A stretch of 64,000 nucleotides of DNA, taken from Podospora anserina. Its lineage: Eukaryota. Below the pieces are notes generated by a model. That model saw nothing but the letters and a program-made list of their open reading frames with translations. It was not told the DNA's origin and did no database searches. Where the stretch lies: NCBI GenBank assembly GCA_017654855.1, contig CM030332.1, positions 5,084,001 to 5,148,000 of the forward strand, given 5' to 3'. Below, one piece after another: positions 1 through 64,000 of the stretch. Both the position numbers and the translations under genes were made by a program. The first letter of the stretch is position 1, and each line of letters opens with the position of its first letter.

Positions 1-949
1 TCCCGGGCCAATTTGCGAGACCTTTGCGGTCGATTACTATCATTTTGAAGGCCGAGGGAGGTTGCCGGCCATGGTCCACGGCCCAAGACATCTGTTCCTG
101 CTAACGTGAAAGAGGCAAATGGTCGTCGCAGAAAATTGGCGATTTCTGGGGAGCTCTGGGCAATCGATGGGGCCGTGCCCGATGTGTCGATACCACCCAT
201 GTTGCAAGTTGCCCAGCGATGCCCAGCTTTGGCGGGGGAGATGATGTCTGCCCTGATCAGTGATGACGTACCCTTGTACTGATTTTGAGGTTGCAAATTT
301 TAGGAAGCGCATCAGGGTGAATGGCAGCATGTGGAGGGAGGTACTGGAAACCGCGGGTTGCTCTCTGTGATTCCGGGTCAAAGAAATCAATAGGTAGTGA
401 GACGGTGGAGGGCTTCATGAGCCGTCATCTTCTCCTCGGCCGGTATTCGTGTTATTCTGACAGCTGAAGCTTGCGCGGAGCGGAGTGGCTTGGATCTGGC
501 CAGTGCTGAAAGAGTGCAGCTCTCATGGCTCGCTTGGGCGGATTGTAGCCCCACTCTTTTCGATGCATGGTGGTGTGCAGCGCTCGAGCGCCGTGTCCGG
601 GCCACGGAACAGGCCTAGTCAGCCACCGCATCCACCGCCCAATATCACGCTACTCTGTACGTACTCTCCGGGCTGGGTCTTGCATCAGCTGCAGGTACCA
701 CATCTCTCGTCATGCCCGATCGGCAGCCTGCCATGAGCATGGGGGAGAAAAGCCCTCCATGCGTATATATCCCCGCTCCTCCCACCTAGCTGTACCTATC
801 GAGAGCTCCCGGTCTTCAGCAAGCCTCACCAACCACACAGATACCCTCGAATGTCCGGGTCCAGTCCAAGAGCCAACCACGGCTAGCCACCTCTTACAGA
901 CTATCAACTATATCTACCTCACCACCCACCACTCACCAGACGGCCGGTT

Positions 950-1693
950 ATGTTCTGTGGCCTTCCTCACCACCACCACACCAGTCATCGAGCCCTCCGC
1001 AGTTTCCGGAGTCACAACCGTCTTAGAAGCGAAGCTGCCTCACATTCAACCATGCACTTCCGTCACCACCACAGCCAGCCGAGCAGTGCCAGCTCGCTGG
1101 CCAGATCCTCCATGGAGTCCTCATCATCTTCAGTATCACGACCTTCAACGAGCGGGGGAAAATCAGAACTTTCAGTCGACTGGGACCCGCTCCGTCTTCA
1201 CCCACCTCTTGCCTGCGCCCCGGTTCCACATCTTCCCGAGGAGACGTCCAGCAGACGATATCAACCCCACGAGCTAAGGCAAGCTCGATCTATGCACAAT
1301 CTCCGAGCCCAACAACACAACAACCACACATCCCGGCACAACCACCAAGCCTCAACAGCAACTGTTATCTATGGGGGATTTGACTTTGGGTTCGACAATA
1401 GTAGAAGCCATCAGACCTCGGCCAGAAGACCACCCTCACCAACGCCAAGCACTGCTTCGGATGCCTCATCACTGGACGGCACTCGGGATGCCGAGGAGTG
1501 GGGCGATAACTTCATCGTTACGCCCCTCCCGGCCCCGCGCCGTCGCCCCCACCCTCAACACACCCCCGGACAACCGGCCGCCCTGTCCGAGGCCGAGAAT
1601 TTTATCAAGAGGGGCGGCTGGAAAAGACGAGGAATCGTCTTTGTGAGCGACACACCTGCTCTGGCTCCTGAGGAAGAGACTTGGGAGGTCTAA
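950..1693 (+). CDS. Hypothetical Ser/His-rich fungal protein
   Basis: 247-aa ATG-initiated ORF; low-complexity, with conserved-looking blocks LSVDWDPLRLHP and EAENFIKRGGWKRRGIVF; no family recognised. Confidence 0.6.
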   Translation: MFCGLPHHHHTSHRALRSFRSHNRLRSEAASHSTMHFRHHHSQPSSASSLARSSMESSSSSVSRPSTSGGKSELSVDWDPLRLHPPLACAPVPHLPEETSSRRYQPHELRQARSMHNLRAQQHNNHTSRHNHQASTATVIYGGFDFGFDNSRSHQTSARRPPSPTPSTASDASSLDGTRDAEEWGDNFIVTPLPAPRRRPHPQHTPGQPAALSEAENFIKRGGWKRRGIVFVSDTPALAPEEETWEV

Positions 1694-4324
1694 ACAATCT
1701 TTCTTTCAGCTCACTGTACCATCATCGACTATACTATTTTCTCTTTTGTCTTCCCTCTGTACACTTTTAATTTCCTTTTTCCACATGTACATGACCCAAA
1801 GCGGGTCTTTTCTGCATCTTAGCCGGCGTTGGGTATTTTTTTTGAGGCTTTTTGGGTCAAGGAATGGGTCACCATCAGTTGGTCAGGACATCGACTGGGC
1901 CCTTCATCGAAAGATTGGTCATGTCATTTGTGCATTTGGATGGAGTTTCATACATCACTCGAGATACCACTTTTTTTGTTACATTTTTCTTTGGATATGG
2001 GGGAGTGGGTTACCGCTACTACAACGGGTTACGGGCTTTAGGTGCCCATTTAGGAAATCCCGAGCTTATACAAGCAAGGGCGGCAGTGGATGGTCAGGCA
2101 ATGGTCAGACAGACAAAAAATAAACACTTTCTTTCACCTTGTGCTTCATCTTCATCTGATCTCGTTGTGAAATCGGCCATTACAGAATAAGCTTTTGTTT
2201 TGGCCCGTGCATTAGAAGATCACACTATGCTTCATCTTCAACTGATGTTTTCCCCCCCTTGCAGCAGAATTGTTTTGTTTCAAGTAGCTGTACACTCGGG
2301 TAAGAAAACATTCGACTCCATCAACGGACAAGTCTGTGTGTAAGTCGAGAACAGGCCCAAAATGGCATCACCGAGCCACATCGGCAAAACACGGGAATAG
2401 CGTTGGCAAACACAAAGTGTGCCTACACAACAAGAAAACGAAAGGTCAGAGATTGCCGCAGTCACAATAGGTGTGGGTGACAAAAAGAAGTCATGAGGCC
2501 AGAAAATGGCTGAGGTGTGCGTCGTACTTGAGCCATCCCTTGCTTCCTTTTGGTTCGTGTACCTTACCTGGTGTACCTGCCTTGCCTGATGACAATAACC
2601 CCTGTCGTGGACATGCTGCAAGCACTACCGAAGCCACGCACGCCTTCTTTGTGACTTCCTCTTCCAGGAGCCATCTCTCTTTCCTCTCTCATTGTGAAAG
2701 CCGAGCCTCACCGAGCCGAACACACGAGCCGAGAATCTGAGTATGTACCTCCGTCTCCGCGCGCACTCCCCCGCCTCCGGTCATCGCAAGCCACGAGGCT
2801 CTCACAAGGCGACTGGAACCATTTTCAGTATCCCTTGATTAAACAAGACGACTCGATATACGTGGCCCTCCGTGACCACCAAGTCGTCGTCACAAAAAAA
2901 CCACCCTACCTATCTGCCATGGATGTCATGTCGCCCATGGCCAGTTTTTTCTTGTCCAAGGTTGAGTCATCCAAAAACAAAAACAAAAAAAGGCGGAAAT
3001 TACACTACCTACCCTCCCGCCTAATAGCCTGGGCAAAAACGTTCCCGTGATGGGAAAAAAACCTGTGGTGATAACGTAAACCTTCCTTGATTTTTTTTTT
3101 CATGGTGTTTTCCCGTCCCTTGGCACCCACCACCACCACAAATTCACACAACTCCGTGCAAGTCCATTGGGTCTTGGCAGGGCAGGGTGACAATCATGGG
3201 TGTCCATGATGATGACACATTCAATCCCGCTCATCTGCACGAAATCCGTCCTGCACTATTCATACCCTTGCTTATACCGCAACTGATGAACTCATCACCT
3301 CACCCTGCCCAACAGCATCACAATGACAACCGGCCGGCCGGCACTCCTCCAGAAGAAAACACTTCTCATCATGGCAGCACCGTCTCTTCAATGAAACCTC
3401 ACCCTCCACTCAAAACCAGTTCCCATCCCCAACTTATTACAACATCTTCCATACCTCAAATTACAGCGTCACATATCCCATTCTTCCACTCACAAAACTT
3501 CCCTCGCCCATCATCCCACCCACTGCCGGCTCTCTCGGATAGTCTCACTTATACCATCAAAAACTAGCGGTCAAGATACTCCGGCCTTCATCAAATCAAG
3601 AGGCGAAAACACACTCTCCCACCTTAAAAAACTCCATGCCAATACTCCAAAATGCAACCCGACACACAGGTTCTTACACAACACTTCTCTCTTAAACTTC
3701 CAAGGCCCAACTTTTCCATCCCGTTCCATCCAGAACAGCCATTTTTCTCCCCTCTGCCCCTTGGCTTACATCCATCCGACCTAGCCAGTGTACCTGCATC
3801 CCGCCCCCCCATCCTTATCCTTATCGGGCATACCACACAGGAAAACATCACCAACAATCCCTACCTTACCCATCCATCGTACATGCAGAGTGAACAATTT
3901 TCACCGCACTGCTGAAAAGAAAAGATGACTTGCATGCCTTGGGCTGGAATGCACACAGCTGAGAAAACTGCAACCTCACGGCTCACGCGGCAAAATTCTC
4001 AAAAACTAACACCAGCACCGTCTCATCGCCGTCGTAGAGTGTGTGTGTGTGTCAAATGATCAATTGATATCTAATCACATCCACATCTTGTAACTTGCTC
4101 TCATAGAAGCTAAACCTGTTCCTGTCAAAAAACATCAAGCAAAGCTGTCACACCAAGAAAATCTCTCCTACGGAGCATCCCCTCCTTTTCTCCCTCCGAC
4201 TCTCCTGCAGGTACCACACACACCGAGTAGGGAATAGCGTCGGTACCTGAACCACCATCCGATCTCCCGCAGTAGCCAGCACCAGCCAGCCTGCCTTCCA
4301 AAGAAGCCATCCCATCACAGCACC

Positions 4325-7300
4325 TCAATACGACCCCTCTCTCCCGTCATAATAACTCTCCGCCACAAACGAGTTCATATCCCCCGGCCAAATCCTCGTC
4401 GACCTAACCGGATGCCCACTCTTCAAAGTCAGCCACGGCAACTTCGCCCCTCCTTCATTCGGCGCCCACATCGCAATGGCAATATGATTCTCCGTCCCAT
4501 TCGTGTAAATAATCCCATCCGGCACATGGAACTCGTTCTGAGGTCCAAACTTAGGAATATACCTCCCAAACTGATAGCCATTGACATAAAGCCATGCCCG
4601 GCAGCCATTCGCCGCCCTCTTGCTCTCGTCCGTCTCCTGAAACACAAAGCTCAGTGGCGTATCGTATATTCTGTCCCAGTTGATCGTCAACTTCGCAGAC
4701 CAAAACCCAACACCTGGCTTGTCGAGTCCGTCCTTGAATGGATTCTTCGAGGTATCTCCAGACAGCGGAGCTCCCGGAAGGTGGTAGCCCATTCTCTCAG
4801 CAAACAGACCCCCTTCGTTCAGAGGGCCCCTCACCTTGTCTGCATAATACTCCCCCTTCCAGTTGCCCGTCAGCTTCCAGTCAATGGCCATGACGATATT
4901 GTGCACAGTTTCGTCAAATATACCGTAGTTCATGATACCACGCGGCGACTTCATGCGGTTTGCCCCTACTATCAGGTTCTCCTCCAAGCCCATGTTGTCG
5001 ACAAGGACAGTGAGGTTGTAGTTGACCAGGTTGTCGTAGTTCACCTCCAAGTCAGGAAGATAGTACAGCGTATCGTTGCCCTCGGTGCCGAGATTGCCGT
5101 CAAAACTGTAAAGGAATTGGTCGTTGAGCCAGACAGAAACTGCAAATCCCGGGCCGCCCTGGGTGTACAAGTTCAAGGCCGCCTTCACCCTTGCCGCCTG
5201 GAAGTGACCTCTGAAGAGGAGCACTCCGGTGTGAAATCCATAGTCGGAACCGTAAAGAGAGGTGGGTGTGTATGCAGGGGCAGTGTCGGTGTTGTTGGTC
5301 ATGAGAACTGATCGAAGCCAGCCAGAATCGTTGTAATCCGACTGGATCTCAGGCAGACAGTCACGGTAATTCCACTCTATTCCAGTGACGAGATCCGGCG
5401 TGCCAGTATTGTCGGCAGACTTGTAGTCAATTGTGACTACCCAGTTACCATGCTCATTAACTGTGTAATTCACTGGGTCGGAATTCACAGTGAGCGTTCG
5501 AGCGAGGAGTGGAACGTTCATGATCTCGAGTGTGGTTGTCTCGTTGAAATCACCCATCAGGATCAGGCCCGTGGTGATCCCGCCCTCAAGCCAAGTCTCG
5601 GCTGCTGAACGGATCAGATAACCGCCGTAAACAATGATCGATGATGCCCCCTCGGAGTACGCTGGGACCAAATCCACCGTCCAGTATTTGTAGGCAGATT
5701 TTCGATCTGTAACACACAAAGTGTTAATCAAGACCCCGTCGTCGCAAGTACTTCTTCGCTGTGCAATACTAACTTTCAAAGTGCATATACACATAATTGT
5801 TGATCACTGCCCATTGTCTATCTGGACCGATTGTCCACTGAGCGGCAGTCGTATTTATGTCAGCGAAAAGATTGACACCGCTGCTTTCAAGGATGGGGTC
5901 TGTCCAGGGGTGGGTGAAGCGAAGCTCATGATACTCGCCAATATTTCCGTAGATCACAATGGTTGTCTTGTTGTAGCTGTTCCAGGTGAGAATTTCTGCC
6001 GAGCAGTAAGTCATAAAGAACCCGCCGAAAGGGTAGTCCGTGACGAGTAGCTTGGAGTCGCGACCAGACAACACAAAGTTGGCTGATTTTGCCGGCAGAT
6101 GCCACCTCCCGGAGGCTGTGGGTAGCTTGAGAGTGAAGGCAACGTCGTCAGTCTGACGATAGTCACGGTGACGGATAACGTAGAATGTGCCGAAGTCGCC
6201 GGTGAGCTGAGTTGCAACAAGCTTGTCGTCTGTGGAATTCATCTGAAACCCAACTATGCCTTCGGTCATGTTTTCGAATGGCATTGCTGCCAAGTACCCT
6301 GGAGAGACTTTGAAAAAGTTGGCTTGAAGCTTGAGCTCAGAGTATTTGGGTCGGCCAATGGTGCGGTCTTCAGCAATTGCCTGAAGAAGGTGTCAGCTCA
6401 TGATGATCAAATCACAAAAATTGACAGACCGCTCCATAGTCATAACTGGTGTAGACATAGGGATCTCCCAAGTTACCCCAGTTTGTTCCGCCAAAGATCT
6501 GGACGGGGTCAATGTTTGGCTCCTAAATAAGTCCCTGCAAAGACACTCACCATGTAGACGTTGAAAACCTTCACACCGGCCGCATAGCTGTTCTTGAAGA
6601 GCACGCGAGCCTGCACGTCGTCGAACAGCTTCACGCACTCATCATATCCCACAGACCCCCAGGTGTCATAAGCACCGCCCTACGTGCCGAGTGTGTCAGT
6701 TTCGCAAAATCAGAGCAAGAAGGTCTCGGTAGTCATTTGATTCTTACTTGGAACTGCAACTAGTCAGCGTCTCTGGAGCAACGCAAGATGGCGGAGTAGA
6801 GATCTCATGAGACTCACCTCAGGGATTGTGTAGGGGGTTCCTGGACTCATGCCGATATGCTTCGACCAAAGATCTGTGTAGGTAGCATTCTCTGGCCAAT
6901 CCTTCGCCGAACAGTCAAGACCAAAGGGATAAAGATCATGACCGTAGATATCAACTTCGCCCACACCGATACCGGGGCGACTGTTTCCGGCGGGCCAAGC
7001 GTCGTTGTTGATGATGGGAATAGTGATGCTCGCGTTCTTTGCCTTCTCGATGAGCCATTGCATATATCCGCTGTCAGGAAATCCTTTGTAGCTGTCGGTG
7101 GACATGCTGGAGATATTGTCAACTGACTATCAGAAACGCATTCTGGACTGGCACCAACGAACGTGTATTCATTCTCTACCTGATAGAGAATGACCGGTCC
7201 TCCGTTGTCGACTTGCCATTTGGCCATGAGATTGGCAACCCTGACGACATAGCTGGTTGTGGAGTTAGCCTCAGTGCTGCGGATAGCCTTTGGTGACTCA

Positions 7301-8047
7301 ACCTACTTTTCAGCAGCCTGTAGAAACTCGAGGTCGGCAGTTCGTAGAGTGGGCGTGGTTCTCTGCAGCCACCCCGGCAAGCCGCCTCCAGTGACTTCGC
7401 CATCTGCCACTGTGTCAGCTGTGTCTTGCTTGACCCCAGGGAACAGGGAAATAAAACTTACTGATGTAAGGCCCTGGCCGGGCAATGACATATAAGCCAT
7501 TCGTCTGAGCGAATCCTATAAACAAGTCCAAATCAAACCAACCAACCTCGTCCCACTCTCCCCTCAGTGGCTCCAACATCATCCAGGGGACATAAATACT
7601 GACGGCATTGAAGCCCATGGCTTTGATCTTGACCAGCACATCGCACCACAGCTCGGGGGACCGTGGCAGTCGGAAATAGTGGAATTCTCCGCTGTACAGC
7701 ATGATCCGCTCGCCATAAACGCTGAGTGAGTTGTTGTCATAGGTCACAGCAGGGCCTTGCCAGCCTTCGGGGCGGACTTTGATACGTTCCTGGTTGTAGT
7801 TGTAATACGAGAATGGGGAGGACGTGTAGAAGTTTGAGGTCGAGTTCGTGATTGGGTTGGAGACCGGTGTAGAGGTTGAACTGTTGACTGGGAGCTGCGG
7901 AAGAGGAAGTCCCCCTCCCGGGCCGGAACTGATCGTATGGTTGAGCTGCCAAGTGTAGTTTGGCATGACATAGTGTATAGTTGCCAGAGCTGGCGCCATG
8001 AGGGAGAGAGCCGAAATCATGGCGATGATGCTGGGGAGTCTCGCCAT
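4325..8047 (-). CDS. Secreted GH35 beta-galactosidase (multi-exon)
   Basis: Signal peptide [42 protein letters not shown], acid/base YQVENEY, nucleophile [42 protein letters not shown] after removing canonical introns. Confidence 0.93.
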
Positions 8048-8856
8048 TGTGCCTTGGTGCAGACTGAATTCTGTCTGGGACCGTAATTTGGTGAGAAGAG
8101 ATGGTCCTTGAAGGTCAAAGGTAGAGGAGCTGGATGAACGGAAAGGGTTTGGAGACTTCCAACGAAGGCCGGGTGCCAGATGCTGGACGCCTACCTCCTC
8201 TGGAATCAACGTTGCTGGACGTCTCCTTCCTCTTTATATCGGCAACCGGTCCCGGCCGTCCCCCCAGTTTCCAGGCTGCGGCCATGTTTTGGGTTCCATG
8301 TCCGGAGCTTGACCGCCTTGCCTACCTAGTAGAATACTGATGTTTCGCCTGGAGAGAGGACCGCCGTATCCTCATACCATTAAAGGCGGAGACCTGGGTC
8401 CCGCCCACTTGCTTCATCAGACAAGGTAAGAAGTGGCATTGTAGGTGCACTTTCCACCTCCCTACTTGAACAGCCCTCCCCACAAAACCCAAAACCAAAC
8501 AATTGACAGGATTGGATCCATACTTACCCCTCTCGAGGTTCCTCATCTCAATTCCGAGTTCAGACGATGCGGGAATGAATGGGAAGCCCGCACCATATTC
8601 GCCAAAGACAAACGGCCAGCGGAAACAAAGGCCGAAGCTGAAGGCCGCGAAATACTGCGGCAGAACCCACAGAGGTTTGTGAGTGACAACATCTTGTGAG
8701 ATGAGGAAAGTTGCAACATGTTGCACAACACGAGTTCTAGTGACATCTATTCTATCCTGTCTAACTCGAACTGCTTGGCTGGTAGTTGGGCCATATCAAG
8801 AGAGACACGCGCAGTATCGCTGTGGTTGATTATCATGTTGACAAACGGGAAGCCCT

Positions 8857-10356
8857 TCAGGATGCCCGCTTCTGTCCTCGAAACACAGGCAGTGGGACTG
8901 ACATGGACATCTTGGGTGGGCTGCCAGCTTCCAGATCTGACCACTCCTCGCTAGTGTTGCCGTCATCCTCGGACCACTGCGGTACAGAGATCATGTCGAC
9001 AGCCGCACCGTCCCTTTTCCAGACCCGGCCATCTTTCATGACAAAACTGACCTTCCGCAAAGCCTTCTCATCCTTTCGGGGGTTGGTCTCCAAAGCAATA
9101 ATGTCCGCTCGATTACCCTTCTCAAACCACCCAAACCTGAACCCAGACAGATCTCCACCACAAGCTTCCCAACCGGAAATAGTCGCCGCTTCCAATGCGT
9201 CCTCGACAGAAACGCCGCACTGTATCATAATCTCGACTTCCCGTGCATTGAGGCCGTGACTGAACGTCCCGGTGTCCCCACCAGCAGCCAAGCGCACTCC
9301 ATGGTCGTACGCCCTTTTGACCCTAAGCTTGCACTCCCGAAACATATCGGCAGGCAGCGCCTCGGCAGTAGCCAAAGTAGGGACCCATATTGTCTTCTTC
9401 TCTACCATTTTCTGGAAGAGTGGCTGCTCCAACTCGGCGGTATCCTCAAAGATGTGTTCAATAGTTGTGACACCTGCGTCTGCTGCCCACAGCGCGGCCT
9501 TGGTTTCGCCAGCGTGAGCAGCAACAGGAATCTCGGCTAGTTGTGCTTCCTTGACGATAGCTTCCATTTCTTCCTTGGAGTACAACGGAACTGCCGGGTT
9601 CCTCCTCTTGGGGGGGAACAAGACCCTTCCACCGGGTCCAGGCACATCTGGAGGGAACCGCATCGTTTTGCGTCGGTAATCACTGTAGAACTTGATCAAG
9701 TCGGCACCTTCTCCGACCCTCCTTCGGACGGCAGCTCTGACCCCGTCAACACCATCTGCAACGTCAGATGCTCGTGGGACAGAGAGTCCGAGTCCATTCC
9801 CGCCCAGCTTGTTTTCTACTCTGAGTTCATAGGAACCAGAGCTGGCAAGGGCGTCCGTGGCAACCAGGAGCCTTGGGCCGGGGGTCAAGCCGCGGTTGAC
9901 GCAGTCCCGCAGATTAGCGTCGGCGTTCCCTAGGGCTTCGGTCCCGAGATCTCGGTAGGTGGTGTAGCCTGCCAGAAGAGCAGCGCGGGCGTGATTTGTT
10001 GCGCGGACGATGCGCTCGACAGCTGACTGGTCGCGCATTTGTTGGGTGCCATTGCGTTCTCTGTGATTGTTGTTAGCCATCAAATCAGTAATTCATTTGG
10101 AAGAACAGGGGGCATACTCGTAGGAGTGAAGAAAGATGTGTGTGTGGGAGTCTACTAATCCAGGAAGCACCACCTTGCCAGTGAGGTCGATATCCCCATC
10201 TTTGGCGGAGAAGCTCTCCTCGGGGCGTTCGGTAACGCTCACAATCTCGCCCGTCCCAGGGTTGACTTCTATTGAGACATTCTTCACGAATGCCTTCTTT
10301 TTGGGGTCGAAGAGGAGGGAGGTGTGTATGTGGAATGTGGTTGACGGAATTGTCAT
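8857..10356 (-). CDS. Metal-dependent amidohydrolase (Amidohydro_1 superfamily)
   Basis: DLTGKVVLPGLVDSHTH metal motif, GYTTYRDLG, GADLIK, VAAH, TIEH, GGDTG, ADIIAL; one intron near 10067-10117. Confidence 0.9.
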
Positions 10357-10781
10357 GATGACAGAGTGGGGCACATGCATCTTTGCTTTGTAGGTGTATA
10401 GGACAGTGAGGGGAGCGGGAGTAGACATAAATGACCACGGAATTGCAAGGTGAAGGAAGGGAAAGGCGGAGGTGATCACTTATAGATAGATGTTGGGATG
10501 TCTTTAAATGAACCAATAAAAAAGGGGTTCCCTTGGGGCTGTCAGTGCAGCCGTTGGAGTTGCACCTGTGACAAGCAACAGAGTGGCCTTGTGCACCTTG
10601 ATGGCCAGCCTGGCCGCAAACACACCCACTCACCAGCACACAACACATACAAAGAAATTTTACAGCGCACACAAAACTGGAGCGGTGAGATGAGAGACGG
10701 AGGTGGTCAAGACCAATGCGGTAATTCCACGCATCATTATATTACAATTTTTGTAAATTCATTACACCATCTCACCCTCAC

Positions 10782-11241
10782 TCACTTCTGGTTCTTCTTC
10801 CTGAGCGTGGCCTCGTCCTCTGCTTGCAGCTCGGCATCGATCTTGGCGCCTCGAGATGGCTCGTTACCGTGCATCTTGGCCTATCAAACATGATGTTAGC
10901 CCATCTGATAAGATAATCGAGCATGATGACGGGAACATACAGGGAGTGTGGGGTCCTTCTTGAGTTGGGCTGTCTCTACAGAGTCTTCTGAGCCCTCATC
11001 CTGTCGCTCAGCGGCAGCACGGTTGACAAGAGACCGGTTATCCTCTGGATAAGGTAGAGTTGTTAGTACTTTAGGATTTAGGAAACGACGATGCTGGAGG
11101 ATTCGTACTGGGATCATTGTTGTTGTGAGAGTGCTTGACGCCTTCGTGGAATCGGTCTGATTCAAGCTCAGAGGACTTGGCGTTTCTCTGGTCGCCGGCC
11201 TCATAAACCTGGCTGTTCCCGACGTTGGAGTTTCCTGACAT
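10782..11241 (-). CDS. Small hydrophilic fungal protein (~110 aa, 3 exons), function unknown
   Basis: Exons 11241-11109, 11044-10940, 10880-10782 splice in frame to MSGNSNVGNSQVYEAGDQRN...DPKDNRSLVNR...DPTLPAKMHGNEPSRGAKIDAELQAEDEATLRKKNQK*. Confidence 0.8.
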
Positions 11242-11996
11242 GATGAGATATTTGATTGCTTTGGTGTGAGAATAAGTAGTAAGAAGGACGGTTGTTTGGG
11301 TGAGGTTGGGTTGAACATGAGTTGAAGTTGCGTCAGCCCACAGAGCTGTCCCGTCCCTTGAATATATACATGATCACACAACAGGCCTTTGTAGATCGTC
11401 AGTTACTCTTTAACGTCATGGCCTCACACAAGCGCAGCAACGGCTTTTTTTGGACCCATCTACGGGCATGAGCTCACTGGATCTACTGGAAAGGTTGGCG
11501 TGGTGAGCGCATACGTCATAGAAACCCACAAAAGAAGAGGAAACAGTGGGGCATAGCACAACACACTTCCCTACTATACATGATAGGCATACAGTGAGTG
11601 ATCCCGATCATGAAAATGCCACAGAAAGGCAGGCGATAGACAATGTGCCCAACTTGTTGCTATTATCAGCTCGGAGAGAGCGCTTTTGTGCTGTGTACAA
11701 GGAGGATATCCCAGATCGGAGCCGATGGTTTTAGGGCCGAGACAACGGAGATGCTCGCGGCTTGGCAAAGAATTGGAGCGGAACAAGGATGGAAGCTGCA
11801 GCATCGTGATCTCCGATTGGTTAGAGCTCCCCGCTTGAGGTAAGTGGCCCAAGCTCCTAAGACGCTCACGGTGTTTGCCTGCTGCGGACTTCCTTGCAGT
11901 CAACAACGACATCCAACCACAGTGCAAACAAAGCAACCAGACCAACATAAGCCCAGACACACCATTTTGAGCCTCAAAACATCAAGTGAAGACAAA

Positions 11997-12501
11997 ATGG
12001 GTTTCTTCGTCAGTACATCCCCTAAACCCATCCTTAAACATGACCAATTATTGACTCATCCTCACTTACAGCGCAAGACCAAAGATATCATCACCCTTTT
12101 CCACAAGGCTAGCTCGCCAGGCTCGAAACGAGTGGCTGCTTTGCTCAAGCAAGTCCAGGTCGAGGCAGCTGAAAAGGATCTGAGGCCTGAGTTCGATCTC
12201 GAGGTCACTGAGCAGCCTCCTACTCTCGATCAAGTCAAAACCATTCTCGACTATGTCGGCCAACCCGGCATTTCCTCGGTTATCAAGGGCGCCACCAGTG
12301 AGAATGAGGCGCTTCAGAAGTTCAAGCAGAGCGCTGACAACTTCCAAAAACCTCTGGTATGTCTCCCTTGTACTTTGTATCAATGGGGGGATGCTAACTT
12401 GTTGCTCGATGAAGGTTGTCGACTGGGCCAATGGCAAGGCTCACGTAGGAGAAAACGAGTCTGAGATCCTGAAGATGCTCAACGCTCTCCCCAAGAAATA
12501 G
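11997..12501 (+). CDS. FMP46: Mitochondrial thioredoxin-like redox protein Fmp46 (DUF1687 family)
   Basis: MGFF|RKTKDIITLFHKASSPGSKRV...FDLEVTEQPPTLDQVKTILDY...FQKPL|VVDWANGKA; introns 12009-12071 and ~12357-12414. Confidence 0.8.
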
Positions 12502-13070
12502 AGTGGCATCTTGCCAAGCCCCTTTCTATCTCTCTTTTTGTTTTGATATCAAAGATTCATCTTCTCCCCTCCCTGTATGTTAGCGAAGGATACTGGTACT
12601 GTTAGGCATGTACGTGATGAATTAGTACTGTGTTCTCTTTAAGACCTCGTGTTGTTGTTGTTGTTGTTCATATACAAAGTTGATTTTTCATGTGACAGGT
12701 AGAGAGAGTATGGCCTCAGCACAGTGTATTGAGGAGGAAAAGTTAAATGTCTATTGTAAAGGCACCACCAAAGGTCGACAATGGAGTGCGGAAGAAGTGA
12801 ATAGGGGTGCTTGGGTGAAGAGGTAGGCGGGGCAACGCTCCTGGGTTGCTTCTGGCAGAGTCCCTCATTCAAGTCGAGCTCACCAGCAAGCCTCGAGATT
12901 TCTACGACAGGATTTGGTATTGCCTGCATCACCTGAGAGACAATTCACTTTCTCAACAAAAGTAGGCCACACACCTGACTATTTTTGCTCGCCATGACCT
13001 TTGCACTCAACAACCAACACTTGCCCTACGGCGACCTCTTCTTCTACGCAACCTTTTTGCCCGCACAATC

Positions 13071-13133
13071 CTTTCCACACAACCCTCTTCCACATAACCT
13101 TTTTCCACATAACCTTCTCACAGATAACCTTTT
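13071..13133. repeat. Imperfect ~15-bp tandem repeat (about 4 copies of TTTCCACATAACCTT-like unit)
   Basis: ctttccacacaaccct / cttccacataaccttt / ttccacataaccttct / cacagataacctttt read directly. Confidence 0.6.
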
Positions 13134-13697
13134 TTCATTGTCCATCCCGCAGCCTTTTCTTCTCTCATCACCTTCCGCACCACATTCTATACTTTCACGG
13201 GTGGGTTTATTGTTTTCCGCCTTTTGGCTTTTGCCAATTCTCGATCTTGCTTGCGAGATTTGCCCCAAAAAGTCGACCTTCGTGAAGTTTTGGCAGTCTT
13301 TGCAGACTTCTCCAGGCTACCTGCTTGGCCATTACAAGTTCTACACGACCACGAGTAACCACTCTTCGACTATTTCCTCTTCTCGCCAGCGGCCAGGGAA
13401 GATTTCATTCATCTTGAAGTTTCTGGGACTTTTGCTTCACATTCGACGAGGCCGAGCTTCGACTCCAGAAAACCAATTTTGGTCGCCATTTTCGCTGAGC
13501 AACATCACAAACAAGAAATAGCCGTCGCGACTTCAGTTGCTTCCAAGTACACCGAAATACCGAACAGCAGAGCTACGATACTCTCTTCCCCTTCATCGGA
13601 ATCAAGTCACCGACCGTGACATTTATCGCTCTCAAATCAGGCTTGATTCAGGGAACTAGGATCTATCACAGGTCCGCGAAACTTGCAGTCTTGAAAC

Positions 13698-16600
13698 ATG
13701 GCTACTCTCCCAAAGGGCAGAATGGTTAGCTTTCAGATTTCGAGCAACGATAGGCAGACCCCCTCTGTCGTTGCCATGGCTTCTAATGGCACCCCGCTTC
13801 CCACTCCTCTCATGAGTTACTATTTCAAGATGCCTCGCAACTCCCCCTGTGTTATCTCGGTCAACAAAACAGGGAAGGCCCCGCGTTTCTACAGCGACCC
13901 TCTGTCTATCCCCAAGCGCGATATCGAGTCTTGGAATCAAGCCAAAATTGAGAAGGAGGCACGCACGATTCGGGCTCAGCACCCTGCTCTGGCAGACAGC
14001 GTCATTCGTCCAACCTCTTGGGAGGATCTGTACAGGTACTATGACGCTCATGACCTTTGGCTTCAAGGTGCTTGGAACCTCTGGTGTGTCATTGATGAAC
14101 TCGGATACCAGAACGAGAAAATGGAGTGCTACCGCCAACAGATGCGGGCGATGCAGAACCTGGGTCATCGTTTTCCCCTGCAACCCTACCAGCTCTCCAT
14201 GATTGGCGATTTTGTTGAAGGTTGGATCTCATACGCCGAGAACCGGCTCATGCTCATCGAGTGGGATGGTTCATACGACATTCTGCAACTATTCTCACCG
14301 ACGGACTGGAAAGAAGGCGGGATCGAAGGCTTAAACCAAACCCAGGCAGCCTTTCTGAGTGATGAGCTCACTTACTGGCATGGACACTGGCGTGAGCGAT
14401 ATGAGAACCCCGCCGCATTCTTTCCTCCAGATCAATGGCATCACCTTGGCGGGAAGTATGCGAAGGAGGATTCTCTTACAGAGCCCCGAAAACGATTTGG
14501 TACGTTATTCTTATTTTACTGGATTGTCCATGCTAATGTGTTGTCCAGTCACACCTTATGACAAGCCGCTTGCTGCACCCAGTGACACTTTGCAGCATCC
14601 CCTCCCAACGGTACTGTCTACGACTCAGCCCAGCATCAAGCAGGAGGATTACATGCCTGTTCACAACAAGACGACTGGTGCTTACTCTCAGCCCGTAGCG
14701 TTCTCTAAGCCTGTTCTGAGCTTCAAGCCTGCGCCAGCTTCCCCCTCTGTGCCCGCTCCTCCCTCTGTGCCAGCTTACCACTCTTTGCCAAAGGGCTACC
14801 CGATTGTTGTCAATGGCACCATGCCGGCGCCTCACAGCATTGTTGTTGAGAACCACGCTACATCAGAGGAAGCAAAGCCCGACAATGCTACCAAGCCAGC
14901 TGGGGACGGGGATGCCATCACAGTTGGCACCGAGGCCTCGGGCCCATCACGTATTCCTGAGCGTTCCCTAGAGGAAACTGTCGACAGACAAGAACAGCAA
15001 TCAGCGACTGCAGACCCCAATATACCTCAGAGGGCCTACTCTTCCAGGAACAAGGGCAGGAAGAACTTTCCCAATCCTATCTCAACAAGGCCAATCTCAG
15101 ATTCGACCTATGCGAAGTGCTACAACCGGGATAAGTCTCCTGGTATTTATTCAGGGAAAATGTCGGCGGGTCATTTTGTAGCTTGCCCTTGCGGCCGCTG
15201 CAGCACACTGTCACGCACTGTTCTGGTCAAACAGATTGATCACTTTCCAGGAATGACCCAATGCGAGAAGGTTTCTCGCTTTCAGGAATACTTTTCCCGT
15301 TATGGCGTGATTCAGCAGTGCGACATCAAAACTACTGCCAAAACAGGTAGTTGTTACGCTCTCATCCGGTATGTTAACGTTCATCTGACTCTGGAATCTA
15401 CTGTACTATCAGATACTGACACTCTCGTAGATATTCCCTTGAGAGCAGCGCTGTTGCGGCTGTGGCCTCTGCAGATGGGTTGCCTCTCTCCCCACTGAGC
15501 TCAAGTATGCGTCTCGAGCATCCCTGGTACTCAAAATACTGGGCTCCGAGGCCATATACCAGAACTCCCCAAAAGGCTACACGTGAGACTCCACGCGTAA
15601 CTCCTCCGTCCAGGCGACGGTCTCCCCCCGATCAGGGCTTCTTGAACAGAGGCACCGCGCAACAGCAGCATGGTGGCACATCGTCACTCGGCTCTCCTTC
15701 TGGGAGAAAGAAGGTGGGACAACCAAGTATTTCCCCAGAATACATGCGTGGACCTCCTCCGGGATTTCCTCCTATCTCCCAGCCTCAAGCTGGCCTGCAA
15801 CCATCGCCTCCTCGCATGCAGCCGCATCCCGTTGGAGCTACCGAGTATAACCTGGACTATCACGGTCCTGCCCACCGGCAGCCCTGTGTTCCTTTTCACC
15901 ACCAGATGGCCGAAATCCCTGAGAAGCCTCAGAATCACGGCAACCTCCCCCCAGCTCATCACTTCAACCAAAGCTTTCAACAACACGGTCCACCGCAGTG
16001 GCACCATGGGCCACCTCATTGGCAACATGCCCACCCTCTTCCACCTCCTCCGCCCCCGCATCTGCCGCCGTTTTTTGACCCTGCTAACTTCGTCGGTCCA
16101 ATACCACAACCGCCGTATCAAGCACCACCTGTGTTCTACAATCAGGGAGGCCCTCACGGAAATGCACAATGTCCGGTGGATCCCCAGATGCGGAGCCCTC
16201 AGGCACGAACTAGACAGTCTCCCGAGCAAGACATGGTCGGGTCACAACCATTGTCACACTCAAGCTCATCGAGCAGCGCGCACACCACCCATGCTATATC
16301 ACAAGTTTGGGTTGTAGTTGACAAGGCTGCTGCAGCGGAGCACACCAACAAGGGGAGGCCCGTGAAAGCTGGCACTTCTCCGGATGAGCCATCCACCCCT
16401 ATTGATACTGTTTCAACACAGGGAGATGGGCGCGTTGCTGGCACACTGGAAAAGCCTGTCCAAGAAGGGGAGAGCTCGGACCAAGGAGGCACGGTGGTAC
16501 GGCATGCGCAGTTCTCCATCCATGATGTGCGCTTCAGCCAGGATATGTCCGGCACAGCGAGGATCCGCCCAAATAGGCGGAATCAACACCAGGCCCTTCC

Positions 16601-17813
16601 CGCAGAGTGGTTGGCTGTGGATAGTCGAAGTGCAACTCCGGCCGAGCAGCGGCAACCTTCAGGATCCAAGAAGGGTAAAAATAAGAGGAAGCCCGGTGCC
16701 CGCCCAAGTTCGCGACCATCGACACCTGTCGACTTTTCCTCGAGCCAGGCTGAGAGCTCCAGGGCTCAAGCTTCGGCTTCGACTGAGCGACCCGAATCAG
16801 TCACGGAAAATGCTGCACTTAAGGTCCCAGAGCCCAAAGGATACCGCGCAGATGCAGGTGGATCGCTCAAGCTGTCATGGAACCCCAGAGGCCCAGCTAT
16901 CCGTGTCAACCACCTAGCAGACCAGATGTTACCTCCACCTCTGAGAACTGGATCACCTCAAGAGGGACCCTCCACGGGCCCTGTCCTCAAGGGCAACAAC
17001 TCGAAACAGGCTCGATTTCAGCGGTTCGACTCCCTAAGCAGCATCCCTGACTGCCCGGTCCTCCCACGGGCGTGCGACTTATTCCCCAACTACCCCGATC
17101 TATCAACGTCTCCGCCCAAGATTGTGATGACACCGGCCAAGACAACCCCAAACGAGGAGATGGCTTCCCATCCGACTATCAACGGGTTGCTCAATGGTCC
17201 AAACCGCGGGATCTCAGACTCATCCCTTGCCCAAAGTTTCTACACCGCAAAGAGCACGTTCTCTTCTAGAGAGAACAGTCCTCCCGAAGCAGCCAAGGAC
17301 GAGCTGTTTGTCTCGCCCCCAGAGACTCCAACCAAGACCAGCCAACCATCCTCGCGCACATTGCCTGCCCACCCAAGTCTGAAGCTCACAGCAGCTGCTC
17401 CCGTCCTGGAGGTACCTGTGGAAACCCCAAAGCTGGATAAGGGCAAGAGCACAGCACCCCTCCAGCCCGAGACCTCTGTATCCAACTTGGAGACCTCAGA
17501 GCCCAGCGACTCCAAACCAGAGGCCCCCAAGCCAAAGTCCAGCAGCAAGAACAAGCACAAAAAGAAGAACAAGACCAGAGCCGACACTGAAGCCGGACCT
17601 TCTTCTTCTCAGCCACAAGAGCAGCAGCAGCAGTTGCCGACCCCAGTTGGTTCAAAGCCCAACTCCCGCCCCGCCACCCCCGTCGGCGACGCCAACGTCA
17701 GGAACCAAAAGAAGAGACAGGCGCACGCGAAGAGCAAAGCAGAGAGGAAGCGCTCTGCTGCTGCTGCTTCTGCTAATAAAGGGGGGCCTTCTTCTTCTGG
17801 GGCTGATGCTTGA
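13698..17813 (+). CDS. Large Pro/Gln/Ser-rich protein with a central RRM-like domain (3 exons)
   Basis: Three long ORFs joined in frame by canonical introns (~14500-14548, ~15369-15430); RRM-like segment RTVLVKQID...FSRYGVIQQCDIK...CYALIRYSLESSAVAAVASADG preceded by CPCGRC; Lys-rich NLS-like C-terminus. Confidence 0.72.
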
Positions 17814-18899
17814 TAGACTCGTGATATGTGGGGGGGAGGTCATGGACTCGACAATATATCAGACATATTGCAATGGTGGTGTAAACATCCGACAAAAGAA
17901 AACAGTTTACAGTCAAACTTCCCTTTCGTCGCTTTTTCTTTTCGTCTCACCCTCGGTTTTTCTTTTTCTTTTCGGTCTTCTAACCATTAGCAATCTTGCC
18001 TTTTTTTCCTCACAAAAGAAAGCCCGACGCGGCGCTAGGTTTTTCTTTTTAACCCTGGGAGGAGGAATTTGGCTACCGCCTCATCGCTGGCTAATCGGAC
18101 TTGGGGGCAGCAGGATAGCATGGCTGGCGTTTTTGGTTTGGTCTTGGGGGTTGGTGCTGGGTCTGGTAATTGGAGCTTGGTGCTGGGTATGGTATGGGAT
18201 TTTCCTTTTTCACAGGACATCAAGGCGTAAAAGAACAAGGGAAGAGACAGCAAAAAAAAATAGATGGAGATACCCCAGAGGTTCTTACTTTGCGGATGGG
18301 ATTTGGCGGATGGGGAATAGATAAGGTATCATGGGATTTTGCACAGGCAGGGGTGGAGGGCACAACGTCAGACTGTGAATTCTCGCGTGGTTTACAATAT
18401 ATTATTTATGGTTTTGACTTTGTTCTTTACTTCGTGTACTGTCGCTGCTTTGCATGTTTTGCGTGGACTCGAGTAGATGGATGGGTTTGGTTTTCAAATG
18501 GGAAAAGGGGGCTTTCGTTACCATGGCGACGCTGATCTTGACAATAGGCCGTGGACAACTCAAATCGAGACTCCAAAAATTCGATTCACCTCCAAGAAAG
18601 GTAGGTCCTAGAAAAGCTTCACATATGTAGGTAGACTTCAGGCATGCTAAATCATACACAGCACGGGTTTGATCATCACCATTCACTCCGAACAAACTAT
18701 CCTGTCCATCATGCCATTATTCTTGGTCTGAATTACACATCATTTTCTCGCCCATATGCTCAGCATCCATTAATCCTTATGCCAAACCCAATGTCAAGTC
18801 CCTCTTAACAAACCAAGAATAGGATTTGCTCTTCAGCGGATCCCTCCTAACTACCATTCAATGTTGCAAAGCAAACCCGTGCTATTGCATTATCCCCAT

Positions 18900-21800
18900 C
18901 TACATCACCAAGCACTCCCCCTCCTGCTGCTTCCCAACCTTACTTCTCGATATCCTCTCTCTCGCCCTCGGTTGACTATTCTTGCCTGACCTCTTCAGAT
19001 CCTCCAACCGTTGCCTCGCCTTGGGGAAATCCTGAGCTGTTCTCATTGTTAGCACACCGTCGGTTTAGTTCCAAGAGATCGGAGAGCTTACCAGCAGCCC
19101 TCCAGTACCATCTTTTCGCATCCTCCATATTGGCCTGAACACCGATCCCCACCTCGGTGAAGTACCCCATCGCATACTCTGCCTTGGCCAGCCCCGCCAT
19201 CGCCGCCTTCCTCGCCCACAGGTACGCCTCAGTATCGCTCTGCTGCAGCACCCCCTCGCTTCCAGTAAGATACCATCCCGACAAGCACAGCTCGCTCTGG
19301 TGCTCCTCCTGCATCGCCGCACGCGAATACCACATTATCGACATCCGCGGATCAATCGGGCACCCCAACAACCCATACTCGTAACAGCACCCCAATCTAA
19401 ACTGACTGAACTTGTAACCCAGCTCTGCCGCTTGTTTGAACAGCTGGAAAGCATATGCCTCATCCCGAATAATCACATCATTCGGCTCCGCGCTCTCATA
19501 AAGCAGCGCCAGTTCGTGAAGTGCATGCGGGTTCTCGGCGTCGGCTCTCTCAGCAGCGCGCTTAAGCCAGCTGATTGCCTCGCGAGGATTGCGCGGTTGA
19601 CCAAGCAGTCCCTTGAGCAGGATCATGCCGACCTTGTACATGGCTGGGGTGTCACCCAGAGTAGCTGCACGCTTGTACCACTGGAAGGCCTTGACTGGGT
19701 CCTTGCGGGTGCCACCTCCTTCGTCGTTGCCAATCTCGCAGCACACGGCCGTGCGGTAGGCTGCTGCTGCATGGCCGAGTTTGGCTGCTGACTGGTAGAG
19801 CGAGAAAGCGTGAGCATTATCCGGCTCGCTGCCAAACAGACCACGGCCAAGACAGTCGGCCAAGAAAAACATCGCTTCGGGGTTGTTGGCTTTCTCGAGT
19901 TTGCGAAGAATCTTATTGGCATCAACTAGGAATCTTTCGCGTGATCGGGCGCGAGCCTTGGGGTCTGGGAGGTTGGGGACAAGCACGTCCGACGCTTCCA
20001 CCAGACGTTTGGCGAGACGAAGAGCCGATGCTTGATCGTTTGCATCGTTCTTGATCACTGCTCGAAGGTGTTCAAGTTCTTGTACTGTCACGGGCTCCTC
20101 CACGGGCTTTGCTGGAGGTGGGTTACCAGCTGGCTGAGCAGGTGTTTGGTTACCGCCAAACTGACCCTGAGGTTGCTGGGGAGGATAACCTCCTGCAGGC
20201 GGTGTGGGCGTGTTGCCTCCATATGGTGGTATACCGTTGTTGTTGTTTACCCCACTATAATTCCTTACTGGTGGAGGACGGTCACCCAAATTCACCATAG
20301 ATCCAGCCATATGCCCAGGACGGACGGGTGCAGGATGCGAAGGTAGACTGTCACTACTGTTGCCAGTTTGTGTAAGAGGCGACTGTCCTGGCCTGTATGG
20401 AGTTGGACCAGGTGGTAGGTGGCCAGGCCCAGGTGATCCGGTTTGTGTTGGACCAGGACCTCGTGAGAAGTTCGGGGGCCCATCGAACGAGCCTTGTTGA
20501 TGTGGGCCTAGCTGCTGCGGTGGTTGTCTTTGTGTAGGGAGAGGAGGGATATCGCCCGCCATTTCGAACACAGCAGTTTGCGAGTTACGCAGATCAGGCT
20601 GAGATTTGGCTCTGCTAACCTCAGGCTGTCGACCCGGCCCGTTTCGAGGCTGCTCTGGTAGTCCATGCTGCATGTGCTGATCGAACGAGTTCCTTGGCGG
20701 TTGTTGGCGTATGGATTCAAAGTCTGGGAGTTCTGATCGAGCCGATGCTGATGGTGGGTTCTGAGCCGGATACTCTTCATTGGTGCCATAATAATCGTAA
20801 AAGTCATCGACAGACGCAGGACGGTCCTGACCCTGACCCTGACCTGGACCTGGGCCTCCATAACCCGAATCGGGAGGATTCCTGTACTGAGCATCTTGGA
20901 AATTGTTCTGAGGTAAAGGAGGGGCGTCGACGGGAGGATAACCTCGTGGTGCGCGCATGCTTTGCGCAGTGCTCGGTCTCTGTGGCATACCACCCCCACG
21001 TCCACCGGGTCCAATCGGCCCGTTATAAGGAGCACTATCACGCCGTGGAGGAGGTCCTGGATGGCGCATATCCATTGGTTCTCTTGCTGGCATTGTCATG
21101 CTGCGTCCTGGAGGCCCAAAGTTTTCGTCTCCGTATCCACCGGGCTGCTGTCCATAACCAGGTCCAAGAGGCCCGGGGGGTCCAGGAGGAGGTCCACGCC
21201 GTTGATCGGGGTACTCCTGACCACGATGTGGTTGCGGGGGTCCTCGAGGGGGACTCAAAGGTCCTCCATACCCATTGGGGGGGCGCATCGGTCCAGGTCC
21301 TCGTTGTGGACCGGAACCACTTGGACCCCGTGGTCCTGCTCTTGATCCTCCAGACAGATTGACGCCCTCCATTTGAGCCACAATTTCCTGTTCCTGAGCG
21401 AGATCTGATTTTGCGTGAGCTCCTGGGAATGCGGGAAAGGGTCCGTTGCTTCCTCCTGGATTCACTGGTGGTCCCCGGTTTGCTTGAGCCTTGTTAGCAA
21501 GTGCCAAATCCAGCACATTGGTTAACACTTGATCCTCAACTTACCAGTTAGGTCTGAATTGGGACCCCTTTCAAGCGGGCCAGGACGTCCTTGAGGGGGA
21601 TAACCTCTCCCAGGGCCTCCCGGACCAGGACCATATCCACCTCCACGAGGAGGATAGGGGCCTCCTCGGCCGCCGCCTGGGGCAGGTCTCATAGGTCCGC
21701 CTCTTCCGCCTCGCATTGGTGGTCCGCCCCTTCCATAACCATTAGGTCCGTTAGGACCCGGGGATCCATTCGGTCCTGGGTCGTAATAATCTTGCTGCGG

Positions 21801-22115
21801 GTAGCCTTGGTTCGGTGGAGGTCCTCCTCGTCCGTAATTATCGTTGTATTGACCATCATAGCCCTGGTTATAACCGTTTCCGTTCCCATAGTCGTCGTAG
21901 CCATAGTCATAGCCCTCTTGATACTGATCATACTGCTGTTGTTGCTGAGGAGGCGGCCCATTGTACTGCTGCTGCTGTGGTGGAGGAGGCCCATTGTACT
22001 GCTGTGGTCCTCCAGGCCCGGGCGGATATTGTCTTTGCGGCGGCGGTCGTTGCTGCCCAGGTCCTCCACCATACCCTCCTCCAGGTCCTCCTCCATACTG
22101 GCTGTTATAGGCCAT
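18900..22115 (-). CDS. CHS4: Chitin synthase activator, SEL1-repeat protein (Chs4/Skt5 family)
   Basis: Gly/Pro-rich N-terminus; several SEL1 repeats (AFSLYQSAAKLGH, AFQWYKRAATLGD, AISWLKRAAE, AYLWARKAA); spliced C-terminus ends in CaaX motif CLVM*. Confidence 0.9.
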
Positions 22116-24589
22116 GCTTGGACACACGCCGAGGGCCTGCCTTTATGCCGTGCTGTGCTGGCGCTCGTTTGTCCGTCTTTCTATTGCTCGGCTTAGAGCC
22201 AGACCAAGACCCTTGAGATTTTGATCCTCAATAATTCTGCGCGGCGATCATAGTATGGCGTCGGTAAAATTATGTCGATATTAACTGCTAGCGAGCTGGC
22301 AGTGCCACTTCTACGCAGGTCTGAAGTCGACGGCAACAAAGATATGGCGAGTAATTAATTTTAGTAGGAGGGCTTGAGTCGAGTTCGGCCCGCTTGAGCG
22401 CTCGTTCGGGGGCGGGGTGACAGATGTCGGCGGCCTCACTAAATCAGATCGCGAGTTCAGACCAGGGCTCGTAGGCAAAGAAACTCGGAGGAGACTGTCG
22501 TGCTATTCGCCCAAGTTGTTGCAAGGTGGAATCGGGCTGGAGGTCGTAAAAAAGGAGCAGAGATGAAGGAAGGGTGAACTCTTGAAGTGGCGCTCGTCAA
22601 GGAGTGGAATGGCTACAAAGCGGAGCCAGGCGACTGTTTGTAAATATGGAAAAATATATGTTCAAACGCTCTCAGGATGACAGCAGTCAAAATTTTTGGA
22701 GACCTGGGCCTGCGGAAAACGATGAGGCAAAGATGGGCAGGGAGGAATGCATTGTGACCCAGTCGAGGTCGCAATAAGCCGTCTTTGCCGCGACAGGAGC
22801 CCCTCCTTACCACGCTGTAAGTGGTAAAGGTGACGCCCGGGTCGTCAAAAAGGCGGGGCCGAAGGCTGTTACGCTGTGACAGGTTCTGTATGCATTCATT
22901 AGGGGTCTCGGACAGTCGGACCACAGCAAATCAACGGCAGTGTGTCCTCCTCACCATGTTGTTGTCTACCTACCCTTTACAATCTCAGGTCATCTCGACC
23001 AGCGACCGCGAGAAGAGGCTGAGCGCTGAGATCTCAACGGCGGGATGAAAGTATCCGGAGAGAAGCCCCATTCTAACGGCGCCCATTCTCCAGACCCGTT
23101 CGCTTGATCCCGGCATTAGAGGACCCCGCTAAGGTCCGCCACCAGGGCATTTTCCACCTCGCTGAGCTCCTGTGCTGAGATGAGGAAACTATGAAACAGC
23201 GATGCTTGTCGCCAAGTTGATTGAGAACAGTGCTATTTCTTGAGTGGTGAGGTTGGTTGCAACTCTGTGTGCAGGCAAAGCAATCAAGTATTAAGCAGGA
23301 GAACGGCGAGGTACATGTATCGAACCCATCAACTACTCTTATAAACATGGTATTATGTATGGCTCTGCTGCTCGATAACCAGGTCAATGTTTTGAACTCC
23401 AGACGCGGAGTCGGGTTAATTTTCCTACGGAGTATTCTGCGCCTTTGCATAGTCTGGCCGTAGATCTGTCAATGTGTTGTCGAATGTTATCGTAACACAT
23501 AACACTCTGCGGCGGCTAAGTTGTCAGAGTGGCGAGCATGTTGCCAGGCCCACTGGCCACATCACTAAGGAGCACAGCAATGAGATTAAGTACACCGCAG
23601 GAGAACCTGTGGAACTTCTTTGGCTCGGATCTTCTACTGCTTGACTGGCTCACTGGATAGGATGATATCAACCGCCGTACATGAATTCGACCCTCGCCCG
23701 TGACCAGTGACGACATCGACATTCTAAGCCTGGGCCCAAGACATCAACAACACATTCTCCGGCATGGCGTTGAGGCTTCGAGAACGCAAAGTTCCTTGTC
23801 TTCTCCGCCTGACATCCGAGATTGTTTTTAAAGGTGCCGGGGTAGGTGTTTCAGAAGCTGTTGAGCTTGTCATCAGCAAGCTTTGGTAACATCCGTGCTA
23901 CCTTGTAAGGTTCGCTCACCTAGGTAAGGCAAAGGTTTAGCGCCATTATTCGAAGGCTCTTGACGATGATCGAGTACAGCGAAGATGCCTCGTGGCCAAT
24001 GCTTGTCATTTGTGCCATTGAATGAAAGGAGACATGTTGAGCTCGAGCTTGTAATTGGACTTCGGGTCTCCAAAGGGGCAATCAACACAAGACTTACAAG
24101 ACTTTGGTTGGACGAATTAGGACCCAAAGCCGCCCTGGGGTTGGCTGTGCCTCTTCTGCAGGAGAGAAGGGAGTTGCCGCGGTCGTCCCGGCCCCATTTG
24201 GCCTGCTGCTACCCTCCGTCAGCCGCAACGATCGGTCGCCCGGTTGCCTCCGTGGATGAGTGAAGGGTTGAAGATCTCATGTTGAGTGAGTTGAAAGAAA
24301 AGTGGGCAGCTGGCGTCTACTGACCACCGAACTTCTTTGCCAAGACTCCAAAGACAGAACAGCTGGTCCGAGCTTCAGAGAAACAATTCTGCCACTTCTT
24401 GCCGCCTTGGATTGACCTCATCCATGAGCCAGCATCATAGAGAGCCTCCAAGCGTCTCATATTGAATCTTATAAGTCGAGGTCGTCAACGTCACTTTCCC
24501 CGTCAATATATACGGTTTTTACCATTGTTTCTTGCACATTTAGACTCTTGAGCCACTATTCCGCGAAGCTTTTTGATTCAACCTTCAAG

Positions 24590-25095
24590 ATGGGCAAGGT
24601 CAACTGGTGGCTATGGACCAAAATGCTTGTGGCGTAAGCTATTACTTACCTTCGTAAAAGTAGAAGACGACTGACAAGCTTTAATAGCGGAGGGGGTGTT
24701 ATTTGGGGTGGTCCAGCTCTTGTTAGATATCTTCAACCGACAGACGAAGAGCTCTTCCAGAAGTACAACCCGGAGCTTCAAAAGCGCAGCTTGGAGAGGA
24801 GGTATGAACGTGAGAAGGAGTTTGACGACTTTGTGGTCAAGCTGAAGGAGCAGGCGAAATCCGATAAGCCGAGTAAGCAATGGCTCATTTCTCCGTGTGC
24901 AGGTAGAAAGCTCATATGGTGTGTTCTGTAGTCTGGATTCTTCAAGCGGAGGAAGAGAAGGCCAGTGCCACCAACATGGCTAGACAGCAGAAGCTCGCTG
25001 AAAGTTTGAGACTTGCCGAGGAAGTCAAGGCAAGAAGAGAGGCCATGAGAAAAGAGGCAGGACTGCCAGTGGATTCGGGCAAGCAAGGCAAGTAA
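24590..25095 (+). CDS. CBP4: Cytochrome b / complex III assembly factor Cbp4 (3 exons; absent from ORF track)
   Basis: Spliced: [53 protein letters not shown]...[15 protein letters not shown]...*; GTAAGC donors. Confidence 0.85.
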
Positions 25096-25764
25096 AACAC
25101 ACGCAACAAGCTCACCTCAGCTGTGGCCAAAAGGATGGTCCTTGTATAGTACTTGTATATGTATAGAAAGGGTATTGCATGGAGAGGCGTCTGGGCAGTT
25201 AGTTTTCTGGTATCTCACATTCGGCGCAAATTATTACATTGACTCGCGGGTATTGGCTATTCGTAGTATTACATACACAGCTCTTCTCATGAATTTTGAA
25301 ATGTCTGCCAGTGGCTGGTGATCGTGTCTCATCATCCGAACTTGCTCTTGCAACGCTTCGGCTCGGTCAGCGGGTGGTGAGGGTCAGGTCAATAAGCTCA
25401 GAAGTGGGGTAAAAGTTATTGCGGGAGCGAAAAATTCGGGCAGGGCCTGGCGCACACAATTTCTCCAACCACCGACGCCGCTACGAGGATAGAGACTTTG
25501 CGAGCTTGTCACAATACCCCCGGAGATTCCACGGACCCGAAAATCATCGATTGAAAGAGTACGTTCTCCTGGCTGATTTTCGAGTGGAAAATCGCCCAGA
25601 ATGGCGGTGCTAGAGGACTGTCAGGGTGCATCTCTGCAGCTTTTGTGTGCCGCCCAACCCCAAAACCCTTGCCCAGACTGACTGGATCAATTATAGCTCG
25701 ACATCACCGAGTCTCTTCTGACCATCTCTCGTTTTCTCCACCACCACTTTTCTCGATAGACAAC

Positions 25765-26458
25765 ATGGCGGATGTTCAGGAACGCCTCAAGAAGCTCGGT
25801 GCTTCCGCTCGTATCGGTATGTTGGATTGTCCCTCCGTCCCTCCCTCATTGTCAAAATGAGTTGTCACCCCGCACTTGGACCGATCGGCTAACCCACCTT
25901 TCCTTGACAGGGTATGTTTAGATGCAAATTCTTCCATTCTGTCGACGACAACAACAACGATGACGAACTCGATTCTGACATGTATCTGTGACGAATAGTG
26001 GCAAGGGTACTCCCCGGAGAAAGGTCAAGCGTGCGCCTGCCCGCTCCGCCGGTGATGACAAGAAGCTCCAGGCTTCCCTCAAGAAGCTCAATGTCCAGCC
26101 CATCCAGGCCATTGAGGAGGTGAACATGTTCAAGAGCGACGGCAACGTCATCCACTTCGCCGCTCCCAAGGGTTCGTCACTCCGATACCAGATAATGGGA
26201 AGGGATATGAGGTACTAACTGGCAATAGTTCATGCCGCCGTCCCCGCTAACACCTTCGCCATCTACGGTAACGGTGAGGACAAGGAGCTGACTGAGCTCG
26301 TTCCCGGGATCCTTAACCAGCTCGGCCCCGACTCTCTCGCCTCCCTCCGCAAGCTCGCCGAGAGCTACCAGAACCTGCAGAAGGGCGAGAAGGCTGACGA
26401 GGAGGATGATATCCCCGACCTCGTTGCTGGCGAGAACTTCGAGAACAAGGTCGAGTAA
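25765..26458 (+). CDS. EGD1: Nascent polypeptide-associated complex beta subunit (BTF3/Egd1)
   Basis: [28 protein letters not shown]...DDKKLQ...[30 protein letters not shown]...[13 protein letters not shown]; exons 25765-25816, 25911, 25999-26171, 26229-26458. Confidence 0.96.
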
Positions 26459-26858
26459 GATGTTGTCGATACCAAAATCTTAAAACCTTACTACGAAATT
26501 CTGGTCATCCTGCCTTGTCCCCACCCCAGGTTTATGATGAGGAATAGGGAAGTGATTTTGCGCTTGCGATAATGGATGGCGGCGTCTACGGTTCTTCGTT
26601 GCATTCAGGCCCCAAACTCAAAGAAAGTTTCGGCCAAGGGAGGGATAAAATCAAAGAAATGGACATTTGACGGTCCCCCCAAACACTCGAGTTCCAATAC
26701 GGCAGAAACAATGGGACTGTGTAAAGCAATAAGGTGAAGTGATGGTGGTACCGTGTTTAATAGTATGCCATGGAGTAGCTCACTTAGCTAGACTGGGACA
26801 CGCAATAGTATCTCGCCTGAAGTTGACGAACTGGGACTCTGCGTAAGTTCTCTTAAGA

Positions 26859-28255
26859 TTATAGGCGAAACCCGCCGTCCCCTGTGTTCCTCACCCAGCC
26901 CTTCAAAGCTTCCCCTCTGACCTCCTCCTTGACCTTCCTCCTAGATTGCAACAACACACTTTCCTCTTTTACCTCATCATACGTCCCTCTTTTCAGCTCT
27001 TTGAGGAGCTCCCCTTCCGGGCCATGAAGACCCTCCGCCACCTCCACAGCCAAACGCCACATCTTCATGCGGGAGACCGCACTCGCACCCTTGATATCAA
27101 ATGCTTTCCGGCCCTGAAGTACTCCTCCTATTATCCCCTCTTCCACCTCCTTGTTGTAAGTCCAACAAACAGCCAGATTGGAGGGTGAGATCTTGTCACT
27201 TCTTGCCGTCACCGTCCGCTTGGAGTAGTCAAACTCATGTTGAGTTGTCTCAATTTTGAATGGTGACGTCTTGTAACCGTCAGCCCAGGTCGGGGGTTTG
27301 GTTGTAAGGCAGGACATCCTTCCCGGCGGGGAGGAGTCAAAGTCGAAGCCGTAACATCTTGTACAGCCCGTCTCTGAGTATTGCGACTCTGAGAGGACTA
27401 AGGAAGTCAAGTAGACGTTCTTGGGGGAGATGAGGAGGGAGGTGAGGGAGGATAGGAGTGAGGTGCATTGCTTGAGGGCGATTTTGTCGGAGCAGGATTT
27501 GGAGTTAGTGGGGGGTGCGTCCGGGCGGGAGGGTTTGCGGCGGACGATGCCTAGGTGGGAGAAGTAGCCTCTTCCGAGGAGTTGACCGTCTGGTTGTTCG
27601 GAAAAGAGGATTGGTGATGACCAGGGGGTTGAGTCGGGTTGGGAGGCCATAATTAGTTCCATGGAGCTATCGCCGCCTAGGTTTGGGTTGTTAGTTGAGA
27701 CGGTGAAGGGGACAGGGGGAACGGACACGGTGCTTCGGAGCAGTACATGTGGAGGGATACGTCTGGGCACCAAATGAATGGTGGGAGTGATGAAGAGGAG
27801 GTCCGGCAGAGGAAGTCTGATGTGAAGGTACTGTCTAGAGTGAGGCGTTTGCACTCATCGAGGATGAAGCGGTTGAACGCGCGGAGAGCGAGGACCTCAG
27901 CGTGCCAATCGTGAATGGCTACGCCGTTGGCTTGGGGGAGCTTGGAAGCTGGGAGGCATTTCATGCCGGTTCTGGGTCCGTGTTAGTGAGGCAAGGGTAC
28001 GATTCGGGGCCAAAGTAGAGAGCTTACGCCAGGGCTACACATTTCAGAAACGCTGGGCCTTGAGCAAAGACATGAGAATCAGATATCTGGTATAACCACA
28101 AAGAGATATGTGATGAAGCAACCTTTGGCAACGATGCCGCTCAGGGGCACCCATTCATGAAGGCCATTGCCACGGACAGTTGGCTTCCTCTTGGCTGGGA
28201 GCTTTTTGAACTCTGAGAGAACAACATTAGCCACTTCGTCTGCTGTTACTGCCAT
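26859..28255 (-). CDS. TAD1: tRNA-specific adenosine deaminase 1 (ADAT1/Tad1)
   Basis: EWVPLSGIVA, TGMKCLP, HDWHAEVLALRAFN, MYCSEAPCGD, RRKPSR, KSCSDK deaminase motifs across 4 exons. Confidence 0.9.
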
Positions 28256-28757
28256 CTCCTTTTCTCGGATTTATCAGCTTATGGGAAATTTCACGGGTCA
28301 TGATGACAGTGGTAAGAATCCAGGATGATAGTTGTGTTGTGAGGTGAATTCCAAACGGGGTTAGGGTTGAAATGTACACTTTGAGAAGCAGGCCATCACA
28401 AGACAGGCACCGAGCGCTTGAATGTGAAATAATCATTCCTAGCAGAGGCTGACATACATGAAGATCCTAGCGAGAGCCTTTCAACATCCCTCCACGCGTA
28501 ACCAGTTGGTCCTTCAGCTTGCTGTCGTGCTTTCACATCTCCAAGTTGGAGCCCCACTGCAGGCCAAGACACACAAAGAGAACCGGTCGTCACCCGCCAA
28601 GATTCAAAAGGCGGGTCTTGCTGGTCTGTGCGCTCAACCTATCACAGTGCAGCCCTACCCGCACAACCTGCAACGGAATTGGCAAAATCGACCTGGGAAT
28701 TTGAACCTCAGAGGAAGCAACCCCGACAACGACAATCTTCGACAACCAGCCGCCAAA

Positions 28758-29632
28758 ATGCGCACCTACGAGGATACCTTCTCCGGCGCCCGGATCTACC
28801 CTGGCAAGGTACGAAATGATTGATTCCCGCGATTTCGAACGATGGCGACTTTCCCCCAGACTCCTCCGACTCGACATGGCATGATAATTGGCAAGCTGGG
28901 TACAGAGCAGACGCCATGACGCGACCGACGACACGAGGAGTTTGGGGGGGAGATAATCGTCGATTTTCCGTTTGAATGAGGTGGAAATACTTGGAATATG
29001 AAGCACAAAGGCTAACGCTGGCTCTTTCTCTGCAACAGGGCAAGCTGTACGTCCGTGGCGACAGTAAGATCTTCCGTTTCCAAAACGGCAAATCCGAGTC
29101 CCTTTTCCTCCAGCGCAAGAACCCTCGCCGCATCGCCTGGACTGTCCTCTACCGCAGACAACACAAGAAGGGTATCTCTGAGGTACGACCCCTCCATTCC
29201 CTCTCCAAGCTTCGGCTCTCCACAAGCACACACCGATCGATCCACCTACGCTGGGATAGCTCGCGGGGATTCTATATGAATACAGGACGATGAGGACATG
29301 TAGATGGAGGATGGCTATCGAGCAAGACAACGGCATGCTGACACCCATTACAGGAGGTTGCCAAGAAGCGTACTCGCCGCACCGTCAAGTCCCAGCGTGC
29401 CATCGTTGGTGCTACCCTCGATGTGATCAAGGAGCGCCGCGCCATGCGCCCCGAGGCCCGCTCTGCTGCTCGCGCTCAGGCCATTAAGGAGGCCAAGGAG
29501 AAGAAGGCTGCTTCCGCCGCCGCTAAGAAGTCTGAGAAGGCCAAGGCTGCTGCCAACGCCTCCAAGGGCCGTATCGTCGGCAAGCAGGGTGCTAAGGGTG
29601 CGCAGTCCAAGCCTGCCATCCACAGCCGTTAA
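28758..29632 (+). CDS. RPL24: 60S ribosomal protein eL24
   Basis: [85 protein letters not shown]; introns 28809-29038 and 29183-29353. Confidence 0.97.
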
Positions 29633-30478
29633 GGGGTTACATCTCTGGGTTGGTTGCATTTAGGTCTGGGGTGAAGATGATATTCTATCTTGGGCAAACA
29701 CAACAAGGGAGAATAGACGAATGGTATCTTCACAACCATCGCACAAAACGGTCTTGCCTGTGACCGGAGGGAAACGCGGAGTCGGTCGGTCGGTACTCGG
29801 TTTTTTCATTATGCCTGCTCTCTCAAACCTCTCCACAGGGAGGGTTCTTTACTCTTTTTTTGATGAATGGACAAGTCATAAGAAAAGCTTGTTCCTTTCT
29901 GAAAAAGCCACGGGGCCGGTTGTATGATTGGGTTCCTACGTAACGGGTATGAAGACGATTTGCATGGGTAGCTCACAGAATGCCGACTTATGCATTGGTC
30001 TGACATGGGCCGCTTCGCGGGATATTTGAAGTGGTTTTCTGTGTGTCGTGTTTTTGTTTCTCTTGTGAATACCACGGGCAGTGGTTTCCCCAGTCCCCCA
30101 GCCATGTATAAATTCCCAAACTAAAGGCTTGTTACGACGAGGCACCAGATGACTCTTGGAGCATGTCGCTCAACGTTGAGCATACTTGCCGTCATGAATC
30201 TTTTATAATGTCGAGTAACTGGGTACCATCACAGGTAGATCCATAAAGACCATGAGACTATGGGCCCGCAAAGCTTAGGTTGAGCCACACCGGATGGGCA
30301 ATGATTGTTTTAGGGACTCTCTCATTCACGAAGGGTCATAAACTTCAGCCTGGAACATCGAAAGGGGTCTCAACATTTGAATGTGGGAATCCTTCTAAAT
30401 CTATAGTTTCAAACCCCGCGGTGTTGTTCATAAAACCGACCATGTCCCCTTTTTCCATAATTGGGCTGGACAGCCACT

Positions 30479-31035
30479 TTAAAGCTTAGCAAGAACACCC
30501 TCGGCGCCAGTGTTCTCGATGCTGCCTCTAACAGAATCGACCTCGGCGTAGGTGACCTTGCCGTGGTCAACAACGATGGCGTATCTCAGCGTGCGATCAC
30601 CCTGAGTCCAGCCGATGCTCTTGGAGAATTCCAGACCGGCGTCGGACATGAATAGCTATTTTCACCTGGTTAGCACACCCTTTCTCTCATGTCACGAGGA
30701 GGAAGACATACAATAGAATCATCCTTGACACCGTTCGCCTTGCCCCAAGCGGCCATGACCCAGTGGTCGTTGGAGGCGATGAAGATGACCTGGTCGACGC
30801 CCTTGGCCTTGAGGTCGTCCAGCTTGGCGAGGTAGGAGGTCACGTGGGAGACCTGGCAGGTTGGAGTGAAGGCGCCGGGGACGGCGACGAGGACTACTTT
30901 CTTGGAGGCGAATTCTTTGCTGGCGTCGTATTGGATGCCGATGCCGCAGGCGGTGACGTTGAGGTCGCCGGTGGGGGGGACGTAGGTGAAGGTTACGTTG
31001 GGGGGGAAGGAGTCGCCTGCTTTGAGACCGGACAT
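30479..31035 (-). CDS. AHP1: Ahp1/Prx5-type peroxiredoxin with C-terminal PTS1 (AKL)
   Basis: MSGLKAGDSFP...ACG...VPGAFTPTC...ASNDHWVMAAWG...|LFMSD...RYAIVVDHGKVTY...GVLAKL*. Confidence 0.92.
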
Positions 31036-31902
31036 TTTGATGGTTGAAAGGGGGTTGTGTTGTGGGGAGAAAACTTGATTTGGGATGGGATAGGTGAGTG
31101 GTGGTGGTTGATGTTGGGATGTTCGGGATGGTAAATAAATAGGGGAGGTGGTGGTCAACGGGGGAGATGGTGGGGGTGAGTGAATATCAAATTGGAGGGG
31201 TAGGAACGAGGTATTGGTATGGTGGGTACGGGAGTTGCAAGTTACTACTCTGTTTCTGCTACGTTCTAGAAGATGAGGATACAAATCTTCAGACGGGAGA
31301 GAGAGAGATACAGTTAAGGTTACACAAAACTTTTATATATGAGCCATGGTTTGAAATTATATCTCGCTGCTATAGCGGGAGACGGAAGTTTGCATTATTA
31401 TTGACTGAGCTCGCCGGTGTCCGCTTGCCTTCGGCATGCACCCCTCCCTGCCCCGCGCAGCTGTCACACACGTTAAGTCCGGCCTGTGTGGTAGAGAAAT
31501 CGCGGGAAATATTGCGCAATCGGTGTGGAAGATGAGCACGAGTTTCAGGTGAGTGAAGACTGACACTTCCATACTCTTTGTTTGAAATGTTACTCTTCAA
31601 CTCAATTTCTTGAAGGGGATATGTTGGAAAACATCAGATGAACTCCGGGTGCTCCCATACCTCTTCGGGGCGGAATCGGAGAGTTTTGATATTGAAACCA
31701 CGTAACCCCACCGGATCTGCCGGCGAGCTTTCTATTGTGCTAACAACCATTTCAACCATACCAAGTCGCCAAATCCCACAGCCGAAGTGATAGTACGGTA
31801 TTTCATGTAATATTCTACGGTTCACAATCTACAAATATCAGTCGGTCTCGCGCAGATAGACTTTGCGGCGGGGGGCGGGGGGCGGGGCATGCGGGGTGGT
31901 GG

Positions 31903-31910
31903 TGACGTCA
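31903..31910. promoter_or_regulatory. Perfect CRE palindrome TGACGTCA (possible Atf1-type bZIP site) upstream of the peroxiredoxin
   Basis: Exact motif present, adjacent to a G-run tract; function inferred only. Confidence 0.3.
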
Positions 31911-34667
31911 ATCGCCAATTGCCGTTCTCGGCCCCGGCTCCGGCCCGGATGCTGGTCGGCGGACCACAGACAGATTGGAGTCCCTTTCCACTGAATCGAG
32001 CCGGAAGTTTGTATCCTTGATTCGGCCACCTTTACATCTGTTGGCCTATAGAACATATACACTACCCATGACCTTCCGGCCTTGCGTCTTGCGTAGCCAT
32101 GTCTGTTATATCATCCGTTGCCATCAAGATGGTACCTGAAGCGCAATATCACCACAGACTCTTACAAATATATATGGTAGCTTGGCAATCTTGCCTGAAT
32201 AGCTAGGTAGACTGCCCTTCTATTTCCCAGGTAAGTTGATCGGGTAAGACAATGAGCTGATATCCAAAAGGCTCCTCAGAGCAAACAGAAAGCGAGGAAG
32301 CGAGAGAGACCGGGCCAGTAGACTCTGGAAAGTTCTGAATCCTGGCAGTCCAAAAACCAGACCTCGACCAGCCGAAAGATCGCCAAAGTGAGCTTTTTGT
32401 AAGCATATGATAGATTACCTAGGCTAGAATCAAAAGAGCGAGCCAAGCTGTCATATGTGGCCGTTGCGTCTAGTCCGCCACTGAAGCTGCAAGACAGAGC
32501 TGTCAAGGAATGCCCTCTAACCACGTACAGTTAGAGAAGAGGTTCGGAAGTCAAGTAAGGGTAATTATTGCGTTTGCCCAGAACAATCAACGTCCAACTG
32601 CATTATGCTAGTTGCTATTCATCGGTTAGGACGAAGCTGTTACTTTGGGTTCAGTGACTATGTGAGACCACAGAAGGCAAACGGAAGAGGGACAATAGCA
32701 TTATGCTTGAACGTAGAAAGGTCTGTTTTCGAGGGATATCCTGAGGCCTCTGCAGACTTTATCGAGGCCTCAATCGGATGGCTGGACCTAATTTTCCAAG
32801 GGTCCTGTTACAAAAGCAACGGCAATAGGTGAGGGGCAAGCTGCCGCCCACTTCGCAAAAGGTCCAGTTAGCCGAAAAAAAGCAAGTGTTGGATACAAAA
32901 ATGACAGACTTTGCTGCGGCCGAGAGAGGGTCTCGATGTTCGATACAATTGCTGCTCAGACATTCCAGTCCTGCAGCCACTATCACCCACCTGCTTCCTC
33001 TGGAAAGTAGGTGGTTGAAGCTGCGAGGGACGGGTCGACATCCGTACCAAAGCTTTGGTCTGGAGATCTTCGTCAGGTCAATTTGCGCTGACGGATGCCG
33101 GCGGTGCTAATGAGATGGGGACGAACAAGCGGGGTGGTTTCTCATCCGTAATCTCCCCAAGGCACGCAAATTCAAAATACGGTTCAAAACTTGGTGGGAA
33201 TTTTTGGAGGTCGGCGATCAACTTCAGCCACAACTGGCAGCTCAGATCTCGAGACAGGAGGATGGATCTTGCTGGCCGTTTGATCTCTAACTCTGATTGG
33301 ATCAAAACCCCACGACAAGACTTTGTGGAGCCGAACAGATTCATGATTTTCGACAGGGATGGCTCAGGCCCGAGCTTACGCTGAGAGCTTCCCCCCTGTC
33401 CAGAGACTGGGCAATCACTTCCCGAGTGGGACTGTGAAGAGTCAACTTCGACGCTTCTCGAGTGTCTCTGCAACTGAGATTTTTCTCTGCTGCATGACAT
33501 TGGACCAACCAGAGTCAAAAATGCGATGCAATCACTGCATGAGAACGGGACGAGGCACGAGACAAGCGTCCTGTCAAGTCGGAACGAAACCACGATTTTC
33601 CTCTCCATCACAAGACTTCCTTGTTTGCATCATCTGCCAGCATCGCGAAGACCATCGGCCGTCATTTTCTCAGTGTTGAACCAATACTCTTGGCATCTAA
33701 TCTTTCCAGCCTCGGGTTCGTATGTAAGAACCCAGCAAGGGCCAGCACGACTCCATACAAGTTGGCCATCCTCAACTTACACTAGGGACTGAGAAATTCT
33801 CACTCAAGAGAGAGCACTTGAGACACATTCAAGTCGAGACCAAAGTCGGCTCAGCCGTGTTCAATACAAGCCTCCTCTATTGTCTGAGATATCAGCCGGG
33901 ACTCGGCAGAGACGACCGGAGGCCCAGACAAGGCCCTCGATATGATTCTCAGGTTCCAATCGGGCGGGTTTCCAGGACGGAAACTGATCTTGACGTTGGT
34001 GTTTCATCCAATCACGACAGGAGTCTGTGTGTTGATCACATCCGATTCGGGACATCCCAGGTCGAGGCCCGCCAAATTGCTTTTTTCATCCTATCTCGCA
34101 ACCTCTCCGGCCGCTGTCCATGATATCTTGTCCCTGGTGGCGTTTCCCTCCATCTAACCTCCGAGTCTCCCTCGATTCACCTCGAGCTAGCATTATGAAG
34201 ACCAATGGGCATCCAGAGTCGATACGGGAAGCCCCGCGGTGAATTGGAAACACTTGCAGCTGTCCTTGTGAAAGCCACTTAGCAATGCCCACCAACCAAG
34301 ACGGAAGCAAGAAGTATCATCCCCTGCTTTTGCAGCATGTTGAGAGGGGGTTAGAATGACGGAGTTGAGTGAATTAGAGTATATGAGCAGCCCCCCCTCC
34401 GCACTCAAACCCTCTTACTCTGTAACCAGCGCTCTATCAGCAGGTCACTGGAGCACCTTTCCACCCCTTGTCTTGCCCCTTCCCAGTTGACGTTATTGTC
34501 CACAACTGACTCAGTCCTTTGAAGCTCACATTGACCTTGTTGATCTGCCCCAAGGTCGAAGGTGCCAAGGCCTACCCAACTTGTTGAAGACGCTCATTCT
34601 TTCTCCTCCCTGTCTACTTCACCATTTGTTCCAGGCTCACACGCCTTGGTTGCTACATTCGTTCAAC

Positions 34668-36196
34668 ATGGCAATCCTAAACCTGTTACCCTTGAACTAT
34701 CGGCGGCCAGCCTTGGTCGAAAGACCAGCAACAAGCGCCAGTCAAGCTTCGACACAGCAGTCTGAAGATGGATCTGTCAATCAAGGTGACACATCCTTGA
34801 AGTCGATCAGGTCGGGCAGCTCAGGAGGTATCCCGCCGCCTCTCAGCTTTGATCGTATCATCGAAGGGGGCACCTGCCCTGTAAGATTCTTCAATTCCGC
34901 CCCTTCAGACATCTGCTAACATGAAGTCCTCAGCCTTGTACCGTTCGTGACTTCATGAACTATCTCATCTACGTCGAGCGCTCTGCCGAAAATCTCCAAT
35001 TTTTCCTATGGTACCGCGACTTTGAGAAGCGCTTCAACGAAGCTCAAACAGCGGACCTCGCCCTCGCACCAGAATGGACCCTGGCGATGGAGGAAGAAGC
35101 CATTGCCCGTATCAAGAAGGAACAGGCCGAGAAGGCCCGCGTCAAGCCCTCCAAGTCTGTCAGCCCAGCCGTGGCTGAAATCTTCAAGGGCACCGACTTT
35201 GAGAAGCCCATCCGGAAGCCCTCCGTGGCCACCACCATTGCCACGACCCCCATAAGCCCCCTGGCAGCAAGCAACGGTGGGGATCCGTTTGGTACCCCCC
35301 CTCGCACCCCCTCAGACCGTGGTCATCACTACCCTAATTCAACCACAGCAACAACCTACAACACTGCCGCCAACGAAGCCTTTGCGCTGGCTGGGCTCAA
35401 GGCCCCATTCACGGTTCAGCCGTTCAGGGTCGAGTTGGACAGGATCATCGCGACGTATATCATGTCCGGCAGCCCAAGGCAACTCAACCTTTCTGACCGG
35501 GAGCAAAAGGCTGTGCTGCAAGCTCTTTGCTTCACCACTCATCCCTCTGCGCTGAGGGTGGTGGTCAGGAGCGTAGAGTCCACTCTTCGTCAGCAAGCCC
35601 ACCCCAACTTCATCCGCTGGTCGATTTGCAATGGTAACCCTGTCAGAGTAACATTCGCCCGCTGCCTTGGAGTAGGCACTATCGCTCTGAGCACCATCGC
35701 CGCCATCATCCTCACTTTGTCATCTGCCCCTAGAGGCTTCAGGGCGCTGCCAGCAATAGGGTGGGTGATTGGCGTTGCAACACTCGTAGCAGCATACAAG
35801 GGAATGTGCGTGGTCTTGCATGGCCTCCATCACAGACACGTGAGGCCATGGGAGCTGTTTGTTGTTGACGAGGAGGACCATCAGCAGAACGAGAAGGAAC
35901 AGGATGTGAGGAGTGAAAAGAGTCTGGAGACTGGGAGCAACAGTTTTGAGAATGAGCCGTGGGTGGTCAAGTATGAGAAAAGGAATTTGATCAGGAAGAT
36001 TTTTGATAGGGAGGTTTGGTGAGTACTACTACTAAGGGGTGGGTAGGGACCAGACTAACATGCGTACAGGATTCAGGAACCGGCGCTCAGACAGATCCAG
36101 GACACCATTTTTGTGCAGAGCTTGCTGTTTGCGTTTATTTGCGCGGGGGGGTTGACGGCGATTTTTGTGCCGCTTCCGGGTGGGAATCTGTTTTGA
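34668..36196 (+). CDS. RGS-domain protein with C-terminal transmembrane helices (Rax1-like architecture)
   Basis: FMNYLIYVERSAENLQFFLWY and RIIATYIMSGSPRQLNLS RGS motifs; three hydrophobic segments; introns ~34881-34933 and ~36019-36069. Confidence 0.82.
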
Positions 36197-37132
36197 ATAC
36201 GATGATGTGCAGTCGTATAAGCAAGGGGATTGGGGTATGTCCGGGGAAAACACGGAGTATGTATGACTTGTAACACTATCAACTCGGACCTCGAAAAAGC
36301 ACAAGCGGTCTGGGAAAGCTGGGGAATCTGGGGGTTTTGCTTTATATGGTATCGGGGATATGGGTCCCAGGTTCAAAAATGACGTGACGTGACGACGGGT
36401 ATGATTGTGTCTGTAGCTAGCATAAGGCCGGTTTCGAACTTTGGTCTTGGTTTGGGAAATTCAACAACAGTGAGCAAAACAAGACGCAAAGTCCCAACTC
36501 AACCGAGAGCTCGGAGACGGAGCCATTCTTAGCCCCAACGGCGACCTCGATGAATTTGGAGTTGAGGACAGAGCGGTGCTGCGGTGCTGCGGTGCTGTCA
36601 GACGAATGCTGCAGACGACCGAGGCTCCCGACGGCCGAACAATGCCTCGGGGCTGGCTCGTACAGCTGGAAATGTTGTGGCGCGAACCGAGTCGTTTGTC
36701 AGACGATAGCACCAGACTTTCTTTCTCAATGGGAGAATGGATGGAGGGGTTGGCTTGGCGGCGTTAAAACAGTGGTCAGAACTCGGCATTTCTCTCCTTT
36801 GGGGGCGTGACCTCGGGCGAATGGGCAGGCAATGCGGGCGCAGAAGGGAGGGGCGCGCCTTATCGATAACCCGACTTTCTGGCTTTTGAGCCGTGGGACC
36901 GGACCACTGCGGGCGCTGCAGGCTCAAAACTCGCCAGGATGAGCGTGCGGGATGAGTTCTACGAAGTAATTCTGAGCATTCCGGAAAATAAAAAGGTTGA
37001 GCGCTCTACAGCGCGAATAAAAACTCCGCTTCCGATGGCCCCTTTCATTGACACGTTGATGCCTCCCTGAACTCACCTTCCCATCGCTGTTTCAATTCCC
37101 CTGATGGGAGAGCACCCCCCGACCACCGAACC

Positions 37133-38841
37133 ATGCCGAACGATATCTACCAGGCCGATGCCCCGCTGCCTTCCGGAGACGTGAAGGCGGCCGTGGGCGA
37201 AGAGGCCCGGGAGCACGGAGCACACGCCCCGACCGATGGCAACATCCTCTCATCGCTTGTCATCCCGAACGAAGTTCCTCCTGTCCACGGCCGTCGCGAA
37301 AGGTCCGGCACCGTCTGCATTGCCGAAATCGACGAGACGCTGAGCCATCCTGGCTCGGTGCGCATCAACGTCAAGGGCGCATTCATCGTCGACCAGGACA
37401 GCAGCACCCCGACGCACTCCGATGACGGCCGGAGCGGATCCCCCGGCCGGTCGCCAGTCCGGCACGAGACCCAGGATATCCGGCTGCCGAACCACACTGC
37501 CGTTGTGAGCCATATCGCCATTGATGTAGGCTCTGCGACCCCTGAAATTCACAATGATGTCATCTTGCTGATTGGTCGTTCCAGATTGGTGGTTCCCTTG
37601 CCAAGCTTGTCTACTTCTCCCGAGAGGCTCACTCGACCGAACCGGGCGGACGGCTCAACTTCCAGAGTTTTGAGACGGATCATATAGATGATTGCCTCGA
37701 GTTTATGCGCAAGCTGAAGCGCAGGTACCAGCGGGCCAACGGGGCCAACAGCCCACCGGCGTCTGAACTCTGTGTCATGGCGACAGGAGGCGGCGCCTAC
37801 AAGTTCTACGACAAGATCCGAGAGGTACTCGGCGTCGATGTCTTGAGGGAAGATGAAATGGAATGCCTGATCATTGGCCTTGATTTCTTCATCAACGAGA
37901 TCCCACGTGAGGTCTTCACCTACTCGGAAGAACATCCCATGCAGTTCGTGGAGCCAGGAGACAATGTATACCCATACCTCCTTGTCAACATTGGTTCTGG
38001 CGTATCATTCCTCAAAGTTTCCGGACCCCGGGAATATGAGCGTGTTGGCGGTACTTCACTAGGAGGTGGCACTCTATGGGGTCTCCTGAGTCTCCTTACC
38101 GGTGCGCGCACATTCGACGAGATGCTGGACCTTGCCTCTGAAGGTGACAACAGCAACGTGGACATGCTCGTCGGCGACATCTACGGCACCGACTACGGCA
38201 AGATTGGCCTGAAGAGCACCACCATTGCCAGCTCGTTTGGTAAAGTCTTCCGCAAGAAGCGGCAAGCCGAGACCGAAGCCGAAGACAGCGGCGGCCTTGC
38301 TCACAAGGATCAACTCCACCATCGCCAACAACAACCCCGTACCCACAATGGCGTGCACACCCCACCACTTCTAGACGAAGACGTGGAACAGCCCGAGCCG
38401 CAACTATCAGACTTCATGTCCAAAGACCCCAGCCGCCCCTTTTCGTCAGCCGACATCTCCAGGTCACTGCTGTACGCTATCAGCAACAACATTGGCCAGA
38501 TCGCCTACCTCCAAAGCCAGATCCACGGGCTGTCTCACATTTACTTTGGCGGCTCATTCATCCGCGGCCACCCCCAAACGATGAACACCCTCAGCTACGC
38601 CATCAAGTTCTGGAGCAAGGGGGCCAAGCAGGCCTACTTCTTGCGCCATGAGGGCTACCTCGGTGCTGTGGGTGCGTTCCTCAAGAGACAGCCCCGGAAC
38701 TGGGGTAGAAGGGGGTCGTTTGAGGAGGCCGCGCTGGAGCTCAGAATGCGGGCGCGGACGAGAAGTGCGGATTCTATCCCCGAGGAGGTAATATCCTCTG
38801 TGGATGACAAGCTCAGTGGAGGCGAGGAAGTTGCTGCTTGA
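37133..38841 (+). CDS. CAB1: Type II pantothenate kinase
   Basis: HIAID|IGGSLAKLVY, ATGGGAYKF, EDEMECLIIG, YPYLLVNIGSGVS, GGTSLGGGT, DMLVGDIYG, LRHEGYLGAVGAF. Confidence 0.95.
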
Positions 38842-39104
38842 TGATGGAAAGTCTTTTTCTGGTGTTGTTCTTGTTGTGTGCGGAGCATAAAGCATTTTGA
38901 CAAGCTGGGCGTTTTGGGGGTTTGGCTGTTTGACGAGCGTATACTTGTTGTACTACTGCTTTTTGTAATGGTGTTTCTTCTTTGGGACGGCGGCAACGGC
39001 GGCGCAGACCTGATTCTTTTTCTTCCTCTCCTTCTCCTTCTTCTTGCTGAGGCCACAGGCGATACCTGCCTAGAAGGGGGTTGTTCTTGGATGTAAGATT
39101 CTTG

Positions 39105-39106
<2 letters not shown>

Positions 39107-39143
<37 letters not shown>
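39107..39143. repeat. Poly(T) homopolymer, 37 nt
   Basis: Counted directly; lies between the convergent pantothenate kinase and MPC2 genes. Confidence 0.9.
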
Positions 39144-39144
<1 letters not shown>

Positions 39145-39639
39145 GGGGTTGTGAAGAGTGGCAACCTGTTTTTAGAGAGATACCTTATTCGTGTAGTAGC
39201 TTCGTTGTTTATCACCTTTTTGGATGTTGATACCAAGAAGAAACAGAAGGCATATTCACATTTTTTTCACCATGCATCTTCTTTGAGTGATGTTGTGTCG
39301 CCAAATCAATCAAAGTCATCCATCAAAAAAGTCAAATGTAAATTGCAAGTTCAGTATAAACTCCATTCCCCCTACCGTGCTTCCCTTTTCTGCTTTTCCC
39401 TCCGTTCTTTCTTGCCCACCACCGACCAACCAACCACACACCACCATCTTCCACGTTTTATGGGTAATTGTACAGATACAATTTCCTCACATCTTCCCCC
39501 CACGCCGAAAAATGAATAAAAAGACCATCGTTTGTTACACACACACACTTGCTATTAGTGCACGCGTTTTCACACTGCCCCCCAAACAACCAAAAGCTTC
39601 TCCATGTCCCTCTCCTGCAGCACGCCTCGTTCTTTCCCT

Positions 39640-40286
39640 CTATGAAGACTTGTGCTTAATAGCCTCCTTGGCCTCCTTGACCGCCTCCTTGGCCTCGCCG
39701 ACCTCCTCCGCGAGCTTCTTCTGGGCCTGGTGGTGGAGGAAGATGCGGCTGCACTGGATCACGCCGACGCATCCGAGGAAAAAGTTGACTGCGGCGAGGC
39801 TGAATATGGGTGCATGTTAGCGTATGTTTTGCGGGTATAGGGAAAGGGAGGGGGGTGGGGGGGGGAGGAAAGCTTACAGGTAGTTCTTGGGCTTGATGAT
39901 CAAGCACCATCTCGTCCAGATGATGCCGGTGGTCGTGAGGGCGGCGTTTTGGGTCAGGGAGAGGGACTCGGCGGGGCGAGCAAAGTCTGAGATGCCGACG
40001 AGGACGAGGCCCCATTTCATCATTGGTGCCCTGGCGGGGAGAGAGGATGTGTTAATGACTGATTTGGATCGCGGGGGGGGGGATGTTGATTTCGGGGGCA
40101 AACATACCAAAAGTGCACAGTCTTGGGACCCTTCTCGCTCTTCCAGAACTGCTGCATCCATGACTCTGGCGCGGCATTGGCCGTGGACTCGGTGGACTGG
40201 AAGCGGCGGGTGGTCTTGGAGGCGTTTTGCTGGAAGAAGGTGCGGGCGCGGAAGGCCGGGCGGGAGGCGCGGAAGAGGGTGGACAT
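39640..40286 (-). CDS. MPC2: Mitochondrial pyruvate carrier subunit (MPC2/MPC3 type)
   Basis: Arg-rich presequence; GPKTVHFW|APMMKWGLV...DFARPAESLSLTQNAALTTTGIIWTRWCLIIKPKNYL|LAAVNFF. Confidence 0.92.
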
Positions 40287-41008
40287 TTTGACGACGGTAT
40301 GCTAATTGCGCAAACAATCAACGGAGGTGAGGTCGGGGGTGGGAAAGGTGCTCGTCGTCAGGGGTGGTGATGACGGGGGTTGGGAAGTATTAAGGTTCGG
40401 TCGGGTCGGGAGGTCGTCGGGGGACGGAATCAATTCAAAGAGGTGTAGGATGTGGACTCCGGTCACCGGCGGGCGGGAGATGGAATTTATTTTGAACCCA
40501 GGGATTTTTCTTATGTCAGTTGTTAGTTAAGGAGAATCTACGATGGATTGGAGGCAAGACAAGTTGGCATATGGGGAGCACGGACTGGACGTAATAGGAC
40601 GAAGAGAGATAATTCAATCCCTCGTGACTCTTGCCCAAAGACAGCTTCGCAAGTTGAACCTCCGGTGGTGGGAATGACGAGCTGGACAGCGATGCGAACA
40701 AGGCTCTCGCTGGCAGTCGGCCAACGCGCCGTGGGGCCTTTCTTGTCTGGTCCGTGCACTGCTCAGGCTTTGTGCAACCACCCCTCGAAGTTATGCACAC
40801 TATTTTATGCAGCGCAGGAAGTTAAGAGGTGCAGCGTTGCAAGCAACTTGCGCCAGCAGCAAGAGCTCCATTTTGAATCAATCGAGCCTCCACGACCCGC
40901 GAAAGCCCATTTCCTTGTGCCCTGGGGCCGGACAGCAAACGACAACAACAAAACGAACCAATCGAGCGACTAGTTTCCCTTCCGTTTTCATATACAGAGC
41001 ATATCAAG

Positions 41009-41521
41009 ATGTCGGGCAGATACGCTTTCGCCAAGGGCCTCAAGGAGGTTCGCTTCCTCTTCTGCCAGACTGGTGAGCACAGCGCTGCTACTCGGTATGT
41101 TTGCGCCTCCGGACTGCATTGGCAGTGCCTTAAGTACAGGATATTGATTAACGATTGTTGTTGGTGTAGGTCTTTCCTTAGCCGCGCATACCCCATCATG
41201 AAGAAGAACAACCCATCGACACCCATCATGCTCCGCGAGGCCCAGGGCACACTCCCCAAGATCTATGCGAGATATGGTCCGTTTTCAACACCAAGGAGTT
41301 TGTCGAGAACTGCGATATAAGAAAGAATACTGACATACTGGGCAGGACTTGGTCAGGAGAAGAGCCAGTCATTAGAAGGTATGGTCTACATCTGAGGGTG
41401 ATGGGAGGCGGTTGGAAGGAGGACTAAGGGTGACTCGTGCTAATATTACTCTGGTATAGGACTTTCCGACAAGCAGATCGAGGATGCCGTCACACAGCTC
41501 GTCAAGAACGAGACTTCATAA
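41009..41521 (+). CDS. NADH:ubiquinone oxidoreductase 10.5 kDa subunit (NDUFA2/B8 homolog)
   Basis: GLKEVRFLFCQTGEHSAATR|SFLSRAYPIMKKNNPSTPIMLREAQGTLPKIYARY|GLGQEKSQSLE|GLSDKQIEDAV; 3 canonical introns. Confidence 0.92.
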
Positions 41522-42678
41522 ACGACTGGAACAGAGACAGCAACTAGACGACGGCCCGGGCAAGCTGGCAAGAGGGATGGGACGACATGTTTATAATGCC
41601 GCGAGGTTGTAAATATACCTTCTGGAGACCACGCCTGTGTCCATTTCTTCAGGCGCTCCTGGCCATGTGGTTGTGCCGTTTGGAAATCTGTCTATCTCGA
41701 AGACTGAATAGATCGCGACTGATGGATGCCTAAGGACTATGGGTTGGGTGTTGCAGATCCATGGCAACCGCTTCAACTCAAATCGAAACTGCTTATACGT
41801 TACACGTACAGCATGTTCGTTCGGTGCCCGGGCTTTGTATTCTATTTGGATGCTGGTCACCAAGAAAAGAGAGATCCTCGTCGGTTCTCAGCTTCAGGGC
41901 TCTTTTAGATGCCTAAGCAGAAAGGGAATTTCTGGGCCTTCGAAAGCTTTGGGCTTCTGCAAGGGAGAAGCATCATTTTCCAAGCTAAATCATCCCCCTT
42001 TCGGCCTCCTCGGCCCCCTTTTCCCCTTGTTGCTGTCACAAGCTTAAGCGGTGCGGGGCTGTGTATGGCCAAAAAGTGTGTGTAACTGCGTGAAACCAAA
42101 GAGACACCGAGAATCATACAAGCTTTCAACGACCACATGTTTGGCCAATGAGACTATCAACAACCACAAACAACGTCAATTCGACCTCACCCATTGGCAT
42201 TGCGGTCTTTTACAACCAGCAATGACAGGGTTATGAGGGCGGATGATAGCGGGGATGCGCAGCCAAGCGCTCTGTCGCTCCGACCAACCCGCAGTCAGCA
42301 TCGCCTAGCAAGGCCAGCCGCTAAAGACATTGACCCTTTTGAGTTCGCCACTACTGCCTGCTGAACGACTTTGTTAGATCATGCGGCAATCCTCGCAGAT
42401 CGAAACATCAGAAATGGTGATATACCTTGCCTTCTGCATGGGGAAGATGTCCCAGACGCTCCACAAGCAGCAGTTCGGGAATCAACTCTTGGGATCCCGG
42501 CGCAAGGATTTACACTTTTTGTTTGTTGAAAGCGGGCCGCCGAGGAGGCTTGGACCGGACATATAACTTAAACCCCCCCCTCCGGTCTGGTTTGGTCTGA
42601 TCTGATCTGGACTGAACTTTTTTTACTTCAACTGTTTACCGAACTGTTTCCCTATTCTTGGACAAACTTCTCGCTTTC

Positions 42679-43053
42679 ATGGCCAAAATGTTCAGACACA
42701 GGCGCTCCATGGGCAAGCTCACCGAGCACCCGTCGATGTACTCATCACTCCTCGATCCGAGCTCTGAGCACAGCTCTGATGGTGCTGCTTCACCCAGCTC
42801 ACCCAACTCCTCAAACCGACCGCTTCGGGGAAGAGCCAAATCCTCGCTTTTGGATTATCAGTCACGAAATTGGATCTCAGCTGTCGAACACCAAGGAGAA
42901 AAACCCCCACCCCGGAAACTTGTTAAAGACATGAACGGATCTGGGCGCCCCTCCTTCTCTCAGTCGCTTTCAGACAGCGATGGTGAGAAGGAGAAGGGGC
43001 TCATGAGACGCCAAATCGCCAGGCTCAAAAGCTTTTACAAGAGAGAGAAATGA
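42679..43053 (+). CDS. Small hypothetical Ser-rich basic protein
   Basis: ATG-initiated ~124-aa ORF; RKLVKD and RRQIARLKSFY motifs; no family recognised. Confidence 0.55.
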   Translation: MAKMFRHRRSMGKLTEHPSMYSSLLDPSSEHSSDGAASPSSPNSSNRPLRGRAKSSLLDYQSRNWISAVEHQGEKPPPRKLVKDMNGSGRPSFSQSLSDSDGEKEKGLMRRQIARLKSFYKREK

Positions 43054-43546
43054 GCTCGACCGCCTTCTTGTCCAGGCTTTCTTGCCGGCAAGAAGGTCTT
43101 CACAGAAGGTGGGGGATGGCAATTCGAGATTACGATAACCCCGCGATCCCCGCCATCATGGATCCATATTCGAATACCCCACCACCAAGTCTTTGCTGGT
43201 CACATTTCTCCCTTGTTTTATGGCGACATTTGAAATTGAAGTACGAATCTTTTTTAGTATAGGATATCATACCTCATATAGCGATACTCTCGACGCCGTT
43301 GGCTTTCTCCGTCTCTTGTACGGCCGCCTTTGACGAGTCCCTGGCCAAGACGGCCCCGCTTTCCGGCTCGCAACATTGGCTTACAGATATCAAACCCGGC
43401 TGCCCAAATTCGTCTCGCCAATCTTCGGGCACAAATCTTCAAGTCAAGACACTTCCAGGTAATCTTGGTCTTGGGTTTTGATCGACGGAACCACACGCCT
43501 CTCAGATATACGGACAGCCAATCTTCAAATTCAGCACCTTATTCCG

Positions 43547-44785
43547 ATGCCAGTGTGGGCGCCAAACATTCGTCCTCCAGGGGCTGGCTCCTACCTCGCC
43601 CTGGGTGTGGCACTCGGTTTAACAACAGGCTTGACACTCAACGCACTTAGGCAGCTGAAGGGCTCCAGGAAACCTCTACTCATCAGGTCACCCCGTGAGA
43701 CACAGTTGTCAAAACTTTCAAGAGAGGAAATCGATGCGTTGCCCTATCCCCCAGACGCATTGCCAGGGGGCCGGGACGTTGAGACACCATACGGCATCAT
43801 CAAAGTATTCGAATGGGGCCCTGAAGATGGAGAGAAGGTTCTCCTGCTGCATGGCATCAGCACGCCTTGTTTAGCACTGGGAAACCTCGGGCAGGAGTTG
43901 GTCAGAATGGGATATCGTGTTATGATATTCGACTTCTTTGGGCGTGGCTACTCGGATACTCCAACCGACCTCCCTTATGACATTCGCCTATACACAACTC
44001 AGATACTCCTCGCTCTTGCCTCGTCGAACGTGGCGTGGGCTGGGAATGACGGATTCCATTTGATTGGATATTCTCTGGGAGGAGGGATTGCTGTTCCGTT
44101 CGCCAAAGACTTCCCCCACATGGTCCGGTCTGTTGTCCTTATCGCTGGTGGAGGACTGATTCGGCCTGAACATGTCAGCTGGAGGAGCAGATTACTGTAC
44201 TCGACGGGGATATTCCCAGAATGGGCGCTCGAGTTTCTAGTTCGGAGACGCCTCATGCCAAAACGACGAGAAGCTATGACGGAAACAAGGATGGCTACTC
44301 AGGTGGTGGATAGACCTAAGATCAAGCACAAAAACAGTGATGCCAACGGCGGAGATGGTTGGGACGGCGCCACTCTATTGGCACATCGACCGGGCCATAC
44401 AGTGTCGTCCGTTATGGAATGGCAGCTTCACCAACACAGGGGGTTCATTCCGGCTTTCATGAGTAGCATCCGTCATGCACCCATTTACAATCAACACAAG
44501 GACTGGATAGCATTGGGGCGGCTCCTAGCCGAACGGAGGAAAGAGGCGGGCTGGGTGGACACAAGCTTGCCTGGCCTTAAGGGGGGAAGCATTCTTTTAA
44601 TACTTGGAGCCATGGACCCCGTTGTTTCGAAGGAGGAGTTGATTCATGACGCTACGGCTGTGCTGGGTGAGGATGGGTTTGAGGCTGTGGTTTTGAATAG
44701 CGGGCATGAATTGGTTATGACCAATGCGATTGAAGTTGCCAATACTGTTGCTGGCTTTTGGCTGCGGCTACCTGGTACAGAATAG
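43547..44785 (+). CDS. Alpha/beta-hydrolase fold protein with N-terminal membrane anchor
   Basis: VLLLHGISTP, FDFFGRGYSD, nucleophile elbow GYSLGG, GAMDPVV, SGHEL. Confidence 0.88.
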   Translation: MPVWAPNIRPPGAGSYLALGVALGLTTGLTLNALRQLKGSRKPLLIRSPRETQLSKLSREEIDALPYPPDALPGGRDVETPYGIIKVFEWGPEDGEKVLLLHGISTPCLALGNLGQELVRMGYRVMIFDFFGRGYSDTPTDLPYDIRLYTTQILLALASSNVAWAGNDGFHLIGYSLGGGIAVPFAKDFPHMVRSVVLIAGGGLIRPEHVSWRSRLLYSTGIFPEWALEFLVRRRLMPKRREAMTETRMATQVVDRPKIKHKNSDANGGDGWDGATLLAHRPGHTVSSVMEWQLHQHRGFIPAFMSSIRHAPIYNQHKDWIALGRLLAERRKEAGWVDTSLPGLKGGSILLILGAMDPVVSKEELIHDATAVLGEDGFEAVVLNSGHELVMTNAIEVANTVAGFWLRLPGTE

Positions 44786-45186
44786 GATGTAGATATACTT
44801 TCGGAATAACGGATACAAAGAAGTTAGATAGCATAGACAAATGATGCAATGAGATGCCATGAACTTTTCTCTCAACACTTTGCTGAGCTGTTTTCCCTTG
44901 CTATCTGTCTACGAATCGCTATAATTGCAGCACGACCACTGATTTCAGCTACACATGGAGGCCCTAGAGCTCAGCTACACCGCCCTAAACCAGCGAAGAC
45001 TCCAGGCAAACCCCACTAAACAGACCCCCACATTTTCTACCGTCCCAGATCTGCAAGGCTGAAAGTCTGCATTGAAATTTCGCGACCTCATCTTCCAGGC
45101 GACTTTCACCAAGCTCAAACAACACCACAATTGTACAAAACTTCGCCGGCACATAAAATAAACAGGACATCTACAACCAACAGAAC

Positions 45187-46263
45187 ATGGCAACAGCTTC
45201 ACCAGCCCCATCCGGGCCCCAGCCCTCCCTCACCTTTACCCGCCCCGTCTTCGCCAAGCTCTCCCCCCACCCATACCTCCTTCGCACTCTTTCCCCCGAC
45301 TCCCCAGACCAGCAGCCCACCCGCAACAACGGCCGCGCGCCGCACCAGTCACGCCCGATCCAGATCAATACCTCCTCCCTATCCCAAGCTCATGGCTCTT
45401 CCCTCGTCCGAACAGGCGACACGACCGTCATCTGCGGCGTCCGAGGCGAGCTCCTCCCCGTGACGGCCATTCCCCAATTCCGACCTCACAACGGGACGCT
45501 CTACGATCAAGACGAGGGCGATGAGGCAAGGGCGAGGAAAGAACTCAAGGATTACGATCTGCTAGTCCCCAATATTGAGCTGGCAACAGGGTGCGCGCCA
45601 CAGTTCTTGCCGGGTGTGCCGCCTACGACGTTGGCGCAGACGGTGAGCACGAGGGTGTCCAGTCTTTTGCACGGGGCTGGGGTGGTGGACGGGCGGGGGT
45701 TGAGGGTGTGGTTCACGCCGGAGAGTAAGAAGGAGGAAGGGGATATGGAAGTTGAAGGGGAGGAGGAGCGGGAGGAGCAGAAGCCGCAGGTGGTGGCGTA
45801 TTGGGTGCTGTATATTGACTTGCTCTTTGTCAGCTTTGACGGGAACCCGTTTGATGCTGCTTGGGCGGCGGTTTTGGCTGCGCTGAAGGATACGAAGCTT
45901 CCCATGGCGAGGTGGGATCCTGATAGGGAGATGGTTGTTTGCCGGAAGGGGCAGGATACGAGGTTGAATGTCAGGGGACTGCCGGTGGCTTGTTCGGCGG
46001 CGGTGTTTTTGGAGAAGGAGCATGGTGAGGTGGGAAGGGGGGAGCGGAATAGGCATTGGATTTTGTTGGATCCGGATCGGAGCGAGGAGGAACTGTGCAA
46101 GGAGGTTGTTACTGTTGTCGTGGATTGCTCGGACGGGGGGGAGACGAGGGTGAGGAGTATTGAGAAGCAGGGTGGGACGGTGATTGGGAGGGAGTTGATT
46201 AGGGGGTTTGTTGGGGTTGCGGAGGGGAGGTGGAGGGAGGTGAAGGAGGCGATGGGGAATTAG
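45187..46263 (+). CDS. RRP43: Exosome RNase PH-like subunit Rrp43
   Basis: FAKLSPHPYL, RNNGRAPHQSRP, AHGSSLVRTGDTTVICGVRGE, LLVPNIEL, SFDGNPFDAAWAAVLAALKDTKLP. Confidence 0.8.
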   Translation: MATASPAPSGPQPSLTFTRPVFAKLSPHPYLLRTLSPDSPDQQPTRNNGRAPHQSRPIQINTSSLSQAHGSSLVRTGDTTVICGVRGELLPVTAIPQFRPHNGTLYDQDEGDEARARKELKDYDLLVPNIELATGCAPQFLPGVPPTTLAQTVSTRVSSLLHGAGVVDGRGLRVWFTPESKKEEGDMEVEGEEEREEQKPQVVAYWVLYIDLLFVSFDGNPFDAAWAAVLAALKDTKLPMARWDPDREMVVCRKGQDTRLNVRGLPVACSAAVFLEKEHGEVGRGERNRHWILLDPDRSEEELCKEVVTVVVDCSDGGETRVRSIEKQGGTVIGRELIRGFVGVAEGRWREVKEAMGN

Positions 46264-47195
46264 GGGATTGTGGAGATGGTTATTTGGAAAGATGAGGATG
46301 ATGACAGAGTAGAAGGGATGTAAAATTGATACCCAAAAGATGGTTTACATGAGCTTTGAAGCGATGTTTTCCATTTGTCTTTCGTTTGTGGTTTAGTTGT
46401 GTGATACTCTTTGAGAGGCCATTTCAAACTGCAGTGACGGTAATATTTGAAAACGGGAAGAAGCATGAAGTAAATGTCACGATCTGTCTTGTCTAGGGAA
46501 ACCTATATCCCATCCAAAATAAAAGCCCAGGCGCTAACCGCCAGCAACATATCTCGACCTTGAGAATTGTCGGGTAATTGGAAAGGCAGCGTAGACCCTT
46601 AATCCAAGTCAAGAAGTCTTGATAGCTTTGGAGCTGAAATCCATAACCCTGCTCAAGAATCTAATCGATGTATACTTTCAAGGGCAGCCATCAAAAGGGG
46701 TCAAACAGCGAGGGCTCGTCGTCATATAACAGCAAACTGAGCAGCATGGAAAAATGTGTCTACACTTTCGACCCACTCTTACAGATGAATTCCAGAGCAG
46801 GAGATACAGGGAGACATTTGATCTGCCGCTCAACATGAGAGTTCCTAATGAAAGCAACTCCACCGTACCACAATGCTGTTGAGGGCAGACATCACCGTCG
46901 GTTGTTGAGCGTTGGTGAGAAAAAAGAGAAAGTTTCCACTCGGGCCAAAACCTTCAGTGTTTTCCTGCAGTCGCTCGCAGGGCCCGTGCAGAAGTTCAGG
47001 TGGGGCTCGGGCCGAACATTTGCCGACCCTGAGGCCACCATCGCGAACAAGGTTACGCCGATCCACCCGCTCGAACTTCATTCAAATTTTCGCCGCCTGC
47101 AAAGCTTCTTCTCAACTGCTTCTTTTCCACCACAACTGCAAAACCTGTCTGTCGGTACAGTCCCGACTGTCACAGAGTGCCCGCTCCATGTAGCA

Positions 47196-48936
47196 ATGGA
47201 GTCTTTGGCTGACACCCTCTGGGACGTCGTCATCTGCGGCACGGGTTTGCAGCAGTCGCTGCTCGCTTTGTAAGTACAATCAAGCAAAACACCAACTTCG
47301 CGTTTGCCTGTCTAACTAACCCAGCACTTCCCCTCCTTGAAGAGCCCTCTCGAGATCCGACAAGAAGGTCCTTCACATCGACCCAAATGACTTCTATGGT
47401 GGTGCTGAAGCAGCTTTCAGCCTGCAAGAAGTAGAATCATGGGTTGAAAAGGTCGAAACCGGCAAGGAAGGCCTCTTTGAGGCTGCCTCCGTGAAGAAGC
47501 TCGGGGGTGACACCGGCTTGTCTTTTCCCCGCGCATACTCCCTGGCACTCGCACCCCAGCTCATCCACGCCCGCTCGACGCTGCTCTCCCAGCTTGTCTC
47601 TTCCCGCGCCTACCGGCAGGTCGAGTTCCTTGCCGTGGGATCCTTCTCTATTTTCAAGCCCTCCCCAGATTCCTCGCAAAAACCCACCCTGGTCCGCATC
47701 CCTTCTACCCGCGAAGATGTCTTTTCTACCACCGCCATCTCAGCAAAGGCAAAGCGCGGTCTGATGAAGTTCCTCAAATTCGTTTTGGATTACGACATCA
47801 CCCCCCAGACAGACACATGGCAACCCCACGCGGATGCACCACTGACTGAGTTCTTGCTGAAAGAGTTCAAGATGGATCAGGAACTTCAGACTTACATCAT
47901 CACTCTCACCCTTTCACTCGACGGAAAGATCAATACCAGAGACGGGCTGGCTGTCATCCATCGCCATCTCTCGTCGATGGGTATGTACGGCCCAGGCTTT
48001 GCTGCCCTCTACCCCAAGTGGGGCGGCCTGTCAGAGATTGCCCAAGTCTCATGCCGAGCCGGTGCGGTAGGCGGAGCTGTGTATATGCTCGGGACAGGCG
48101 TCAAGACGATGAACGACAAGGACGACCCCATCGTGATTGAACTCTCCAGCGGCGATACAATCAAGACACGCAAGGTTGTCCGCGCCAACGAGAGCGCTAC
48201 TGATCGATTCGGTATCAACAGGCTGGTAGCTGTTGTTGGCTCCTCACTGAAATCACTTTTCGAGTCAACGGTCGAAGGTGCACCAAAGCCGGCCGTCGCC
48301 ATTGTTGCTTTCCCAGCTGGCTCCTTGTCAACTGCTACTGGGGAAGCATCAACATCCCCGGTGTATCTGTCTGTTCATTCCAGCGATACCGGGGAATGTC
48401 CTGCCAACCAAAGTAAGCCAACTCTTTCCTTTGTCTCTTTCACTACCCTTCCGAGTACCATGATGATCCAAATCGAATACTTATCTACATTGTCTGAGCT
48501 TCGGCACTGGCGATAATACCTCTGACATTCTGATGTACTCTCACTCAATCATATTCATTTCTTCATGCTGGTTCGTTGAACAAGCGCTAACTGGAGATCA
48601 ACAGGTGTTCTTTACTTTACCACTGGCTCAGAGCATGCCTCCCAGGACTTGCTTCAACAAGCATTGGATTCTTTTCCGGCTGCTTTGTCTGGTGATACTG
48701 TCCCCCAGTGTCTTTATAAACTGCAGTATAAGCAATTGCAAAGCTCGGCTCACAGTCAAGCAAACGGTTCGATTTTCGATTTTGCTCCTCCTGCCTCAGC
48801 CCTTGCTTTTGACGACTCAATTTTGCAGTCGGTTCAAGATGCTTGGAAGATGGTCTTAGGTGATGAAGCTGTCGAGGAAGAGTACCTTACCTTTGCTGAC
48901 CGAGAAGGCGCAATGGATGATGACGAAAGTGTATGA
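47196..48936 (+). CDS. MRS6: Rab escort protein / Rab geranylgeranyltransferase component A (GDI/REP family)
   Basis: WDVVICGTGLQQSLLAL|ALSRSDKKVLHIDPNDFYGG, IPSTREDVF, KRGLMKFLKF, YPKWGGLSEIAQVSCRAGAVGGAVYML; last intron 48413-48604. Confidence 0.9.
48453..48540 (+). ncRNA. Intronic box C/D snoRNA, snR62/SNORD34-like
   Basis: Terminal stem GAGTAC/GTACTC; box C ATGATGA 48460-48466; box D' CTGA 48494-48497; box D CTGA 48530-48533; D' guide CTTATCTACATTGT complementary to conserved LSU rRNA ACAAUGUAGAUAAG (rRNA sequence recalled). Confidence 0.85.
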
Positions 48937-49324
48937 TTAATGTCGATGACGGTAAGCGGTTTCATTTATCATGAGATACGATGGTTAGTCTTGGGTGTAG
49001 CACATCCATTAAGAATGAAAAAAGTTAAAGAACAAACTGAGTTTATTGAGCATTGTGATCCTGTGAATCTAATGTTTATGCAGCGTCACCATGATGCCTT
49101 TCCTCCACCCCATGCCCTCCTATGCTTTGTATTAATTGTTGTTTGTGTCCGAAACTACGTCCGCTTCGCGCAGATGCAAGCAACACGGTACAAAGCATTC
49201 CGGAAATATGACCTCTCCATCCAAGCAACAGCTTTTGTGAGATTTCTGAAATCTCTCCATTACGCAAATCCTCCCAAAATCCGATGAATTTTTGCCCAAA
49301 GATGCGATAAATGCATCATCCCAT

Positions 49325-51688
49325 TTACTCCTCATCATCATCCCCAGTAGCAATCCTCGACTCCTCACCACCATCCCCCATCTCCTCATCCTCCCCCTCC
49401 TCGCCACCATCCTCAGACAAAGGCAAGTCAACCCCCACCCTGATCTCCCCAAACAGCTTCAGCCCCCCCTGTCCATCCTGCTTCACCTTCACCACATTCT
49501 TCGTCGCCAAAGTCAACACATGATGAAAAGCCTGCACCACCACCGCCCTCTTCCTATCCTCCGGCTCAAACAAGTCATCAAAGCTCACCCAGGCTTTCTC
49601 GTCCTGCTCATCATCCTCATTGGCGTACCCCTTGGTCTTGGCAATATGCCGGAGAAACCTTGCGAAGTTCTGCCCCTCGCGATCAAGGGCATTGATCATC
49701 TGCTGGGAGGTATCAGCTGGCACCTTTATCTCCTCGGGGGCATCAATCGGATCGACGATGGGGTCAGAAGAGAGGAAAGCACCTCCTCCTCCTTGGGAGA
49801 AACCCGTGTCTGATCCAAAGATGGGTTGATCGCTGAAGCGTTCGATCTGGTCTGATCCCCCCAAGATACCAGCTCTGGCACGGTGGGTGAGGGGGGAGGC
49901 GCTGACGCGACGGCTGCCGGGTTTGGAGCCGGCACCGCCTTTGATGGAGGAGCTAGGGATGTGAGAGGAGGGTCTGTTCCAGGGGGCATCGGAGTGGATT
50001 GCGTCTGAGAATTGGGCGCTGGTGCCCCTTCTACCTGCTTCAATTGGCTCTCCTTGTTCACCCAGGAGGAAGAGTTGGGCTTCGTTTGTAAGTTGGGGGG
50101 CACCTTGTGGGGCGTCGGGCTCATTGCTGAGGCGGGGACGGACCCGACGGGCGACTTCGTCTTCTTCTAGCTCGAGGGCTTGTGAGGCTGTGCGACGGCG
50201 GCTACGGGGGGTGGCGGGTACATCGCCGCTGACGTCGGAATCTGGGCTGATGAAACCTAACTGCTGAGCGAGACCCTCTCCTGCAAAGAAGGGGGCCAAG
50301 GGGTGCGGGATGTTAGGGTAGCCGGCCAAGTAGCCAAGGTTGGCGAGACCCTGTCCGAACACCAGATTGTAAGCATTCATCCGTGTTTCCGTGGCTGTGA
50401 GTCCACGTCGCTGCTGTCGAGCGGTCTCTTCATCAGCTCTGTTGGCGTAAGTGTCACCCCAGAGTCGAATCTGCCCACGAGTGAGCATAGTCTGATCATC
50501 TGGCGCGAGAAGTTGGCGGCGACGCTGACGTCGAGCACGAGCTGGAGCTTGAACTTCACTAGCGTTTTCGTCCATTTCGGCCTCTTGTTGTTGCTGCTCT
50601 TGGTTCTCTTCTTGCTGCGCCTGCCCGACTTGGGGAAGGACAGGGGGTTCAGACGGCAGGCGCGGATCAGAAGGAATGGCAGGGTCTCTGTTACCCATAA
50701 TGAAGTCTCCTTCGCTATCGAATCGATCGAGACCGAGATCAGAGGGAAGGTGGTCATCGGCCTTGGAAACATCGACCTGGGGAATTTGCGGCAGCTCAGG
50801 CTCCTCGAAAAGGGCTAACACGTTCCCGTCTGCGTCGATTTCAATGCCCCAATCATCGATGGGTGCAAGCTGTCGCTCCTCATCGCCGAAGGGCAGCACT
50901 TGTTGGTTGTCCTTGCCATGATCTATGTCATCGCTGCCAAAGGGATCGTCATGGAATGGGTTTCCAAGACCAGAAGAAGATCCGGGGAGGTCAAGGCCCC
51001 CATGGATCGAGCTCCCGCCAGCGTTGAAGCTGTCGAGCTGGTGAGGTGACATCTGTGAAGTGCTGTTGCGTGATGCTTGGCTTTCGACGGCTGGAAGAAT
51101 CAAGTTACCGTCATCGTCAAGCTCAAAGACGGGGAGCTGGTAGTTGAGGTCAAAATCAGGGTCGTCTTGGAGCATGAGCTCCTTCCGCCTATAAGATATC
51201 AGCTACCCACGTTATCAAAGAAAATTTCTTTCGAGCAACCTTACTTGGCCTTGCCTGCCCTCGGATCCAGTGCATTCTCATTTCCGCCCATGGCATTGTA
51301 AAAAGCCATCATATGGGCCTGCACCTTCTCAGCGTCGGCCAATACATACTGGCACTGCTGCGAGTACACCCTGGAGACGCCATAGAGAAGACTGCCTTGG
51401 AGACGCAGGGCAATAGGGGCACCAGGCTCCAAGATAGTTTCGCAAGCCTTCTGGACGTTGACCTCCTGGATCGCCTTGCGTGAGATCTTCTTGGCATTGG
51501 ACTTGATGCCAACGGTTGAGACGAGCCTGGTGATATTAGATACGAGGATAACATTTGGTGAAGGGAAATTCTGAACGTACCAGACTGTGGCCACACCATA
51601 CTGGTGGCTGGTGAGGACTGTTGGTGGTGTAAGCGTCTGAACTCTCGGATGGCTCGGCAAGATACTTACTTTCGTGGCTGTAGAACAT
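49325..51688 (-). CDS. REC8: Rad21/Rec8-family kleisin, probably meiotic Rec8
   Basis: MFYSHE|ILTSHQYGVATVW|LVST...PIALRLQGSLLYGVSRVYSQQCQYVLAD N-terminal domain; C-terminal VVVQAFHHVLTLATKNVVKVKQD...FGEIRV winged-helix motif. Confidence 0.88.
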
Positions 51689-52766
51689 GCCGTATGTAGA
51701 TATTTGGCTTGGGCAGCCGGTAGTCTATGTATCTGGTGCTGTTCGTGATAGTAACCCCCTTAAGTAAGAAAGGCTGGGGCCCGGAGTGGGGGATACTGCC
51801 TGTATTGCGGCGGAATCGAAGGATATCTCGTAACGCTGGAACGCACGAAAAGAAGCGAAAGGTGAACGACTGAAAGGATATGTAACTCGAGATATTTGAG
51901 CGACCGGACTTGTCTTGAAGTGAGATAGGTCCTCTCACTAGTGTCGGACCTTCGAGTTGATCGAGTCGTGGTGAAGGGTTCGCGGCGCACAAATAAGGAT
52001 GCTTGGTGTGATGAAAGGAAGAAGTGAACGGACGAAGGCCTCAATTGAGAAAAGACTGGGGAAGATACTGACAATAGGCAGTCCCACGCGTCTGGAGCGC
52101 GTGGTGGGACCTCTGGGAAGGAAGGAGCATTGTGGCCGCTGGGGGACAATGGCCTGAATTGGAAGGCACCACTTTCTATGAGCACGGCCTTAATGCATTC
52201 AAGTAGCCTTGACTAGCTGTTCTGAATGTGTTCTCTTTCCACAATAGTACCGTATCTGCTCGCAGATGTGGGAACATGTTGAGTATCATATTCAGGCTGA
52301 GCCCCTGAATGCTTGGCAACGACGTTGCTCTGTCATGGCGCAACCCATTGTATGCACACAGACTTGTTGCTGGAGGCACATATTGCTCCGTGGTAAACTC
52401 TTCTCCTCAATTCAAAATACACCGGTGTGGGCAATGAAGACTCCCCTTCGCCAGCAGGATACACATTAGGGAACCAGTCATGCAAAATAGCAAGCCAAAG
52501 CCATCACGTTGAAGAGCATGCCGTCTCTGAAGAGAGCAGGTCTTGGTCAATAAAAAATGAGTAGTTATGAATGTACAAAGAAGAGCGTCCCTATCATGAA
52601 GGGCAAACTGTGGGAATATCATACATAAATGAGACACGTTCTTCCAACCCAAGCCCTTCCTCTTTCGAAATTCCGTCATATTCAATTAGATACGTCATCC
52701 TCTTGCCATAAAATCATTTCAGGGTATCCTTTTCCTCTTTCTTTTGGGGGGTTGTTTGGTATCTCA

Positions 52767-54711
52767 CTACTGACGCTGCTGGTATTGTGGCGGCTGTCCC
52801 TGGTACATCTGCGCCTGTTGTTGCTGTTGTTGCTGCTGCTGCTGATACATCGCCCGCCGTTGCTGCTCCAACTGCTGCGTCTCGTACATTTCCTGCTGCT
52901 CCGCCACGGTTCTCTTCGGCTCTGCCACCAGCTCATGAGAATTCGTCTGGTTTGGGAGCTCATATAGAGGCTGAGCATACAGCTCTGTCGGACGGGTCTC
53001 CGAGTCAAGCTGCTGGATTGGCATTGCGGCGTATGTTGACTGGGGAGAACTATATGGCTGTGATGCTGGTGGGGAGTTTGATGTGATAGGAGCATACTTC
53101 TGATCCCAGGCGTAACCATCATACTGCGCCATTTGGTAGTTGTGATACTGAGGAGCAATGTTGTTGTAGTGAACCATCGATGGGTTTTGGGGGTGAGGGA
53201 CACCGTATGATGGCGCAGGGGTGGTGGGAGCAATCGTTGAGCCGTCGTCCGTGTGCTGTTGGGGCGGGTGTTCGAATCCCTCGTGCTTCTTACGCTTCAG
53301 CAACACGATAACTGCAATGAGCACTCCAACAGCAATGACGCCAAGTGATACACCCACTCCGATCCCAGCTTTAGCACCGGTGGAGAGACCCTCGTTTGGC
53401 ACATCCGATTGTTCAGAAACAGGGGATTCCGTGGTGGTAGGTCCAGCGGGAGTGGGGTCCGTGGTGGTTTGTTCGGCGGGGGGCTCAGGCACATTTGACC
53501 ATGCCTTCCAAGATTCGTTTTCGTACTTGACTTGGACGAGCTTTCCCTTCGCCATATAGTAGAGGTGCACCAGACTGGATGAAAAGTCGAAAGCAACACC
53601 GACGCTGGCGTTGGGCTCATCTGCCTCGGGCCAGAATGATTCGGTCTGGTTCTCTCGGATACTCCAGAAATAGTTTGTGTTTCCGATCTGATGGATCTTC
53701 TTATCGGTGCCAATGTACCAGATGAAACGTGTGTAGTTCCTGTCGATGCTGATCCCCATTCCCTTGGTGGCGGCATCATAAGCAGGCAAGGTGAAGTTGA
53801 CTGGTGCCGTTGCATTGATTGAAATTTCGGTCTTGTTCGTCTTGCTGGTGATCACATCGGTTTCATTTTCCAAGGCTTGGGGTAGCGTGGCTGTTACATT
53901 TGGTCAGCATCAAAACTCGACAGATGAAGGAAGGTAGATACATACACCTCCACCAAGTCCCAGCACTATTCCATCTTGTAACCCCAATATTGCTCAAGTC
54001 CCTGGTAGATACAACCGTGATGTTCTCCTTTCCAGAGTGGGCAGCCCCAAGAGCGGGTACAGTGTTGACATCTTTGCTGACCATGCCCTTGTACAACCAT
54101 TGGCCGTCGTCTCTCGTATAACCAAGTTGGGCAACCTGGCCATCCTTATTGTGATAAAACAGCCGATATCCTCCCTAGGTTTTGTTAGCGTGAACTGTTG
54201 AGTATCAACGGCCTAGGGAAACGAACCTCTTCACCCAGGAGCAAAGAAGCCAATCCGGTGTTTTGATGAACGCTAGGCGATGGCTTGCTGATGATCCAGT
54301 TCCCCTTGCTTTCAAAGAGCCCGGTAGTCATGTTGCAGTGGAACAGACCGTTGGCAATCTCATATCTTTCGGTCAGATAGTAGATCGAGGCACTGCAATC
54401 TTGCTGTTAGCATCAACCTCTTGCTAACAACGGCAGGCATTTACCTACGCTGTGAATTCGTTCGACCAGTACCCCGAGCCAGCCAGAGGCGTGTCGTTCT
54501 TGGGCTTGTATGTAAGGGAGAAGACACTCCCGTCGGTGTAAGAGTATTTTGGGTTGTCAAAGAGGTTGCATCTGCTGTATCGGATGAGTCCAGTTGTCTC
54601 GTTCTGGACAATCACTTGAGGCCCGACGCCGTTCCACCAAGCTGCTACGCGTGCCTGTGCCGGTGAGATGGCAGCCCCAAGTAGAAGCAGTGATGATAGC
54701 AATGACGCCAT
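52767..54711 (-). CDS. Type I membrane protein with fucose-lectin-like ectodomain (4 exons)
   Basis: Signal peptide; Trp-containing beta-propeller-like repeats (GYRLFYHNKDG, VHLYYMAKGKLVQV); Thr/Pro stalk; GLSTGAKAGIGVGVSLG TM followed by KRKK; Gln-rich tail. Confidence 0.75.
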
Positions 54712-56407
54712 CTCGAAGAAGAATATGAATAGTTAGAAAGGCCCGTTGCCGGCTCGCAATTTCCAATCTCGAACTTGGCTTTAATGCCCGCTCTTCCACT
54801 TGCCCAACGCCCAATGCTGGTGCTAGGAAGAGCAGTGCAAGAATGAGGAAAGGATATGGGAGATCTTGACACCTCCTAGTGCTGCTGTCAGACCCGACCT
54901 GATGATCGCCAATAGATGCTGAGAAAAACGAGAGACAATCAGTAGGCGCAACAACTAGGGCGAGAGGCAAAAAGAGAGAAAAATCAGCAAAGACGTGAGA
55001 TGATGGACCTGGTGAGGGTGGCCTAGGGAGATACGGGCCCTTCCCCTCCCGGTGTCCAGACCGGGGACCATACCGAGGCCTCACTCGACCAGAGCGGGTT
55101 GTGACCCTGGGTAGACCACATGGAGCTGGTATCTGTGACCTTTGTCATCATGACATTCCCTTGTCCTTGTTTTCCTTCCACCCGAAGATCTGCAAAGCAT
55201 ACCAAGAGCGCGTGAGCTTTTGGTGCTGACATTGGCGATGCTAGGTAGAGGAGCCAGTTTTGATATGCTCGTTTGGGCAACTTTGTCGTTCTTGGTCATC
55301 ACTGCCTGGTTCCGATTGGCTTGCTCCCCTGCAAGGCCAATTTTTAGGTCCACATCACTAATCTGCGGCACAGTTGCCCCTGCAGCAGCCGCAATGCAGG
55401 TCGTCTCTTATTGTAACGACGGCTGACTGTCGTTCTGCGGCGAGGTCCAATCTTGGATCCCTTCGGTGGGATCTCCGAGAGCAAGAAGTCTATTTCGACG
55501 AACATTATGGCTTGCGCAAGACAGCAGAAATGGTGCGAAGAAATCTTCCCCTCAGCACTCACCCCTCTCCGAATATTAAAGCCCAAAAGGCGCCGATAGA
55601 TAGTTTCATAAGACCCAAGGCAGCACGTATTCACAACCCCTCTAGTCCCAATTCAGGCCACTAACAGAGTTTAAAGCTCACGACCCCCGTCTGCCACGAG
55701 CTTGTTTCCCACTGAACCCCGCAGAGACTGAGATTGCCGTGGACGCTACGCAGTTGTATCGGCTACCTAGCCCAAAAGCGCACCCTCGTATCCTCTCACT
55801 CACAGTCAGCCTCACCTCACGTCTTCAAAACCGCAATGCTCAGGTACCAAGATCTTGAACCAAATCAGGCATCCAAGAGCAGAGCGTCAACACCTCAGTC
55901 TTTATGCCTTCCATCGTCTCGGATATCGAATTTCATTATCCCTACCAGACAACTCACCAGCATCATCGAGTATCGTTCCGATCAACACTCACAACCCATT
56001 CTCACCCGTCAGCTTACATACACTCAACGCTTCAACCCCCTTGCCAAAACCCATCGTATATCTTCGCCCTCTCATTGGTCCCCACCGTCCCCATCCCAAA
56101 GACTAAGATGTTCCACTAACATCTGTCGGGCACATATTCGCACAACTTCAGATAGCACCTTAACCTCCAGACCCCACAGCCCACTCGCCTCCAGTCCTCG
56201 CAGCAGCCTGAAAATCGGCCATCCTAGCAAGCAAGCAAACGGCCACCCCTGCCCACCCCTGCTGGAACTTGAAGGTTGAAATTAGCAATTGATTCATATC
56301 TCTCACTGGTGCTTACTGAGCACCTCACATAACACATTGATAGGCCTCAAAGGATAGTTAAGAGACATGTTGACTATCTTACAGCCCTTGACATTTTGTC
56401 GTAATGT

Positions 56408-57598
56408 CTATATTTTGTCCTCCTTACGCCTGTCCTCCTCCCCCAATTTGGCCAATACTGCCACCATAGAAGCTTGAGTTTCCTGTAAGATTCTCAGGGC
56501 CTTCAGATTTTGCCCGGCCACAGAGCGCCATTCCTCCAGCAGCTTGTAGTTCTCCTGGAGCCGGGTTTTGAGCTTGTTTAGGGCTTCGAAGTGTGGGTCA
56601 AACTCTTTCAGAAAAAGAGCGACGGAGTTGTCCGTTTCATCTCGAACATTTCTCCAAACCATGCCCCCAATCTTGTGGAAGAATTTCTCAAGATCGTCAA
56701 GGGCACTCTCAATGCCGTTGACGATTTCCCCCCTTGTCTGGCCCAACTCGCCAACATCGTTTGTCAGTTGCTCCGTAGAATTTCTTAACTCCTCACTGTG
56801 ACTTCTCAGCTCCTCTCTGGCATTTCGGGACTCGCCAGACAGGTTCTCAAGCTGTCCGGTCTCGAGCTTGGCAGCCTCGCCCATACAAGTGTCGAGCTTA
56901 GTCAAGAGGGTGCTTTCCAACTCGGAACACTCTCCGCGGAGCTTGTCAATCATGCTGCGGTACTTGTTCCATCTGCTTAGCAGCGCCTTGTAGATTTTGA
57001 AGGTCAGATCCCCAAAATCGAAACATGAAAACCCCATGGCGGTCAGTTTCTTCTGGACAGCTGGTAGACCCTCTCCATATGGATGACAGTACTGCGAGGC
57101 CAACAACTCGGCCCTGGTGAGCGGGCAAGACTTCTGGCGCTCCCCGGAATCGTATCTCTCCCTGATAATGCGTTGGAAGCGCTCGATGACTTTGTTGCTA
57201 GCCCAAGTCACGGTTGCACCGCCGGATGTGATTTTCGCGATCACTTCAACAACGTCCTTGAAGAGGGCTGGGTAGTCTCCCAACTGATAACGCGCGCGCC
57301 TGACAGCAAGGCCGACGTCAACGGTTGCGTTCTTGTCAAGATCATCGTCATTTAGGATTCCTTGTGGCATGGGGCTCTCTGTGCCGGGAAAGTCGTCGGG
57401 GTTGATGGTCGGAATGTCAGGATTGCCATCAGATTCAGTATTTCGGTTTGCCTCGTCTCTGTCATTTTGGTCTGGTGTGGTCGAGGTCGAGGTGCCTGGG
57501 CGGCTGGCTTCCATGGGAAGAGGGCCTCCGGAAGGAACAAGGCCGGCTTCCTTGCTGTCGCCGCTCTTTCGGACGAGGTCGGGTTGAACGGGACGCAT
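56408..57598 (-). CDS. Hypothetical coiled-coil protein
   Basis: ~396-aa ORF from the ATG at 57598 with heptad-rich C-terminal half; start codon uncertain. Confidence 0.6.
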   Translation of the reverse strand: MRPVQPDLVRKSGDSKEAGLVPSGGPLPMEASRPGTSTSTTPDQNDRDEANRNTESDGNPDIPTINPDDFPGTESPMPQGILNDDDLDKNATVDVGLAVRRARYQLGDYPALFKDVVEVIAKITSGGATVTWASNKVIERFQRIIRERYDSGERQKSCPLTRAELLASQYCHPYGEGLPAVQKKLTAMGFSCFDFGDLTFKIYKALLSRWNKYRSMIDKLRGECSELESTLLTKLDTCMGEAAKLETGQLENLSGESRNAREELRSHSEELRNSTEQLTNDVGELGQTRGEIVNGIESALDDLEKFFHKIGGMVWRNVRDETDNSVALFLKEFDPHFEALNKLKTRLQENYKLLEEWRSVAGQNLKALRILQETQASMVAVLAKLGEEDRRKEDKI

Positions 57599-58252
57599 CT
57601 TGAATGCGAAAAGGTGGTGCCTGTCCACGTTAGTTCTGGAACACCAAATATTCCTCTTTAAACATGCTGTTAGCTTACCAAATTTGTGTGTGAAAACAGG
57701 TCTTCAGCGCCGCTGTAGCGGCCTCGGTGGTGGAATTTTGTCAAAAATAGGAAGGCCATCTAGAAAGTCGCTCTCAGAAATATTTTGGCATTCAGGCGAC
57801 TTTTGAGTACCAGGCTCCATTAATTACGTAGTTGAGGTAGCTGCCCTGGCAAGATATGGCAAGACACTCCTTCGTTCTTGCTCTTATTGCGAGGAGTTGC
57901 GTCTGCAATGTCACTCATCTTATCGATGACCACACAGCCGAGGTGTGTTAACAGTATCTATATATAACTGATTTGGTAAAAACTAATGTCTGATAACTAA
58001 CGTTCTCCATCATGACGACTTGAAAGATCTTTTCTCTTTGTTACAATCAATAAGAGTTCCGGGCTTCAGCATCTGGGTGTCCATGCGCTAGCATCGTTCA
58101 CAAACACGGTTGTTCAATGCTCAAGCATACTTGCAATTTTCTTGGGGGTTCTAATTCCCCAGACAACTAAATGAGCATTCTGTCTTTCGATATCTTGCTG
58201 AGAGAACCTCGAAAATCACGGCACCAACCTCTCCCACTATGGACGCCTTAGT

Positions 58253-59840
58253 CTACTCCCCATCCTCCACCGTGACCTTCAGATCCTTGACCTTGAGAAC
58301 CACATTCTCCTCATCCTCCTTCTCAGCAGCAGCAACTCTGCTGTCCTGAGATGAGCCGGGTGAACTCTCCTTGCTAACAGCGACCTCCTTCTTAGGAGTG
58401 CTATCATGGCCAGATTTGCCATCCTCCAATGCATGCAACTCGTCCTTTTTAATCTCGGCCTCGGTCTCCTCCATATCCTTCTCGGTCCCCTTCATGTGCT
58501 TCTCGGTCTCCTCCACATCCTTCTCGCCCCAAGCCTGCAGAACTTCCTCCGGAATGACTCCATCATCATCTCCATAGATCTGTACATCCTCATTCCTGTA
58601 CGCCTCCCCAAGTAAAGCAACATTCTCCAGCCAGTTGAGAACGCTATGATGTGTCTCAATAAGCATCAGCTCAGTCATATTCGCCTCGCCAGCGCTGAAA
58701 GCAGGGCAACCAAAGGAGGTAAACCCAAGAGCACCGGGGTTGCCAAAAGACCCGGCAATAGGGTTGTCAAGGGGTGTGTGGTGGATGGCATAGGCGCGAG
58801 CTCTCTGTAACACCAGCATTGTCAGCATTCCTATCCTCCTCTCAGTACAAAAACCTCTTACCTCTTGCATAAACTGTTTGAACCCCTCACACTTGAACTC
58901 ATCCGAGTGATAAAACCCTCCCAACACTACCATCGCCCCCATCATCGTCCCAAACTTCTTCCAGACCTCATCATCGTTTAGATATTTCTCCACCTCCTCT
59001 GCCGAATTGCCCACAGCAATAATATCCAACTTGGCGTCCTTCCCAACCAACTTGTCTACCACCTCCTCAAAAACACACTTGACGTGCTCCGCAGTGGTAA
59101 TATTCTTGGGGATCCCATTTCTGGCCTTGTCGTAGGCGCGACCAAGGTGAACCGCGCTGGTCATGGGAATGTAATGGCGGTCCACAGGCGTCAACCCCCT
59201 CTTGCCCTCAGGCCACCACCACAACTCACTAGGGTTGGCAATGATGATTCCCGGGGGCGTAGGGTCAGTCGAGGAAGAGGGTTGCTTCTTCAAGGCCTGG
59301 ACAAGGTTGAGGATCGAGCCCTTGGTGATGCCACCTTTGCCACCCAGGACACGGTGGGCGAGGACACCGAACTGCTGGTTGTCCTCCCCAACAATGAGAA
59401 CAACTCGAGAGCGCTCGGGAAGGTCGGGACTGATGCGAATAGGGACATAAGGGTCAATGGGCTTGGTTCCCACGGGCAGACGGAGGGAAGCGAGTGACTC
59501 GGCATCGAGGCGAGAGTGAATCACATTGCCGATGGCTTCTGCAATGGATGTTAGTCATGTGAGCTCAGAAACGGGAGAAGGAGGCGTCTGACCATTGTAG
59601 GCAAAACGGCGGCGGTCGTTGTAGCGCTCGTTCTTGGTGAGGAAATAGTGGAAGTAGTAGTCGGCATTTTCGAGAGAGCGGATCTCATCATCTTCGTTGA
59701 TGAAGTAGCTATATATGGTCATTAGTTTGGTTGAGCGATCCAAAAGATCAAGTCCAGGGGATTGTCACGAACCCGAGCTCAGAGATGTTCGCTGGAAAAA
59801 TGGGATCGGCCGGGAGGCCAGACCAGCGGCGACGGAACAT
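58253..59840 (-). CDS. Arb2-domain protein (Argonaute-binding protein 2 / FAM172-like)
   Basis: MFRRRWSGLPADPIFPANISELG|YFINEDDEIRSLENADYYFHYF...NERYN...|...PGIIIANPSELWW...HVKCVFEEV; 3 canonical introns. Confidence 0.72.
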
Positions 59841-61125
59841 CGTTGTTCGAAGTGAGTGAGAAAGAAAGGCTGCGACTTAGTACCGGAGAGGAAGTCGAAG
59901 AAAAGATGTCAAAGTGGTATTCTCTCTGATACAGCGAGAAAATGGCTCGATTTTTGGATCAAAGTTGGAGCCGACTACTGAGAGAGAGGCAGAGATAATT
60001 TTTCCAGCTTGATGGCGTTGAAGATGAGGGTTATAGACCGCATCTAACTTGGGAAGGAACAGCTGGGTGAACAACTTCAGATGACGAAGATAACAACAGC
60101 ATGACCAGAACCATCTGGAGCCTGGCAGAAGATAGTATCATGAGAGCAATCTCCAGCTGATGCCATGGTTGCGAGTCACAGTAGTTGCCTGAGCAAACCA
60201 CCCCCAGCTCACCAGTGAAGCAAACAAAAATGGCGGCACGATGCCTTCTTCTGCGCCTTCCCGACGAATAATGCCGAAAACAACACCAACTTAATGAGAA
60301 TGGGAGTGACCTGATGGCAATTATGACTATTTTCCATGTGACGGGCGTTCAAAGTACAGCAGCAATTGACTGACATCAACTCCAAATATTCATTTAGTCG
60401 TTCAACATCATAGCATGACAAACCTAACGCAAACGCAGCACCGCCCGACTTTGCAACCGCTAGTTAGTGTATTTGCTGTCTAAAACATGGCAATGCTGAC
60501 TGAACCAGGCAATTGATGACAAGATTGATGTGAAAGGATCTCTTCCTCACATCTCAAGCAGAGCTCAAGAGTGCAATGAAAAGAGGGTTCGCATCGCCTG
60601 GAGGCAGTGTAATACCAGGGACACTGTGGCCGACGATCATGGGCAAGCCCAGAGGAAAGTCAGCCGAGAGACAAAAATTAGGATAATCACGATTCTACTC
60701 CGTAGAGTAGTTTCAGAGATTAAACTGAAAAGAACAGATACTACACTTGATCTAAGCCAAAAGGCAAAGAGAGCTAAAGAAGAAAAAAAGAAACTCAGTA
60801 AAATGGCGGTGGTGGACGAGAATATATACTGGTCCCAGGACTGGACCGTGCACGCCTGCAAATCTGCTGTGGAGTATGAAAAGGCCGTGCACGATTGCAA
60901 ATTCTGAGTGGGGCGGGTGAATTGTCCGTGCGCTCTGGATTTTGGGTGGGCTTTGGAAATTCACTCGTCACCGCCCGGCAGAACTCGGGACGACCGCCGG
61001 CATCATCCACAGCTCCAGCTCAGAAGAGTGCGGGAGTTGGGCCTCAATTAAGCAGCCAGCGAACCCTCTAGACCGACCCATTCGACAGGCCGCCGGGCTC
61101 TTATTTCTCTATATCAACCGCAAAG

Positions 61126-61578
61126 ATGTCCATGTTCAGGGCCAAAAAGTTTGATCTTGGGTGCTTCACCAACATCAAAATCATCCGGGATCACTCCAAG
61201 CGCAAGGCTTTTGAGGCCGCGGAGCCCGAGAGGTACATGGTTCTCTTGGTATGATCACGAGGGGCAGATATCCTGACATGAAATGCAGACAAGCTCTCCG
61301 GTACATCATCCGGAACACCACCCTTCCTATGAGGACACGCGCCATGGCCCAGCTCCAGCTCACTCAGATGCACTGCTACACCCGGCCAACACAAATCAGG
61401 AACCGCTGCGTCTTGGGCGGTAAGGGGAGAGGTGTACTGAGAGCATTCAAGATGTCAAGAGTATGTCACTGGGTTTTGGGGATGAGCTTGAGTCATTGCT
61501 AACCCATATTTACAGTACAACTTCCGTATGGAAGCATTGGCAGGTAATTTGCCAGGTGTGAAAAAGGCTTCTTGGTAA
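61126..61578 (+). CDS. MRP2: Mitochondrial ribosomal protein uS14m
   Basis: IRDHSKRKAF...ER|QALRYIIRNTTLP...RPTQIRNRCVLGGKGRGVLRAFKMSR|YNFRMEALAGNLPGVKKASW*. Confidence 0.94.
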
Positions 61579-61947
61579 AAGAATGGTATTTTGGCGTTCT
61601 GAGGTGCATGAATAGAATTGATGGTCTGGCAACATGCCCGGTGTTGCCATAATGTTGGAAGATAGATATGGGCAACTTAGTGTGCAGAAAAGGTTCATTT
61701 GGCCCCAACAAATCTAGCAGAGAAAGGTTTCAGGTCATTCAGGCTGGACCTCTTCTTCTGCTGTGTATATTTGATGTTACAATATTAAACTCGATTTTAA
61801 ACGAACCCCCTCCTCTAACGCCGGATTCCATGCAGCCCAACCAATCCAATCTAAAAACGTACCGCTACAGCAACGTATGGAGTGTGAAACGCCATTCTAC
61901 TCATGTTGAAGAAATTTATGTGGAAGCCAAACTGTTAAGATACCGAC

Positions 61948-63286
61948 TCAAAGAGCCTTGGTTTCTTCAGCGGCCACGACTTGGTCGAGACTCGCCGAGG
62001 CTGCAGCTCTTTCGCCGGCGCGCTTCCTGAGAACGTTCTCAATGAAGGCCTCCCCAGCCTTGTAAGATGACCTGACAAGAGGGCCGCTGGCGCAGTACAG
62101 GAAGCCCATATCCAGAGCACGCTGCTTCCAGAGGTCAAACTCGTCAGGGGTGACGTACTTTTCGACCTTGAGATGCCTCTTGGTAGGGCGCATATACTGC
62201 CCAAAGGTGACGACATCGACGTCGATCTTTCTCAGCTCTGTGTTCCATGTCAGCGTTTGCCCAGGCTGTTCAAGGAGATCCAGAATGATGCTTACCTCTC
62301 AGCGTATCCCAAATCTCCTGCTCCTGCTCACCAAGACCAAGCATGATACTCGTCTTGGTGATGATGCCCTCCTTGCCCCTGACAGCCTTCACATGTTCCA
62401 ACACCTTCAAACTCTGTCTGAAAGTAGCCCTCCGGTCGCGAACATACGGTGTCAACCCCTCCACCGTCTCAACGTTGTGAGCATACACATCCAATCCACT
62501 CTCCGCCACAATCTTGACCATGTCCAGGTCCCCCATGAAATCACCAGTCAACGCCTCCACCAACAGCGTCGGCTTCTTCTGCTTAATCCTCCTAATCGTC
62601 TCCGCAAAGTGCCTCGCACCACCGTCCGCCAAATCATCACGATCCACACTTGTCAAAACCACATATCCCAACCCCCACCTCGCCAGTGCCTCGGCCGTAT
62701 TCTCCGGTTCATGCGGGTCAAGCGGCGGAGGCTTCCTGTTGGTCTTGACACTGCAGAACCTGCACCCTCTGGTGCAAGTATCACCCATAAGCATGATCGT
62801 CGCCGTCGCAGCAGACTTGTCGTTTCCACCCCAGCACTCGCCGATATTCGGGCATCGCGCCTCCTCGCACACAGTGTGCAGGTTCAAACCCCTGAGGTCG
62901 GCCTTGATCTTGCCAAAGTTGGGGTTGGCACCTGAGGAAGGGATTGGGGTCTTGAGCCATTCTGGCAGACGGGTGATGGTGCGCTTGCGGCCGGCGGGGC
63001 CTACCTCTGCGGTCTTGATCTCGTAGGCTTCGCTGAGGGAGAGGGGGGCAGACTGGGAGCCCACGAACTCGGAAAAGGAGGCGACGGTGGTGTCTTTGAA
63101 GTATGACGGTCGCGGGGCCTTCTTCGCGGGGGTTGTTGAGGCTGCTGGGCTTGGCGATGACTGTGTCAGCCCCGGGTCGGACGGTGAAGGGATAGTGGCG
63201 TAAGTTCGGGATGAAAGGACAGCGGCTCGGGCCAAGGACCGTCGCAATGGGGCCTGGAGCCTTTGAAGGGGTGCTGGTGAGGCCAT
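61948..63286 (-). CDS. LIP5: Mitochondrial lipoyl synthase (radical SAM)
   Basis: [13 protein letters not shown] auxiliary cluster motif, CTRGCRFC radical-SAM motif, [22 protein letters not shown]; one intron. Confidence 0.97.
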
Positions 63287-64000
63287 TTTGCGAGATCGAC
63301 TGGCTATGTTTGGCGGGAGTGGGGGAATGGTCGTGGCGGAAGAGAGGAGGTTGTTTTGTTGGGTGACCAATATCCAGCAGGACAGTGGCGGATACGGAGT
63401 TGATAAGGCTGACTGAACAAAAAACCAAATCGGCGCCGGCTCTTGCATGCAGGGCATTCGCCCATCCGCCTCTTGGCGCCATCGGAATGGGTTATGTAAT
63501 CCCGTAGGTACCCGTTGGCTACTCCGGGCTTCGGCCAACCAATAACAACTTCATCCCGACAGATCAAATAAAATTTCGCATTTCTATATGTATGGCACCG
63601 GATTCTGAGATATATGCTTTTGATGATTTAGCTGGACCAGTTTGGGAATCGGTGCTCGTGGCCTTCATTTGAACCTGGCCACTCAAAGAACCTTCGCACT
63701 GAAATACAGCACATTCACCTGATAAGTCAATGCCAGCCCCGGGCCACCATCGAAACAGCTTTGGGAATCCCGAACAACTCGTTGGCACTGATGGGCTTTG
63801 ACAAGCGCATGTGTGGAGAAATCCGAGAAGCATGTGTGCTTCTGGAAGAATGCGGGGGTAATGTCCATTGGTAGTTTCGCAACCGCCGTGGCACATATTG
63901 GACGGCGATGAAACCGTTCCTGAAACAGAAAATACTGGCTGAGCTCTTTCTGCGCAGCTCATGAGATTCTACTTGGGATTATCAGCGGCTGAAGGCTGGG

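Follow-up and report, generated by a model that had tools for sequence, protein, structure and literature searches.

A one-nucleotide exon very probably lies between two complete introns in the NAC-beta gene of Podospora anserina, and the same layout recurs in loci resembling those of other filamentous ascomycetes

The window analyzed here, that is the whole stretch of 64,000 nucleotides, carries on its forward strand a gene which, judging from its sequence, is that of NAC-beta (EGD1/BTF3), the beta subunit of the ribosome-associated NAC chaperone, of a Sordariales-like fungus. The translation of exon 3 matched the NAC domain in Pfam (PF01849, E 1.1e-15). The same domain was present in all of the best 120 of the 1063 relatives of the exon-3 peptide, and these best 120 were nearly all NAC-beta proteins of Sordariomycetes, the nearest among them being Chaetomiaceae models (98%). 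As in other members of the NAC-beta family, the NAC domain is directly preceded by an N-terminal basic RRK motif. We take this conserved N-terminal motif of NAC-beta to contact the ribosome and to have a role in ribosome binding.

All features of the gene are on the + strand. The first one is an intron of 138 nt in the 5′UTR (25559-25696; GTACGT...ACTGAC...TATAG). Three transcript contigs (X1, X5, X12) stop matching the window at 25697, and the intron was recognized because their loose ends match 25529-25558, which corresponds to a jump from 25558 to 25697. The following exon (25697-25816) contains the rest of the 5′UTR and the first coding part, and presented no differences in the three contigs. 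Its start codon ATG at 25765 opens 17 residues and the first G of a split glycine codon, the exon ending with ...CGT ATC G at 25816. Then comes intron 1 (25817-25910, 94 nt, phase 1), with a GTATGT donor, a GGCTAAC branch motif whose branch A at 25892 is 18 nt ahead of the acceptor, and an ACAG acceptor. It is followed by a single G at 25911, and immediately by intron 2 (25912-25998, 87 nt, phase 2), with a GTATGT donor, a TTCTGAC branch motif (branch A at 25978, 20 nt ahead of the acceptor) and an AATAG acceptor. Exon 3 (25999-26171), supported by the PF01849 match and by the transcript contigs, opens with T GGC AAG GGT ACT CCC from 25999, i.e., the third base of the glycine codon and then GKGTPRRK..., the start of the NAC domain. 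The glycine codon GGT of the RIGGKGT motif is thus spread over three exons (G25816 + G25911 + T25999), G25911 being its middle base. Intron 3 (26172-26228, 57 nt, phase 1) has GT..AG ends, and the three transcript contigs present a joint from 26170 to 26228 (GT..AG with the cut at +1). The last coding exon (26229-26460) ends with the stop codon TAA at 26458-26460, and the 3′UTR runs further. For 25817-25998, the coordinates, splice motifs and branch motifs given in a preliminary description of this DNA hold to the base in the window sequence.

Five splice models were built by script from the window coordinates and then translated. The only model with an open frame, of 153 amino acids and with the RIGGKGT junction, was the one retaining G25911, and the other four reached stops. 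Removal of 25817-25998 as a single intron shifted the frame before a stop was met, and removal of intron 1 alone gave ..RIGYV followed by a stop. When intron 2 alone or nothing was removed, translation met the TGA at 25858-25860. These results bear out the preliminary description, according to which G25911 is needed to keep the frame, a single intron would frameshift the gene, and reading through intron 1 leads to an in-frame TGA ending at 25860. The chance level of the site was estimated from shuffled versions of the inner part of the 182-nt stretch, the composite site being defined as a branch motif followed after 6-35 nt by AG-G-GTRNG. This composite site arose in 0.08% of the 200,000 shuffles, and the bare AGGGT in 5.5% of them. 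Also, the entire window of 64 kb contains the composite site a single time on its + strand.

Eighteen sequencing runs, guessed to be RNA though none is recorded as such, contain 68% of the sampled words of the window, which is the share expected of a spliced transcript. Contigs of three of these candidate-RNA runs, from three studies (X1, X5, X12), and of one DNA run (X19) were compared with the window. Each of X1, X5 and X12 gave one contig, covering 25697-25816, 25998-26170 and 26228 onward and otherwise free of differences; as these contigs are spliced, they derive from RNA. Their first joint leads from 25816 to 25998 and skips 181 nt, with two bases of slack and no letters between. The equivalent placements of this skip read GT..TA, TA..AG or AT..GT, which are all non-canonical, and none of them reads GT..AG. 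Since 181 and not 182 nt are skipped, the mature mRNA contains an extra G (..ATC GGT GGC..), in line with the cDNA sequence that the preliminary description had predicted. This mRNA, one base longer than a single GT..AG intron allows, is beyond the reach of any such intron. In the genome, G25911 stands between AG and GT (ACAG-G-GTATGT), with a complete intron on each side. The mRNA would be identical whether the retained base was G25817 (the first of intron 1), G25911 or G25998 (the last of intron 2), and these three bases are all invariant in orthologs, each for its own reasons, so that natural variation cannot tell them apart.

Metagenome contigs were scanned with the exon-3 peptide, which yielded 54 loci, and in 49 of them the DNA preceding the GKGT codons was read. 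The twin-intron layout of the window was present in 23 loci (L001, L002, L004-L017, L020-L023, L025, L026, L048), and a single phase-1 intron (..G/GT..AG/GN GGN) in 9 (L027-L035). Two genomic loci had no intron in the codon (L018, L019), and two fungal contigs were fully spliced with the codon intact (L003, L024). The rest of the read set was composed of 10 distant forms without intron at this site (L036-L043, L046, L054) and 3 further distant forms (L045, L047, L053); the 5 loci outside the read set were partial matches (L044, L049-L052). Upstream of L047:326 and L053:343, which belong to distant eukaryotes, an intron lies a few codons further on (..GGT GGT AAA G/GTAAGT), outside the glycine codon that is split in fungi.

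In each of the 23 twin-intron loci, exon 1 ends with ..R(I/V/T) and a G. It is followed by two introns, between which a single G is enclosed by the AG of the first and the GT of the second. After the AG that closes the second intron, the downstream exon opens with the last base of the glycine codon, which varies between T, C and A ahead of GGN AAR GG. The only internal letters that are invariant across the 24 twin-intron sequences (23 loci and the window) are AG-G-GTA. A YTRAY motif was present 11-27 nt ahead of the acceptor in nearly every intron of these loci. Their introns ranged between 60 and 487 nt (intron 1) and between 63 and 233 nt (intron 2), and the sequences were otherwise unlike one another. 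The layout is therefore kept in orthologs while the intron sequence drifts, as is to be found around a genuine one-nucleotide exon. AGGGT, and even AGGT, was absent from all 9 single-intron loci. Also, the 9 Agaricomycete-like loci have their single intron exactly where intron 1 lies in the window and in the 23 twin-intron loci. As L013 and L014 do not differ in the displayed part, and L020/L021 and L025/L026 are closely similar, the 23 loci correspond to about 20 independent lineages.

The loci were labeled by their best blastx hits against named proteins over 130-230 residues, which is not a tree, and the lineages of the hits were checked in taxonomy. On this basis, the best hits of the twin-intron loci belonged to Sordariomycetes, Dothideomycetes, Lecanoromycetes, Leotiomycetes, Eurotiomycetes and Pezizomycetes. 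For example, L001 and L002 were closest to Sordariales (96%), L008, L009 and L023 to Pleosporales (93-99%), L025 and L026 to Dothideomycetes such as Zalaria and Zymoseptoria (about 86%), and L011 to a Lecanoromycetidae model (95%). L013 and L022 matched Helotiales models (75-89%), L010 and L048 a Chaetothyriales model (Lithohypha, 84-86%), and L017 Pezizomycetes (Pyronema, Sphaerosporella, 90-93%). Most of the single-intron loci had their best hits in Agaricomycetes (Amanita, Russula and others), mostly at 94-100% over an exon peptide of 57-58 residues, and L027 and L029 matched Agaricomycete models at 60-69%. These labels indicate that the twin-intron layout spans most Pezizomycotina classes, one early-branching class included. 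A check of AG-G-GT in orthologs across Sordariomycetes had been proposed in the preliminary description; the site recurs in the 23 loci and goes beyond this class, to six Pezizomycotina-like classes.

Some loci and models depart from this layout. In L018:830 and L019:140, intron 3 is present and the split glycine codon is free of introns, the N-terminus reading MDQ(N/A)(K/R)LA(K/R)LQAQAAAVRIG. Their best hits reached only 69-81% (Dactylellina, Orbiliomycetes), and these loci may either have lost both introns or never have gained them. L003:1-262, which is Hypocreales-like, has a spliced coding sequence (glycine codon intact, intron 3 gone) and an intron-like stretch left in the 5′UTR, and is probably a partly processed transcript. 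L018 and L019 apparently also present an intron-like stretch just 5′ of the ATG, as L003 does. Among the protein models, those of Xylariales/Amphisphaeriales type (P0110, P0113, P0115, P0116 and P0111; ..KKKFGGAAPSRTG/GKGT) all had a correct junction, P0111 being a contig-level ORF with a straight read-through (..GTG/GKGT). This suggests that the group may lack the twin introns or have an intron elsewhere.

We consider that G25911 is very probably a one-nucleotide exon between two complete U2-type introns, each of which is spliced out by a reaction of its own. The mature mRNA, taken alone, is also compatible with one non-canonical intron of 181 nt (GT..TA, TA..AG or AT..GT) removed in a single step, the internal AG-G-GT being then a coincidence, and the joint itself reads as a skip of 181 nt with GT..TA ends. 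However, no placement of this intron has canonical ends, and there is no U12-type ATATCC donor at 25819. Such an intron also gives no reason why 23 of 23 loci, with introns that are unlike in all other respects, conserve the inner acceptor, the G, the donor and the second branch motif, nor why the inner site is missing in 9 of 9 single-intron loci, and the composite site has a chance of 0.08% per locus. We thus find this explanation very unlikely. By consensus, U12-type introns have AT-AC or GT-AG ends, a ATATCCTT-type donor and a TCCTTAAC-type branch. A U12-type intron was considered and rejected: the AT..GT placement starts with ATGTTGGA, and the U12 donor and branch are both absent. An assembly or sequencing error, behind which the genome would really have one canonical intron, has in its favor the general possibility of such errors alone, which the preliminary description had raised as an indel that would make a single intron in-frame. 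Contig X19, which is DNA from another run, aligns colinearly to the window with zero indels, and five DNA-like runs, which may include the window's own source, contain all the sampled window words; a sequencing indel is therefore not the cause. The same layout in 23 other loci also goes against an error, and its probability appears negligible to us.

Two further explanations concern the nature and the role of the layout. In a stwintron, one intron is inserted into a splice signal of the other, which makes the order of removal obligatory. The two introns do abut here, and complex introns of this sort occur in the same fungi, according to the accessible portion of the article by the authors who described stwintrons (Fekete et al., 2017; PMC5587772). 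Nevertheless, both introns of NAC-beta are complete, neither depends on the excision of its neighbor to obtain or restore a donor, branch or acceptor, and the base between them stays in the mRNA. Moreover, a [D1,2] stwintron needs G[GT..AG]T and a [D1,2]/[A2,3] stwintron needs one shared G, whereas the center here is AG-G-GT, which makes a stwintron extremely unlikely. The one-nucleotide exon could also be kept as a regulatory device, skipping from 25816 to 25999 giving a frameshifted, NMD-targeted mRNA that would tune the output of NAC-beta. The skipped form would indeed be frameshifted and have an early stop, and the long retention of such an awkward layout invites a functional explanation. 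On the other hand, no skipped transcript was present in the contigs of the three runs, contigs being prone to drop rare forms. Also, L018 and L019 manage without introns in the codon, and the Agaricomycete-like orthologs with one. The need for base-exact intron loss would explain the retention equally well, and we regard a regulatory switch as unlikely.

If G25911 is a one-nucleotide exon, it gives the splicing machinery no exon to grip at both sides. Short fungal introns are recognized across the intron, and an exon of one nucleotide need not be recognized as an exon. Both NAC-beta introns would be recognized in this way, by intron definition. The donor of an intron is read over about -3 to +6. 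The footprint of the intron 2 donor extends over the AG of intron 1, whose branch site is less than 20 nt off, so that two spliceosomes could hardly act simultaneously and the reactions would be consecutive. Two spliceosomes would then assemble in turn, probably 5′ to 3′ during transcription. Either order of removal is chemically possible and would result in the same mRNA. Neither a lariat nor a splicing intermediate was present among the assembled transcript contigs, a kind of data in which intermediates and rare forms do not show. The 5′ to 3′ order is a guess, which we hold as somewhat probable and favor because intron 1 is transcribed first. P0145 is a contig-level ORF from a NAC-beta of Dothideomycete type. 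It passes from exon 1 straight into the G and an unspliced, in-frame intron 2 of 87 nt, and goes on into intron 3. This sequence may be either an intermediate lacking only intron 1, which would fit the 5′ to 3′ order if it is RNA, or a genome that lost intron 1 and kept the phase-2 intron.

As for its origin, the layout could have arisen through the gain of a phase-2 intron, one base 3′ of an older phase-1 intron which is still alone in the Agaricomycete-like orthologs. Its persistence would be a frozen accident, since the glycine codon of a conserved motif tolerates no intron loss that is not exact to the base. An origin by intron duplication, with or without the flanking G, was rejected by reasoning, as the layout is then unreachable without a frameshift. 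The one-nucleotide exon of NAC-beta is probably old. We propose only tentatively that it is ancient, dating from the Pezizomycotina ancestor or before, that it was formed by a phase-2 intron landing beside the phase-1 intron shared with mushrooms, and that it has been faithfully spliced across most filamentous ascomycetes. If this was true, it would be the most widespread and probably the oldest known one-nucleotide exon. Two introns one base apart, with relatives that have the first one only, also bear on the apparent sliding of introns by one base, and the same scenario would provide a second route to it, independent of stwintrons. Losing intron 2 exactly to the base would bring back the phase-1 state, and losing intron 1 would leave a phase-2 intron, of which P0145 may be an example. 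The exon would then also be a ready model, in Neurospora or Aspergillus, of a spliceosome facing an exon without room for exon contacts.

Recursive splicing offers a first comparison. Its ratchet points are zero-length exons (AG-GT) in long Drosophila introns. There as in NAC-beta, the acceptor is directly followed by a donor, and removal of the upstream part leaves this donor beside the upstream exon. However, no base of a ratchet point remains in the mRNA, and the introns concerned are very long, while in NAC-beta one base is kept and the introns are short. By analogy, these arrangements may be seen as a series -1, 0, +1, formed by introns sharing one G, ratchet points with their zero-length exon, and NAC-beta with its one retained base. 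Stwintrons, for which a [D1,2]/[A2,3] route to an intron shift of one nucleotide has been described (Fekete et al., 2017; PMC5587772), resemble the present case, as far as the available text of that article goes, in that U2 introns of Pezizomycotina are in direct contact and spliced sequentially, and in that loss of either one at the DNA level yields canonical introns one base apart. They differ in that the internal intron splits a signal of the external one and nothing between the two survives, whereas each NAC-beta intron is autonomous and a base remains between them in the mRNA.

One-nucleotide exons have been reported before. In Fusarium, the P450 genes CYP621A present one in 20 orthologs, according to the portion of the report that is accessible (Nelson and Syed, 2026; PMC12940212). 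It has the same AG-G-GT, and its G is the middle base of a glycine codon that belongs to a conserved motif (PKG in CYP621A, RIGGKGT in NAC-beta). As in NAC-beta, this fungal exon was inferred from a phase mismatch and an alignment of orthologs, and confirmed by transcripts. However, the accessible text describes this exon as confined to the 20 Fusarium orthologs and rarely expressed, whereas NAC-beta is a housekeeping gene whose twin-intron loci resemble six Pezizomycotina classes. The claim that CYP621A is the first fungal case conflicts, in the text available for both papers, with the long-read annotation of Coprinopsis cinerea, where the 1-nt class contains 13 exons in 13 genes (PMC12230235; PMC12940212). 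From this count, one-nucleotide exons recur in fungal genes and break gene models if they are missed, at least in the material given in that excerpt (PMC12230235). It is a catalog from a basidiomycete, however, and the Agaricomycete-like NAC-beta loci have a single intron at the site. In Arabidopsis, the single-nucleotide exon A333 of APC11 was proven by substitution and deletion constructs (Guo and Liu, 2015; PMC4674806). As partially available, this article describes a constitutive one-nucleotide exon flanked by two GT..AG introns, essential for the frame and mis-annotated publicly, as in NAC-beta. In contrast, APC11 is a plant gene, its exon is an A, and the evidence is mutagenesis, the NAC-beta case being known from sequence and transcript contigs. 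The rice orthologs of APC11 are intron-free, so that its one-nucleotide exon does not appear deeply conserved from the same partial text (PMC4674806).

We found no description of a one-nucleotide exon in NAC-beta in the literature searched, whose coverage is incomplete for subscription journals and supplements. Thus, it is apparently an unreported member of a kind already known, and it is unusual in its likely age, its breadth and the damage it causes to public gene models. A constitutive case, recurring in the transcript assemblies of many fungi and in genetically tractable groups, would lend itself better to experiments on splicing than a rarely expressed P450 gene of Fusarium.

The junction was scored by regular expression in the proteins with an NCBI name, the identifiers being transcribed by hand. 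It was correct in 16 of 84 Sordariomycete-like named models and in 11 of 60 named models of other Pezizomycotina, versus 49 of 51 for Agaricomycetes, which have one intron; P0077, scored as correct, looks like a false positive, and there is at least one such case in these counts. This agrees with the expectation of the preliminary description that standard gene finders would mis-model the junction. Over all the listed proteins of the three sets, named or not, the correct junctions were 42/120, 27/118 and 70/120. By subtraction, 26 and 16 unnamed Pezizomycotina proteins, which are contig-level calls from Logan, JGI and ENA, have an intact ..RIG/GKGT. We took them as unspliced ORF calls on transcript contigs and, if so, the mature junction would be intact in many species.

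The errors of the faulty models were of several types. Eleven NCBI models read ..G-Y-V.., that is, intron 1 was removed and the reading continued into G+GTAYGT. Seven other proteins, of which six were NCBI models and one was a contig-level call, gave ..G-M.., the first donor being read into. The other ones had one odd residue added, a start within intron 2, or a fusion to the upstream CBP4-like gene. About four fifths of the named public Pezizomycotina models in the sample are thus wrong at the conserved N-terminal motif of a universally conserved gene, and the cause of this misannotation is specific and fixable. Since gene finders fail at the one-nucleotide exon, the neighboring CBP4-like and NAC-beta genes are sometimes merged, as in P0004, P0006, P0013, P0025 and P0106, where PF07960 (CBP4) is fused to the NAC domain. 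In the window, the neighboring ORFs upstream of NAC-beta, at about 24907-25095 on the + strand, resemble the CBP4 family.
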